The translations under genes were made by a program, and so were the position numbers. A DNA stretch of 64,000 nt. It comes from an uncultured Gammaproteobacteria bacterium (lineage in GTDB: Bacteria; Pseudomonadota; Gammaproteobacteria; Xanthomonadales; Rhodanobacteraceae). This document shows, one piece after another, positions 1 through 64,000 of the stretch. Position 1 is the stretch's first letter. Each line of letters begins with the position of its first letter. The stretch spans positions 2,598,097-2,662,096 of the forward strand of contig OY969566.1 of assembly GCA_963701115.1 (NCBI GenBank). Direction: 5' to 3'. Below the pieces are notes generated by a model, which had not been told where the DNA came from, did no database searches, and worked only from the letters and a program-made list of their open reading frames with translations.

Positions 1-606
1 ATGGGTGAGGAACTGGCACCGCACAATCCGCTCTTCAGCGATCAGGATTCGATCGTGGACGACTATCCCCGGAACGATGGATCGGAGCCGTACCGGTTCG
101 ACGAGCCCGATTCCGGCGAGTCGGCTGATTTCCCGGACTATCCGGATTTTGCCGACGAAAACGAAGAGAAGCCCGGCGAAGCTCCGGAAAACTTCGAGAC
201 CGCAAGCATGCCGGCGTTCGACGCGTCCGACTTCGACCTTGGTGATACGCAGCCGCCGGCTCCGGCTCCGGCGTCAAGCCCGGATACTTCGTTCAGCTTC
301 GATCTGCCCCCGCTTGAAGAACTGCCGTCGGCAAGCGTCAGCAAACCCGAAGAGTCATTTGAACCAACGCCATTGCCGGATTTCGACATGCCGGATACCT
401 CGACGCACGAGGTGCCTGCTGCCGAAGTCAGCGACGACGAGTTCTTCGCTGGCGAAGATGCCATCGGCACCAAGCTCGACCTGGCCAAGGCCTATCTCGA
501 CATGGGCGATCCGGATGGAGCGCGCTCGATGCTCGAGGAAGTGCTTGCCGAGGGCGCGCCGGCCCAGCAGGATGAAGCACGCAAGCTGATTGCCGAAATC
601 GGCTGA
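1..606 (+). CDS. fimV: FimV/HubP polar landmark protein, C-terminal part (5' end lies outside the window)
   Basis: Acidic Pro-rich linker, then the FimV C-terminal motif [25 protein letters not shown]; lies upstream of truA as usual. Confidence 0.85.
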
Positions 607-628
607 TCTGCAGCATCATCGCCAATCT

Positions 629-660
629 GAGGCCGGGATTTTCCCGGCCTCTTTGGTTTT
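629..660 (+). terminator. Rho-independent terminator after fimV
   Basis: Stem gaggccggga/tcccggcctc followed by tttggtttt. Confidence 0.7.
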
Positions 661-721
661 GGGGTTGCGTACTCGCGCCCGCCCTATAATCGCAGGTTCA
701 ATTTCGGCCAGGGAGTCCCAG

Positions 722-1489
722 GTGCGCATCGCACTCGGCATCGAATACGACGGTACGGACTTCCTCGGCTGGCAACGGCTTTCGCATGGCTCAACGGTGC
801 AAGGTGTGGTCGAGGAGGCGCTTTCCTTCGTCGCCGATCATGCGGTGGCCGTGACCTGCGCCGGGCGCACCGACTCCGGCGTGCATGCGCGTTGCCAGGT
901 CGCCCACTTCGACAGCGAGGCCGTGCGCAGCGAGCGTAGCTGGTTGCTTGGCGCCAATTCGCGGCTGCCATCGACGGTCGCAGTGCGTTGGGCGGTGCAC
1001 ACCAACGACGCATTCCACGCGCGCTATGGCGCCTTGGGACGTCGCTACCGCTACTCGATCCTCAATCGCGCCGCCCGACCTGCGCTCGATGCGCGCTATG
1101 TGGCCTGGGAACGGCAGCCGCTCGATGCCGATGCAATGCAGCGCGCGAGTCAGGCCCTGATCGGCGAGAACGATTTCACTGCGTTTCGCACGGTCGCCTG
1201 CCAGGCGCGCACGCCGTTCCGAAACATCCGCTCGATCCGCGTGGTGCGGGCCGATGATCGGATCGTGATCGACATCGAGGCCAATGCCTTCCTGCATCAC
1301 ATGGTGCGCAATATCGTCGGTTCGCTGCTTCCGGTCGGACGCGGTGAACGTCCCGAAGAATGGATCGGAGAATTGCTGGCCGGACGCGATCGCAGTCTGG
1401 CCGGGCCGACCGCTTCGGCCTCGGGACTTTGTTTTGTCTCGCCGATCTATCCACCCGCATCCGGACTGCCGGCCGAGGTTGCTCGATGA
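722..1489 (+). CDS. truA: tRNA pseudouridine(38-40) synthase
   Basis: [10 protein letters not shown] at the start (GTG at 722), catalytic [25 protein letters not shown]. Confidence 0.95.
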
Positions 1490-2112
1490 ATCGCGTGCGT
1501 ACCAAGTTCTGCGGAATCACCCGCGCCGAAGATGCACGATTTGCCGCAGCGATCGGCGTCGATGCGCTCGGCTTCGTGTTCACACGGCAGAGCCGACGCT
1601 TCGTTGAAGCCAGGATTGCGGCTCAAATCATCCGCGATCTGCCGCCGTTCGTGACCGTGGTGGCCTTGTTCATGGACGATGAGCCGGCCTGGATCCGGCA
1701 GATGATTTCGAGCGTGCGTCCGCACGTCCTGCAGTTTCACGGCAGTGAGGGCGTCGCTGATTGCGCCAACCACGGATTGCCATATCTGAAGGCAGTAGCG
1801 ATGGCGACGGTCATGGATGTGGCAAGCTATGCGGCGCGGTTTCCGGGTGCCGCGGGTTTTCTCCTCGACGCGCATGCCAGTGGCGAACCAGGAGGCCAGG
1901 GCGCGCGTTTTGATTGGTCGAAGCGGCCGCAGCTCGATCGTCCGCTGATACTTGCCGGCGGTCTCGATGCGGACAATGTCGGCGAAGCGATCCGGCGCAT
2001 TCGGCCGTTTGCGGTCGATGTTTCGAGCGGCATCGAGTCGGCACCCGGGATCAAGGATGCAACGCGCATGCAGGCCTTCATCGATGCAGTGCGCGGTACC
2101 GAAAATGAATGA
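1486..2112 (+). CDS. trpF: Phosphoribosylanthranilate isomerase
   Basis: [24 protein letters not shown]; ATGA overlap with truA. Confidence 0.95.
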
Positions 2113-3346
2113 GCAAGCAACGAGCATGAGCAAACCGATATCCGTCAGCGACTTCCACGCCTATCCCGATGCGCACGGGCGCTTCGCCGATTACGGCGGC
2201 ATCTTCATGCCGGAAACCCTGATGCCGCCGCTGGAGGAATTGACCGCGGCCTATCTGGCCATGCGTGAGGATCCCGCGTTCATCGCGGAGTTCGAGCGCG
2301 ATCTCAAGTATTACGTCGGTCGTCCCTCGCCGATCTATCACGCCGAGCGCCTGTCGAAGAAAATCGGCGGTGCGCAGATCCTGCTCAAGCGCGAGGATCT
2401 GAATCATACCGGCGCGCACAAGATCAACAACACCATCGGCCAGGCCCTGGTCGCACGGCGCATGGGCAAGCGCCGCATCATTGCCGAGACCGGTGCCGGC
2501 CAGCACGGCGTAGCCACGGCCACGGTATGCGCGCGGTTCGGTCTCGAATGCATCGTCTACATGGGTGCGGTCGACATCGAGCGGCAGAAGATCAATGTCT
2601 ATCGCATGAAACTGCTTGGCGCCAAGGTGGTGCCGGTCGTATCCGGTTCGAAGACGCTCAAGGATGCGCTCAACGAGGCGATGCGCGATTGGGTGACCAA
2701 TGTCGCCGACACCTTTTACATCATCGGCACGGTTGCTGGGCCGCATCCGTATCCGATGATGGTGCGTGATTTCAATGCCGTCGTCGGTCGCGAAGCGCGC
2801 GCGCAGATGCTTGAGCAATATGGGCGTCTGCCCGATGTGCTGACCGCCTGCGTCGGTGGTGGCTCGAATGCAATCGGTTTGTTCCACGCGTTTCTCAATG
2901 ACCGTGAAGTTGCCATGGTCGGCGCGGAAGCAGCCGGTGACGGTATTGAGAGCGGTCGCCATGCGGCCTCGCTCAGCGCGGGACGCCCCGGTGTCCTGCA
3001 CGGCAATCGTACCTATGTGATCTGCGACGACAACGGCCAGATCACCGAAACCCATTCGATCTCGGCCGGGCTCGACTATCCCGGCGTCGGCCCCGAGCAT
3101 GCCTTTCTCAAGGACAGCGGTCGCGCGCGCTATGTCGGCATCACCGATGACGAGGCGCTTGCTGCGTTCCACGAACTGGCGCGCACCGAGGGCATCCTCG
3201 CCGCGCTCGAATCGAGTCATGCCGTGGCTCAGGCGATCAAACTCGCCCGCGAGCTGCCGAAGGATCAGTTGATCCTGTGCAATCTGTCCGGGCGCGGTGA
3301 CAAGGATGTGCACACAATCGCGGCACGCGAGGGCATCGAGCTGTGA
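2105..3346 (+). CDS. trpB: Tryptophan synthase beta chain
   Basis: PLP-lysine motif [36 protein letters not shown]; start may be 2105 or 2126. Confidence 0.97.
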
Positions 3347-4155
3347 GTCATCGCATCGAGCAAAGATTCAGTGATCTGAAAAAAGCCGGGCGCAAAGGCC
3401 TGATTCCATTCATCACTGCCGGTGATCCCTTGCCTGACGCCATGGTCGCGGTCATGCATGCCCTGGTCGCCGCCGGTGCCGATCTGATCGAACTTGGCGT
3501 GCCGTATTCTGATCCGGTCGCCGATGGGCCGACCATCCAGCATTCAAGCGAGCGTGCTATCGCCAAGGGTGTCGGTATCCGGCAAATTCTCGGCTGGGTC
3601 GGCGAATTCCGCCAGACCGATTCGACCACGCCAATCGTACTGATGGGCTATCTGAATCCGATCGAGATTTTCGGTTACCCGGAATTTTCCGAGCAGGCGA
3701 GTGCGGCCGGCGTCGACGGTGTGCTGATTGTCGATGTGCCGGTCGAGGAAGCCGACACGGTCAACCTGTTGCGCGAAAAGGGCCTGCGTGAAATTTTCCT
3801 TGTCGCGCCGACGACAACCGACCGCCGCCTCGCCGCGATTCGCGCGCGGGCCGAAGGTTTCATCTACTACGTTTCGTTTGCCGGCATCACCGGCGCCAGC
3901 CAACTCGATACAGCCGCCGTGCGTACGCGGGTCGAGCACATCAAGCAAGGCGGCTCGATTCCGGTTGCGGTCGGCTTTGGTGTGCGTGATGCGGCCAGCG
4001 CGGTCAAGGTGGCCGAGAGTGCCGATGCCGTTGTCATCGGCAGTGCCCTCGTCGCGCTGCTCGCCGAAGCGGCTGACCGTGATGCGGCGCTGGCAGCGGC
4101 ACATGCATTCCTTGCGCCGATACGGGCGGCGCTCGATCTGTCCGTTCGACGATAA
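3343..4155 (+). CDS. trpA: Tryptophan synthase alpha chain
   Basis: [31 protein letters not shown]; GTGA overlap with trpB. Confidence 0.97.
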
Positions 4156-4230
4156 AGACATCCTCAAACATCGACCACGCAACGATCCCTTCATCGATCG
4201 AATGCGTGCGGAAAGCGGAGACAAGACGAC

Positions 4231-5094
4231 ATGAACTGGTTGCAGAAATTGATGGCCCCACGCATTCGAACCATCGGCACGGGCAAGGGCAAGGTTCCCG
4301 AAGGCCTGTGGGAAAAATGCGACGGCTGCGGCGCCGTGCTTTATGGCCCCGAGCTTGAGAACAACCTGATGGTCTGCCCGCAGTGCAGCCATCACCACAA
4401 GATTCGCGCGCGCAAGCGCCTGCTCGCCTTGTTCGATGCCGGCAGCAGCGAGGAAGTGTTCGGCAATCTTGAACCGCTCGATCCGCTCAAGTTTCGCGAT
4501 ACGAAGAAGTACAAGGATCGTATCGTCGCCTCACAGAAATCGACCGGCGAGAAAGATGCCCTGGTCGCCATGCAAGGCAAGATGAAGGGTCGGCCGCTGG
4601 TTGCATGCGCGTTTGATTTCGCCTTCATGGGCGGGTCGATGGGCTCGGTGGTTGGCGAGAAGTTCACGCGCTGCGCCGAGCTCGCCCTGGCCGAACGCAA
4701 GCCGATGGTCTGCTTCAGTGCGACCGGCGGCGCGCGCATGCAGGAAGGCCTGTTCTCGCTGATGCAGATGGCCAAGACAGCGGCGGCACTTGGGCGCCTG
4801 CGTGCGGCGGGCCTGCCGTTTATTTCAGTGCTGACCGATCCGACCACGGGCGGCGTCTCGGCCAGCTTCGCCATGCTTGGCGACATCATCATCGCCGAGC
4901 CAAAAGCACAGATCGGTTTTGCCGGCGCACGCGTGATCGAACAGACCGTGCGCGAATCGCTGCCGGAAGGTTTCCAGCGTTCCGAATTCCTGCTCGATCA
5001 CGGCGCCATCGACATGATCATCGACCGCCGAGCCATGCGCGACAAACTCGCTGACCTGTTCGCCCTGATGATGCGCCAGAGCAAGGCGGCTTGA
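4231..5094 (+). CDS. accD: Acetyl-CoA carboxylase carboxyltransferase beta subunit
   Basis: Zinc finger WEKCDGC...[35 protein letters not shown]. Confidence 0.97.
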
Positions 5095-5113
5095 GCAAAG
5101 CCGGAAGCCCCTT

Positions 5114-5182
5114 GTAGGAGCCCGTTCACGGGCGAGCTTCTCGGTTCTGCAAGCAAGTGCTCGCCCGTGAACGGGCTCCTAC
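5114..5182. repeat. GTAG-type REP doublet (REPIN-like)
   Basis: gtaggagcccgttcacgggcgagc (5114-5137) and its exact reverse complement (5159-5182) between the convergent 3' ends of accD and rapA. Confidence 0.85.
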
Positions 5183-5194
5183 CGAAGCTCAGGC

Positions 5195-8038
<2,844 letters not shown>

Positions 8039-8161
8039 CAGAGTTCGGTGTTTTTCAGGAGGGTCGGCGATTATCCCCTGTCCGGCCGCAGGCATAAACA
8101 CGAATCGCAGGATTTGCCGCAATGGCTGCGACAAATTCGTGCGATTCGACGAAATTCCGAC

Positions 8162-9442
8162 TCAGGGCAGTTCAAATCCATCACTGAAAATGGAGTCGCC
8201 AGCGGAAGAGGCGACAAAGACGCCGGTTCCCCATTCGATTTGCGTATCGCCATCCGGGTGCAGGGCCGCGATGAACGCAATATCGCCAGCGTTGTTGATG
8301 GTGGGAGCGCCACTGAAGATCGGCCAGCCGTTCGGGTCGTCAATATGCTGGCCGATGCGGCCCGGGCCGAGATCGGTGGCCACGGCGTCTTCCTTGCCGA
8401 TGACCCGCACCAGAGTCGTGCCGTCGCCGACATAGATCGCCTGGCCGTCCGCATCCCTGGCACGGAACACGACGAGGCCGTTGTCGTTCATGGCCGGGGC
8501 GAACGATTCGATATCGCGGATCGTGCCGCTTGCCTGCACTCGCGCAATCTCGGTCGCATCGACGCCTGAACCGTTTGGCGTAAAGCGATAGATGGCGCGA
8601 ACCGCACCCGCGCTGAGGCGCAGCACGGCCGCGACCTGACCGGCATTGTTGCAGGCGAGGCCGTTGTCGAACCGGTCGTAGGGTGATCCAGGGTTGGTCG
8701 CCGAGTCGACTGCAAGTGTCGTGTAGCTTCCATCCGTGGCGAAGCTGCGGATTTCATTGTGATTGAAATCGCCGATGCTGACCTTGGATGCAATCCGGCG
8801 CTGCGCATTCATCGCTGGAGTGTAGATGTAGGCATACGGGCCGGCTTGGACATTGTTGTCGACGATATGCAGGACGGAACTGCCAGCACCGGTCGAGGCG
8901 AGTCCGGAACCCGAGCCCAGGCCGGCCCGGTAGCCGATCACGCCGGCATCATTGATGACCTGCCCATTGAATGACGTTGGCGTCAGCGGCAAGGTACTGA
9001 CAACAGTCGATTCTGACGTCTGCTCATCAAAGCGACGCAGCCGATACCCGCCGCCGTCCTCCCAGGTGTAATAGGCGATTTGTCCGCTGGTGTTGATGCT
9101 CACACGGTCGGAGATCCCATCGATTGGCACCTCATGCAAGGCGACAATCTGGCCAACCCCGTGCGCGCCGAACCACAAACCGACACCGGTATTCGACTGG
9201 TTGCCATCGATCGGCACGATCTGCACCGGAAACGCGATCTTGCCGGCGTCGTTGATGCTCGCCGATATGCTGTTGAACGACGAACCCGGCGGCAGATTCC
9301 AGCCATTGTCGTTGACCAGCAGGTTGCTGCGCGCCTGCAGCTCGAACTGCGTGTAGTCAGGTATGTCGGCAAAGGCCCTGCCGCATCCGACGATCGCCGC
9401 CAACAGGGACAATTTCGATACGGCGAAACGGCACATGCACAT
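8162..9442 (-). CDS. Secreted NxxGxxAF-repeat (probable 7-bladed beta-propeller) protein with C-terminal IFxDGFE motif
   Basis: Signal-peptide-like N-terminus; seven repeats INDAGKIAF, INTSGQIAY, INDAGVIGY, MNAQRRIAS, NNAGQVAA, MNDNGLVVF, INNAGDIAF; ends GDSIFSDGFELP. Confidence 0.7.
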   Translation of the reverse strand: MCMCRFAVSKLSLLAAIVGCGRAFADIPDYTQFELQARSNLLVNDNGWNLPPGSSFNSISASINDAGKIAFPVQIVPIDGNQSNTGVGLWFGAHGVGQIVALHEVPIDGISDRVSINTSGQIAYYTWEDGGGYRLRRFDEQTSESTVVSTLPLTPTSFNGQVINDAGVIGYRAGLGSGSGLASTGAGSSVLHIVDNNVQAGPYAYIYTPAMNAQRRIASKVSIGDFNHNEIRSFATDGSYTTLAVDSATNPGSPYDRFDNGLACNNAGQVAAVLRLSAGAVRAIYRFTPNGSGVDATEIARVQASGTIRDIESFAPAMNDNGLVVFRARDADGQAIYVGDGTTLVRVIGKEDAVATDLGPGRIGQHIDDPNGWPIFSGAPTINNAGDIAFIAALHPDGDTQIEWGTGVFVASSAGDSIFSDGFELP

Positions 9443-9583
9443 GATCCCCTGGCGGTTCGTTCAAGCTGCTCACATGCCTATGCATTCAACCAGTAGTGCA
9501 GGCGAGGGTTCTAATATCCCGGATCTTCTAAGGATCATCGCTCACGATGGGCGTCGAATCCACGCACAAGTTCGCAACCGCGG

Positions 9584-10549
9584 TTAGCCGCCAATCCTGC
9601 GATCAAGCCATTCGATGATTTCCTGTTGCACGGCTTCATGAGCCAGTTCGAGGCTTTGCACGCAGACGAAGGCAGCCCTGCTATCGGAATCCGCTTTGGC
9701 AATCTTGCGGTGAACGCGAGCGGGCAGTTGTTCACTGGGCTTGAGCTGTACGACGTGCAGGCTGTTGTCGACGATGGCGCCGTCATGCAGGAATTCGAGA
9801 TGGGTGGCGACTGCTTCGGTCTTGAATTGTTCATTCGAGCGCAGCCTGTGGCTGCAGTTGCTGGCGAGCAGATCGGGGTGCTCGGCGAAGAAGACCTGCA
9901 GGGTTGAACGACGCATCGGGTACGGGTTGTGGAAGAGCCGGTAGTAGCGGTCCTCGAAGCCGGCGATTCGCGCGCTGAGTTGCTGCGATTCGAGATTGCC
10001 GACCTTTGCTTCGCGCGATCCGCGCAATCGCTTCAAGCGATTCAGCAGGCGGCTGCCCCAGGTTGATCCGGATTGCATTTTCCAGAGTCCACGCTGGACG
10101 ACCTTGCCGTCGCAAAAAAAATCCTCGGGTTTCACATCACGCAAAAGGAACATGTCGTCGTTGAAGTAGACGAAGTTCTCGGCGAGGCCCTCGATGCGCC
10201 AGAGCATCGTGATGATCGAGCGACTGTTGAAGGTGGGCAGGTGCTGTTCGAAACCTGCGAAGATCTCGCGATGGTCGACGATATTGAAGCGGTCGGAATA
10301 TTCGCCATCGCGCAGGCGTTCGAGGATTGCGGGAACCTGTCCATCAACCACGATATGAATCTTGCGAAACCATGGTGCGAATCGCAGGATCGAGCGGATG
10401 CACCAGTCAATCTCGCCTGCATCGTTGAAGCGCGTGCGATCAGCAGAGGGCGGACGTGCCTTGTCCGTTCTGGCGAGCCAGGCATCGAGCTTGGCTTGGT
10501 GCGCAGGATCGGCACCATCGACCCAGGTGATGACGGCGTCGATGCTCAT
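9584..10549 (-). CDS. Stealth-family hexose-1-phosphate transferase
   Basis: CR1 IDAVITWVDG; CR2 EIDWCIRSILRFAPW...PTFNS...ENFVYFNDDMF; CR3-like HNPYP. Confidence 0.85.
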   Translation of the reverse strand: MSIDAVITWVDGADPAHQAKLDAWLARTDKARPPSADRTRFNDAGEIDWCIRSILRFAPWFRKIHIVVDGQVPAILERLRDGEYSDRFNIVDHREIFAGFEQHLPTFNSRSIITMLWRIEGLAENFVYFNDDMFLLRDVKPEDFFCDGKVVQRGLWKMQSGSTWGSRLLNRLKRLRGSREAKVGNLESQQLSARIAGFEDRYYRLFHNPYPMRRSTLQVFFAEHPDLLASNCSHRLRSNEQFKTEAVATHLEFLHDGAIVDNSLHVVQLKPSEQLPARVHRKIAKADSDSRAAFVCVQSLELAHEAVQQEIIEWLDRRIGG

Positions 10550-10661
10550 CGAAGTGAGGTCGCCTTCAGGGCGGTCGCATTGGGGATCAAGACTTGCGAC
10601 TCCTGCAATAAACCCGATGGACGCTGGTCGAGGTCAGGCAGGCGGGCGCCGCATGGATCCT

Positions 10662-10703
10662 CGCTTGCGACCCGCCCCGGAACTGCGGCACGGGTCGCAA
10701 GCG
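10662..10703. terminator. Hairpin downstream of the M13 peptidase (possible terminator or stabiliser)
   Basis: cgcttgcgacccg / cgggtcgcaagcg 13-bp inverted repeat; the T tract follows on the + strand only. Confidence 0.4.
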
Positions 10704-10708
10704 GATTT

Positions 10709-12799
10709 TTACCAGATTTTCACCTGACTGTCGCCGTCACGCACCATGGCGTCGCCGCTCTTGCAGTCGAATGCCTTGGCGAACGCCGGCAGGTTCGATG
10801 GGGCGCCGATCGCGCGGTACGTGGTCGGTGAGTGCGGGTCGGTGTTGAGCAGGACTTCGAGGCGCTTCTCGCGGGTGTTGCCACGCCAGATGCGTGCCCA
10901 GTTGAGGAAGAAACGCTGATCCTCGGTGTAGCCGTCGATCTTTTTGCCGGCTTCGGCGGGGTTCTTCTTGAGCGCAACCTGCAAGGCGTCGTAGGCGATC
11001 GCGAGGCCACCGAGATCGGCGATGTTCTCGCCGAGCGTGAGCTGGCCATTGATGTGCTTGCCCGGCAACGGCTCGTAGCCGTTGAACTGCTCGACCAGTT
11101 TTGCCGTGCGTGCCTCGAAGGCCTTCTTGTCTTCGTCGGACCACCAGTTGGTGTTGTTGCCCTGGGCATCGAACTGGCTGCCCTGATCATCGAAACCGTG
11201 GCTGGCTTCGTGGCCGATCACGCCACCGATGCCGCCGTAGTTGATCGCATCATCGGCCTTGGCATCGAAGAACGGCGGCTGCAGGATCGCGGCCGGGAAG
11301 TTGATCGTGTTGTCGGTCGGGTTGTAGTAGGCGTTGACCGTCTGCGGGGTCATGCCCCAATCCTTGCGGTCGGTCGGCTTGCCGATCTTGGCGATGTCGT
11401 AGTCGTAGTTGAACTGCGTGGCCGCGGCGACATCGGCGAAGTAGCTTTCGCCGCTCAGGGCCAGGCCCGACCAGTCGCGCCACTTTTCCGGATAGCCGAT
11501 CTTGGGCAGGAAGGTCGACCATTTTTCGAGCGCCTTGGCCTTGGTCGTGTCGCTCATCCAGTCGAGTTTCTCGATGCGCGCCTTGAGGGCGGCCTGCATG
11601 TTGTCAACCAGTTCCTGGGCGCGAGCCTTGGATTCCGGCGGAAAAGCCTTGGCCACGTAGAGTTCGCCAAGCGCCATGCCGAGCTGACTATTGACCGTGC
11701 CGAGTACGCGCTTCCAGCGCGGCTCGTCTTCCTTCTGGCCATTCAGGGTCTGCTTGTGGAAGGCAAAGCTTTCCTGCTGGAACGGTGTCGACAGATACGG
11801 TGAGGCACCATCGGCGTACTGGTAGCGTAGATACGCCTGCCAGTCGGCGACCGCTGTCTTGGTCAGCATCTTGTCGACTTCGGCGAAGAACTTCGGCTGC
11901 GACAGCGAGAAGCCGTCGGTCACATCAGCCTTCTGCGCGCTGAAAAACGCATTCCAGTCGAAATTCGGCGTGATCTTGTCGGCCTCGGCGAGGGTGACGA
12001 AGTGGTACTGGTTTTCCGGAACGCGCAGTTCGACCGGAGCCAGCGAGGCCTTGGCCAGTTGCGTCTCGAATGCGAGCACGGCGGAGGCCTGCTTTTTCGC
12101 AGCGGTGGCGTCGACGCCGATCAGTTCGAGCACCTTGGCGATGTGCGCGACATAGGCATCACGCAGCTCGGCGTGTTCGGGCTTGTCGTAATAGTCGCGC
12201 GTCGGCAGGCCGAGTCCGCCCTGGAAGGCATAGCCGATCTTGCGGCTGGAATCCTTGAAATCCGCTTCCGCGCCGAAAGCGAACAGGCTGCCCTGGCCGC
12301 GCGAGAAACTGTCGTTCAGATAGGCGACGATGTCCTTGCTCGACTTGATCGCATCGATCCTGGCCAGCTCCGGCTTGATCGGTTCGTAGCCCAGTGCGTC
12401 GATGGCGGCCTCGTCCATGCCGGCCTTGTACAGCGTGCCGATACTCTGCTCGATTGAGCCGGCTGCGGAGTTCGACTTGGCCGCGTCCTCGACGATCTCG
12501 TGCTGGGTATTCAGGCTGGTTTCGCGCAACTGGTCGAACGCGCCCCAGCGTGTCTTGTCATCCGGGATCGGATTGGCGGCAATCCACTTGCTGTTGACGT
12601 AGCCGTTGAAATCGGCGCAGGCATTGATGCCGGTGTCGATCTCGCTGGTGTCGAACGCGACATGCTTCGGCGTTTCGACAGCGGCGGCTGGTGCATCTTG
12701 CGCGCCTGCATCGGTTGCGGCTTCCTTCTGCCCGCAAGCGCTCAGCGCGAGCGAGATGCCGAGGGCGATGGCCAGCGGTTTCAGCGAATCGATCTTCAT
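10709..12799 (-). CDS. M13 (neprilysin/PepO-like) metallopeptidase, predicted lipoprotein
   Basis: Lipobox LALSAC; VNAYY, GHEASHGFDD (HExxH), GENIAD; start at MKIDSL. Confidence 0.93.
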   Translation of the reverse strand: MKIDSLKPLAIALGISLALSACGQKEAATDAGAQDAPAAAVETPKHVAFDTSEIDTGINACADFNGYVNSKWIAANPIPDDKTRWGAFDQLRETSLNTQHEIVEDAAKSNSAAGSIEQSIGTLYKAGMDEAAIDALGYEPIKPELARIDAIKSSKDIVAYLNDSFSRGQGSLFAFGAEADFKDSSRKIGYAFQGGLGLPTRDYYDKPEHAELRDAYVAHIAKVLELIGVDATAAKKQASAVLAFETQLAKASLAPVELRVPENQYHFVTLAEADKITPNFDWNAFFSAQKADVTDGFSLSQPKFFAEVDKMLTKTAVADWQAYLRYQYADGASPYLSTPFQQESFAFHKQTLNGQKEDEPRWKRVLGTVNSQLGMALGELYVAKAFPPESKARAQELVDNMQAALKARIEKLDWMSDTTKAKALEKWSTFLPKIGYPEKWRDWSGLALSGESYFADVAAATQFNYDYDIAKIGKPTDRKDWGMTPQTVNAYYNPTDNTINFPAAILQPPFFDAKADDAINYGGIGGVIGHEASHGFDDQGSQFDAQGNNTNWWSDEDKKAFEARTAKLVEQFNGYEPLPGKHINGQLTLGENIADLGGLAIAYDALQVALKKNPAEAGKKIDGYTEDQRFFLNWARIWRGNTREKRLEVLLNTDPHSPTTYRAIGAPSNLPAFAKAFDCKSGDAMVRDGDSQVKIW

Positions 12800-12938
12800 G
12801 TGAACTCCTGTCGGGAAATGGGTGCGGGACGCGTGCCGCAGCGCAGGCAATGCGCATCACCAACGGGAGGAATACCCCCGCCAGCGCGTCCGATTCGAGG
12901 TGTCAGCCGACAATGGTAGGCAAACTGAATGAATCTTG

Positions 12939-13619
12939 TCAGTGTCGAAGGTCATTGCCACCCGGACTGTTCCACTTCGCAGTGAAAGGCAGGGTGTCGG
13001 CGCCGACCGCACCGGCCGATAGCAGGAAGGCCATGGCCTGGTCGACGCTCCAGTCGGTCGCGGTCAATTGCTCGACCGGGATGATTTCAAGATAGCCGCC
13101 GGTCGGATTCGGTGTCGTCGGCACATAGACCGCAGCGAGGTCGCGGCCACCGGCATCCCGGAACACGCGCGTGACGAAGCCGATCGATTTCATTTCCGGT
13201 GAGGGAAAGTTGATCAGCACGACACGCTGAGTGCCGCTCGGCTTGTTCTGCAGGACCGACATCAGTTTTTTCGTGCCGCCATAGATCGAATGCACGATCG
13301 GAATGCGCTGGATCAGGTTTTCCATGCCATCGATCAGGCGTCGGCCAATCACGAAGTTGGCGGCGAAACCGACCAGGTAAAGCGAGATGACGGTAATCAC
13401 GAACGCAAGCAGTGAGATCAGCCACGGCTGGCCGAGCAGCTCGCCGGTCGCGGGCCAGGTGCCGCCAAGTGCCGAGATGAGTCCGGCCACCAGTGGCGCG
13501 CTGACTTCCGAGAGCAGGCCGAAGACGAACTTGAACACCATCCAGGTCAGCCACAGCGGCACAAAGGTGAGCAGGCCGGTGATCAGGTAGCGCTTGATGT
13601 AGAGCTGGCGTTTGGCCAT
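12939..13619 (-). CDS. DUF502 family membrane protein
   Basis: RYLITGLLTFVPLWLT, RIPIVHSIY, VYVPTTPNPTGGYL; start at MAKRQLY. Confidence 0.85.
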   Translation of the reverse strand: MAKRQLYIKRYLITGLLTFVPLWLTWMVFKFVFGLLSEVSAPLVAGLISALGGTWPATGELLGQPWLISLLAFVITVISLYLVGFAANFVIGRRLIDGMENLIQRIPIVHSIYGGTKKLMSVLQNKPSGTQRVVLINFPSPEMKSIGFVTRVFRDAGGRDLAAVYVPTTPNPTGGYLEIIPVEQLTATDWSVDQAMAFLLSAGAVGADTLPFTAKWNSPGGNDLRH

Positions 13620-13801
13620 GTCGGTTCCACATTCCGGAGCTTGATTATCGCGCCTAACAGGTGAGGCGGCCAGAACACCTCTGCGTATCTGATGCGGGCG
13701 GAGATTCGGGCATATGCAGGATGGCCGGACATGGCGCCCGCCGGCGACTCGTGGCAGTCTGCCCGCAACGAATGAATGTCGATTCTGGGGGACAGTCAGC
13801 C

Positions 13802-14428
13802 ATGGCGGTCGAGCGCAGCCCGGTGATTCCATCACGATCTCCGCCAAGCGGCGATGCGTTTCCGCTCGGCCCGGAACTTGTGCCCAGGCCTTTTGTGGTC
13901 GCCACGATGGGCTTGCCCGGTGCGGGCAAGAGTGTAGTGGCAAAGGCAATCGAGGATCAGCTTGGCTTGCGACGAATCTGCCGTGACCAGATCCGCGCGG
14001 CGATGTTTCCGCAATGCAGATACACCTACCTCGAAAAGCGTGCGGCTTATCGAAGCCTGTTGCTCGCGCTGGAAATCAACTGCATGCTTGGTGTCGGCAG
14101 TGTCATCGACGGCATGACCTTCTCGCGCCGCAGCGAGCTTGATCGCGTCGCCGAAGTGGCCGCAAAACTCGGCATCGTGACGATTCCGCTGCTGATCGAG
14201 TGCCCGCCCGAGCTGGCGCGCTCGCGGGTTGCCCGCGATCTGGCAGCAAACCGACACATGGCTGCTGATCGCACACCGGAAACGGTCAACGACGTCATCG
14301 CACGCCGTGAGCCGGCTCCCGAGGGCACCCTGATTGTCGACGCGACCTTGTCCGAGGCGGAGATGTGCAGGGCGGCAATTGCGGCGATCCGCGACAGCAT
14401 TGCGGCAGCCATAGCGGCCGGCACCTGA
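13802..14428 (+). CDS. P-loop kinase-like ATPase (AAA_33-type)
   Basis: Walker [24 protein letters not shown]; start codon uncertain. Confidence 0.75.
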
Positions 14429-14483
14429 GCGTCTGCGCCGGCACGCGGCGGATTGTTCGCCGGATACCGGCGATAATGCCGCG

Positions 14484-16014
14484 ATGACCGACATCCTGCT
14501 TGCAACCTTGAATGCCCGTTACGCGCATGCCTCGCTGGGATTGCGCTATCTGCGCGCCAACCTCGGCGAGTGGCACGAGTCCTCGGCGCTGCGTCGAATT
14601 CGTCATTGGCCAGAAGACCGAGGAAATCGTCGAAAAGCTGCTCGCCGACATGCCGCGCGTGATCGGCATCGGCGTGTACATCTGGAACGTCGAGGAATCG
14701 ACGCGTCTGGTTGCCCAGCTCAAGGTGTTGGCACCCGACATCGTCATCGTGCTTGGTGGCCCCGAGGTCAGTCACGAGGTCGATCAACAACGCATCTGCG
14801 CACTCGCCGACTACGTGATCACCGGCTGGGGCGATGTCAGTTTTGCCAACCTCATCGGCCGCTTGATGGCCGGTGAGCGGCCTGCGGACAAGGTCATCAC
14901 GGGGGTGCAGGCGCCGCTGCCGGCGATCGCCTCGCCGTACGCCGAATACACCGAGGAGGATGTGCGCCAGCGCAATCTGTATGTCGAGGCTTCGCGCGGC
15001 TGTCCGTTCAAATGCGAGTTTTGCCTGTCCTCGCTCGACAAGACCGCCTGGCCGTTTCCGCTCGACCCGTTCCTGGCCGATCTCGATTCGCTGTACGCGC
15101 TCGGCGCACGCCAGTTCAAGTTCGTCGATCGCACCTTCAATCTCAAGGTCGATACCTCGCGCGCCATTCTCGATTTCTTTCTCGCCAAGCTAGCGCTTGC
15201 GCCAGAAGATCCGGTATTCGTGCACCTGGAGCTGATCCCCGACCATCTGCCCGAGCGCCTCAAGGAGAAGATCATCCTGTTTCCGGAGGGCACCCTGCAG
15301 TTCGAGATCGGCATCCAGAGCTTCGATCCGGTTGTGCAGGCGCGCGTTTCGCGACGTCAGAAGAATGACGTGGCTGCAGCGAACATCGAGTGGTTGCGCC
15401 AGCAGACGCACGCGCACCTGCATGTCGACCTGATTGCCGGTCTGCCCGGCGAGGATATGGCCGGGTTCGCCGCCGGATTCGATCGGCTGGTCGGGCTTGC
15501 CCCGCACGAGATCCAGTTCGGCATCCTCAAGCGCCTGCGCGGTGCACCGATCTCGCGCCACACGATTGAGTACGGCCTGCGTTTCAATCCCGATCCGCCG
15601 TACAACATCCTCGCCACCAACGCGGTCGACTTTGCGACGATGCAAAGACTGTCGCGATATTCCCGATACTGGGACATCGTCGCCAACTCCGGACGCTATC
15701 GGCGAACCCTGATGCTGCTCCTCGGCGACAACCCATTCGCCCACTTTCTTGCGTTCAGCGACTGGCTGTACGAACGAACCGGGCAAACCCACGCACTGGC
15801 CCAGGAGCGGCTCGTTCACTTGTTGCATGAATATCTGTGCGGATCAGACCGGCTGCCCGAACTCGATATCAGTGCGGCGCTCAGCGCCGACTACCACGGC
15901 ACCGGCGGGCGCAGTCGCTTGCGCTTCGAGACCGGCGAGGTGGTTCGCGAACCACCACGGCAGCGCCGCGCGGAGTCCACACCGTCGAGACAGGTTCGCC
16001 ATCGAGGGACCTGA
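14484..16014 (+). pseudogene. B12-binding radical SAM protein (DUF4080-type) split by a +1 frameshift near 14592-14595
   Basis: Frame of 14484 gives [23 protein letters not shown]...SAL; the next frame continues VEFVIG...IGIGVYIWN...GGPEVS and the CxxxCxxC motif SRGCPFKCEFC. Confidence 0.75.
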
Positions 16015-16141
16015 GCGGAAAACAGCGGCTCAGGCAGCGACTCGATCTTCATGGGTTCCGTTCGAGTTCATCTACGACTTGAGACTCTGCGCCAGGCAAT
16101 CGCCGTCCGCTTCGGCCAGCGATCGACCAATCCGAGGAGAA

Positions 16142-16591
16142 ATGACCATGTTGAATCGAATGCTGTTGGCAGCGGCGACCGTGTTGCTGGTTGCGAGTTG
16201 TGCACCAGTGCAGTCCGTGCAAGCGCGGGGCAATTATTACGAACGTGGTTGCGAGGATTGCGGGCGCGTCATCCGCATCGAATCGATCGGACAGCGGGAC
16301 AACCGTGTTGGTGGCGGCACCGTACTTGGTGCAATCGTTGGCGGCGCACTTGGCAATCAGATCGGCAAGGGCGATGGGCGCAAGGCAGCCACGATCGTTG
16401 GCGCCCTGGCTGGTGGCGCGGTCGGTCATGACATCGAGAAAGATCGCCGTCGCTCGCGAACCTACTACCGCATCTTGGTGCGCATGGATCGCAACGGTCG
16501 CACCTATTCGTTCGAGCAGGCCGACGACTACCGCCTGCGTCGCGGTGACCGCGTCTATATCGACAATGGCTATGTCGTTCCGGCGCGTTGA
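16142..16591 (+). CDS. Glycine-zipper 2TM outer-membrane lipoprotein (SlyB/Pcp-like)
   Basis: Lipobox LVASC; GTVLGAIVGGALGNQIGKGDGRKAATIVGALAGGAVG. Confidence 0.85.
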   Translation: MTMLNRMLLAAATVLLVASCAPVQSVQARGNYYERGCEDCGRVIRIESIGQRDNRVGGGTVLGAIVGGALGNQIGKGDGRKAATIVGALAGGAVGHDIEKDRRRSRTYYRILVRMDRNGRTYSFEQADDYRLRRGDRVYIDNGYVVPAR

Positions 16592-16671
16592 TCAGACAGA
16601 TCATCTGCTCCGCAAGTACAGTCTGTTGACCTGAATCACAGCCCGCAGTGCTCGCATGCATAGCCTGCGGG

Positions 16672-17094
16672 CTACTCCCGCCGGTCTGCGGCGACGACGG
16701 GAATTGCGAACGGATGCGAGCCGGAAGGATTGGCCAGGATGCCAAGCCCGAGCTGCAGCCCTTGGCCGATGCGTCCCGCGTATTCGATCATGACGGCGGC
16801 TTCGCCGGCATCGAGCAACTCGTGGTTTGTCTCGCCCCACAACTCGATCCAGCGCCCGAAGTGATTGCTGCCGATCGCGTGCGGCCGGTGCAAGGCCAGC
16901 GGGTTGCCCTTGTAAGTGCCCGCGCGTAACACGACCGAGCACCAGAACGAGGTCAGCAGGCGTTTGTGCTCGTGCCAATCGTGAACCACGGGATTGAAGA
17001 CTGCGCCGAGCAGCGGATCGGCGCTGACCTTGTCGTAGAAGCAGTCGATCAATTGTGCGATCCGCGCTTCGTCGAGATGGGATGGTTTTGGCAT
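16672..17094 (-). CDS. Group III truncated hemoglobin
   Basis: FYDKVSADPLLGAVF, DWHEH...FW, LHRPH, HFGRWIELW; start at MPKPSHL. Confidence 0.8.
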   Translation of the reverse strand: MPKPSHLDEARIAQLIDCFYDKVSADPLLGAVFNPVVHDWHEHKRLLTSFWCSVVLRAGTYKGNPLALHRPHAIGSNHFGRWIELWGETNHELLDAGEAAVMIEYAGRIGQGLQLGLGILANPSGSHPFAIPVVAADRRE

Positions 17095-17236
17095 GGCAGA
17101 TTGAATGATGTGTGGCAGGGTTCGTCGATGAAGTCGTCCGGCACGTCCGGCATGTTTTCCTTGATCCGGATCAGGGATCCCGCCACAACGACGGATCGAT
17201 TTCAAACAGAGGCGCGCTTGTGGATCAAGCCGGTTG

Positions 17237-17692
17237 TCATGCTTTCACAGTCTTGCGCCGCACGTAGATCTGCTTCTTCACGCGGGCGATGAGTTCGCCC
17301 GATGCGGTTTTCACCTCGATCGGCAACCAGCGCAGATATTTTTCGCCGCTCGCGGTCGCCGAGCGGATCTCATCGAGCAGCACATCGTCGACATGGAATT
17401 CGGCAAATACGTCTTCCTTGCCCGGCGCGACGAATTCAATCTCGGCCGCCTTGTCCCAGACGATGTAGTCGCGACCGAGGCATTCCATGATCAGGATCAT
17501 CCAGTAGGGATCTGTCATGGCGAACAGGCTGCCGCCAAAATGCGTACCCACATAGTTTTTGTTGTACCAGCGTCGGCGCAGCACGATGCGCGCCGAGCGC
17601 CAATCCTCGCCGATGTCAAGCACACGGATCCCGCTGAACAGGAAAGGTGGCCACAGGTTCATCAGCCTGCGCATTCGACGGGCCGAGCGCAT
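17237..17692 (-). CDS. DUF4442 / hotdog-fold thioesterase-like protein
   Basis: MNLWPPFLFSGI, NYVGTHFGGSLFAMTDP, IVWDKAAEIEF. Confidence 0.8.
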   Translation of the reverse strand: MRSARRMRRLMNLWPPFLFSGIRVLDIGEDWRSARIVLRRRWYNKNYVGTHFGGSLFAMTDPYWMILIMECLGRDYIVWDKAAEIEFVAPGKEDVFAEFHVDDVLLDEIRSATASGEKYLRWLPIEVKTASGELIARVKKQIYVRRKTVKA

Positions 17693-17697
17693 ACGGA

Positions 17698-18573
17698 TCA
17701 GAACAGCAGTGACGACATGCGACGCCGATTTGTGGCGACCAGATCGGCATCGTCAATGACCAGGAAGGCGGCGATCAGGCGCTTTTTGGCCTGGCCTTCA
17801 TTCCAGTTGCGATCCGCCTTGAGAATGCCCAGGAACTGTTCGAGAGCCGCTTCGGTCTGGCCATCGATGAGCAGACGCACGCCAAGCAGGTCGCGCGCGG
17901 CATGATCGTTTTCATCCTTGGCGATGCGCGCCTGAAGTTCGGCCAGCGGCGGAGCGTCCTTGAGCACGGCGGCGAATTCGAGCTGGCCGCGCACGCGTCT
18001 GGCACGATCGTCACTTTCAAGATTGGCCGGCAAGGTATCGAGTTCGCTTGCGGCGGCCTTGGCATTGCCGGACTGCATGAAGGCAACCGCCAGATCGAGC
18101 TTGAGTTCGGCGCGATCCGGCGCGGCCGCGATCTCCTGCTGCAGGCGGGCGATAGCCTGTTCGGGCGTCTCGACCAGCTTTGCCGCGTCTTTATCGGTGC
18201 TTTCTTCGAGAGCTGCCGGGGGCGCAACATGACGACCGAGCAATTCGCGGATCCCGGCTTCGGCCAGGTTGCCTGCGAAGCCGTCGGCCGGCTGGCCTTC
18301 GCGCATGAGGATCACGGTTGGAATGCTGCGCACGCCGAACATTTCGGCGATCTGCGCCTGTGTGTCCACATCGATCCTGACCAGTTTCAGGCTGCCTTGA
18401 TAATCACCCGTGATCGTTTCGAGCAGGCTGCCAAGACTGATGCTCGCCTCGCTGCGCGGCGTCCAGAAGATCACCAGAACCGGCTGCGTCATCGAGGGCT
18501 GCAGCAGTTCCGATTCGAAGTTCGCCGTCGTGATGTCGACGACCGAGGCGGTGGATTGAGAAAGTTCGGACAC
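17698..18573 (-). CDS. ybbN: Thioredoxin-TPR chaperone CnoX/YbbN family, cysteine-free
   Basis: Thioredoxin fold (VLVIFWTPRSEAS, FGVRSIP), TPR-like C-terminus ending RRRMSSLLF; GTG start. Confidence 0.85.
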   Translation of the reverse strand: MSELSQSTASVVDITTANFESELLQPSMTQPVLVIFWTPRSEASISLGSLLETITGDYQGSLKLVRIDVDTQAQIAEMFGVRSIPTVILMREGQPADGFAGNLAEAGIRELLGRHVAPPAALEESTDKDAAKLVETPEQAIARLQQEIAAAPDRAELKLDLAVAFMQSGNAKAAASELDTLPANLESDDRARRVRGQLEFAAVLKDAPPLAELQARIAKDENDHAARDLLGVRLLIDGQTEAALEQFLGILKADRNWNEGQAKKRLIAAFLVIDDADLVATNRRRMSSLLF

Positions 18574-18745
18574 GAAAAACCCTCGATTGAAAACGATCAG
18601 TCAGAGTTCGGGACAGCGGCGCAGATAATCAAGGCCGCGCATGGCGGAGTGGCCTTGTCGACCCAAGGCATTGCGCCGCAGCCCATTCCCGAATTCGAGC
18701 TCAATCGCGATGCCCGACATCGCGATCGAGGTTTGTGCGCGTCTG

Positions 18746-20398
18746 TTACTTGCGTTGCGCAGCCGTTGCCTCGCGCGCGGCGCGGAACTCGGAATCGGCA
18801 CCCCACTGCGGCCAGCGATCGGAATTGGCCAGGTCATTGCCGAGTTTGTAGAGGATCGGCAGATCGTGAACCATGCCGGCGAAAGTCCAGCTCGGATCCC
18901 ATTCATCGGCAGGCTGGTGGTAGCGCTTGGACGTATAGTCCTTGCCCGCGGCTTCACCGGCCTCGATGCCGCCATCGACCCAGTCATTGCCCGAGCCCCA
19001 TGAAAGTGCCGGGACGCCGCGCTTGGCAAACGGGAAATGATCGGAGCGGAAGAAATATCCGGCCTCCGGATGCGGGTCGCTCACATAGGCCATGCCGTCC
19101 GCCTTGCCAACATCGATCAATTCATCGAGCAGTTCCGATTTTGCGCTGCCCGAGGTCGTGAAGTTGCGCGATACGCCAAACGGATCGAGTGCATCCATGT
19201 TGATCACGGCCACCGTGGTCGCCAGCGGGTACAAGGGCTTTGACGAGTAATACTCCGAACCCAGCAGGCCCTTCTCCTCGGCAGTCACGTTGAGAAAAAC
19301 AACCGAGCGCTCCGGTTGTGGTGCCTTGGCGAAAGCACGACCGATCTCGATCAGGGCTGCGGTACCGGTCGCATTGTCGACCGCGCCGTTGTAGATCGTG
19401 TCGCCCTTGGCATCGGCTTGACCGATGCCGAGATGATCCCAGTGCGCGCTGTAGATGACGGTTTCATCGGGACGCTTGCTGCCCTCGATACGGGCGACGA
19501 TATTGTGCGAGGTGATGACCTTGGCATTGACCGCGTAGTTGGCCGAGAACGTCGCGTCCTTGAGCGTCACAGCCTTGAAGTCGCGCGTCTGTGCCTGCTT
19601 CTTCAGTGCCTCGAAATCGAGGCCGGCTTGCTTGAACAGGTCAACCGTCGCATCGCGCTGGATCCAGCCTTCGATCTGCGGATGCACGTTGCCCGGATGA
19701 TCGCGCACGACATCGAACATCGTGTTCGTGTTCGAGTTCTTCACGGTTGCCCAGCCATACGATGCCGGTGCGGATTCGTGCACGACGAGCAGGCCGATCG
19801 CACCCTGGCGCGCGGCTTCCTCGAACTTGTAGGTCCAGCGACCGTAATAAGTCATCGCCTTGCCGCCGAAATCACCCGAGCCGGTTTCGAAATCGGGGTC
19901 GTTGATCAGGGCAATCGCGATCTTGCCTTTCAGATCGACGCCATCGAAATCGTTCCACTTCCGCTCTGGCGCGTGGATGCCATAGCCGACAAAGACCAGC
20001 GGAGCGTTCTTGACGCCGACCGACGTCGAGCCATCCATCGCCGCGCGGATCGCGACCTGTCCGCCCTGGGTCAGCGATTCGGATTTTCCGTCGACTGTCA
20101 GCGACAGTTCTGGCTTGCCTTCGATCTCGGCGCGCAACAGTGGCACGGCCTGGGTCCACAGGCGCTTGCCATCCTTGAGATCGCCGCCCGGCTGCAGACC
20201 GGCTTCCTTCATCTGGCCGATCACGTATTCGATCGTCTTCTCTTCCCCGGCCGTGGCCGGGCCACGACCTTCAAACGCGTCGGAGGACAGGGTTTTGACC
20301 TCTTCGGACAGGCGCTTGGCGTCGAACTGGGGGGCGTCGGCCGCATGGGCCAACAAGGGCAGGGAAAGCGCGATCACGCTGGCAATCATTCGTTTCAT
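18746..20398 (-). CDS. M28 family secreted metallopeptidase with PA insert
   Basis: Signal peptide; LSSDAFEGR, YSAHWDHLG, YNGAVDNATG, AEEKGLLGS, RSDHF. Confidence 0.9.
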   Translation of the reverse strand: MKRMIASVIALSLPLLAHAADAPQFDAKRLSEEVKTLSSDAFEGRGPATAGEEKTIEYVIGQMKEAGLQPGGDLKDGKRLWTQAVPLLRAEIEGKPELSLTVDGKSESLTQGGQVAIRAAMDGSTSVGVKNAPLVFVGYGIHAPERKWNDFDGVDLKGKIAIALINDPDFETGSGDFGGKAMTYYGRWTYKFEEAARQGAIGLLVVHESAPASYGWATVKNSNTNTMFDVVRDHPGNVHPQIEGWIQRDATVDLFKQAGLDFEALKKQAQTRDFKAVTLKDATFSANYAVNAKVITSHNIVARIEGSKRPDETVIYSAHWDHLGIGQADAKGDTIYNGAVDNATGTAALIEIGRAFAKAPQPERSVVFLNVTAEEKGLLGSEYYSSKPLYPLATTVAVINMDALDPFGVSRNFTTSGSAKSELLDELIDVGKADGMAYVSDPHPEAGYFFRSDHFPFAKRGVPALSWGSGNDWVDGGIEAGEAAGKDYTSKRYHQPADEWDPSWTFAGMVHDLPILYKLGNDLANSDRWPQWGADSEFRAAREATAAQRK

Positions 20399-20755
20399 CG
20401 GGATCTTCCTCAACTTAAACAGCCGGGAGATGGTAGCAGGCGATCAGTGCCGGTCTTCCATGACTTCCGACCTGTTGCATGCAGCGACGCGGAAGTCAGC
20501 GTCTGCGAGAGGCGCCAATCGAAGTTGAGCGAATTGGCCAATTTCGTTCGGTGTAGGCGGCCGTGGCGTTTTTCCTTGTTCCTGGAGCGCCATTCCGATG
20601 ACTCGTTGATGGATTCGGCGTCAGCCTTGTCGGAACCGGCGGCAAAGGAACCGGCACAACCGATCGGGAATTGTCGGCAAATGCGACTCGCGCCGCTTTC
20701 ACCCGATCGCCCGCAGCCTTACCATCAGGCGTTCATTCCCCGGGGATTGCTGCCG

Positions 20756-22819
20756 ATGAAATCGTTGATAATCGTGTTGTCGCTGGTTTTCGCTGTGCCG
20801 GCCGCCGCCGCGCCACAGCCGTTCGATGTCAAGGATCTGGTCATGATGGATCGGGTCGGTGATGCGCAGTTGTCTCCGGACGGGCGCACTGCCGCGTTCC
20901 AGTTGCGTGAGACCGACTACGCCGCAAACAAGGGCAAGTCGAGCATCTGGACTGTGCCAATGGTTGGCGGCAAGCCGACCCGCGTGACCGATGCCGCGCT
21001 CAATGCGAACACGCCGCGCTGGTCGGTTGACGGCAAAAGCCTGTATTTCCTCGCCGCCAAGGATGAGGTGAATCAGCTTTGGCGCGTCGCCGCCGGTGGT
21101 GGCGACGCCGAGGCGGTGGCAACCCTGGCGCTCGATATCGGCAGCTACAAATTGTCGCCGGATGGCCAGTCGGTCGCGTTCTCGGTCGATCTGTTCTTCG
21201 ATTGCGCTACCGATGCCGCACCGATTGCGTGCACGAAGAAGCGTCTCGACAAGCCCGCCGACGACAAGGCCAGCGGCATGCTCTTCAGCGAAGGCTTCGT
21301 GCGCCATTGGGATCAATGGTCGGACGGTCGCCGCTCACAATTGCTGATCGCCCGTTTCGACGCCGATGGCAAGCTCGGTGAGCCAAAACTGCTGAGTGGC
21401 AGCATCGATGGCGATGTGCCATCCAAGCCGTTTGGTGATGACGGCGAATATGCGTTCTCGCCCGATGGGGCGACCGTGTATTTTGACGTGCGCAACCTCA
21501 AGGCCGGCGAGCCGTGGTCGACCAATTTCGATATCTATTCGGTGCCTGCCAATGGCTCGGCCAAGCCGATCAACCATACCGTCGGGAATCCCGCCTGGGA
21601 TGCGAACCCGCTGCCCTCGCGCGATGGCAAGACCCTGTACTACCTGGCCATGAAGCGGCCCGGCTTCGAGGCAGATCGTTTCGCCATCATGGCGCTCGAT
21701 CTGGCCAGCGGCGAAAGGCGTGAAATCGCGGCGAGCTGGGATCGCTCGGCAGGGGCGCTGAAGGAATCCGCCGATGGCAAGACCCTTTACACGACCACCG
21801 ACGACAACGGCAAGCACCCGCTGTTTGCAATCGATGTCGCCACCGGCAAGGTCAGCAAGCTCGCTGGCGATGGCCAGGTTGCCGGATTCGATGTCGGGGC
21901 GAAGGCCTTGCTCATTGCGCGCAACGATCTCAAACATCCAACCGACCTCTACACGGCCGATCTGCGCGGTCGCAACCTCAGGCAGATCACCCGCTTCAAT
22001 GCGGCGCGACTGAAGGATCTGCGCATGGGCGACTTCGAGTTCTTCACCTTCAAGGGTGCCGAAGGGGCGGCCGTGCAGGGCTACGTGGTCAAGCCGGTCG
22101 GCTTCAAGTCGAACCGCAAGTATCCGGTCGCCTTCATCATCCATGGCGGTCCGCAAGGCGCGATGACCAACGATTTCCATTACCGCTGGAATCCGCAGAC
22201 CTATGCCGGGCAGGGCTTCGCCGTGGTCACGATCAATTTCCACGGATCGACCGGCTACGGTCAGGCTTTCACCGATGCGATCTCGCAGGACTGGGGCGGC
22301 AAGCCGCTGGAGGATCTCAAGCTTGGCTGGGCGGCCGCATTGAAGAAATATCCATTCCTTGATTCCGGCCGTGCCTGTGCGCTCGGCGCCTCGTATGGCG
22401 GCTACATGGTCAACTGGATCGCCGGAAACTGGAATGAGCCGTGGAAGTGCCTGGTCACGCATGACGGCGTCTTCGACACGCGCGCGATGGGCTACGAGAC
22501 CGAGGAGCTGTGGTTCTCCGAGTGGGAGAACGGCGGCACCGTCTTCGACAACCCGGAAGCCTACGAAAAGTTCAATCCGCTCAACCACGTCAAGGACTGG
22601 AAGGTGCCGATGCTGATCGTCCAGGGCGACAGGGATTTCCGCATTCCGACCTCGCAGGGTCTGGCCGCATTCAATGCCGCCCAGCGACGCGGCATCCCGA
22701 GCGAGTTGCTCGTGTTCAAGGACGAGAACCACTGGGTGCTCAAGCCGCACAACAGCGTGCAGTGGCACAACACAGTCAACGACTGGCTCAAGCGCTGGAC
22801 GGCCAAAGACGCAAATTAG
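20756..22819 (+). CDS. S9 family secreted serine peptidase (propeller plus hydrolase domain)
   Basis: Signal peptide MKSLIIVLSLVFAVPAAA; IHGGP, nucleophile GASYGG, DFR, DENH. Confidence 0.92.
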   Translation: MKSLIIVLSLVFAVPAAAAPQPFDVKDLVMMDRVGDAQLSPDGRTAAFQLRETDYAANKGKSSIWTVPMVGGKPTRVTDAALNANTPRWSVDGKSLYFLAAKDEVNQLWRVAAGGGDAEAVATLALDIGSYKLSPDGQSVAFSVDLFFDCATDAAPIACTKKRLDKPADDKASGMLFSEGFVRHWDQWSDGRRSQLLIARFDADGKLGEPKLLSGSIDGDVPSKPFGDDGEYAFSPDGATVYFDVRNLKAGEPWSTNFDIYSVPANGSAKPINHTVGNPAWDANPLPSRDGKTLYYLAMKRPGFEADRFAIMALDLASGERREIAASWDRSAGALKESADGKTLYTTTDDNGKHPLFAIDVATGKVSKLAGDGQVAGFDVGAKALLIARNDLKHPTDLYTADLRGRNLRQITRFNAARLKDLRMGDFEFFTFKGAEGAAVQGYVVKPVGFKSNRKYPVAFIIHGGPQGAMTNDFHYRWNPQTYAGQGFAVVTINFHGSTGYGQAFTDAISQDWGGKPLEDLKLGWAAALKKYPFLDSGRACALGASYGGYMVNWIAGNWNEPWKCLVTHDGVFDTRAMGYETEELWFSEWENGGTVFDNPEAYEKFNPLNHVKDWKVPMLIVQGDRDFRIPTSQGLAAFNAAQRRGIPSELLVFKDENHWVLKPHNSVQWHNTVNDWLKRWTAKDAN

Positions 22820-22839
22820 GCGTCAATCGCCAGAAAGGT

Positions 22840-22864
22840 TCGCGCCCGGGCAATCCGGGCGCGA
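22840..22864 (+). terminator. GC-rich hairpin after the S9 peptidase
   Basis: tcgcgcccgg-gcaat-ccgggcgcga; no U tract. Confidence 0.35.
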
Positions 22865-22879
22865 TGCATCGGGCATATT

Positions 22880-22949
22880 GTGGGAGCGACTTCAGTCGCG
22901 ATGCTCGGTCGAGGCCAGGCAGAAGCATCGCGACTGAAGTCCCTCCCAC
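22880..22949. repeat. GTGG-type REP doublet
   Basis: gtgggagcgacttcagtcgcgatgct (22880-22905) and its reverse complement with one mismatch (22924-22949). Confidence 0.85.
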
Positions 22950-23340
22950 TTCTTCAGATACGCAAATACCCGGCGTGTTGGATCATCATCCAGGGCGCGA
23001 TGAATGCCGAACTCAAAGAGCGACGTCGCTTGCCCGGATTCCGGACGGCATGGCTTTGCCGCCGGCAATCGCAGGCGCTGTCGAGATCAGGTGGGTCTTG
23101 GAGTGCAGCCCGTAGCCCACCTTGTCGCACAATTGATGCGATCTGCACATGGATATTTTCGGATCAGCGTTCGCAAGCCGCGTTGTTTGTGCGAGCGCTC
23201 TGATCGCTTCCGACTATTGGTGGTTGGCAAGCTGCCATGTTCCGGCGCGTATTGACGCGTGGCCGGACTCCTGTCGAAAATGACCGGGCAGGCGCCGGCT
23301 CGATCGAGCGGGCGCTTTTCGCGAAATTCTCGGGGGCAGA

Positions 23341-24099
23341 ATGATGGTCGGAAAATTCCTGCTCGCAGCCTTGCTGGCTGCGCAAACGGCGCTGGCTGGG
23401 ACAGAAGCGCCAACACCGGAACAAACCACGCTGTTGCAGTGGAAGATGAGTCTCGACGCCGCCGGGCAGATCACGGCTTTGGTTCCGCGCAATGCATCGA
23501 ATAATGCACTCGGTGAGCAACTGGAACCCGCAGTGCGCGGCTGGAATTTCGAGCCCGCAACCGTCAACGGTCAGCAGGCGGCCACGGAAACGATGCTCTC
23601 CGTCCAGTTGGCACTGCTGCCGTCGGCGGATGGCAAGTCCTATTCCGTGCGTGTTGACGATGTGCGTACGGGCGGATCCATCGCAGCTTCCCACGAATCG
23701 ATACGCCTTCCCGAGAGCGAAGCGCGGATACTGAAAAGCAATGGCGGATTTGCCAAGCTGGCTTTCGAAGTGAGCTATGACGAATCAGGCAAGGCCCAAA
23801 CGGCAACCCTGCTTCCGGATCCAGGCAATGCCAAGGGTCGCCTTGTCGAACTTGCTGAAACGGCGGTACGCGACTGGTTGTATGAACCGGAGCGTGTGGC
23901 CGGTGCGGGCATTCCGGGCAAGGTGATCGTCCCAATCTGCTATTCCGCGGGCAAGACCAACAAGCGCAAAGGCACGCGTGGCGGCCGTCGATGCGTCTGG
24001 TCGCAACCGGACAGCAAGGCCAAGGTTGGCAATGGTGACAGCCTGTCGCTTGATTCGCGTGTGCGGCTGAAAACCAAGGTCGTCGGACGCATGCTCTGA
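23341..24099 (+). CDS. Exported protein with two TonB C-terminal-like domains
   Basis: Signal peptide ending ALA; motifs AVRGWNFEPATVNG and AVRDWLYEPERVAG...IVPICY. Confidence 0.65.
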   Translation: MMVGKFLLAALLAAQTALAGTEAPTPEQTTLLQWKMSLDAAGQITALVPRNASNNALGEQLEPAVRGWNFEPATVNGQQAATETMLSVQLALLPSADGKSYSVRVDDVRTGGSIAASHESIRLPESEARILKSNGGFAKLAFEVSYDESGKAQTATLLPDPGNAKGRLVELAETAVRDWLYEPERVAGAGIPGKVIVPICYSAGKTNKRKGTRGGRRCVWSQPDSKAKVGNGDSLSLDSRVRLKTKVVGRML

Positions 24100-24128
24100 G
24101 CCGCCAGACAGTGCTTCAGTGTCAGCAC

Positions 24129-25211
24129 TCAATGCTGATCGACCAGTCCCGCCAACTGGTCGGTCTGGTCTTCGCGGGTCAGCGTATCGATCAGCTCGTC
24201 GAGCTCGCCTTGCATGATTTCGGGCAGGCGGTAGAGGGTCAGGTTGATGCGGTGGTCGGTAACCCGGCCCTGCGGAAAATTGTAGGTGCGAATGCGCTGG
24301 CTGCGGTCGCCGGAACCGACCTGCAAACGACGTGATTCGGCCTGTTCGGCAGTCTGTTTGCTGCGTTGCTGGTCGAGCAGCTTTGCCTTGAGCAGGGACA
24401 GGGCGCGGGCGCGGTTCTTGTGCTGCGAGCGTTCGTCCTGGCATTCGACGACAAGGCCGGTCGGCAGGTGGGTGATGCGGATCGCCGAGTCGGTCTTGTT
24501 GACGTGCTGACCACCGGCGCCCGAAGCGCGGAAGGTGTCAGTCTTCAGATCGGCCGGATTGATCTCGACGTCATCGATTTCGGTGAGTTCGGGCAGGATG
24601 GCTACGGTCGCCGCCGAGGTATGGATACGCCCCTGCGATTCGGTTTCGGGGACGCGCTGCACGCGATGGGTGCCCGATTCGAACTTGAGCCGCGAGTACG
24701 CGCCCCTGCCCTCGATGCGGGCGATGACTTCCTTGTAGCCGCCGTGCTCACCGTCGCTCTCACTGAGGATCTCGATCTGCCAGTGACGCTGCTCGGCATA
24801 GCGCAGGTACATGCGTAGCAAGTCACCGGCAAAGATCGCCGCTTCGTCGCCGCCGGTGCCGGCGCGGATTTCAAGGAACAGGTTGCCTTCGTCACGCGGA
24901 TCACTCGGCAGCAGCAACAGGTTCAGTTGCTCGTCCAGCTCGATCTCACGGGCTTCGAGTGCGGCGATTTCCTCGGCGGCGAGCTCGGCCATTTCGGGAT
25001 CACCCAGCATCGTGCGTGCCGCGGTCAGTGCTTTGAGGTTGGCATCGTAGGCGGCCAGCGAGTCGCTCAGCGGCGCAAGCTGGGCATGTTCGCGCGATAC
25101 GTCTCGCAGGCGCTTCACATCGCCAAGCACGTCCGCGCTGGCGAGCAGGTGTTCGAGCTCCTGATGGCGTTCGGCAAGCTGTTCGAGCTTGCGCCGGATC
25201 GATGGCGTCAT
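24129..25211 (-). CDS. prfA: Peptide chain release factor 1
   Basis: [11 protein letters not shown] (PxT), [16 protein letters not shown]; start at MTPSIRRKL. Confidence 0.97.
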
Positions 25212-25307
25212 GGGTTTCCTGGAGGCCGCCACTGAAAAGGCAGCGGCGCGCATCATACGTGATGGCGATCCGGCTTGAGTGACCGGGCAGGAGGTTCGCA
25301 GCCGTTG

Positions 25308-26606
25308 TCAGTCCTCGGGCTTGTCGTCGCGCCCGGTGTTCACGATTGCTGCCGGCAGCGCCGCATCGAACAGCCGTTCGGCGGCTTGTAGCAGTTCACT
25401 GTCGCCACGCAGGGCGGCGGCACGCAGGTTGGCGCTCGGAGCGTGCAGCAATTTGTTGGTCAACGTGTGCGCCAGGAATTCCAGGGCTTCCTCGGGACTC
25501 CGGCCGCGGGCAAGCATGCTGCGCGCCTTGAGCAGGATTTCGTCACGGTTCGCTTCGGCTCCCCCGCGCACGCTGGCAATCGGATTGCGCAATTCGAGTG
25601 ATCGCCACCAGCCCATGAAGTGTTCGACCGAAAGCTCGATCATCGCCTCGGCTTCACGCGCGGCCTGCTGACGCGAGCGCAGGTTTTCGTCGATGACTTC
25701 GCGCAGATTGTCGATCGTGTAGAGGAACACGTCCGGCAGGTTGGCCACATCCGCTTCGATGTCGCGCGGTACGGCGATGTCGACAAGAAACATCGGCCGG
25801 CGTCGGCGTGCAGCAATGGCGCGCTCGACCATCGCCTTGGTCAGGACCGGCTCGCGGGCGGCGGTCGAGGAGATCACGATGTCGGCCTCGGCCAGGTGTT
25901 TTTCGAGATCGCCCAAGGCAATCGCGTAGCCGCCGAAGCGGCCGGCCAGCGCCTGCGCGTTGTCGAGCGTGCGGTTGGCGACAATCAGGCGGCGCACCTT
26001 GGCTTCGGTCAGGTGGCGTGCGGCCAGTTCGATGGTTTCGCCAGCGCCGATGAGCAGGACGCAGGCTTCGGCAAGATCGGTGAATACGGTTTCGGCCAGG
26101 CGCACCGCGGTGAATGCAACCGACACCGTGCTCGCGCCGATGCGTGTGTCCGAGCGCACCCGCTTGGCCACCGAAAAGGTGTTCTGGAACAAGCGCTCCA
26201 GCGGTGCATCGAGGGCGCGGGCGTTGCGGGCGAGCGAATAGGCATCCTTGACCTGGCCGAGGATTTGCGGCTCGCCGAGAATCATCGATTCGAGCCCGGT
26301 GGCGACCCGAAACAGGTGACGTACCGCATCGGCATCGTGATAGCGGTAGAGGAACTCCTCGATGTTCGCCCCGTGCAATTGCTGATGACGATGTAGCCAC
26401 TCGAATGGCGAGGCTTCGGCACCCGCCTCGACATTGCAGTACAGCTCGGTGCGGTTGCAGGTCGACAGGATCGCCGCCTCGCGCACGCCGGGCTGGACGA
26501 TCAGTTCGCTCAAGGCACCACCAGTGGCATCCGCAGTGAACGCCGCGCGCTCGCGCAGCGCGACGGGCGCGCAGAGATGGTTGAGTCCGAGAGTGATCAG
26601 GGCCAT
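25308..26606 (-). CDS. hemA: Glutamyl-tRNA reductase
   Basis: GLNH, catalytic STCNRTE, GLESMILGEPQILGQ, IGAGET; start at MALITLG. Confidence 0.97.
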   Translation of the reverse strand: MALITLGLNHLCAPVALRERAAFTADATGGALSELIVQPGVREAAILSTCNRTELYCNVEAGAEASPFEWLHRHQQLHGANIEEFLYRYHDADAVRHLFRVATGLESMILGEPQILGQVKDAYSLARNARALDAPLERLFQNTFSVAKRVRSDTRIGASTVSVAFTAVRLAETVFTDLAEACVLLIGAGETIELAARHLTEAKVRRLIVANRTLDNAQALAGRFGGYAIALGDLEKHLAEADIVISSTAAREPVLTKAMVERAIAARRRRPMFLVDIAVPRDIEADVANLPDVFLYTIDNLREVIDENLRSRQQAAREAEAMIELSVEHFMGWWRSLELRNPIASVRGGAEANRDEILLKARSMLARGRSPEEALEFLAHTLTNKLLHAPSANLRAAALRGDSELLQAAERLFDAALPAAIVNTGRDDKPED

Positions 26607-26839
26607 GCGTGCAACAATCCGATCCTCGGCAGGATCAAAGGCAAGCGCGCAGCCGACTGCGTAGAATTGCGCTTCAGCGCCAACGATCCGGTGCTGAACG
26701 AAACGATGTGTTGATCGGTCTGAGTCATGCTGTTTCCGACCGTTTCTGATGGATCCGATCAGTGCCCAAGGGTGTCGCGATTGTGCGGGCGACACCGAGC
26801 AAGTTCAAGCAATTACGTGATTCATGAGGATTTCCACGC

Positions 26840-28582
26840 GTGCCAAAGCAAGCTATCAAGTCCGGTTTCTGGTTGCCTGCATGCAATCGTCGACTCGCCG
26901 CCTCGCTCGCGGTGACGGCAGCGCTTGTGCTCAGCGCATGTGCGGCGCCTGTGCGCGAAATGCCGCGCAAGGCCCCGGTCGAGCAAAGCGTCCACGCAGT
27001 TGCCGAAGCCCGCGATCTTCCGCTAAAGCTGATCGGTGCCGAATTTGCCTTGCAGCGTGGCGATCTCGCGAGCGCTGCAAAGGGTTACGCGGAAGCATCG
27101 GTCTTGAGCGCGGATCCGGCGATCGCCGAGCAGGCGACCCGGCTGGCTCTGGCCAGCAAGCAATGGCAACTCGCGGGCGAAACCCTGCAGCGCTGGCAGA
27201 GCCTCGATCCGAAAGCCGTCGGCATCCTCCAATCGCGAGCCTGGATTGCCCTCGCCGAAGATGATGTGGAAGCCGCCTATGTCGCGCTGGCCGAGCTTGC
27301 GGTACGTGGCGGCGAGACGCGCTGGCGACCGATCGCCCAGGCCCTGATCGCAGCCAGCGACAAGAAGGTCGCTGTGGCCCTGCTGGCGCGGCTGGCAACG
27401 GCACAACGGCTTGGTGACAACGACCAGGATTGGGTTGCGATGAGCCAGCTTGCCTTCAAGCTGGACGACAAAGCCCTCGCCGAGCGACTTTCGGCGGAAT
27501 CGGTCAAGCGGTTCAACTCCGGCGATGCCTTGGCCTGGAGCGCCCAGCTTGCGCTTGACCGCAAAGACAAGGACGCCGCGCGCCAGCGGTTTGCCCAAGC
27601 GCTCAAGCGTGATCCGGACAGCCTGCGCTTGCGCACCGGCTATGCCGCCCTGCTCGCCGAGACGGGTGACAACGCTGCCGCGGCGCGGACGCTTGCCACC
27701 GGCAAGCAGACCGATGTGGTCTACGGTGCGCGCGCTGCCTATCTGGTGCGCGGCGACGACAAAGACCTGCTGGCCGCGCTATATCGCGAAATCGAGACTG
27801 ACAAGAGCGAACGCGGCGGAAAGCGCATCTACTTGCTCGGCCAGCTTGCCGAATTGGTCAAGAAGAATTCACAGGCCCTCGACTGGTATCGGCAGGTGCC
27901 CGAGGGTGACGAGCACTGGTTTGCTGCGGGCATGCGCGTCATTGTGTTGAGCGATAAAACTGGCGATGCAAAATTTGCCGCAAGCAAGCTCGAAGAACTG
28001 CGCCTTGCGGCCGCGCCGGAATCCGGCGAGACCGTGGATCTCACCCTGCTCGAAGCCGAGCTGCTGATCGCGAAGGGCAACAAGGCTGCGGCGCTCGCAG
28101 TCTATTCGCGCGGGCTTGATCTGGCTCCGGACGAGCCGCGTCTGCTCTATGCGCGGGCGATGCTGTCGATCGAAATGGAGGATCTGGCCACCGGCGAGGG
28201 CGATCTGCGCAAGGTGCTCGCGAGCGATCCGGACAGTGCCGATGCCCTGAATGCGCTCGGTTACACCCTGGTTGATCGGACGAACCGATTGAAGGAGGCC
28301 GTCGAGCTGATCGAGAAGGCGATCAGGATCAAGCCCGAAGAGGCGGCCATCATCGACAGTTATGGCTGGGCCCAGTATCGGCTCGGCAATATCGAGGAAG
28401 CGATAGAACTGTTGCGCAAGGCCTACGCGAAGCAGCCGGACAGCGAAGTCGCGGCGCATCTCGGTGAAGTACTCTGGGTCAGCGGCGATCGTGACGAGGC
28501 GCGCCAGATCTGGGAGCAGGGTCGCAAGAAGGATGCCGAGAACAAGGTGCTTATCGAGACCATGAAGCGTCTGGCATCGTGA
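26840..28582 (+). CDS. TPR-repeat lipoprotein upstream of lolB
   Basis: Lipobox VLSAC; ALNALGYTL, IIDSYGWAQYRLG, EVAAHLGEVLW; conserved hemA-TPR-lolB context; exact start uncertain. Confidence 0.85.
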   Translation: MPKQAIKSGFWLPACNRRLAASLAVTAALVLSACAAPVREMPRKAPVEQSVHAVAEARDLPLKLIGAEFALQRGDLASAAKGYAEASVLSADPAIAEQATRLALASKQWQLAGETLQRWQSLDPKAVGILQSRAWIALAEDDVEAAYVALAELAVRGGETRWRPIAQALIAASDKKVAVALLARLATAQRLGDNDQDWVAMSQLAFKLDDKALAERLSAESVKRFNSGDALAWSAQLALDRKDKDAARQRFAQALKRDPDSLRLRTGYAALLAETGDNAAAARTLATGKQTDVVYGARAAYLVRGDDKDLLAALYREIETDKSERGGKRIYLLGQLAELVKKNSQALDWYRQVPEGDEHWFAAGMRVIVLSDKTGDAKFAASKLEELRLAAAPESGETVDLTLLEAELLIAKGNKAAALAVYSRGLDLAPDEPRLLYARAMLSIEMEDLATGEGDLRKVLASDPDSADALNALGYTLVDRTNRLKEAVELIEKAIRIKPEEAAIIDSYGWAQYRLGNIEEAIELLRKAYAKQPDSEVAAHLGEVLWVSGDRDEARQIWEQGRKKDAENKVLIETMKRLAS

Positions 28583-29196
28583 CCGGATCAGCCCGCAACG
28601 GCGCGCTGATCCGCGCAGCATCGTTCACCCTGCTCGCCGCGCTGCTGGCCTCGTGTGCCGCGCCGCGCTTGCGTCCGGATGCGGCTCGCATGGCCGGACT
28701 GGAACAGCGTGAGCGCATCCTGCTGGCGCATCGGGATTGGTCGCTGCAGGGACGCATGGCCATTTCCGGGCCCGGGGATTCCGGTAGCGGTTCGCTCGAC
28801 TGGATCCAGCATGGTGAGACATACAGGTTTGCGCTGAGTGCGCCGGTCAGCGGCAAGACCTGGACCTTGAGCGGCAACAATCAACATGCGGAACTGACCG
28901 GTTTGCGTGCGCAAGCGGTGGTCGGCACTAGCGCCGTCGAGATCCTCGGTCGGGAACTCGGCTGGAAGGTGCCGATAGCGGAACTGGCGTACTGGGTGCG
29001 CGGGATTCGTGCACCGGGCAAGGCTGAGGTCGTTTTCGCAACGGATGGCTTGCCGGCTGAACTGCGACAGGCCGGATGGACAATCGAGTTTCGCGAGTAC
29101 GGGAGCACGGACAACCCTGTTCTGCCGCGCCGGATCTTCGCCAGCAACGGCGAATTCAAGGTGCGGCTGGTCATCCAGCGTTGGGGCGTGCCGTGA
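28579..29196 (+). CDS. lolB: Outer-membrane lipoprotein receptor LolB
   Basis: Lipobox [29 protein letters not shown]; precedes ispE. Confidence 0.9.
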
Positions 29197-30062
29197 GCGA
29201 AGAACCGGTCGAGGCGGCTTGGAGTGCCTGGCCGGCCCCGGCAAAACTGAATCTGTTCCTGCACATTACTGGTCGACGGGCCGATGGCTATCACAACCTG
29301 CAGACCGTGTTTCAGTTGCTCGACTGGGGCGATACCGTGCATTGCCGCGTTCGCGCCGATGGATCGATACGACGGCTGGGCGAGCACTCCGGTGTCGCCG
29401 CGGCGGATGACCTGGTCGTGCGCGCGGCAACCTTGCTGAAATCGGCTGCCGGCTCGCCAGGCGGAGCGGATCTGCGCGTCGACAAGCGGATTCCGGTCGG
29501 TGGCGGCATGGGCGGCGGCAGTTCCGATGCGGCATCCACCCTGGTCGCGCTGAATCGACTGTGGAAATGCGGACTGGACCTCGCGGCACTCGCCAGCCTT
29601 GGTCGTGAGCTCGGTGCCGACGTGCCGGTTTTCGTTCATGGGCGCAGCGCTTTTGCCGAGGGCGTCGGTGACCTTCTTGTGCCGATCGAGCTTGCCGAGC
29701 GCAGCTATGTCATCGTCGATCCGGGTGTGGGTGTTTTGACCTCGGCGCTATTTCAGGCGGCCGAATTGACACGCGATAGCGCACCCCTGACAATTGCGGG
29801 CTTCATTTCCGGGTCGAAGACCGAAAACGTGTTCGAACCGGTTGTTCGGACGCGCTACGCGGCTGTCGCAAGAGCGCTGGATTGGCTCTCGACATTCGGC
29901 GATGCGCGCTTGACCGGCACCGGGAGCGTGGTTTTCGTCGCTGCAGGTGCGAATGAGGCGACAGCGATTGCGGGCGCCTGTCCGACCGGAATGCGCGCCT
30001 GGATCGTGCGCGGTGTCAATGTTTCACCTTTGCTGGCGCAGCATTGCGACGGCATCGGTTGA
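29193..30062 (+). CDS. ispE: 4-diphosphocytidyl-2C-methyl-D-erythritol kinase
   Basis: [41 protein letters not shown]. Confidence 0.95.
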
Positions 30063-30125
30063 GTAGCACGAAGCGAATCCGCTTCTATTCTTGCGGTTGG
30101 TTCGTCGGGATTGCGGTTTTGTTGG

Positions 30126-30200
30126 TGGGGCGTCGCCAAGCGGTAAGGCACCAGGTTTTGATCCTGGCATACGCAGGTTCGAATCCTGCCGCCCCAGCCA
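30126..30200 (+). tRNA. tRNA-Gln(UUG)
   Basis: Cloverleaf; anticodon arm ccagg-tt TTG at-cctgg; GGTTCGAATCC; CCA end. Confidence 0.97.
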
Positions 30201-30276
30201 CCCCCGGGTTTTCGGGTGCGGCATTCGATCCACGCTGCCAGCCAGGCAGCCACAATCAGTTGCACGGAGTGGCGCA

Positions 30277-31245
30277 GTGAACACGGCGGCGAATTCATCA
30301 AGCATCCTGGTGTTCAGCGGCAACGCCAACCGTCCGCTGAGCCAGGCGATCTGTACCGAGCTGGGTGTGCCGCTTGGCAAGGCCCAGGTCGGCCGTTTCA
30401 GCGATGGCGAGGTGCAGGTCGAGATCGAGGAAAACGTGCGTCGCCAGGAAGTTTTCGTCGTGCAGCCGACGTGCGCACCGACGGCGGACAATTTCATGGA
30501 GTTGCTGGTGCTGATCGACGCGCTCAAGCGCGCATCGGCGGCCAGCGTCACGGCGGTGCTGCCGTATTTCGGATATGCGCGCCAGGATCGGCGCCCGCGT
30601 TCGGCGCGTGTTGCAATCACGGCCAAGGTGGCGGCCAAGATGATCGGAGCGGTCGGCACTGATCGGGTCCTGACAGTCGATCTGCACGCCGACCAGATCC
30701 AGGGTTTTTTCGACATGCCGCTCGACAACGTGTACGCCTCGCCGGTGCTGCTGGCCGACATCTGGCGCTACTACGCCAGGGAAGACCTGATCGTGGTCAG
30801 CCCCGATGTCGGCGGCGTGGTGCGCGCCCGTGCGATCGCCAAGCGCCTCGATGATGCCGATCTGGCCATCATCGACAAGCGCCGGCCGCGACCGAACGAG
30901 GCGACCGTGATGAACATCATCGGCGAGGTCAAGGACAAGGTTTGCGTGCTTGTCGATGACATCGTCGATACCGCAGGAACCCTGTGCGCGGCGGCAGCGG
31001 CATTGAAGCGCCAAGGCGCGCGCAAGGTCGTCGCCTACTGCACGCATGCGGTGCTTTCCGGGCCGGCGATCAGGAATCTGGAAGGCTCCCAGCTTGACGA
31101 GCTGGTGGTCACCGATTCGATTCCGTTGTCGGAAGAAGCGCGAGTCTGCACGAACATCCGCCAGCTCTCGGTCGCCGAGCTGCTGGCGGAAACGATCCGC
31201 CGCATCGCCTTTGGCGAATCGGTCAGCTCGTTGTATGTGGATTGA
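30277..31245 (+). CDS. prs: Ribose-phosphate pyrophosphokinase
   Basis: [28 protein letters not shown]; GTG start. Confidence 0.97.
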
Positions 31246-31254
31246 TTAGGGGCG

Positions 31255-31334
31255 GGGATTGGGGATTCGGGATTAGGGATTCGTAACAGCGGAGCGCCGC
31301 TTTGCCGAATCTCCAATCCCGAATCCCGAATCCC
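31255..31334. repeat. Heptamer-periodic inverted repeat (GGGATTN)4...(NAATCCC)4
   Basis: gggattg gggattc gggatta gggattc - 24 nt - gaatctc caatccc gaatccc gaatccc. Confidence 0.9.
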
Positions 31335-31412
31335 GGTTCCACACAACTCTCCTGGTCGCGGGGGAGTTTATTACTCGCCGCGAGGCGAATCACTGAAGAA
31401 AAGGCAACACAA

Positions 31413-32072
31413 ATGGCAAAGACACATCAACTTTCGGTACAACTGCGCAAGGACGAGGGGAAGGGTGCGAGCCGCCGCCTGCGTCATTCGGGCAGCGTGC
31501 CGGCCATCGTCTACGGTGGCGGAGAGCTCGGTCCGGTCAGCATCCAGATCGCGCACAAGGATGTCTACATGGCTTCGCAGAACGAGTGGTTCTACTCCTC
31601 GATTCTCGATCTGAGCCTCAATGGCGACGTGCAGAAGGTGCTCCTGCGTGACATGCAGCGCCATCCGTTCAAGCAGCAGATCCTGCATCTGGATTTCCTG
31701 CGCATCAACGAGAACGAGGCGATCCGCGTGCGCGTTCCGCTGCACTTCCTGAATCAGGAAACCTCGCCGGCCGGCAAGACCGGCGGCGTGATCATCATGC
31801 ACGAGATCACCGAGGTGGAAATCTCCTGCCTGCCGAAGGATCTGCCCGAGTTCATCGAAGTCGATCTGGCCGATCTGAAGGTGGACGACATCATCCACCT
31901 GTCGGCACTGAAGCTGCCAAAGGGTTCGGAGGTTTCCGAACTCAAGTTCGGCAAGGAGCACGACATTGCCGTCGTCATCGCCAAGCTGGCCCGCGTTGAG
32001 CCCGAGCCGGTCGAGGGCGCCGAAGGCGACGCGGCAGCAGGTGACGACAACAAGGAAGATGGCGACAAATAA
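31413..32072 (+). CDS. rplY: 50S ribosomal protein L25/Ctc
   Basis: GKGASRRLR, VPAIVYG, QRHPFK, HLDFLR plus the Ctc C-terminal extension. Confidence 0.96.
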   Translation: MAKTHQLSVQLRKDEGKGASRRLRHSGSVPAIVYGGGELGPVSIQIAHKDVYMASQNEWFYSSILDLSLNGDVQKVLLRDMQRHPFKQQILHLDFLRINENEAIRVRVPLHFLNQETSPAGKTGGVIIMHEITEVEISCLPKDLPEFIEVDLADLKVDDIIHLSALKLPKGSEVSELKFGKEHDIAVVIAKLARVEPEPVEGAEGDAAAGDDNKEDGDK

Positions 32073-32117
32073 GTCGTCGTCTCCTGATTGTTTGACGCAG
32101 GGAGCAAACGGATTCCG

Positions 32118-32702
32118 ATGAGCTGTTTGCGCTTGATCGTCGGCCTCGGCAACCCCGGGGCCGAACATCTCAGAACCCGGCACAATGTCGGGTTCTGGTT
32201 TGTCGACGCCCTGGCTGATCGCCAGCAGGCGCGATTCGGCATCGAGTCCAGGTTGCATGCCGAGACCGCCAAGTGCCTGCTTGAGGGCGTCCCGCTATGG
32301 CTGCAGAAGCCGATCACGTTCATGAACAAGAGCGGCATCGCGGTAGTCTCGGCGTTGCGCTACTACAAGATCGAGCCGGAGGAGATGCTGGTCATCCATG
32401 ATGATCTCGATCTTGCGCCCGGGGTCGCCAGGCTCAAGTTCGATGGCGGACATGGCGGACAGAACGGCTTGCGCGATATCTTCGCCCATCTCGGCCACGG
32501 CAGGTTTCATCGCCTGCGCATCGGCATCGGGCATCCGGGGCACAAGGATCGCGTGACATCGTGGGTGCTCGGCCGTGCCGGGGCGAATGATGAGCAATCC
32601 ATCCTCGGCGGCATCGGTGCTGCGCTCGAGGTGTTGCCCCTGGCTGTTAAGGGCGACTTCAACGAGGCGATGAAGAGGCTGCATACGCAGGAGCGGGAGT
32701 AG
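32118..32702 (+). CDS. pth: Peptidyl-tRNA hydrolase
   Basis: VGLGNPG, TRHNVG, HDDLD, GHGGQNG, RLRIGIGHP. Confidence 0.97.
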   Translation: MSCLRLIVGLGNPGAEHLRTRHNVGFWFVDALADRQQARFGIESRLHAETAKCLLEGVPLWLQKPITFMNKSGIAVVSALRYYKIEPEEMLVIHDDLDLAPGVARLKFDGGHGGQNGLRDIFAHLGHGRFHRLRIGIGHPGHKDRVTSWVLGRAGANDEQSILGGIGAALEVLPLAVKGDFNEAMKRLHTQERE

Positions 32703-32813
32703 GAAGTGGGAAGTCGGGAGTAGGAGAGCCATGCATGGTTTCTCCTTACACCATACTTTTCATGAAGCCTTCTTTTCCCACTCCCAATTCCCCACTCCCC
32801 ACTTCCGGACTCC
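32695..32813. repeat. Heptamer-periodic inverted repeat, GGGAGTR variant
   Basis: gggagta ggaagtg ggaagtc gggagta ... cactccc aattccc cactccc cacttcc. Confidence 0.8.
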
Positions 32814-32816
32814 AAA

Positions 32817-33908
32817 ATGGGTATCAAATGCGGCATCGTCGGTCTGCCCAATGTTGGCAAGTCGACTCTCTTCAACGCGCTGACCAAGGCGGGTATTGCG
32901 GCGGCCAACTTTCCGTTCTGCACGATCGATCCGAACGTCGGCGTCGTGCCGGTGCCGGATCCGCGCCTTGTTGAGCTGGCGGAGATCGTCAAGCCGCAGC
33001 GAACCATCCCGACCTCGATGGAGTTCGTCGATATCGCGGGTCTGGTCGCCGGTGCGTCGAAAGGCGAGGGTCTCGGCAACAAGTTTCTTGCGCATATCCG
33101 TGAGGTCGACGCGATCGCGCATGTCGTACGCTGCTTCGAGCATCCCGACATCGTCCATGTAGCCAACAGGATCGACCCGATCTCCGACATCGATACCATC
33201 GATACCGAGCTGGCGCTGGCCGATCTCGAATCGGTCGAAAAGGCGCTGAACAAGGTCGAGCGCGCGGCCAAGGCCAACGACAAGGAGGCGCTGGCCAAGC
33301 GGCCGGTGCTGCAGAAGCTCGCTGCCGCCCTGAACGAGGGCAAGCCCGCGCGCTCGCTCGATCTCGACGAGGATGAGCTGGCGCTGGTTCGCGACCTCTT
33401 CCTGCTTACGCTCAAGCCATTGATGTATATCGCGAATGTTCTTGAAGATGGGTTCAAGGACAACCCGCTGCTCGAGCAAGTCCGGCAACGGGCCACGGTC
33501 GAGGGCGCGGAAGTTGTGCCGGTTTGTGCGGCGATCGAGGAAGAATTGTCCCAGCTTGATGACGAGGATCGCAACGCGTTCCTGGCCGATATGGGTTTCG
33601 ACGAGCCCGGCCTGAACCGCGTGATCCGTGCCGGCTACAAGCTGCTCGGTCTGCAGACCTATTTCACCGCCGGGGTGAAGGAAGTGCGCGCCTGGCAGGT
33701 CAAGGTCGGTGCCACGGCGCCACAGGCGGCTGCCGTCATCCACACCGACTTCGAGCGCGGTTTCATCCGTGCCGAAACCATCGCCTACGACGACTTCATC
33801 AAGTATCGTGGCGAGTCGGGTGCCAAGGAAGCGGGCCGGTTGCGCCTGGAAGGCAAGGAATACATCGTCAAGGAAGCTGATGTCCTGCATTTCCGTTTCA
33901 ACGTCTGA
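32817..33908 (+). CDS. ychF: Ribosome-binding ATPase YchF
   Basis: [42 protein letters not shown]. Confidence 0.98.
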
Positions 33909-33924
33909 GTGATCGGGGAGAGTC

Positions 33925-34410
33925 ATGCCTAGCCAGCAACGCGAACTCGAATTCCAGTTTCTGGCCGAGCCGACCGATGTCAATTTCGGCGGCAAGATGC
34001 ACGGCGGGGCGGTGTTGCGCTGGATCGACCAGGCCGGCTATGCCTGTGCGGTGGCCTGGAGCGGCAAGTACTGCGTGACCGCAGCTGTCGGCGGCATCGA
34101 ATTTGTTGCTCCGATCCTGATCGGCGACCTTGTTCAGGTTCGCTGCAAACTCGTGCATACCGGAACCTCGAGCATGCAGATCACCGTCGATGTCGTCGCG
34201 CGCGACCTCAAGCGCACCGAGGAGCGGCTGGCGACGCACTGCGTGATGACCTTTGTGGCCTTGGACGCTCCGGATGGCAAGCCAAGCCCAGTGCCGAAGT
34301 GGACACCGCTGACCGGGGAGGATATCGCCCTGGGTCAGTATGCCCTCAAGGTCATGGAGGTCGGGCGCCGGATCAAGGAGGAGGCTGCGGCCTTTCGCCC
34401 AGACTCCTAG
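33925..34410 (+). CDS. Acyl-CoA thioesterase (YciA-like hotdog fold)
   Basis: PTDVNFGGKMHGGAVLRWIDQAG, TGTSSM, MTFVALD. Confidence 0.88.
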   Translation: MPSQQRELEFQFLAEPTDVNFGGKMHGGAVLRWIDQAGYACAVAWSGKYCVTAAVGGIEFVAPILIGDLVQVRCKLVHTGTSSMQITVDVVARDLKRTEERLATHCVMTFVALDAPDGKPSPVPKWTPLTGEDIALGQYALKVMEVGRRIKEEAAAFRPDS

Positions 34411-34499
34411 GATCCAGAAAAGCCGTTCAGGAATGCCGCGGTCGCTCGGGATTGTCGAAAAAAAGTGACTCCATGCCCCCGTCGGCACAACTTTTGCTG

Positions 34500-34535
34500 T
34501 TGACACCCGCGGCACTCTCCGTGAAAATGCGCGGC
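34500..34535 (+). promoter_or_regulatory. Sigma70 stable-RNA-type promoter of the tRNA-tuf operon
   Basis: TTGACA (34500-34505), 17 bp, GAAAAT (34523-34528), GC-rich discriminator gcgcggc; A/T tracts upstream. Confidence 0.7.
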
Positions 34536-34544
34536 TCCGTGTCT

Positions 34545-34700
34545 GGAGGGATACCCAAGCGGCCAACGGGGGCAGATTGTAAATCTGCTTAACCTTCGGT
34601 GGTTCGACTAAGTTCGCTGGGAGCGAACTTGAACGCGACGCGAAAGCGGCGCGGCCCCGGAGGGGCGGAGGGCAGGATAGCCCGACGCAATCCACCTCCC
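34545..34700 (+). pseudogene. Degenerate tRNA-Tyr copy with an 82-nt structured T-loop insertion (RtT-like)
   Basis: First 44 nt match tRNA-Tyr except C32T; variable arm shortened; insert 34608-34689 between TTCGA and ATCC; 3' acceptor strand tcccgga instead of tccctccacca. Confidence 0.85.
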
Positions 34701-34745
34701 GGACAACACGATACGAGGCTGCAGCAACGAAGCATCAAGAATTTC

Positions 34746-34831
34746 GGAGGGATACCCAAGCGGCCAACGGGGGCAGACTGTAAATCTGCTGGCTTACGCC
34801 TTCGGTGGTTCGAATCCACCTCCCTCCACCA
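34746..34831 (+). tRNA. tRNA-Tyr(GUA)
   Basis: Anticodon arm gcaga-ct GTA aa-tctgc, long variable arm, GGTTCGAATCC, ACCA end. Confidence 0.97.
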
Positions 34832-34833
34832 AT

Positions 34834-34912
34834 CAGAATACAGAGGTCAGAGAGCAGAAATCAGAGCGCGGAGAAGTACATCTGTCTTCTGTTGACTGTC
34901 CTCTGCTCTCTG
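34834..34912. repeat. Heptamer-periodic inverted repeat, CAGA variant
   Basis: cagaata cagaggt cagagag cagaaat cagagcg ... acatctg tcttctg ttgactg tcctctg ctctctg, between tRNA-Tyr and tRNA-Gly. Confidence 0.75.
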
Positions 34913-34916
34913 AAAC

Positions 34917-34990
34917 GCGGGAGTAGTTCAATGGTAGAACATCAGTTTTCCAAACTGATTACGAGGGTTCGATTCCCTTCTCCCGCTCCA
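34917..34990 (+). tRNA. tRNA-Gly(UCC)
   Basis: Anticodon arm tcagt-tt TCC aa-actga; GGTTCGATTCC; TCCA end. Confidence 0.96.
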
Positions 34991-35037
34991 AAGATTCAAG
35001 CTGCAACGTAGTGGATCAAAGAGAAAAGGTTTTTGTT

Positions 35038-35214
35038 AATGGGTCAGCATGGATGCTGGTCTGTAGCTGCCGACAGGAAGTCGGCTGAAGTAACGCAAAT
35101 GGGTCGGCAGGATGCCGGTCTTAAGTCGCCGACAGGAAGTCGGCTGAAGTAACGCAAATGGGTCAGCATGGATGCTGGTCTTAGCTTGCCGACAGGAAGT
35201 CGGCTGAAATAACT
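35038..35214 (+). repeat. Three tandem 58-60-nt units, each with two GGA-loop hairpins (candidate CsrA/RsmA-binding RNA)
   Basis: Units start at 35038, 35098 and 35157; hairpins cagca-tgga-tgctg / cggca-gga-tgccg and gccgac-aggaa-gtcggc. Confidence 0.9.
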
Positions 35215-35290
<76 letters not shown>

Positions 35291-35332
35291 AAATTCATTC
35301 ACCCCAGACGATTTTCCGAGAAGAACACTGCC

Positions 35333-36523
35333 ATGGCCAAAGAGAAGTTCGAGCGCAAGAAGCCGCACGTAAACGTCGGCACGATCGGTCACGTTGACCA
35401 CGGCAAGACGACCCTGACGGCGGCGCTGACGAAGCTCGGTGCAGAGCGTTTTGGCGGCGAGTTCAAGGCGTATGACGCGATTGACGCGGCGCCGGAAGAG
35501 AAGGCTCGCGGCATCACGATCTCGACGGCGCACGTGGAATACGAGTCGCCGATGCGCCATTACGCGCATGTTGATTGCCCGGGCCACGCCGACTACGTGA
35601 AGAACATGATCACGGGTGCCGCGCAGATGGACGGCGCGATCCTGGTCTGCTCGGCCGCCGATGGCCCGATGCCGCAGACGCGCGAGCACATCCTGCTGGC
35701 TCGCCAGGTCGGCGTGCCGTACGTGGTGGTGTTCCTGAACAAGGCCGACATGGTCGACGACGCCGAGCTGCTTGAGCTGGTCGAGATGGAAGTGCGTGAG
35801 CTGCTCTCGAAGTACGACTTCCCGGGCGACGACACCCCGATCATCCACGGTTCGGCACTGAAGGCGCTGGAAGGCGACCAGTCCGAGATTGGCGTGCCGT
35901 CGATCATCAAGCTGGTCGATGCCCTGGACAGCTGGATCCCGGAGCCGCTGCGTGACATCGAGAAGGCATTCCTGATGCCGGTCGAGGACGTATTCTCGAT
36001 TTCGGGTCGCGGCACGGTGGTGACCGGGCGCATCGAGCGTGGCATCGTCAAGGTTGGTGACGAAATCGAAATCGTCGGCATCCGTCCGACGGTGAAGACG
36101 ACGGTCACTGGCGTGGAGATGTTCCGCAAGCTGCTCGATCAGGGTCAGGCCGGCGACAATGCAGGTCTGCTGTTGCGCGGCACCAAGCGTGACGACGTCG
36201 AGCGTGGCCAGGTGCTGGCCAAGCCGGGCTCGATCACGCCGCACACGAAGTTTGAAGCGGAAGTTTATGTGCTGAGCAAGGAAGAAGGCGGTCGTCATAC
36301 GCCGTTCTTCAAGGGTTACCGCCCGCAGTTCTATTTCCGCACGACCGATGTGACCGGCGCTTGCGAGCTGCCGGAAGGCGTCGAGATGGTGATGCCGGGC
36401 GACAACGTGAAGATGGTGGTGACGCTTATTGCCCCGATCGCGATGGACGATGGCCTGCGCTTCGCGATCCGCGAAGGTGGCCGTACCGTCGGCGCCGGTG
36501 TGGTTGCCAAGGTTCTTGCGTAA
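35333..36523 (+). CDS. tuf: Elongation factor Tu (copy 1)
   Basis: [26 protein letters not shown]; 396 aa. Confidence 0.99.
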
Positions 36524-36528
36524 GAACT

Positions 36529-36602
36529 GAGATTCGGGATTAGGGATTCGGGATTGGTAAGAGCGGGCTTCCGCTTCGATCGAATATCGAATATCGAATC
36601 TC
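36529..36602. repeat. Heptamer-periodic inverted repeat
   Basis: gagattc gggatta gggattc gggattg ... gaatatc gaatatc gaatctc. Confidence 0.85.
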
Positions 36603-36611
36603 AGAAAAGCC

Positions 36612-36691
36612 GGGATTGCTGAGTCGGAATTAGGAATAGGAAAGAGCGGGAAGCCGCTTCTACTAATCCCGAATCCCGAATCTCGAATCCC
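36612..36691. repeat. Heptamer-periodic inverted repeat (second of a tandem pair)
   Basis: gggattg ctgagtc ggaatta ggaatag ... taatccc gaatccc gaatctc gaatccc. Confidence 0.8.
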
Positions 36692-36705
36692 AAGCTCTAA
36701 AACAT

Positions 36706-36781
<76 letters not shown>

Positions 36782-36828
36782 GTCAATTGAAGGTGCTGGT
36801 GCGCTTCCAGCACACAACGGCAGGACGA

Positions 36829-37218
36829 ATGAACGCAAAGCTAGAACAATCCGAAAGCAACAGCGGCCTGGACATCGTCAAGCTGAGTCTGGCCGTGCTG
36901 CTCATCGTCGGCGGGCTGTTCGGCTTCTACTTCTTTGCCGGGCAGTGGAACACAGCGTTGCGCGTCGTTGCCCTAATAGGCTCCTTTGTCCTGGCGGGGC
37001 TGATTGGTGCGACATCCCACAGTGGCCGAAACCTGCGTGTCTTCATTGCCGAATCGCAGTTCGAGCTGCGCAAGGTGGTCTGGCCGACTCGCGATGAAAC
37101 GGTTCGTACCACGGGGGTGATCATCGTCGTGGTCATCATCATCAGTCTCATCCTGGGCCTGATCGACCTGATTCTGAAATGGGTCGTCATGGACTGGCTC
37201 CTGACGCTCGGGCACTGA
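36829..37218 (+). CDS. secE: Preprotein translocase subunit SecE (3-TM form)
   Basis: [13 protein letters not shown] motif, three hydrophobic segments, located between tRNA-Trp and nusG. Confidence 0.95.
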
Positions 37219-37225
37219 GGAAAAC

Positions 37226-37786
37226 ATGGCAAAGCGCTGGTACGTCGTTCACGCATATTCCGGTTTCGAGAACCAGGTTTCGCGCGCGCTCCGCGAGCGC
37301 ATTGCGCGCGCCTCGATGGAAGACAAGTTTGGTGACATCCTGGTTCCGACCGAGGAAGTCATCGAGATGCGTGGTGGCCAGAAGCGTCGCAGCGAGCGCA
37401 AGTTCTTTCCGGGCTATGTACTCGTGCAGATAGAGACGCACGAGGACAACCGCACCCTGCGTATTGATGACGAGTCCTGGCATCTGATCAAGGAAACGCC
37501 GAAGGTCATGGGTTTCATCGGTGGCACCGCAGATCGACCGATGCCGATCAAGGATTCCGAGGCCGATGCGATCCTGCGTCGTGTCCAGGACGGCGTCGAC
37601 AAGCCGAAGCCGAAGGTCCTGTTCGAGCCGGGCGAAATGGTCCGCGTCACCGAGGGGCCGTTCAACGACTTCAATGGAGTCGTCGAGGAAGTCAATTACG
37701 AAAAGAGCCGCCTGCGCGTGGCGGTACTGATTTTTGGTCGTTCCACCCCGGTCGAACTCGAGTTCGGTCAGGTGGAGAAGGCCTAG
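37226..37786 (+). CDS. nusG: Transcription factor NusG
   Basis: [22 protein letters not shown] motif [20 protein letters not shown]. Confidence 0.98.
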
Positions 37787-37793
37787 AAGGGTC

Positions 37794-37882
37794 GGGATTC
37801 GCGATTCGGGATTCGGGATTCGAAAAAGCAGATGCGTGCAATACGTGGCTTTCCGAATCCCGAATCCCGAATTTCGAATCCC
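37794..37882. repeat. Heptamer-periodic inverted repeat
   Basis: gggattc gcgattc gggattc gggattc ... gaatccc gaatccc gaatttc gaatccc. Confidence 0.9.
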
Positions 37883-37943
37883 GGAATCTGAAAACAGCGA
37901 GGAGCCTGACAACAGGCGTTTGCACTCGCAGGAGTAGAAGACA

Positions 37944-38372
37944 ATGGCAAAGAAAGTAGTCGGTTACATCAAGCTGCAGGTCAAGGCCGGTCAGGCCAAC
38001 CCGTCGCCGCCGGTGGGTCCCGCCCTCGGTCAGCGTGGCCTCAACATCATGGAGTTCTGCAAGGCGTTCAATGCCGCCACGCAGAAGCTCGAACCCGGGC
38101 TGCCGATTCCGTGCGTGATCACGGCGTATTCGGATCGCAGCTTCACCTTCATCACAAAAACACCCCCTGCATCCATCCTTCTGAAGAAGGCTGTCGGCAT
38201 CACCTCGGGCTCGAAGCGTCCGAATACGGAGAAGGTCGGCAAGGTCACGCGCAAGCAGCTTGAGGAGATCGCCAAGGCGAAAGAGCCCGATCTGACTGCC
38301 GCGGATCTGGATGCTGCCGTGCGCACGATCGCCGGCAGTGCACGCAGTATGGGTCTGGTGGTGGAGGGATAA
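37944..38372 (+). CDS. rplK: 50S ribosomal protein L11
   Basis: [24 protein letters not shown]. Confidence 0.99.
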
Positions 38373-38375
38373 GAC

Positions 38376-39077
38376 ATGGCAAATTCAGGCAAGCGTTACA
38401 AGGCAATCCGCGCAAAGGTCGTCCAGGGCAAGGCTTACGGTCTCGCTGACGCAATCAAGCTGGTTCAGGAAGGCGCCAAGACCAGGTTCGTCGAATCGAT
38501 CGACGTTGCAATCCGGCTCGGTATCGATGCGAAGAAATCCGATCAGGGCGTGCGCGGTTCATCCGTGCTGCCACATGGCACCGGCAAGTCGGTTCGCGTC
38601 GCGGTGTTCTGCCCGGCTGGCGAGAAGGCCAATGCGGCGCTCGCAGCGGGCGCCGATATTGTTGGCATGGATGATCTGGCCGAGAAGATGCAGGCCGGCG
38701 ACATGAACTACGACCGCGTCATCGCCACGCCGGACGCGATGCGCGTTGTCGGCAAGCTCGGTCAGGTGCTCGGCCCGCGCGGATTGATGCCGAACCCGAA
38801 GGATGGCTCGGTTGCCGCCGACGTCGTCACCGCGGTGAAGAATGCCAAGGCGGGTCAGGTGCGTTTCCGCAATGACAAGGCCGGCATCATCCATTGCACG
38901 ATCGGCAAGGTCAGCTTTGATGCGAACGCGCTGAGCGAAAACCTTGGACATCTGCTTGCGGATCTGATCAAGGCCAAGCCGGCAGCGGCCAAGGGCATCT
39001 TCGTGCAGAAGGTGTCGTTGTCGAGCACGATGGGCGTCGGTGTCACCGTCGATCCCTCGAGCCTGCTGCTCAAGTAG
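38376..39077 (+). CDS. rplA: 50S ribosomal protein L1
   Basis: [24 protein letters not shown]. Confidence 0.99.
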
Positions 39078-39154
39078 AGGTTTCAAGGCGATCGCCAAGC
39101 GCGGTCGCCAGGGTTTTGAGGGCATGCGGATTTCCGCTAGCGGAATGAAGCCAG

Positions 39155-39270
39155 CCGTCAAAGACCGCAGGCGGCCTGAATGGCGCGATCGGGACGCAAG
39201 GATGCACAGCAGCAATGGATCATCCCGATCCTGTCGAACTGGTCTCAAACCCCCAGCCTGCGTAGATGGT
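39155..39270 (+). promoter_or_regulatory. L10 leader (rplJL autoregulatory RNA)
   Basis: ccgtcaaagaccgcaggc ... gcctgcgtagatgg consensus halves between rplA and rplJ. Confidence 0.75.
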
Positions 39271-39411
39271 GTCGCCTGACAGAGATTTCTGAAACGGCCA
39301 CCAGACAGGACATCGCAAGATGTCGGCGGATACGCGAAGGAATACGCGATCCGTGTCGTTTTCGGGTACCGGATGCGCAGGAGCGCTGCGGTTGCCCAAT
39401 CGGAGAAAGCA

Positions 39412-39936
39412 ATGGCGCTCAATCTTGCGCAAAAGAAAGAGGTCGTTGCCGAACTGGCGAACGTGGCTGCCACAGCACATTCACTGGTCGCGTCCGAGTA
39501 CGTCGGTCTTACCGTCAGCCAGCTCACCGAGCTGCGCAAGAAGGCACGTCAGGACGGGGTGTTCATCAGGGTTGCGAAAAACACTCTGGTCTCCCGTGCT
39601 GTCGAAGGCACGGACTACGCGTGTGTCAAAGACACACTCACCGGTCCGTTGTTGTATGCCTTCTCGAAGGAAGATCCCGGCGCTGCCGGTCGTCTGATCA
39701 AGGAATTTGCCAAGGCAAATGACAAGCTCAAGCCCATGTTGGTCGCTGTGGGCGGCAAGGCATACCCGGGGACGCACGTTGACGTGCTGGCCTCGCTGCC
39801 GACCCGCCATCAGGCGCTCACCATGCTGGCCAGCTTGCTCGCCCAGCCTGCCACCATGCTGGTCCGTGTCCTGGCTGAGCCCGCCGTCCAAGTGGCGCGC
39901 GTGATCAACCAGGTCGGCCAGAAGCAGGCCGCCTAA
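39412..39936 (+). CDS. rplJ: 50S ribosomal protein L10
   Basis: [27 protein letters not shown]. Confidence 0.97.
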
Positions 39937-39988
39937 AGCGTTCGTTTTTTCGGTACCCAATCAATAGCCGTTTTTCAGGAGTTAAATC

Positions 39989-40366
39989 ATGTCCCTTAGC
40001 AATGAACAGATCATCGACGCGATCGCCGGCAAGTCCCTCGTCGAGGTGATGGAGCTGGTCAAGGCGCTGGAAGAGAAGTTTGGCGTTTCCGCCGCGGCTC
40101 CGGTCGCGATGGCCGCTGGCCCCGCCGCTGGCCCCGCCGCTGCCGCTGAAGAGCAGACCGAATTCTCGGTCGGCCTGAAGGCCACCGGTGAGAAGAAGGT
40201 CGAAGTCATCAAGGTTGTCCGCGCAATCACCGGTCTTGGCCTCAAGGAAGCCAAGGATCTGGTCGAGTCCGCCCCGGCCGTCGTCAAGGAAGCGGTCAGC
40301 AAGGAAGAAGCCGACAAGCTCAAGAAGGATCTTGAGGCTGCTGGCGCAACCGTCGAGATCAAGTAA
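39989..40366 (+). CDS. rplL: 50S ribosomal protein L7/L12
   Basis: [30 protein letters not shown]. Confidence 0.99.
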
Positions 40367-40403
40367 TCGACACATTGGGTCGCTTACCTGACTAGTTCCA
40401 GGC

Positions 40404-40440
40404 AAGCCTGGGGGTGCAAACCCCCGGGCTTTGTCCGTTG
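40404..40440 (+). terminator. rplL-rpoB attenuator/terminator hairpin
   Basis: aagcctggggg-tgcaaa-cccccgggctt followed by a T/G-rich tract. Confidence 0.6.
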
Positions 40441-40447
40441 TTGTTGC

Positions 40448-40527
40448 GTGATTGGGGATTGGGGATTGGGGATTTGCAAAGGCGTTTGATGCGCACTGTG
40501 AATCCCGAATCCCCAATCCCGAATCCC
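40448..40527. repeat. Heptamer-periodic inverted repeat
   Basis: gtgattg gggattg gggattg gggattt ... gaatccc gaatccc caatccc gaatccc. Confidence 0.9.
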
Positions 40528-40586
40528 GGTTTATTCACCCCGTTGGCGTGTCCACGCTGACCAAGCTCCGAGGCGGTACCCCCACC

Positions 40587-43500
40587 ATGACCTACTCGTT
40601 CACTGAAAAGAAGCGCATCCGCAAGGATTTCGGCAAGCGTCCGCCCGTCCTGGACGTTCCGTTCCTGCTGGCCATCCAGGTCGATTCGTATCGCGAGTTC
40701 CTGCAACTCGAAGGCGATCCGAACAAACGCGAGGACAAGGGGCTGCATGCGGCGTTGCAATCGGTGTTTCCGATTTCGAGCTATGCAGGCTATGCCGCAC
40801 TCGAGTACGTCAGCTATCGTCTTGGCGAACCTGCGTTCGACGAGCGTGAATGCCGCTCGCGTGGCATGTCTTATGGTGCTCCGCTGCGCGTGACCGTGCG
40901 TCTGGTCATCTACGATCGCGAGTCATCGAACAAGGCGATCAAGTACGTCAAGGAGCAGGAGGTCTACATGGGCGAATTGCCGCTCATGACCGGCACCGGC
41001 ACCTTCATTGTCAACGGAACCGAGCGCGTCATCGTTTCCCAGTTGCATCGTTCGCCGGGCGTGTTTTTCGATCACGATCGCGGCAAGACTCATTCCTCGG
41101 GCAAGCTGCTCTACAGCGCACGCGTGATTCCGTATCGTGGCTCCTGGCTCGATTTCGAATTCGATCCGAAGGACGCGCTGTTCACGCGTATCGATCGTCG
41201 CCGCAAGCTGCCGGTGACGATCCTGCTGCGTGCGCTCGGTTACACCAACGAACAGATGCTCGAGATCTTCTTCGAGCACAACGTATTCCATCTGGGCAAG
41301 AAGGACAGCACCGAACTTGAGCTGGTTGCCGAGCGCCTGCGCGGTGAGACGCTGAACTTTGACCTGCGCATCGGCAAGGAGGTCATCGTCGAGGCTGGCA
41401 AGCGCATTACGGCACGTCATGTGCGCCAGCTTGAGAGCGCCAAGATCAAGTCGCTCGAAGTACCCGACGAGTACCTGATTGGCCGCATTCTCGCCAACGA
41501 TATCGTCGACACCAAGACCGGCGAACTGTTGGCTTCGGCCAATGACGAGATCGACGAGACGCATGTCGAAGCCTTCCGCAAGTCCGGCATCGATCGCCTG
41601 GCCACGCTCTGGGTCAACGATCTCGATCGCGGCCCGTATATCTCGCAGACTCTGCGTATTGATCCGTCGAAGACGCCGCTTGAGGCCCTCGTCGAGATCT
41701 ATCGCATGATGCGTCCGGGCGAGCCGCCGACCAAGGACGCGGCGCAGAACCTGTTCCAGAACCTGTTCTTCTCGGCCGAGCGCTACGATCTCGATCGAGT
41801 CGGCCGCATGAAGTTCAACCGTCGTGTCGGGCGCAAGGACGATGTCGGTCCTGGCGTGCTTTACGACGGTCGCTATTTCCGCGATCGCAACGACGAAACC
41901 TCGAAGTCGATGGTCAAGGAACTCGGAACCGGTTCCGACATCCTCGACGTGCTCAAGGTGCTGATCGATATCCGCAACGGTCGTGGCACGGTTGATGACA
42001 TTGACCACCTCGGCAACCGTCGTGTGCGTTCGGTCGGTGAAATGGCCGAGAACGTGTTCCGCATTGGTCTCGTGCGCGTAGAGCGCGCGGTCAAGGAACG
42101 CCTGTCGCTGGCCGAGTCGGAAGGCCTGACTCCCCAGGAGCTGATCAACGCGAAGCCGGTGGCTGCCGCGATCAAGGAGTTCTTCGGCTCCTCGCAGCTT
42201 TCGCAGTTCATGGATCAGAACAATCCGCTCTCGGAAGTCACCCACAAGCGCCGAGTTTCGGCACTTGGTCCGGGCGGTTTGACCCGTGAGCGTGCCGGCT
42301 TTGAGGTGCGCGACGTGCATCCGACCCATTACGGTCGCGTCTGCACGATCGAAACCCCTGAAGGTCCGAACATCGGCCTGATCAACTCGCTGGCGGTCTA
42401 TGCGCGCACCAACGGCTACGGTTTCCTTGAGACGCCATACCGCAAGGTCATCAAGGGCAAGATCACCAACGATGTCGAGTTCCTCTCGGCCATCGACGAA
42501 GGTGACCACGTCATTGCCCAGGCGAACTCGCCGTTGAGCAAGGAAGGTACCTTCACCGAGGAATTCGTTTCCTGCCGTTCGCACGGCGAATCCGAATTGC
42601 GTCCACCGAGCGACGTCGAATACATGGACGTCTCGCCGATGCAGACCGTGTCGGTCGCCGCAGCCTTGGTTCCGTTCCTCGAGCATGACGATGCGAACCG
42701 CGCCTTGATGGGTGCGAACATGCAGCGCCAGGCCGTGCCGACCCTGCGTGCGCAGACCCCGGTCGTTGGTACCGGCATCGAGCGCGCGGTGGCGCGCGAC
42801 TCGGGCGTGATCGTGGCGGCGCGTCGTGGCGGCGAAATCGACCAGGTCGATGCCGGCCGTATCGTCGTGCGCGTCAAGGAAGACCAGATCGGCGAAAACG
42901 ATGCTGGCGTCGACATCTATCCGTTGACCAAGTACACGCGCTCGAACCAGAACACCAACCTCAACCAGCGTCCGCTGGTCAAGGTCGGTGACAAGGTCGA
43001 GATTGGCGATGTGCTGGCCGACGGCCCGTCAACCGATCTGGGCGAGCTCGCGCTCGGCCAGAACATGCTGGTCGCGTTCATGCCGTGGAACGGCTACAAC
43101 TTCGAGGACTCGATCCTGATCTCGGAGCGTGTCGTCCAGGAAGACCGCTACACGACGATCCACATCGAGGAGCTGACCTGCGTCGCCCGCGACACCAAGC
43201 TCGGGCCGGAGGAAATCACCGCCGACATCCCGAACGTCGGCGAGCAGGCCCTGGCCCGTCTAGACGAATCCGGCGTGGTCTACATTGGTGCCGAAGTGAA
43301 GGCCGGCGACATCCTCGTCGGCAAGGTCACGCCGAAGGGCGAGAGCCAGCTCACTCCGGAAGAAAAGCTGTTGCGTGCGATCTTCGGCGAGAAAGCGTCC
43401 GACGTGAAGGACAGCTCGCTGCGCGTGCCGCCAGGCATGGATGGCACCGTCATCGACGTCACCGTGTTCACCCGCGATGGTATCGAGAAGGACAAGCGCG

Positions 43501-44747
43501 CGCGCCAAATCGAGGAAATGGAAGTCAAGCGCATCAAGAAGGACTTTGATGACCAATTCCGCATCCTCGAAGGCGCCATCTACAACCGCCTGCGCGGCGC
43601 GATTCTCGGCAAGACCGTCAACGGTGGGCCGGGCGCGATCAAGAAGGGCGCAACGCTGAACGATGAATATCTCGACAGCCTCAAGCGCGACGAGTGGTTC
43701 TCGATCCGCATGAAGGACGAGGACGCCGCCGAGATGCTCGAGCGCGCGCAGGAGCAGATCAAGGGTCATCGCGAGGAGTTCGACCGCCGCTTCAAGGAGA
43801 AGCAGGCCAAGATCACCGCCGGCGACGATCTCGCCCCCGGCGTGCTGAAGATGGTCAAGGTCTACCTGGCCGTCAAGCGCCGCATTCAGCCGGGCGACAA
43901 GATGGCGGGACGCCATGGCAACAAGGGTGTCGTCTCGATGATCGTTCCGGTCGAGGACATGCCCTACGCGGTCGATGGCCGCCCGGTCGACATCGTGCTC
44001 AATCCGCTCGGCGTTCCGTCGCGCATGAACATCGGGCAGATTCTCGAAACCCATCTCGGCTGGGCGGCAAAGGGCCTGGGCGAGAAGATCGGCAAGATGC
44101 TCGATGCCAACGAGAAGGTCAGCGAGTTGCGCAAGTTCCTTGACGCGATCTACAACCACGACAAGGATACGTTCAAGCAGCGCGTCGACCTGAAGTCCTT
44201 CACCGATGACGAGCTGCTGGCGATGGCGCGCAACCTGCGCAACGGTGTGCCGATGGCAACACCGGTGTTCGATGGTGCGTTCGAGTCCGAAATCAAGGCG
44301 ATGCTGAAGCTTGCAGGTTTGCCGGAATCCGGACAGACCATGCTGATTGACGGCCGTACCGGTGAATCGTTCGATCGCGAGGTGACCGTCGGCTACATGC
44401 ATATGCTCAAGCTCAACCATCTGGTCGACGACAAGATGCACGCACGCTCCACTGGTCCGTACTCGCTGGTCACCCAGCAGCCGCTCGGTGGCAAGGCCCA
44501 GTTCGGCGGACAGCGCTTTGGCGAAATGGAAGTCTGGGCACTGGAAGCCTATGGCGCCGCCTACACGCTGCAGGAAATGCTCACGGTCAAATCCGATGAC
44601 GTGTCCGGGCGCAACCAGATGTACAAGAACATCGTCGACGGCGACCACGAGATGGTGGCGGGCATGCCGGAGTCGTTCAACGTATTGGTCAAGGAAATCC
44701 GTTCGCTCGCGATCAACATCGAGCTGGACGAGATCAAGTCCAAGTGA
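40587..44747 (+). CDS. rpoB: RNA polymerase beta subunit
   Basis: [44 protein letters not shown]. Confidence 0.99.
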
Positions 44748-44773
44748 TCGGCTGCTGAGCTCAGGAGAATCCC

Positions 44774-48970
<4,197 letters not shown>

Positions 48971-49070
48971 CGGTAGTCACTGACAAGCGAAGATCTACCT
49001 TACATCGAAATGAGTCGCAGGAAGCGACTCGTGTTCGAGCGAATGGATGCGAGCGTAAGGCGACGAGGCG

Positions 49071-49100
49071 TTGACAGTCTTGTTGCCTGAACGTTAAACT
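49071..49100 (+). promoter_or_regulatory. Sigma70 promoter of the str operon
   Basis: TTGACA (49071-49076), 18 bp, TAAACT (49095-49100) upstream of rpsL. Confidence 0.6.
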
Positions 49101-49161
49101 CCCGCTTCTGGGCAGGTCGAGTTTACTCGGCCTGTCTTTTGTTTCTTAGGGTTCAAAACGC

Positions 49162-49536
49162 ATGTCAACAGTCAATCAATTGGTGCGCAAACCACGTAGT
49201 CCAAAGACGTACAAGAGCGCTTCTCCTGCTTTGCAGAATTGCCCTCAGCGTCGCGGCGTGTGCACGCGCGTCTACACAACGACCCCGAAGAAGCCGAACT
49301 CGGCGCTGCGTAAAGTGGCAAAGGTTCGTCTGACCAACGGTTTCGAAGTGATCAGTTATATCGGTGGTGAAGGCCACAACCTGCAAGAGCACTCGGTGGT
49401 GCTTATTCGCGGCGGCCGCGTCAAGGATCTTCCTGGCGTCCGCTACCACACCGTTCGCGGCAGTCTTGATGCCGCCGGTGTGACCAAGCGTCGCCAGAGT
49501 CGTTCGAAGTACGGCGCCAAGCGCCCGAAGTCCTGA
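49162..49536 (+). CDS. rpsL: 30S ribosomal protein S12
   Basis: [20 protein letters not shown]. Confidence 0.99.
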
Positions 49537-49562
49537 GCAATTATCCAGCCAAGGTTTGATCC

Positions 49563-50030
49563 ATGTCGCGTAAAGGTTCCAATCCAACCCGCACCACGTT
49601 GCCCGATCCGAAGCACGGAAGTGATGTCATCGCGCGCTTCATAAATATGGTGATGCAGAGTGGCAAGAAGTCCGTTGCCGAAAAGATCGTCTACGGTGCG
49701 CTTGATCAGATCAGCGAAAAGCACGCCGAGCCGGTTGGCGTCGTCGAAAAGGCGCTCGGAAATGTCGCGCCTGCGGTCGAGGTGAAGTCGCGTCGAGTCG
49801 GTGGTGCAACGTATCAGGTTCCGGTCGAAGTGCGTTCGTCACGGCGCATGGCGCTGGCTATGCGCTGGCTGATCGAAGCGGCGCGCAAGCGTGGCGAGAA
49901 CACCATGCCGCGCAAGCTGGCTGCCGAGTTGCTCGATGCCGCTGAAAGCCGTGGTGGTGCCGTGAAGAAGCGTGAGGAAACGCATCGCATGGCGGAAGCC
50001 AACAAGGCCTTCTCGCACTATCGCTGGTAA
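49563..50030 (+). CDS. rpsG: 30S ribosomal protein S7
   Basis: [25 protein letters not shown]. Confidence 0.99.
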
Positions 50031-50048
50031 TGGTTTGAGGTATTTGTA

Positions 50049-52139
50049 GTGGCTCGCAGCACCCCAATCGATCGTTATCGTAATTTTGGCATCATGGCCC
50101 ACATCGATGCCGGAAAAACGACGACAACCGAACGCATCCTGTTTTACACCGGCGTCAACCACAAGATCGGTGAGGTGCATGAAGGTGCGGCAACCATGGA
50201 TTGGATGGAACAGGAGCAGGAGCGCGGAATCACCATCACCTCCGCTGCTACGACCTGTTTCTGGGCGGGTATGGATGGCAGTCTGGAGCAGCATCGCTTC
50301 AATATCATCGACACCCCCGGGCACGTCGATTTCACGATTGAAGTGGAGCGCTCGTTGCGGGTGCTGGATGGCGCGGTGTTCGTCCTGTGTGCGGTGGGTG
50401 GTGTGCAGCCGCAATCGGAGACGGTCTGGCGCCAGGCAAACAAGTACGGTGTCCCGCGGCTGGCGTTCGTCAACAAGATGGATCGTACCGGCGCGGATTT
50501 CGACAAGGTCGTCGGGCAGTTGAAGTCGCGACTCGGCGCAAGCCCGGTGCCGATGCAGTTGCCGATCGGCGCCGAAGAGAATTTCGAGGGCGTGGTCGAC
50601 CTGGTCAAGATGAAGGCAGTTTACTGGGATGTGGAATCCCAGGGTTTGAAGTTCGAGTATCGCGACATTCCTGCATCGCTGAAGGATGCCAGCGAAAAGG
50701 CGCGCTCGTTCCTGGTTGAGGCGGCAGCTGAATCCTCGGAAGACTTGATGAACAAGTATCTGGAGGATGGTTCGCTGTCGGAGGCCGAGATCATCGCCGG
50801 AATCCGCAACGGTACTGTTGCGGGGACGATCATTCCGGTCTTTTGTGGTACCGCATTCAAGAACAAGGGCGTTCAGGCGATGCTGGACGCGGTTATCCAG
50901 TTGTTGCCATCGCCCTCCGATCGCCCGCCAGTCAAGGGTGTGGATGAGTCGGAAAAGGAGGATTCGCGTCCGGCTAGCGATGACGCCGCGTTCTCGGCTT
51001 TGGCGTTCAAGATCATGACCGATCCGTTTGTCGGTTCGCTGACCTTCTTCCGCGTCTATTCCGGCGTGCTGAACTCAGGCGATACGGTTTACAACCCGGT
51101 CAAGAGCAGGAAGGAACGCGTGGGTCGTTTGCTGCAGATGCATGCGAACCAGCGCGACGAGATCAAGGAGGTTCGCGCGGGTGACATCGCTGCGGCTGTT
51201 GGTCTCAAGGATGTCACCACCGGTGACACCCTGTGTTCGCAGGACAAGGTCATAACGCTCGAACGCATGACGTTCCCGGAACCGGTGATCGCCATGGCCG
51301 TCGAGCCGAAGACCAAGTCCGATCAGGAGAAGATGGGAATTGCCTTGTCGCGTCTGGCCCAGGAGGATCCGTCCTTCCGTGTGCGTACCGACGAGGAATC
51401 GGGGCAGACAATCATTGCCGGCATGGGTGAGTTGCATCTCGACATCCTGGTTGATCGCATGCGCCGCGAATTCAATGTCGAGGCGAATGTAGGCAAACCG
51501 CAGGTCGCTTATCGCGAAACGATTCGCAAGGCGGTCAGGCAGGAAGGCAAGTTTGTGCGTCAGTCGGGCGGCAAGGGCCAGTACGGCCATGTTGTCCTCG
51601 AGATCGAGCCGCAGGAGCGCGGCAAGGGCTATGAATTCGTCAACGAGACTGTTGGCGGTTCCGTGCCGAAAGAATATGTGCCGGCGGTCGACAAGGGTAT
51701 TCGCGAAGCGATGACCAGTGGGCCGATGGCGGGTTACCCGGTTGTCGATATCAAGATCAAGCTGGTTGACGGCTCATATCATGAAGTCGACTCCAACGAG
51801 ATGGCCTTCAAGGTCGCCGGTTCGATGGGCTTCAAGGAAGGATTCAACAAGGCCAATCCGGTCTTGCTGGAGCCGATCATGAAGGTTGAAGTGGTGACGC
51901 CGGAAGATTACATGGGCGATGTCATGGGCGACTTGAGCAGGCGCCGCGGTCTCCTTCAGGGGACTGATGACACACCATCCGGCAAGGTCATTGATGCCCA
52001 GGTTCCATTGGGCGAGATGTTCGGATATGCAACCAGCCTGCGCTCCATGTCGCAGGGTCGCGCCACGTTCACGATGGAATTTGATCACTACGCCGAGGCA
52101 CCCAGCAGCATCGCCGAAGCGGTTATCAAGAAAAGCTAG
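50049..52139 (+). CDS. fusA: Elongation factor G
   Basis: [29 protein letters not shown]; GTG start. Confidence 0.99.
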
Positions 52140-52217
52140 GGATTGGAGATTGGGGATTGGAGATTCGCAAAATCGAATTCTCCTCTTCCGAATCTCGAAT
52201 CTCGAATCACGAATCAC
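52139..52217. repeat. Heptamer-periodic inverted repeat
   Basis: gggattg gagattg gggattg gagattc ... gaatctc gaatctc gaatcac gaatcac; overlaps the fusA stop. Confidence 0.88.
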
Positions 52218-52231
52218 AAAGGTAGACAGTC

Positions 52232-53422
52232 ATGGCCAAAGAGAAATTCGAGCGCAAGAAGCCGCACGTAAACGTCGGCACGATCGGTCACGTTGACCAC
52301 GGCAAGACGACCCTGACGGCGGCGCTGACGAAGCTCGGTGCAGAGCGTTTTGGCGGCGAGTTCAAGGCGTATGACGCGATTGACGCGGCGCCGGAAGAGA
52401 AGGCTCGCGGCATCACGATCTCGACGGCGCACGTGGAATACGAGTCGCCGATGCGCCATTACGCGCATGTTGATTGCCCGGGCCACGCCGACTACGTGAA
52501 GAACATGATCACGGGTGCCGCGCAGATGGACGGCGCGATCCTGGTCTGCTCGGCCGCCGACGGCCCGATGCCGCAGACGCGCGAGCACATCCTGCTGGCT
52601 CGCCAGGTCGGCGTGCCGTACGTGGTGGTGTTCCTGAACAAGGCCGACATGGTCGACGACGCCGAGCTGCTTGAGCTGGTCGAGATGGAAGTGCGTGAGC
52701 TGCTCTCGAAGTACGACTTCCCGGGCGACGACACCCCGATCATCCACGGTTCGGCACTGAAGGCGCTGGAAGGCGACCAGTCCGAGATTGGCGTGCCGTC
52801 GATCATCAAGCTGGTCGATGCCCTGGACAGCTGGATCCCGGAGCCGCTGCGTGACATCGAGAAGGCATTCCTGATGCCGGTCGAGGACGTATTCTCGATT
52901 TCGGGTCGCGGCACGGTGGTGACCGGGCGCATCGAGCGCGGCATCGTCAAGGTTGGTGACGAAATCGAGATCGTCGGCATCCGTCCGACGGTGAAGACGA
53001 CGGTCACTGGCGTGGAGATGTTCCGCAAGCTGCTCGATCAGGGTCAGGCCGGCGACAATGCAGGTCTGCTGTTGCGCGGCACCAAGCGTGACGACGTCGA
53101 GCGTGGCCAGGTGCTGGCCAAGCCGGGCTCGATCACGCCGCACACGAAGTTTGAAGCGGAAGTTTATGTGCTGAGCAAGGAAGAAGGCGGTCGTCATACG
53201 CCGTTCTTCAAGGGTTACCGCCCGCAGTTCTATTTCCGCACGACCGATGTGACCGGCGCTTGCGAGCTGCCGGAAGGCGTCGAGATGGTGATGCCGGGCG
53301 ACAACGTGAAGATGGTGGTGACGCTTATTGCCCCGATCGCGATGGACGATGGCCTGCGCTTCGCGATCCGCGAAGGTGGCCGTACCGTCGGTGCCGGTGT
53401 GGTTGCCAAGGTACTTGCATAA
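52232..53422 (+). CDS. tuf: Elongation factor Tu (copy 2)
   Basis: Protein identical to the copy at 35333. Confidence 0.99.
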
Positions 53423-53428
53423 GAAGCC

Positions 53429-53509
53429 GGGATTCGTGATTCGGGATTCGGGATTCGTAAAAGCGGCTTTTCGCTCCACACGAATCCCGAATATCGAATC
53501 CCGAATCCC
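53429..53509. repeat. Heptamer-periodic inverted repeat
   Basis: gggattc gtgattc gggattc gggattc ... gaatccc gaatatc gaatccc gaatccc. Confidence 0.9.
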
Positions 53510-53574
53510 AAGCGAAAACAAATGAGCGGCCAGGGGTGTGCGCGCCCCTTGCTCCAACCAGGAAACAGACGGCA

Positions 53575-53886
53575 ATGGCAGACCAGAAGATTCGCATCAG
53601 GCTCAAGGCATTTGATCACCGCCTGATCGACCGTTCGGCAAGCGAGATCGTGGAAACGGCGAAGCGCACGGGTGCGCAGGTTCGTGGCCCGATTCCTCTG
53701 CCGACCAAGATTGAGCGCTACACCATTCTGGTGTCGCCTCATGCAGACAAGGATGCACGTGATCAGTACGAGACACGCATTCACAAGCGGGTACTGGATA
53801 TCGTTGACCCCAACGACAAGACCGTGGATGCCCTGATGAAGCTGGATCTGGCGGCCGGTGTGGACGTCCAGATCAAGCTCTACTGA
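53575..53886 (+). CDS. rpsJ: 30S ribosomal protein S10
   Basis: [28 protein letters not shown]. Confidence 0.99.
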
Positions 53887-53908
53887 TAGCGGCAGATAGG
53901 ACACGACG

Positions 53909-54550
53909 ATGAGTATCGGATTGGTAGGCCGCAAATGCGGCATGAGCCGGATCTTCACAGAAGATGGCCGCTCGATTCCGGTGACGCTGATTGAAGCGAC
54001 ACCGAATCGTGTGACCCAGGTGAAGACGACGGAAATTGATGGTTACAACGCCATCCAGGTGACGGCTGGAAGCAAGCGCGCAGCGCTGGTGAACAAGCCG
54101 CTCGCCGGGCATTACGCCAAGGCCAAGGTCGAGGCGGGTCGCGGACTCTGGGAGTTCCGTCTGGAAGCAGACGAACTGGCCAAGTTCAATGTCGGTGGTG
54201 AGCTCAAGGCTGACGAGATCTTCACGGTCGGGCAGATCGTGGACGTTGCCGGCATCACCAAGGGCAAGGGCTTCCAGGGCACCATCAAGAAGTACAACTT
54301 CAAGATGGGTGACGCGACGCACGGTAACTCGCTGTCGCATCGTTCGCCGGGCTCGATCGGCCAGCGCCAGACCCCGGGCCGCGTGTTTCCGGGCAAGAAG
54401 ATGGCCGGTCACATGGGCGCGGTTCGTCGCTCGGCGATGAACCTTGAGGTCGTCAAGATCGACGCTGAGCGTCATCTGATCGCGATCAAGGGTTCGGTGC
54501 CGGGTGCCAAGGGCGGCAACCTGATTATCCGTCCTGCGGTCAAGGCATAA
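53909..54550 (+). CDS. rplC: 50S ribosomal protein L3
   Basis: [37 protein letters not shown]. Confidence 0.99.
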
Positions 54551-54558
54551 GGAGCACG

Positions 54559-55164
54559 ATGATGGAACTCAATGTCATAGGCTCCAAGCCGGTTCAGGTT
54601 TCCGAGGCCGTTTTCGGCAAGGAATTCCGTGAGGATCTGGTTCACCAGGTGGTCGTCGCCTACCGCAACGCGGGTCGTTCAGGCACCAAGGCCCAACTGA
54701 CCCGCTCGGAAGTCAGCGGAACCACCAAGAAATCCAAGGCGCAGAAGGGTGGCGGTGCACGTCATGGCGCCCTCAAGGCTCCGATCTTCATCGGTGGTGG
54801 CGTTACCTTTGCGGCCAAGCCGCGCAGTTTTGCGCAGAAGATCAACCGCAAGATGTTCCGTGGAGCACTGGTTTCGATCCTTTCGGAACTCAATCGCTCA
54901 GGTCGTCTGCGTCTGGTTGATGGTTTCGGCATTGACCAGCCGAAGACGCAGTCGCTGGTTGCGAAGCTCGCCGAGCTTGAAGTGAGCGGTCGCGTTGTGC
55001 TGGTTGCCGAGGGCGCCCCCGAGGCACTCTATCTCGCCGCACGCAACATCCCATATGTGCATGTGGTGGAGGCATCCGCGATTGATCCGGTCAGCCTGGT
55101 CGGTGCCGATCATGTCCTGATGACTGTCGATTCGGTCAAGAAGATCGAGGAGTGGCTGGCATGA
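54559..55164 (+). CDS. rplD: 50S ribosomal protein L4
   Basis: [32 protein letters not shown]. Confidence 0.98.
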
Positions 55165-55451
55165 AAGAGACTCTATACAACGTACTGCGTGCTCCGCTGA
55201 TCTCCGAAAAGACGGCGCGTCTGCAGGAAACGAACCAGTATGTATTCGAGGTTGCGCTAGGCGCGACCAAGGCCGATGTCAAAGAGGCCGTCGAGCAACT
55301 GTTCAGCGTGCAGGTCGAGGCGGTGAATGTGGTCAACCTCAAGGGGAAGACCAAGGCTTTCCGTCAAAGAAACGGGACTCGCGGCAACAAGCGCAAGGCC
55401 TATGTACGTCTTGGCGAAGGTCAATCCATCGACGTGATGGCCAAGGCCTAA
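55161..55451 (+). CDS. rplW: 50S ribosomal protein L23
   Basis: [21 protein letters not shown]. Confidence 0.97.
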
Positions 55452-55463
55452 GGTGAACTATCC

Positions 55464-56291
55464 ATGGCACTGATTACACTCAAGCCCACATCCGCAGGTC
55501 GTCGCTCCGCGGTACGTGTTTCGACCCCGGGGCTGCACAAGGGCGCGCCGTACGCGCCGTTGACGGAGTCGCAAAACAAGACGGGTGGACGCAACCATTA
55601 CGGTCGCATTACCACGCGTCACAAGGGTGGCGGCTCCAAGCAGCACTATCGCATCATCGATTTCAAGCGCGACAAGGAAGGCATCGCCTGCCGCATTGAG
55701 CGCCTGGAATACGATCCGAATCGGACTTCGCATATCGCGCTGCTGCTGTATGCGGACGGTGAGCGTCGCTACATCATTGCACCGAAGGGTGCGAAGGTGG
55801 ACGATCAGCTCATGGCCGGTCGCGAGGCGCCGATCAAGACCGGCAATTCGTTGCCGCTGCGCAACATCCCGATCGGTTCGACTGTTCATTGCATCGAGAT
55901 GAAGCCGGGCAAGGGTGCGCAGATTGCGCGTGCTGCCGGTGCCTCGGCCCAGTTGGTCGCTCGCGAGCAAGGTCATGCAACGTTGCGTCTCCGTTCCGGC
56001 GAGATGCGCAAGGTTCCTGCCGAGTGTCGCGCAACGATCGGCGAAGTCGGCAACTCCGAGCATAGCCTCGAGAAGCTTGGCAAGGCCGGCGCAAGTCGTT
56101 GGCGCGGTATCCGCCCGACCGTTCGTGGTGCTGCCATGAATCCGGTTGACCATCCACACGGTGGTGGTGAAGCGAAGGCTGGCCAGGGCAACCCACATCC
56201 GGTTTCGCCGTGGGGCATGCCGACCAAGGGTTACAAGACGCGCAAGAACAAGCGCACCGACAAGTTCATCGTGCGCGATCGCAGAGGTTGA
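55464..56291 (+). CDS. rplB: 50S ribosomal protein L2
   Basis: [27 protein letters not shown]. Confidence 0.99.
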
Positions 56292-56299
56292 GATAGATC

Positions 56300-56584
56300 A
56301 TGGCTCGTTCATTGAAGAAAGGCCCGTTCATCGACCACCACCTTCTGAAGAAGGTAGAGGCGATTTCGACAGGCAGCAACAAGCGCCCGATCAAGACCTG
56401 GTCGCGCCGCTCCATGGTCTCGCCGGAAATGGTTGGACTGACCCTGGCGATCCACAATGGTCGCCAACACGTGCCGGTTCTGGTCAACGAGAACATGGTC
56501 GGCCACAAGCTCGGCGAGTTCGCCGTGACCCGCACGTTCAAGGGTCACTCCGGCGACAAGAAATCCGCCGACAAGAAGCGATAG
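56300..56584 (+). CDS. rpsS: 30S ribosomal protein S19
   Basis: [23 protein letters not shown]. Confidence 0.99.
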
Positions 56585-56596
56585 GGAGATAGCATC

Positions 56597-56926
56597 GTGG
56601 AAGCCAAAGCGATACTGCGCAGCGCGCGCATCTCCGCCCAGAAGGTTCGCCTCGTCGCCGATCAGGTGCGTGGCATGCCGGTAGGCAACGCAACCAACCT
56701 GCTCACCTTCAGTAACAAGAAGGCCGCGCATCTGGTCAAGAAGCTTCTGTTGTCGGCGGTTGCCAATGCCGAAAACAATCTTGGCGCCGATGTCGATGAA
56801 CTGATGGTCTCGAAGATCTTTGTCGACGAGGGTCCGTCACTGAAGCGTATGCATGCACGTGCCAAGGGCCGTGGAAACCGTATTACCAAGCGCACCAGCC
56901 ACATTACCGTGGTCGTGGGCGAGTAA
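56597..56926 (+). CDS. rplV: 50S ribosomal protein L22
   Basis: [24 protein letters not shown]; GTG start. Confidence 0.98.
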
Positions 56927-56938
56927 AGGACGCTAACG

Positions 56939-57640
56939 ATGGGTCATAAAGTCAATCCGATTGGGTTCCGCCTTGGCATTTCCAAGGACTGGAATTCCAA
57001 GTGGTTCGCCAACAAGCGCGACTTCGCCGGTTATCTCGCTGCCGATCTCAAGGTGCGCGAGCTGCTCAAGAAGAAGCTCGCCCAGGCAGGCATCTCGAAG
57101 ATCCTGATCGAGCGTCCGGCCAAGACTGCACGCGTGACGATCCACACGGCGCGTCCGGGTGTCGTCATCGGCAAGAAGGGTGAGGACATCGAGAAGCTGC
57201 GCAAGGAAGTCTCGTCGGTAATGGGCGTTCCCGCTCACATCAACGTGACCGAGGTGCGCAAGCCCGAGCTCGACGCGCAACTGGTTGCCGAATCGATCGC
57301 CCAGCAGCTTGAGCGCCGCATCATGTTCCGTCGTGCAATGAAGCGCTCGGTACAGAACGCGATGCGTCTCGGCGCGCTTGGTATCAAGGTCAATGTCGGA
57401 GGACGTCTGAACGGTGCCGAGATCGCGCGTTCGGAATGGGCCCGCGAGGGTCGCGTCCCGCTACACACGTTGCGTGCGGACATTGATTACGGCCTGGCCG
57501 AAGCGAAAACCACCTACGGCATCATCGGGGTCAAGGTCTGGATCTACAAAGGCGAGATTTTCGACCTTCATGCCGCCACGCAAGAAGCCAAGACCGAGGC
57601 AAGCGAAGAGCGCGCGCCTCGTCGGTCTTCAGCGAAGTAA
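56939..57640 (+). CDS. rpsC: 30S ribosomal protein S3
   Basis: [34 protein letters not shown]. Confidence 0.99.
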
Positions 57641-57651
57641 GGAACTGAATC

Positions 57652-58065
57652 ATGTTGCAACCGAAGCGAACCAAGTACCGCAAGGTGCATAAAGGCCGTA
57701 ACTCGGGCATGTCGTATGTTGCCACCAAGGTGAGTTTTGGCGCCTTTGGATTGAAGGCGACGACGCATGGCCAACTGACGGCTCGCCAGATTGAAGCCGC
57801 ACGACGCTGCATCACGCGTTTCGTGAAGCGCGGCGGCAAGTTGTGGATCCGCGTGTTTCCGGACAAGCCGGTTACCAAGAAACCCATCGAGGTTCGTATG
57901 GGTAAGGGCAAGGGTAGTGTGGAATTCTGGGTGGCTCCGATTCAACCGGGCCGTATGCTTTATGAAATCGAGGGTGTTGACGAGACCACTGCACGCGAGG
58001 CGTTTCGCCTGGCTGCAGCCAAACTCTCCGTTCAGACCCAGTTTGTAACGAGAACGGTGCTGTAA
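57652..58065 (+). CDS. rplP: 50S ribosomal protein L16
   Basis: [24 protein letters not shown]. Confidence 0.99.
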
Positions 58066-58250
58066 TGGAACTCAAAGATATTCGCCAGAAATCGGAGAAG
58101 GAGCTGAATGAACATCTCGGCGAGCTTCGCCGTGAGCAGTTCAATCTGCGCATGCAGAAGGGCTCTGGTCAGCTTACCCAAACCCACCAGTTCGGACGTG
58201 TCCGGCGCGAGATCGCGCAGGTCAAGTTCGTCCTCGGCAGCAAGAAGTAA
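58065..58250 (+). CDS. rpmC: 50S ribosomal protein L29
   Basis: LRREQFNLRMQ, VRREIAQVK; located between rplP and rpsQ. Confidence 0.96.
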   Translation: MELKDIRQKSEKELNEHLGELRREQFNLRMQKGSGQLTQTHQFGRVRREIAQVKFVLGSKK

Positions 58251-58259
58251 GGACGACCG

Positions 58260-58523
58260 ATGAGCGAAACAGAAAAGAATGCGCGCACGCTCGAAGGGCG
58301 TGTGGTCAGCAACAAGATGCAGAAGACGGTTACTGTTCTGCTGGAACGCCAGGTTCAGCATCCGCTGTACGGCAAGATTGTTCGTCGTTCGACGAAGGTG
58401 CATGCACACGATGCCGATGGCTCATGCCAGGAAGGCGACGTGGTGCGCATTTCCGAGACACGACCACAATCGAAGACGAAAAACTGGCGCGTGGTCGAGA
58501 TCGTCACGCGGGCCACGCAGTAA
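58260..58523 (+). CDS. rpsQ: 30S ribosomal protein S17
   Basis: [26 protein letters not shown]. Confidence 0.98.
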
Positions 58524-58551
58524 TCTGCCCGGGATGTAAGGAGCAAGCAAT

Positions 58552-58920
58552 ATGATCCAGATGCAGAGCAAGCTGGCCGCAGCGGACAATAGCGGTGCTC
58601 GCGAACTGATGTGTATCAAGGTGCTCGGAGGTTCGAAGCGCCGTTACGCCCAGATCGGTGACGTCATCAAGGTTTCCGTGCGCGAAGCGATTCCGCGCGG
58701 CAAGGTAAAGAAGGGCGAGGTTTATGACGCCGTTGTCGTGCGTACCCGCAAGGGTGTTCGTCGCGCCGATGGTTCGCTGATCCGTTTCGACGGCAATGCG
58801 GCCGTTCTCCTCAACAACAAGCTCGAGCCGATCGGAACCCGCATCTTCGGGCCGGTGACGCGCGAGCTGCGCGGTGAGAAGTTCATGAAGATCGTCTCGC
58901 TCGCTCCAGAAGTGCTGTAA
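58552..58920 (+). CDS. rplN: 50S ribosomal protein L14
   Basis: [28 protein letters not shown]. Confidence 0.99.
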
Positions 58921-58934
58921 ACGGGAAAGACGAC

Positions 58935-59249
58935 ATGAACCGTATCCGCAAAGGCGACCAGGTCATCGTGATCGCCGGCAAGAACAAGGGTCAGAAGAGC
59001 GAAGTCTCACGCGTGGTCGGTGATCGCGTATTTGTGCAGAACGTGAATCTGGTCAAGCGTCACACGAAGCCGAATCCGCAGGCCAACCAGCCGGGTGGAA
59101 TCATCGAGCGCGAGGCTTCGATCGACATTTCTAACGTACAGTTGTTCAACTCCGCAACGGGCAAGGGCGCACGCGTCGGCTTCAAGACTCTTGAAGACGG
59201 TCGCAAGGTTCGCGTTTTCCGCCCGTCCGGCGAAGTTGTCGACGTCTGA
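58935..59249 (+). CDS. rplX: 50S ribosomal protein L24
   Basis: [25 protein letters not shown]. Confidence 0.98.
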
Positions 59250-59259
59250 GGCTGCCGCA

Positions 59260-59802
59260 ATGACAACGCGTCTTGAAACCATCTACAAAGAAACGATCGT
59301 ACCGAAGCTGACCGAGCGTTTCGGCTACAAGAATCCGATGCAGGTGCCGCGCCTGTCCAAGGTCACGCTCAACATGGGCGTGGGTGAGGCGGTCGGCAAC
59401 AAGAAGATTCTCGAGAACGCCGTGGCCGATATGGCCAAGATCGGCGGACAGAAGCCGATCATCACGCTGTCGAAGAAGTCGATTGCGACTTTCAAGATTC
59501 GCGACAACTGGCCGATCGGCTGCAAGGTGACCTTGCGTCGGGCGCAGATGTTCGAGTTCGTCGATCGTCTGGTCAATGTCTCGCTGCCGCGCGTTCGCGA
59601 CTTCCGCGGCATCTCGGGCCGTTCGTTCGATGGGCGTGGCAACTACAACATGGGCGTCAAGGAACAGATCATCTTCCCCGAGATTGATTTCGACCAGATC
59701 GACGCTCTGCGCGGCATGGATATCGCGATCACCACGACCGCGCGTACCGACGAAGAAGCGAAGGCGTTGCTCGAAGCCTTTGGTTTTCCGTTCCGCAACT
59801 AA
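59260..59802 (+). CDS. rplE: 50S ribosomal protein L5
   Basis: [31 protein letters not shown]. Confidence 0.99.
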
Positions 59803-59826
59803 TTCAGCGACACAGGAATACCGGCA

Positions 59827-60132
59827 ATGGCCAAGACTTCAATGATCATGCGCGAGAACAAGCGCACGAAACTCGTCAAGAAACATGCAGCAAAGCGCGA
59901 TCAGCTCAAGAAGATCGTCAGCAGCCCGAAGGCGTCCTACGAGGAAAAGCTCGAAGCCGCCATCAAGCTGCAGAAACTGCCGCGCGATTCGAGCCCGGCT
60001 CGTCAGCGCAGCCGCTGTGCACTGACTGGTCGTTCGCGCAGCGTGTACGAGAAATTCGGCCTGGGTCGCATGAAGCTGCGCGAAGCGACGATGCGCGGCG
60101 ACGTTCCCGGCCTGCGTAAGGCAAGCTGGTGA
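59827..60132 (+). CDS. rpsN: 30S ribosomal protein S14
   Basis: [21 protein letters not shown]. Confidence 0.98.
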
Positions 60133-60138
60133 AATACC

Positions 60139-60228
60139 GGGATTCGTGATTCGAGAATCGGGATTCGTAAGGGCAAAAGCCTCGCGAACTCCGCTTTTAC
60201 GAATCCCGAATCCCCAATCCCGAATTTC
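60139..60228. repeat. Heptamer-periodic inverted repeat
   Basis: gggattc gtgattc gagaatc gggattc ... gaatccc gaatccc caatccc gaatttc, inside the spc operon. Confidence 0.9.
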
Positions 60229-60268
60229 GGCTCCACCCGATATCGATGCCTCAAAGGATTTTTGAAAC

Positions 60269-60664
60269 ATGAGCATGACTGATCCCATCGCGGATATGTT
60301 CACGCGTATCCGTAACGCCCAGGCTACCGGCAAGCGCGCAGTGCGCATGCCCTCGTCACGGGTCAAACTCGCTATCGCCACCCTGCTCAAGGATGAAGGC
60401 TACGTGTCTGAGTTCCAGGTGCAGGCCCACGAGGGCAAGCCGGTTCTCGAAATCGTGCTGAAGTACTACGAAGGCAAGCCGGTCGTTGCGCGCATTGAGC
60501 GCGTCAGCCGTTCGGGCCTGCGCGTATATCGCGGCAAGAGCGAGCTGCCGAAGGTTCTCAATGGCCTCGGAATTTCCATCGTCTCCACATCGTCCGGAAT
60601 CATGACCGACGCACAAGCCCGCACCAAGGGTCTTGGTGGCGAAGTCATCGGCATCGTGGCCTAA
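60269..60664 (+). CDS. rpsH: 30S ribosomal protein S8
   Basis: [26 protein letters not shown]. Confidence 0.99.
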
Positions 60665-60675
60665 GGAGAGAAGAC

Positions 60676-61203
60676 ATGTCCCGCGTTGCCAAGAAACCCG
60701 TAGTACTGCCGAAGGGCGTTGACGTCCAGGTTGCAGCAGAAGCGATCACTGTAAAGGGCCCGAAAGGCACGCTCAGGTTGGCAACACCTCCCGGTGTCGT
60801 CGCCAGGCTCGAAGACGGTCAGGTATTGTTCAGTGGCAAGACCGCAGACGATGTCAAGATGGCCGGTACCGCCCGTGCGCTGATCAACAACATGGTTGTC
60901 GGTGTCAGCGAGGGCTATCAGCGCAAGCTTGAGCTGGTCGGCGTCGGCTACCGCGCCGCGCTTGCCGGCAAGGACCTGAATCTGACACTCGGCTTCTCGC
61001 ATCCGGTCGTGTTCAAGGCTCCAGAGGGAGTCACGCTTGAAGTTCCGACCCAGACCGAGATCCTGATCAAGGGAACAGACAAGCAGGTTGTCGGCGAGGC
61101 TGCCGCCAAGATCCGCGCATTCCGTCCACCGGAACCCTACAAGGGCAAGGGTGTGCGTTATGCAGGCGAGAAGATCACCTTGAAGGAAGCCAAGAAGGCC
61201 TAA
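60676..61203 (+). CDS. rplF: 50S ribosomal protein L6
   Basis: [23 protein letters not shown]. Confidence 0.99.
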
Positions 61204-61230
61204 GGCACTTCAGCTTCCCGGAGAAAGACA

Positions 61231-61584
61231 GTGGACAAGAACATCGCAAGACTTCGTCGCGCCAAATCGACGCGCATGCATATCCGCTCGTTGGGTGTGC
61301 CGCGCCTCAGCGTGCATCGCACCGGGCAACATCTCTATGCGCAGGTTTTCAGCGCATCGGGTAACAAGGTGCTCGCTACAGCATCAACCGTGCAAAAGGC
61401 GGTTGCTGAAGGGCTCAAGAGCACCAAGAACAAGGACGCTGCCGCGGCGGTTGGCAAGGCAATTGCCGAACGCGCGCTGAAAGCGGGAATCGAGAGTGTT
61501 GCTTTCGATCGCTCGGGCTTCCGTTACCACGGCCGCATCCAGGTTCTGGCTGATGCCGCGCGCGAAGCAGGATTGAAGTTCTGA
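61231..61584 (+). CDS. rplR: 50S ribosomal protein L18
   Basis: [25 protein letters not shown]; GTG start. Confidence 0.98.
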
Positions 61585-61591
61585 TTTCGCC

Positions 61592-61670
61592 GGGATTGGG
61601 GATTTGGGATTCGGGATTCGAAAAAGCGACGCTGTACGGCCGCCTTTGCGAATCCCCAATCTCGAATCCC
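61592..61670. repeat. Heptamer-periodic inverted repeat
   Basis: gggattg gggattt gggattc gggattc ... gaatccc caatctc gaatccc, between rplR and rpsE. Confidence 0.88.
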
Positions 61671-61754
61671 GACCCCAAAGATCCACCACAACTCCAAGCG
61701 GTTCCAACCGCAAATTAAAGTCCGGATCCCCAGTGACCGGCACAAAGGTGAAAC

Positions 61755-62264
61755 ATGTCCAGCAATGATCGTGAGCCGAGCGACGGCCTCCTCGAGAAGT
61801 TGATCGCAGTGAATCGAGTGGCGAAAACCGTAAAGGGTGGTCGTCAGATGAGCTTTACCGCACTGACCGTTGTCGGTGATGGCGAAGGTCGGGTTGGTTT
61901 TGGCTATGGCAAGGCGCGTGAAGTGCCGATCGCCATCCAGAAGGCCATGGAGCGCGCGCGCAAAAACATGGTTCGCGTTGAGCTCAAGGAAGGCACTCTG
62001 TGGCACGCCGTCAAGGCCAACCACGGCGCGGCGCGGGTATACATGCAGCCGGCTTCCGAGGGTACCGGCGTGATTGCCGGTGGTGCCATGCGTGCGGTGC
62101 TCGAGGTGGTCGGGGTGAAGGACGTCCTGGCCAAGGCGGTTGGCTCGCGCAATCCGATCAACCTGGTTCGCGCGACGATCAATGGCCTGCAGGCCATGGC
62201 AACGCCGCAAGGCATCGCGTCCAAGCGCGGCAAGACGATTGATGAGGTACTCGGCAATGGCTAA
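61755..62264 (+). CDS. rpsE: 30S ribosomal protein S5
   Basis: [26 protein letters not shown]. Confidence 0.99.
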
Positions 62265-62454
62265 TGAAAAGATCAAGACCGTGCGCGTGCGCCTGGTCAA
62301 GAGCACCAACGGCTGCCAGGGTCGCCATCGCCTGAGCGTCAAGGCCCTTGGCCTGCGCAAGCTCAACGATGTGCGTGAATTGAAGGACTCGCCGTCGGTG
62401 CGTGGTCTGATCAACCAGGTCAGTTATCTCGTCAGCGTCGAGAGCGACGCTTAA
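62257..62454 (+). CDS. rpmD: 50S ribosomal protein L30
   Basis: [20 protein letters not shown]; located between rpsE and rplO. Confidence 0.93.
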
Positions 62455-62482
62455 GCGTCGTCAAGAATCAGGAGTCGATTCC

Positions 62483-62917
62483 ATGCGTCTCAATACACTC
62501 AAGCCGGCAGCCGGCGCACGCAAAGAAGGCGTTCGCGTTGGTCGCGGTATCGGATCGGGCCTCGGCAAGACTTGTGGTCGCGGTCACAAGGGCCAGTTCG
62601 CACGCTCCGGCAAGGGCAAGGTCAAGGCCGGTTTCGAAGGCGGCCAGATGCCGCTGCAGCGTCGCCTGCCGAAAGTCGGTTTCCGTTCGAAGAAATCGAT
62701 CGATAGCTGCGAAGTGATGCTCTATCAGCTCGACAGACTCGCCGTCGATGTCGTCGATTTCGAGGTTCTGAAGGCAGCCGGCCTGATCGAAACCCGTGCA
62801 ACTCGCGTGAAGATCGTGAAGAAAGGCGAAATTGCGCGCGCGATCAAGCTTCGCGGCGTGGCGGTCACGGCTGGTGCTCGCACCGCCATCGAGGCGGCTG
62901 GCGGGAGCGTCGAGTAA
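62483..62917 (+). CDS. rplO: 50S ribosomal protein L15
   Basis: [33 protein letters not shown]. Confidence 0.99.
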
Positions 62918-62919
62918 TC

Positions 62920-64000
62920 GTGGCAACCCCGAAGTCCAGCGGTTTGGCATCGCTCGGCAAGCTGACCGAGCTCAAGCAACGCTTGTTGTTTGTGGTAGGT
63001 GCACTCGTCATTTTTCGCCTGGGATCGTTCATTCCGGTTCCGGGTGTGAATCCTGACGCGATGGCGAAGCTGGTAGCGAACAGCGGTGGCCTGATCGACA
63101 TGTTCAACATGTTCTCGGGTGGTGCGCTGAGCCGGTTCTCGCTGTTTGCACTGGGCGTGATCCCCTACATTTCCGCGTCCATCGTCGTGCAGATGTTCAG
63201 TTCGGTCATTCCGGCCTGGGCGGCGTTGAAGAAAGAAGGCGAATCGGGTCGGCGCAAGCTGACCATGTATACGCGCTGGGGAACGGTTGGCTTGTCTGCA
63301 TTCCAGTCGTTCGGGGTTGCGACAATGTTGCAAACCCAGGTTGGTGTGGTCTATGCGCCGGGCCCGAGTTTCGTTTTCGGCACCGTGGTCGGATTGACCG
63401 CTGGCACCTTGTTCCTGATGTGGCTTGGCGAGCAGATTACCGAGCGTGGCATTGGCAACGGGATTTCGCTGATAATTTTTGGCGGCATTGTCGCCGGCTT
63501 GCCTTCAGCGGTTGTGCATACCCTGGGCATGGCCAACAGCGGTGAACTGAGCTGGCTCAAGTTGATGTTGGTGCTTGCTGCCGTGCTGGCGGTAACCGCG
63601 TTTGTGGTCTTCATGGAGCGTGGTCAGCGGCGGATCACGGTCAATTACGCACGCAAGCAGGGTGGCGCTGGCCGTGCCTACATGAACCAGAGTTCGCATC
63701 TGCCGCTGAAGATCAACATGTCGGGCGTGATCCCGCCAATCTTCGCGTCGAGCCTGATCATGTTTCCGGCGACCGCCGCGGCCTGGTTCAGCAGCTCCAG
63801 CGAAGTTCGCTGGCTGCAGACGCTGACTGCTTCATTGGGCCCGGGTGAGCCACTGCACATGGTCATTTATGGCCTGATGATCATTGTTTTCGCTTTTTTC
63901 TACACAGCGCTGGTTTTCAATTCACAGGAAACTGCGGACAACCTCAAGCGTTCGGGCGCCCTGATTCCTGGCATCCGTCCAGGCAAGGCCACCGCCGACT
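62920..64000 (+). CDS. secY: Preprotein translocase subunit SecY (3' end runs off the window)
   Basis: Translated by hand from GTG at 62920: [57 protein letters not shown]. Confidence 0.97.

Follow-up and report, generated by a model that had tools for sequence, protein, structure and literature searches.

Why does the promoter of a tRNA-Tyr-Gly-Thr-tuf operon precede not only the intact tRNA-Tyr gene but also a second, broken tRNA-Tyr copy whose T-loop is split by 82 nt? The preliminary description of this locus, which lies in the window (the whole stretch of 64,000 nucleotides analysed here), left a choice between a small element that targets tRNA T-loops and a domesticated tRNA-mimic leader RNA, and pointed to a resemblance to the RtT repeats of E. 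coli. These repeats have been published as tRNA-linked repeats (TLR). E. coli K-12 has 22 copies at ten loci, and each ends in 18 to 19 nt identical to the 3' terminus of whichever tRNA or rRNA gene lies upstream (PMC8144298). TLRs are described as having "no known function", an early claim for RtT in the stringent response having been withdrawn (PMC8144298), and the family goes back to 1978 (Egan & Landy 1978 and Rudd 1999, as cited in PMC8144298). RtT has also been picked up earlier in Xanthomonas by an Rfam scan (PMC3300014).

Here, we conclude that the interrupted copy is very probably a member of the TLR/RtT family in an unusual fused form, with the tRNA body as a relic. The account as a whole, i.e., a fused TLR/RtT member with a relic tRNA body that would yield a leader RNA with a possible CsrA/RsmA role, also appears quite probable to us. 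The family is already known, including in this bacterial order; the fused upstream form with a truncated 3' copy is new.

Results

A broken tRNA-Tyr copy heads the operon

Comparison with the true tRNA-Tyr gene identifies the start of the unit as the opening 63 nt of a tRNA-Tyr copy (Table 1), and between 34545 and 34589 the two are identical save for C32T. The variable arm of the copy reads ttaaccttc in place of tggcttacgccttc and is 5 nt shorter. TTCGA at 34603 to 34607 corresponds to T-loop positions 54 to 58, and the insert splits the T-loop between positions 58 and 59; 3' of the insert, the tRNA-Tyr sequence picks up again with ATCCACCTCCC. The acceptor 3' strand reads GGACAAC, as opposed to TCCACCA in the true gene, which leaves four of the seven acceptor pairs, and the discriminator base and the CCA end are gone; the D and anticodon arms are intact. 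The coordinates, the C32T change, the altered variable arm, the position of the insert and its four hairpins are all as the preliminary description had given them. Neither ARAGORN nor the Rfam tRNA model (RF00005) calls the copy as a tRNA; both do call the true Tyr, Gly, Thr, Gln and Trp genes. Altogether, the features of a functional tRNA, i.e., a seven-pair acceptor stem, the discriminator, the CCA end, a class II variable arm and detection by the models, are missing from the copy.

The sole promoter-like site ahead of tRNA-Tyr lies ∼16 nt upstream of the copy, so that the copy leads the Tyr-Gly-Thr-tuf transcript. Relatives that lack the extra unit have this promoter immediately ahead of tRNA-Tyr (matches spanning query positions 4 to 128). 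The unit is located between promoter and tRNA-Tyr-Gly-Thr-tuf on the strand of this stable-RNA operon, which is the placement typical of TLR/RtT units. The genes around it encode L25, peptidyl-tRNA hydrolase (Pth), YchF, a thioesterase and EF-Tu; these are housekeeping genes, and among them there is no integrase or transposase, in line with what had been noted at the outset. A 161-nt stretch of the locus folds better than any of 200 shuffles (z-score −3.4). Because the same architecture recurs in independent assemblies of at least nine related species, an assembly artefact is unlikely. Within the diverged end and spacer that follow the unit, GGAC(A/G)ACA(A/C)G is kept within the genus.

Further along the same operon, three tandem units between tRNA-Gly and tRNA-Thr (35038 to 35214) have two GGA-loop hairpins each and gave a faint match to RsmW in a permissive Rfam scan.

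Table 1. Features of the locus, named according to the interpretation favoured here.
Feature	Coordinates	Strand	Basis
Operon promoter: TTGACA, 17-nt spacer, GAAAAT, then GC-rich discriminator	34500–34528	+	10/12 consensus matches
Relic 5' tRNA-Tyr body: acceptor 5' strand, D arm, anticodon arm with C32T	34545–34607	+	sequence comparison
Relic body, remainder: variable arm minus 5 nt, T-stem 5' strand, TTCGA	within 34545–34607	+	sequence comparison
TLR/RtT core cassette, 82 nt	34608–34689	+	R1 score 114 bits, covariation, weak full-length Rfam RtT match
Hairpin 1, loop GGG(A), then GAAC	34610–34630	+	cassette
Hairpin 2, GAAA loop	34634–34653	+	cassette
Hairpin 3, GGA loop, then GGA linker	34654–34666	+	cassette
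Hairpin 4, AGGAUA loop, then tail GACGCA	34670–34683	+	cassette
Resumed tRNA-Tyr ATCCACCTCCC: T-loop 59–60, T-stem 3' strand, 4 nt of acceptor 3' strand	34690–34700	+	
Diverged end (GGACAACACG...) and 45-nt spacer before true tRNA-Tyr	34701–34745	+	
Intact tRNA-Tyr(GTA), gene copied in relic	34746–34831	+	Rfam tRNA model 53.4 bits

The insert matches the TLR/RtT family

At the gathering threshold, an Rfam scan gives no match to the pseudo-tRNA. In a permissive scan, the RtT model (RF00391) aligns over its full length (model positions 1 to 130) to 34582 to 34697 with 17 bits, i.e., below the gathering score of 45 bits, and with an E-value of 0.47 for 196 nt searched against all 4227 Rfam families. 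Taken alone, this match is only a lead. Among 61 related genomes, however, RF00391 has full-length matches above the 45-bit cut-off in six, among them units of the Tyr-Gly-Thr operon in G053, G013 and G018 with 60.7, 46.8 and 45.4 bits, respectively, and dozens more matches score 30 to 43 bits. The proposed link to RtT, for which the window copy itself gives 17 bits, is accordingly borne out by sister copies with 45 to 61 bits.

We also trained a covariance model, R1, solely on units of this order. The window cassette scores 114 bits with R1, the window unit being one of the 30 training rows, whereas the matches in E. coli and across the class are independent of the training set; R1 E-values are rough because calibration was short. 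In E. coli, R1 recovers the three repeats behind tyrV with 40.2, 38.8 and 32.7 bits; the tyrT-tyrV spacer contributes a fourth unit with 26.2 bits (E-value 7.6e-6). Over the whole K-12 chromosome, its top matches, with 48.5 to 49 bits, lie behind 5S rRNA in rrnD, rrnA and rrnB, and more are found behind serX. Across the class, R1 matches 57 of 151 genus representatives (∼38%) at E ≤ 1e-4, often with several copies each. Thus, the RF00391 scores of the sister copies together with the R1 matches in the tyrT-tyrV region and elsewhere in K-12 turn the lead into a solid assignment. The E. coli layout given in the preliminary description is also correct in that RtT units do run from GGTTCGAC to AATCC and the tRNA-Tyr 3' end.

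Two kinds of units share one bracket

In the Tyr-Gly-Thr operons of the window's genus, units are of two kinds. Downstream units follow tRNA-Tyr in one to four tandem copies with a period of 153 to 165 bp and have the classic layout, ending in the full ATCCACCTCCCTCCACCA; in relatives, these downstream-type units do have a full copy of the 3' end of the upstream gene. Upstream units precede tRNA-Tyr in one or two copies with a period of ∼205 bp, contain the tRNA-Tyr 5' body and end in ATCCACCTCCCGGAC(A/G)ACA. The window carries one upstream-type unit, and its ATCCACCTCCC segment is conserved across all upstream-type units of relatives.

A classic unit starts with a 7- to 11-nt inverse copy of the 3' end of its host gene, followed by (A/G)TGAGAA, a portion of the 3' strand of the T-stem with a short linker, and GGTTCGAC; after these come four hairpins and then the exact 3' part of the host gene from T-loop position 59 on. 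The inverse copy, with 7 to 11 nt, is present in 11 of 11 downstream units tested, and this feature and (A/G)TGAGAA were derived here from those 11 units and the Rfam consensus. The same rule holds elsewhere in the order, where units of other genera lie behind tRNA-Gln, tRNA-Ser (three isoacceptors), tRNA-Glu and tmRNA. Copies at T-loops other than that of tRNA-Tyr, which the preliminary description had suggested looking for, are plentiful, with many at the same T-loop point of other tRNAs and tmRNA. The E. coli units share the same element order, too.

Because the units of other hosts and of E. coli are ordered in this way, a location between TTCGA and ATCC corresponds to the bracket that is standard in the family. 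What sets the window unit apart is its left side, where the entire 5' part of a tRNA-Tyr copy stands instead of the usual bracket: the inverse copy and (A/G)TGAGAA are absent, and the tRNA body is in their place. With the tRNA 5' part as left bracket, the cassette looks as if inserted at T-loop position 58/59. On the right, where K-12 repeats copy 18 to 19 nt of the upstream gene, the window unit matches 11 nt (ATCCACCTCCC), and the intact tRNA-Tyr gene is located downstream. The conserved core, consisting of GGTTCGAC, hairpin 1, GAAC, hairpins 2 to 4 and T-loop positions 59 to 60, is intact in the window unit. Among tRNA-adjacent units of the family, 61 of 63 are in sense with the tRNA.

The cassette is maintained while the tRNA body decays

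The insert is conserved across at least 20 species. In a MAFFT alignment of 30 units, in which we defined the four hairpins ourselves, paired cells make up 88% and both sides have changed in 17 of 24 pairs, a level that none of 500 shuffles reaches; in slid-strand controls on this alignment, pairing drops to 34 to 47%. For 69 distinct units aligned with the model, the corresponding values are 93% of cells and 22 of 24 pairs. Because a model alignment leans to structure, the MAFFT result is the safer of the two. The loops of the 69 units are more conserved than the stems, and GGA is the most conserved single-stranded feature, occurring in the loop of hairpin 4 in 63 units, of hairpin 1 in 54 and of hairpin 3 in 33, and in the linker between hairpins 3 and 4 in 26. 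Hairpin 2 mostly has GNRA-type loops. G-U outnumber A-C mismatches by 27 to 16; this small excess is a weak strand signal, and selection on the RNA strand specifically is not proven.

The tRNA body behaves differently. In four species, it is identical to the species' own true tRNA-Tyr. In others, it has uncompensated changes: the anticodon is changed from GTA to GAA in L015, the T stem is broken in L009 and L031, and the body is barely recognisable or replaced in L008, L021 and L004 to L007 (unit 1). Hairpins 2 to 4 and ATCCACCTCCC nevertheless persist in the upstream units of all relatives. Because the body decays without compensation while the cassette stays conserved, the insert is the maintained part of the unit and the tRNA body a relic. 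The idea of a domesticated tRNA-mimic leader finds no support in its original wording for the same reason: what is kept in relatives is the insert and not the mimic.

The cassette also occurs outside T-loops

A BLAST-type search of the window's own genome with the insert returned the window copy alone, and the covariance model was needed for further copies. With R1, two tandem 163-nt pseudo-tRNA-Ser(TGA) units are found in this genome upstream of the true gene; they consist of 37 identical nt, a 76-nt cassette directly after the anticodon and 12 nt of resumed tRNA. In two downstream-type units behind tRNA-Phe, the core matches R1 on the strand opposite the tRNA, between the T-loop halves. Behind csrA-tRNA-Ser(GCT), a whole unit is inverted, together with its copy of the tRNA 3' end. 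Moreover, the window's own genome has four dispersed tRNA-free copies, 94 to 100% identical, within a larger mosaic repeat. These belong to another cassette variant, and the variant in the window is single-copy in its own genome. In L013, L016 and L031, ∼50 nt are nested inside hairpin 4, and copy number varies from 0 to 4 between species. The genome contains at least ten Y1-transposase (Y1_Tnp) genes.

Discussion

The fused form of the unit could have arisen by either of two routes, and both fit. In an ancestor with a tyrT-unit-tyrV-like arrangement, the stretch from GGTTCGA of the leading tRNA-Tyr to GGTTCGAC of the unit after it would have been deleted to give the fusion; alternatively, the cassette would have been inserted into a duplicated tRNA-Tyr. 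Behind the fused unit, the spacer bears no resemblance to the promoter leader or to the spacers of downstream units. The T-loop motif structurally tolerates extra nucleotides after position 58, and this may be why the same junction recurs.

As for expression, we suggest that the unit is transcribed first, from the single promoter of the operon, as part of the Tyr-Gly-Thr-tuf transcript. RNase P would then cut at the 5' end of the true tRNA-Tyr, which follows after a 45-nt spacer, and thereby free a leader RNA of ∼200 nt that the hairpins of the cassette might protect for a time. Co-transcription and release of this leader are likely, judging from the single promoter and the prevailing sense orientation. 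The freed RNA would display three GGA-bearing hairpin loops and one GGA linker, and these GGA loops may, by analogy with the E. coli homologues RrA/B/F, bind CsrA/RsmA; such binding would couple the availability of CsrA/RsmA to the activity of a stable-RNA promoter. We consider CsrA/RsmA binding a tentative candidate for the function of the cassette, and one open to considerable doubt. The genome encodes CsrA, and RrB binds CsrA in vitro through GGA motifs (PMC8144298). However, deletion or overexpression of rrA/B/F in E. coli has modest, puzzling effects only (PMC8144298), and hairpins with GGA loops are common in the dispersed repeats of this genome as well, so that the motif may point to a repeat family rather than to protein binding. 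RsmU, an RsmA-sequestering RNA, is confined to Xanthomonas (PMC7694677); its existence makes the idea of Xanthomonadales without any RsmA-sequestering RNA outdated.

A different reading of the same observations is that a small mobile or recombining DNA element without host function entered the T-loop-coding DNA of a spare tRNA-Tyr. Conservation and covariation would then serve needs of the element itself, e.g., hairpins in single-stranded DNA. We regard this as conceivable but rather unlikely. The presence of the cassette in the anticodon loop of tRNA-Ser, in inverted orientation and away from tRNAs in the same genome speaks for it, as do the nested ∼50 nt in hairpin 4, the variable copy number and the Y1-transposase genes. 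However, neither defined termini nor a target duplication nor a clean pair of empty and filled sites was found, and no link between the cassette and a transposase is shown. GGTTCGAC...ATCC brackets every family member, and the fused form could equally arise by recombination between GGTTCGA repeats. Also against this reading, units near tRNAs lie almost always in sense, GNRA-type and GGA loops are kept while the stems covary, and simple insertion does not explain the host-specific inverse and direct copies of the tRNA end in each downstream unit. These copies are accommodated by a bolder version, in which the TLR/RtT cassette is a self-propagating module that enters loops of stable RNAs (at T-loop 58/59 or after the anticodon) and rebuilds its ends, i.e., the inverse and the direct copy, from the 3' end of the adjoining gene. 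The window form would be a fresh, unprocessed insertion, a state that would have given rise to the classic downstream repeats, and the GGA loops might have been co-opted as growth-rate-coupled CsrA/RsmA decoys. Taken with all its parts, this version is improbable; if it were true, a decoy effect of the window unit would add to that of the six GGA hairpins in the Gly-Thr spacer.

Four further explanations fare much worse. Ordinary decay of a duplicated tRNA-Tyr filled with junk, without a family and without constraint, agrees with the pseudogene-like decay of the tRNA body and with a window copy that stays under the Rfam RtT cut-off. According to the preliminary description, it would have been indicated by the lack of an RtT match, of other copies located in T-loops and of stem covariation in relatives; all three were found. 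Specifically, the insert is kept in at least 20 species with compensatory changes at 17 to 22 of 24 pairs, and it recurs behind other tRNAs, tmRNA and 5S rRNA and in 57 of 151 genus representatives. This explanation is already contradicted by covariation and reciprocal model matches, and we give it hardly any weight. Slightly less remote, and still very unlikely, is a scar (attL/attR) left by recombination of an integrative element at the T-loop region of tRNA-Tyr. In tRNA genes, it is often the part around the T-loop or the anticodon loop that integrases use, and a unit of the usual family form is flanked by a direct repeat that copies the tRNA 3' end. We reject this possibility because the neighbours are housekeeping genes without an integrase or cargo; moreover, no integrase-bearing relative of the cassette with a matching attP was seen, units are no longer than 150 to 205 bp (∼205 bp in the window) and are arrayed in tandem, E. 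coli has the same cassette behind 5S rRNA, and the part displaced in the window copy is the 5' half rather than the 3' half. That the copy is a working tRNA-Tyr from which an intron-like T-loop insert is removed at the RNA level has almost no probability left. The insert does lie exactly at 58/59, where the T-loop fold tolerates additional nucleotides, and the D and anticodon arms are intact. However, the copy has lost three of seven acceptor pairs, the discriminator base and the CCA end, as well as the long variable arm, which bacterial TyrRS needs in tRNA-Tyr; among homologous copies, the anticodon is mutated or the T stem broken, and a 5' tRNA half is altogether absent from the usual form of the family. 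We also know of no bacterial splicing system for a site of the T-loop 58/59 type. With its acceptor and variable arms broken and its homologues decayed, an intron-bearing functional tRNA is rejected. Equally close to excluded is that the cassette encodes a small basic protein like Tpr, an annotated arginine-rich ORF of 29 aa within rttR of E. coli. One frame of the window cassette is arginine- and glycine-rich as well; yet, an ATG is absent and no start is conserved, each of the three frames has stops or is shifted between species by loop indels of 1 to 2 nt, and substitutions follow compensatory pairing rather than codons. Without a start codon or a conserved frame, we also reject this explanation.

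The preferred reading, in which the window unit is a fused TLR/RtT member, bears on the family as a whole. One TLR sits in the rrnB T1-T2 terminator that is used in countless plasmids. In the window, the core cassette of the family is seen inside an otherwise complete tRNA copy, and the odd GGTTCGAC...ATCC bracket of all members is thereby explained as the two halves of a T-loop. The comparison adds a covarying four-hairpin cassette that is common to Enterobacterales and Xanthomonadales and present in ∼38% of the sampled genera of the class, GGA in its loops, a host-specific inverse copy of the tRNA end, and occurrences in other loops, in both orientations and at tRNA-free sites. An unexplained repeat thus gives way to two ideas that can be tested, one of a decoy for CsrA/RsmA that is coupled to stable-RNA transcription and the other of a mobile cassette that targets loops.

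Among known systems, REP/REPIN sequences come as numerous hairpins scattered over a genome, frequently paired in inverse orientation, together with a cognate Y1/RAYT transposase; the genome of the window has the four near-identical dispersed copies in the mosaic repeat and the Y1_Tnp genes, with no link shown between the two. The Csr/Rsm sponges (CsrB/C, RsmY/Z and RsmU; PMC7694677) have several GGA motifs in hairpin loops, as has the window unit; in contrast to them, the latter offers three to four sites only, lacks a promoter of its own and is a candidate binder, and none of the Rfam Rsm/Csr families matches it. RtT and sX4 (RF02223) of Xanthomonas campestris pv. vesicatoria (PMC3300014) come from the same bacterial order as the window. 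The sX4 model covers tRNA-Ser and the start of the downstream unit in the relative L036 with 105.8 bits; the Xanthomonas elements are of the downstream type behind tRNA-Ser, and the fused pseudo-tRNA form is not described in that work (PMC3300014). RrA, RrB and RrF, located between T1 and T2 of E. coli rrnA, rrnB and rrnD, are the best R1 matches in E. coli (48.5 to 49 bits). They share the order of four hairpins and the GGA motifs with the window cassette, are co-transcribed with stable RNA and copy the 3' end of the upstream gene at their end. They differ in that their host is 5S rRNA, so that there are no T-loop halves, and in that they lie behind a terminator. In addition, RrB binds both CsrA and Hfq in vitro (PMC8144298), whereas the window unit is known from its sequence alone.

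The closest counterpart is RtT of E. coli tyrT-tyrV (rttR). Compared with it, the window unit lacks the inverse-copy segment and TGAGAA and has a full tRNA 5' body there instead, keeps 11 nt of the tRNA 3' end without CCA, opens the transcript and does not follow a tRNA, and scores only 17 bits on the Rfam model. However, rttR likewise lies in a tRNA-Tyr operon, with one unit ∼33 nt upstream of the tRNA-Tyr gene tyrV, and it has the same order of GGTTCGAC, a hairpin, GAAC/GAGC, a second hairpin and a GCCC-GAAG-GGGC hairpin, followed, as in the window, by GA, a further hairpin, and AATCC with the tRNA-Tyr 3' strand. The model matches between E. coli rttR and the units of the window's order are reciprocal.

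Cassettes at other tRNA genes of the same genome

The RtT family recurs at several tRNA genes of the Rhodanobacteraceae genome from which the window is taken (see table). Just past serS, and 5' of the true tRNA-Ser(TGA) gene, lies a tandem pair of pseudo-tRNA-Ser(TGA) units. In each unit, 37 nt of complete identity with the tRNA are followed, immediately 3' of the anticodon, by a 76-nt family cassette, after which the tRNA sequence resumes for 12 nt. Farther upstream of the pair is a third variant, which is larger and carries a nested insert.

The units behind tRNA-Phe have the layout CGGTTCGAT...TCCGTCCTCGGCCACCA, and the family covariance model matches their cores solely in antisense relative to the tRNA. 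Thus, the cassette appears to be inverted between correctly oriented T-loop halves. The inverted unit behind tRNA-Ser(GCT) contains an inverted copy of the final 15 nt of the tRNA; with the tRNA end itself and the terminator, this copy makes up a single long palindrome.

Features and their locations (G000, genome containing the window; C, contig; L, locus)
Feature	Location	Remarks
Three tandem units, ~60 nt each	Window 35038-35214	tRNA-Gly/tRNA-Thr spacer
Two tandem pseudo-tRNA-Ser(TGA) units, 163 nt each	G000:C1:3347051-3347376 (L053 1471-1796)	
Two downstream-type units behind tRNA-Phe	G000:C1:2328298-2328565 (L058 1501-1768)	tRNA-Phe on minus strand
csrA, tRNA-Ser(GCT), terminator hairpin, inverted family unit, in that order	G000:C1:3789330-3789865 (L063 region)	
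Four scattered cassette-variant copies	G000:C1:166869, 536830, 1002404, 1173984 (L055-L057)	
Element nested in hairpin 4	Upstream units of L013, L016 and L031; L053 about 1310-1400	
rrnB T1-T2 terminator spacer	L061, E. coli K-12 NC_000913.3:4171832-4171923	49 bits, Xanthomonadales-only model

Dispersed copies and nested repeats

The scattered copies of a cassette variant, with identities of 94-100%, have no tRNA gene in their vicinity and sit within a larger mosaic, whose components are short hairpin repeats, e.g., GGCATGGATGCC and GTGGCCAAGAGAAAG. The same genome encodes at least 10 Y1-transposases (PF01797). In certain units from different species, hairpin 4 contains an additional element of ~50 nt, GGCGACGGCATGGATGCCGGAGGT...CAACGCAGGAGC.GTTG, which is a repeat inside a repeat.

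GGA-loop hairpins in the Gly-Thr spacer

Each unit of the tRNA-Gly/tRNA-Thr spacer has two GGA-loop hairpins, cagcaUGGAugcug and gccgacAGGAAgucggc, and these units give a faint Rfam match to RsmW (18.4 bits). Taking the spacer units together with the leader cassette at the head of the operon, each operon transcript would carry approximately nine GGA-loop hairpins.

Relation to known RNAs in other genomes

The tmRNA gene, too, has family units behind it in at least three species (L042, L043 and L045); these units terminate in a duplicate of the 3' end of tmRNA, CTCCCGCCACCTCCACCA. In a related genome, a match to sX4 (Rfam RF02223; 105.8 bits; L036 842-1050, G048:C8) spans tRNA-Ser(CGA), its terminator and the beginning of an RtT-family unit; thus, the sX4 "sRNA" family overlaps a tRNA gene and a tRNA-linked repeat.

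The rrnB T1 and T2 terminators are in wide use. The spacer between them is the top E. coli match of the model built from Xanthomonadales units only, with equivalent sites in rrnA and rrnD, and its 3' terminus is a copy of the 5S rRNA 3' end, AACTGCCAGGCATCAAAT. This spacer corresponds to the published RrB sRNA (PMC8144298).

Follow-up and report, generated by a model that had tools for sequence, protein, structure and literature searches.

Could the precursor of a few tRNAs also act as a reservoir of binding sites for CsrA? This question is raised by a row of hairpins with GGA loops at positions 35038-35214 of a 64,000-nt window (the whole stretch of DNA analysed here) from an uncultured bacterium of the Rhodanobacteraceae, whose genome is a single contig of 4.28 Mb with 61% G+C. 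The hairpins lie in the spacer between a tRNA-Gly and a tRNA-Thr gene, and the original prediction took them for a candidate CsrA/RsmA sponge released by tRNA processing. CsrA/RsmA is a master post-transcriptional regulator. RsmU, the only RsmA-sequestering RNA that we found described for the order, is confined to Xanthomonas (PMC7694677).

An array of GGA-loop hairpins in a tRNA-tuf operon

Tandem Repeats Finder returned a single array (35038-35213, period 59, 3.0 copies, 87% matches), which occupies most of the 224-nt spacer. It consists of three tandem units of 58-60 nt, each with two GGA-loop hairpins; repeat search and single-unit folds together confirm the three units of 60, 59 and 58 nt, with two hairpins apiece, that had been predicted. 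Unless stated otherwise, all features described here lie on the + strand. Unit 1 (35038..35097) has hairpin A at 35041-35062 (loop UGGA, GGA at 35051-35053) and hairpin B at 35069-35085 (loop AGGAA, GGA at 35076-35078). The corresponding hairpins of unit 2 (35098..35156) are found at 35101-35121 (GGA loop at 35110-35112) and 35128-35144 (GGA at 35135-35137), and those of unit 3 (35157..35214) at 35160-35181 (GGA at 35170-35172) and 35188-35204 (GGA at 35195-35197). The six GGA triplets are spaced 25 nt and 34-35 nt apart in alternation; six CA(N)GGANG loops fall within the 177 nt of the array. Unit 3 stops 1 nt before the 5′ end of tRNA-Thr.

When folded singly, each unit forms hairpin A and hairpin B at -19 to -20.5 kcal/mol. 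Hairpin A has a stem of 9-11 bp with three G-U pairs and a loop of UGGA in units 1 and 3 or GGA in unit 2. Hairpin B (gccgac-AGGAA-gucggc) is the same in all three units, just as predicted. The stem of hairpin A reads CGGCA/UGCCG in unit 2 and CAGCA/UGCUG in units 1 and 3, a two-sided replacement of A-U by G-C which keeps the pair; this compensatory change, also part of the original prediction, is seen both in the sequence and in the alignment. The - strand of unit 1 folds at -17.3 kcal/mol, with hairpin A reduced from 11 to 5 bp.

The minimum free energy fold of the whole 224-nt spacer looks different: unit 1 pairs with unit 3, replacing their local A hairpins. With a z-score of only -2.0 and the repeats cross-paired, this fold was dropped as evidence. 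We accept the local hairpins because of their covariation in relatives, not on thermodynamics alone. The remainder of the spacer is an A/U-rich leader (34991..35037) with no significant structure (z = 0.13), which ends in GGUUUUUGUU right before unit 1. A U-run ahead of the first unit is found in relatives too.

The array lies within a predicted operon. A sigma-70-type promoter, TTGACA-17 nt-GAAAAT, is located at 34500..34528 and matches the consensus at 10 of 12 positions; it is the sole promoter-like site in 34200-36900 and is followed by the G+C-rich stretch GCGCGGC. This agrees with the stable-RNA-type promoter that had been proposed, and the site is likely to be the start of the tRNA-tuf transcript. 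Downstream of it follow tRNA-Tyr (gta, 34746..34831, Rfam tRNA 53.4 bits), tRNA-Gly (tcc, CCA encoded, 34917..34990, 74.6 bits), the array, tRNA-Thr (ggt, 35215..35290, 75.4 bits), tuf (EF-Tu, 396 aa, 35333..36523) and tRNA-Trp (36706-36781). We found no terminator-like site on the + strand between the promoter and tuf, which places the array in a spacer that is predicted to be transcribed, flanked by two tRNA genes of the same operon. The array itself is bounded by tRNA genes and has neither a promoter-like nor a terminator-like site beside it, and no GacA box (TGTAAGN6CTTACA, up to 2 mismatches) was found in the window.

The same predicted transcript also includes a truncated tRNA-Tyr-like copy with inserted hairpins (34545..34700), downstream of the same promoter. 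Its GGA-loop hairpins are at 34620 (uaaguucgc-UGGGA-gcgaacuug), 34659 and 34675 (gggc-AGGAUA-gccc), and it is similar to repeats linked to tRNA-Tyr (RtT-like) in congeners; Rfam gives a weak RtT match of 17 bits at 34582-34697, upstream of the array. RtT itself (RF00391, from the E. coli tyrT operon) resembles the array in that tandem repeats within a tRNA operon make up a non-tRNA RNA. Unlike RtT, the units of the array are free of tRNA fragments, and the array gave no match to the Rfam model of RtT.

A covarying RNA module with CsrA-type loops

We named the two-hairpin module of ~58 nt R1 and built a covariance model from 19 units; the model scores units 1, 2 and 3 at 76.7, 74.7 and 75.0 bits, respectively. 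Among the 37 genomes of a genus sample (Dokdonella; Dokdonella sp. and Rhodanobacteraceae/Lysobacterales MAGs) it finds a unit in 23 and no match in 14. In an even sample of the order, 38 of 401 genomes match, 33 of which belong to the same family, with about a dozen genera represented. By blastn, related spacers were found in 15 of 36 congeners, 14 of them Gly-Thr spacers with one, two or three units.

The alignment of 81 distinct units has 91.6% paired cells. Compensatory changes are seen in 12 of 15 pairs, including all six pairs of hairpin B, and the observed covariation was reached by none of 500 shuffles and collapses in slid controls. RNAalifold independently arrives at these two hairpins, whose hexaloops, C[ANGGAN]G, are closed by C-G; a search with RNAalifold for an enclosing basal stem on the unit alignment found none. 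Alignment of orthologous Gly-Thr spacers, a check suggested with the original prediction, accordingly shows hairpins that covary and a number of units that varies from 0 to 3 between species. Because many relatives have units at this site, and their stems change in a compensatory way to a degree that no shuffle attained, the array is not a product of chance, and the recurrence of R1 is more than chance. R1 is a real and new structured GGA-loop RNA module, family-wide (Rhodanobacteraceae/Dokdonella), with no matching Rfam family.

The loops are conserved more strictly than their stems. GGA is present in loop A in 81 of 81 units at all three positions and in loop B in 81, 81 and 80 of 81, an invariance which is partly circular, as GGA is favoured by the model used to gather the units. 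The C, A and G on either side of the triplets are kept in 74-81 of the 81 units. Loop positions that vary coincide exactly with those given as N in the CsrA/RsmE consensus CANGGANG, which bears out the claim that the loops fit CsrA recognition. G-U and U-G pairs (74) outnumber A-C and C-A pairs (13) across the 81 units. This excess, together with the shrinkage of hairpin A on the opposite strand, points to selection on the RNA strand that bears GGA.

The gene for the protein is present as well, as had been asked of the genome. One CsrA is encoded, in a 68-aa ORF (PF02599, 92.7 bits), and its first 50 residues, which span the RNA-binding fold, are nearly identical to those of E. coli CsrA. By analogy, its specificity for GGA in hairpin loops is expected to hold. 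Across the genus, csrA was found in 33 of 37 genomes, including genomes with no units; with csrA near-universal, a phyletic link between csrA and R1 is uninformative and was set aside.

We then compared the array with known CsrA-binding RNAs. Here the original prediction did not gain from the Rfam models that it had named (CsrB, RsmY, RsmZ): cmscan of the region and of the spacer gave no CsrB/Rsm model (clan CL00106) at cut-off. RsmW came closest, with 18.4 bits where the cut-off is 52 (E = 0.33-1.8), a match that rests purely on the GGA hairpins. The array resembles CsrB, CsrC, RsmX, RsmY, RsmZ and RsmW in having several hairpins with CA(N)GGA(N)G loops spaced by 20-35 nt in a short non-coding RNA; a canonical CsrA in the organism is a further point in common. 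It differs from them in having no promoter, GacA/UvrY box or terminator of its own, in lying inside a tRNA precursor, in being composed of an exact two-hairpin module and in being a dispersed repeat in relatives.

A closer formal likeness is found in TwoAYGGAY (RF01731), which like R1 has two consecutive hairpins with A-Y-G-G-A-Y-type loops and is multi-copy, variable in number and arranged in doublets or arrays near other repeats. R1 differs in lacking a common basal stem, in its loops (A(Y)GGAU in loop A and ANGGAR in loop B, not AYGGAY), in its length (57 against 168 model positions) and in its commonest sampled site, a tRNA operon spacer. At its threshold of 43 bits, TwoAYGGAY does not match the spacer (E <= 10), nor 14 other GGA-array loci of this genome, which gave no Rfam family at threshold; the whole genome yielded no match at E <= 1, a weak negative as control genomes were silent as well. 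By the tests applied, the array is a member of neither the CsrB/Rsm nor the TwoAYGGAY families; any function that it has would resemble theirs and that of the RrA/B/F sRNAs of E. coli. The proposal that TwoAYGGAY binds CsrA was based on its motif, and such binding was never shown (PMC4333381). In Pseudomonas it is multi-copy, forms divergent doublets and is linked to REP arrays, with function unknown (bioRxiv 10.64898/2026.09.22.753630).

Dispersal of R1 and the alternatives to a CsrA sponge

The alternative that survives best treats R1 as a REP-, MITE- or RPE-like structured repeat which spreads or has spread as DNA, with CsrA titration incidental or absent. We regard this as a serious contender, though a somewhat doubtful one. 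As part of this reading, the array in the tRNA spacer would be one old insertion amplified by slippage. Its hairpins would be generic (serving processing, 3′-end protection, insulation or propagation) and the GGA loops would reflect an unnamed propagation machinery.

Much of the distribution of R1 in relatives speaks for such spreading: units occur in either orientation, are polymorphic for presence and absence and are inserted in ORFs. Other genera of the family have 2-9 copies per genome at several loci, at least six for dispersed copies. For example, the rpsG-fusA spacer contains three antisense units and the atpH-atpA spacer one, and in-frame units are found within the valS and gcvP ORFs. 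Only antisense transcription would allow such antisense and ORF copies to act as sense GGA RNAs. Divergent doublets of near-identical copies, which break contigs, are found in one genus (G161); the Pseudomonas TwoAYGGAY doublets offer a parallel to this arrangement.

Close relatives differ too. The 0 to 3 copies at the Gly-Thr site of congeners include six cases in which a spacer of 8-67 nt has no unit, and in two of these six tRNA-Gly is identical to that of this genome. The tufA-rpsJ spacer is another case: it has a unit in G033, the congener that blastn matched most strongly to the Gly-Thr spacer, but a GGGATTC-heptad palindrome and no unit in this genome. Species differ in how many GGA-loop hairpins lie between the promoter and tRNA-Thr (1 to 19), with no conserved dosage, and part of them is supplied by the tRNA-Tyr-linked, RtT-like repeats. 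We considered whether species lacking units compensate in this way; some do, but with totals of 1-19 no rule emerges.

Hairpin repeats of other kinds also abound in this genome, a further point in favour of repeat spreading. It contains 37 clusters of GGA-loop hairpins with 111 hairpins, compared to 0-17 clusters for eleven control triplets. One class, of 48-50 nt, combines GCC-AUGGAU-GGC with a 9-bp stem that has a GCAGGAGC loop. Its near-identical tandem arrays stand directly after rho-independent terminators in the three arrays inspected in detail, and are found behind rplS and a phasin-like gene, among others. This class gives up to 30 pattern matches per genome and is present in 18 of 37 congeners (control 0). 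REP-like GTAGGAGC arrays are present as well. Against the R1 model, no other GGA array of this genome scores above 21 bits; the design is common to all, and homology to R1, which we considered, is not demonstrable at such scores.

Known repeats offer several parallels. REP/BIME, SMAG and the in-frame Rickettsia-type palindromic elements are, like R1, short intergenic hairpin repeats in either orientation, amplified in tandem at some loci (PMC2613905), variable among relatives and occasionally inserted in frame into genes. SMAG elements show that hairpin repeats of the order are commonly amplified in this way (PMC2613905). R1 differs from these elements in having no GTAG head, in that its loops, not its stems, are invariant, in being almost always sense in tRNA/tuf spacers and in occupying one locus in this genome. 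An assignment of R1 to SMAG/REP was rejected, as GTAGTGCCGGCCGCTGGCCGGCA, the consensus of SMAG, includes a GTAG head but lacks a GGA loop (PMC2613905).

Several observations stand against spreading as the whole explanation. Only the three copies of the array were found in this genome, all at one locus, so R1 is not a high-copy repeat here; a plasmid or phage origin was dropped after blastn found no match to R1 in plasmids or phages. Among the 81 sampled units, 56 are sense-oriented in tRNA/tuf operon spacers (Gly-Thr, tuf-Trp, Trp-secE, tufA-rpsJ), 2 lie next to a tRNA in antisense and 23 at other places, proportions which are biased toward strong copies by the sampling of loci best hit first. 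The same operon sites are kept in about a dozen genera with compensating stems and invariant loops, which indicates long purifying selection; neutral decay would not give this pattern. The G-U excess argues for selection on one RNA strand. Orthologous copies across species also keep locus-specific stems, such as GCGCUC/GAGCGC upstream of a murA-like gene, indicating vertical inheritance and not recent movement. In the loci that we looked at, neither terminal inverted repeats nor target duplications came to notice. Finally, spreading as DNA leaves the coincidence between the loops and the CsrA consensus unexplained. The original prediction had staked itself against a dispersed selfish repeat with unconserved loops: dispersal is indeed what the relatives show, but the loops are invariant.

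A second alternative, which we judge improbable, keeps the units as protein sites, of CsrA or another protein, but has them act in cis and not as a trans sponge: they would tune the processing of the flanking tRNAs or, for tuf, secE-nusG and translation genes nearby, translation and stability. Position is what recommends it. In the sampled loci, 0-3 nt usually separate the last unit from the 5′ end of tRNA-Thr or tRNA-Trp, and the units of relatives are found in tuf-Trp, Trp-secE, tufA-rpsJ and nusG-rplK spacers and ~20 nt upstream of the murA-like gene; in one genome (G113) a unit ends 22 nt before the start of secE. At the present locus, however, tRNA-Thr, which is cut out, separates the array from tuf, no ribosome-binding site overlaps the units, and the sites are not kept in congeners with the same operon.

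Least of all do we credit the proposal that the GGA(G) loops dispense with CsrA and either mimic Shine-Dalgarno sequences that bind the 16S anti-SD of free 30S subunits, or base-pair to antisense copies whose loops read UCC: loop B is GGGAG or UGGAG in many relatives, a second repeat class has GCAGGAGC loops and UCC-loop antisense copies exist in str-operon spacers of relatives, yet AGGAA in loop B and (U)GGAU in loop A here are both poor SD matches, and the conserved flanking C, A and G suit CsrA better.

Candidate CsrA sites in a tRNA precursor

We return to CsrA binding, the explanation that we favour, if tentatively: the transcribed spacer would bind CsrA and could act as a decoy freed by tRNA processing. 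The array would be co-transcribed with tRNA-Tyr, tRNA-Gly and tRNA-Thr. An RNase E-type cut after tRNA-Gly would create the 5′ end of a spacer RNA, and RNase P cutting before tRNA-Thr would define its 3′ end, since the last unit ends 1 nt before that tRNA. The freed RNA would be ~224 nt long with six consensus CsrA sites. With sites 25 and 34-35 nt apart, one CsrA dimer could bridge each unit, with up to three dimers in all. The RNA may then titrate CsrA in proportion to stable-RNA synthesis.

There are precedents for regulatory by-products of tRNA maturation. The 3′ETS of leuZ and the ITS of metZWV in E. coli are tRNA-spacer sponges which pair with Hfq-dependent sRNAs (RyhB, RybB). They share with the proposed role of the array the idea of a tRNA-processing by-product as a stable regulatory decoy, but differ from it in not being protein decoys and in having no GGA hairpin repeats. 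For stable RNA more generally, the sRNAs RrA/B/F are co-transcribed with rRNA in E. coli, bind CsrA and Hfq and are under growth-rate control (PMC8144298). Like the proposed spacer RNA, RrA, RrB and RrF are part of a stable-RNA transcript with a growth-rate-controlled level, and they bind CsrA in vitro (PMC8144298); the original prediction followed the same logic. They differ in their place, at the 3′ end of rrn operons and enclosed by dual terminators instead of tRNAs, in binding Hfq, in having no sequence relation to R1 and in being single-copy per operon, whereas R1 is a modular repeat. Their deletion has modest CsrA phenotypes only (PMC8144298).

Two considerations temper the sponge reading. 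The Xanthomonas RNA RsmU, which sequesters RsmA, is processed from a 3′ UTR and is restricted to its genus (PMC7694677), keeps binding and function with all GGA changed to AAU (PMC7694677), so reasoning from GGA motifs can mislead. Moreover, units are dispensable in congeners that have csrA, they behave like repeats, and many other GGA arrays exist, all of which weakens a sponge. The original interpretation thus stands in part. Covarying hairpins, CsrA-type loops, csrA and the promoter uphold it, but the array has no Rfam match and no GacA box, it lacks a promoter and a terminator of its own, and its units are dispersed in relatives. CsrA binding by R1 is likely, but a dedicated sponge function no more than plausible, and the array is better described as candidate CsrA sites that are borne on a repeat and carried in a tRNA precursor than as a sponge gene dedicated to that role and under Gac control.

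A broader version of this idea is more speculative, and we consider it rather unlikely. Rhodanobacteraceae may lack Gac-controlled RsmY/Z-type RNAs and use instead a distributed sponge of R1 units in transcripts of the translation apparatus. Its carriers would be the sense units in tRNA-tuf, tuf-Trp-secE-nusG and tufA-rpsJ spacers, to which this genome may add its 48-50-nt arrays that follow rplS and further highly expressed genes. If true, free CsrA would be tied directly to ribosome and tRNA synthesis, i.e. to growth rate, and repeat-like spread would be a route by which sponge capacity evolves.

R1 is compact and strongly covarying, with two canonical CsrA-type loops, and occupies a site where its level would follow stable-RNA synthesis. 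It also bears on the question of why multi-copy AYGGAY/GGA-loop repeats exist, be it as selfish DNA, as CsrA decoys or as both. If R1 binds CsrA, this would tie interspersed repeats to global regulation; if it does not, hairpins with a perfect CsrA consensus can be maintained for another reason.

R1 units within and between genes of relatives

Units of R1, the ~58-nt two-hairpin GGA-loop RNA module, were also found inside protein-coding genes of relatives, where they form antisense, in-frame insertions in valS (locus L118 of genome G324, 1559-1617) and gcvP (locus L080 of genome G030, 976-1037). The valS insertion adds ~13 residues to the anticodon-binding domain and is common to G324 and one genome of another genus. 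Besides R1, the G324 valS gene carries a second, low-complexity insertion of ~45 residues. In the same genome, three tandem R1 units occupy the rpsG-fusA spacer (locus L116, 5447-5623), antisense to the str operon; genome G379 has one unit at the same position. On the mRNA, these units would form UCC-loop hairpins.

Repeats elsewhere in the source genome

Outside the window, the whole-genome contig (C1) contains tandem arrays of a 45-50-nt unit at 1893556-1893852, 3288364-3288543, 165684-165820, 689198-689346, 1071797-1071944, 2048811-2048951 and 2586790-2586922. Each array has 3-7 near-identical copies of two hairpins, GCC-AUGGAU-GGC and a 9-bp stem capped by a GCAGGAGC loop, and covariation of the second stem is seen between arrays. 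Three arrays, at 1893556, 3288364 and 165684, were examined more closely: each begins immediately 3′ of a same-strand rho-independent terminator, and the genes preceding them include rplS and a phasin-like gene. The pattern is present in 18 of the 37 Dokdonella congeners, at most 30 times in any one genome.

We also found distinct GGA-hairpin tandem repeats with units of 51, 59 and 61 nt (C1:904616-904772, 2150523-2150683 and 102535-102677). The first is located inside a predicted ORF. The other two follow a POT-type transporter gene and lpdA, beginning 4-10 nt past the stop codon. Longer conserved elements of ~200-400 nt (C1:491106-491967, 1001816-1002578, 536457-536734, 1173341-1173935 and 1382350-1382991) contain several hairpins with CAGGGAUG/CACGGAUG loops and are laid out as divergent doublets. 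They resemble the extended doublets known from Pseudomonas for the two-hairpin motif TwoAYGGAY (RF01731), but no Rfam match was found for them.

REP-like arrays of 85-91-nt units, made of inverted GTAGGAGCCC...GGGCTCCTAC hairpins in up to 17 copies (for example C1:241941-243519, 2176352-2177310 and 3000179-3001167), are a separate, abundant repeat family. Finally, a period-71 array at C1:3046592-3050126 (~48 copies, 65% matches by Tandem Repeats Finder) has the pattern expected for a CRISPR array.

Other repeats of the tRNA-tuf operon

Directly 3′ of the operon promoter, a truncated tRNA-Tyr-like copy (window 34545-34700) carries inserted hairpins, of which three, at 34620, 34659 and 34675, have GGA loops. 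The Tyr-Gly spacer of congeners holds 2-4 tandem tRNA-Tyr-linked repeats of ~156-178 nt apiece, similar to the RtT repeat of E. coli tyrT; every copy finishes with the 3′ end of tRNA-Tyr and includes hairpins of the GGGC-AGGAU-GCCC type.

A long palindrome lies downstream of each tuf gene (window 36524-36705 and 53425-53510), its arms built from repeated GGGATTC/GAATCCC heptads. The palindrome between tuf and tRNA-Trp folds at -81.5 kcal/mol (z = -6.1). Because R1 units of relatives occupy the same post-tuf positions, different repeat types swap for one another behind tuf.
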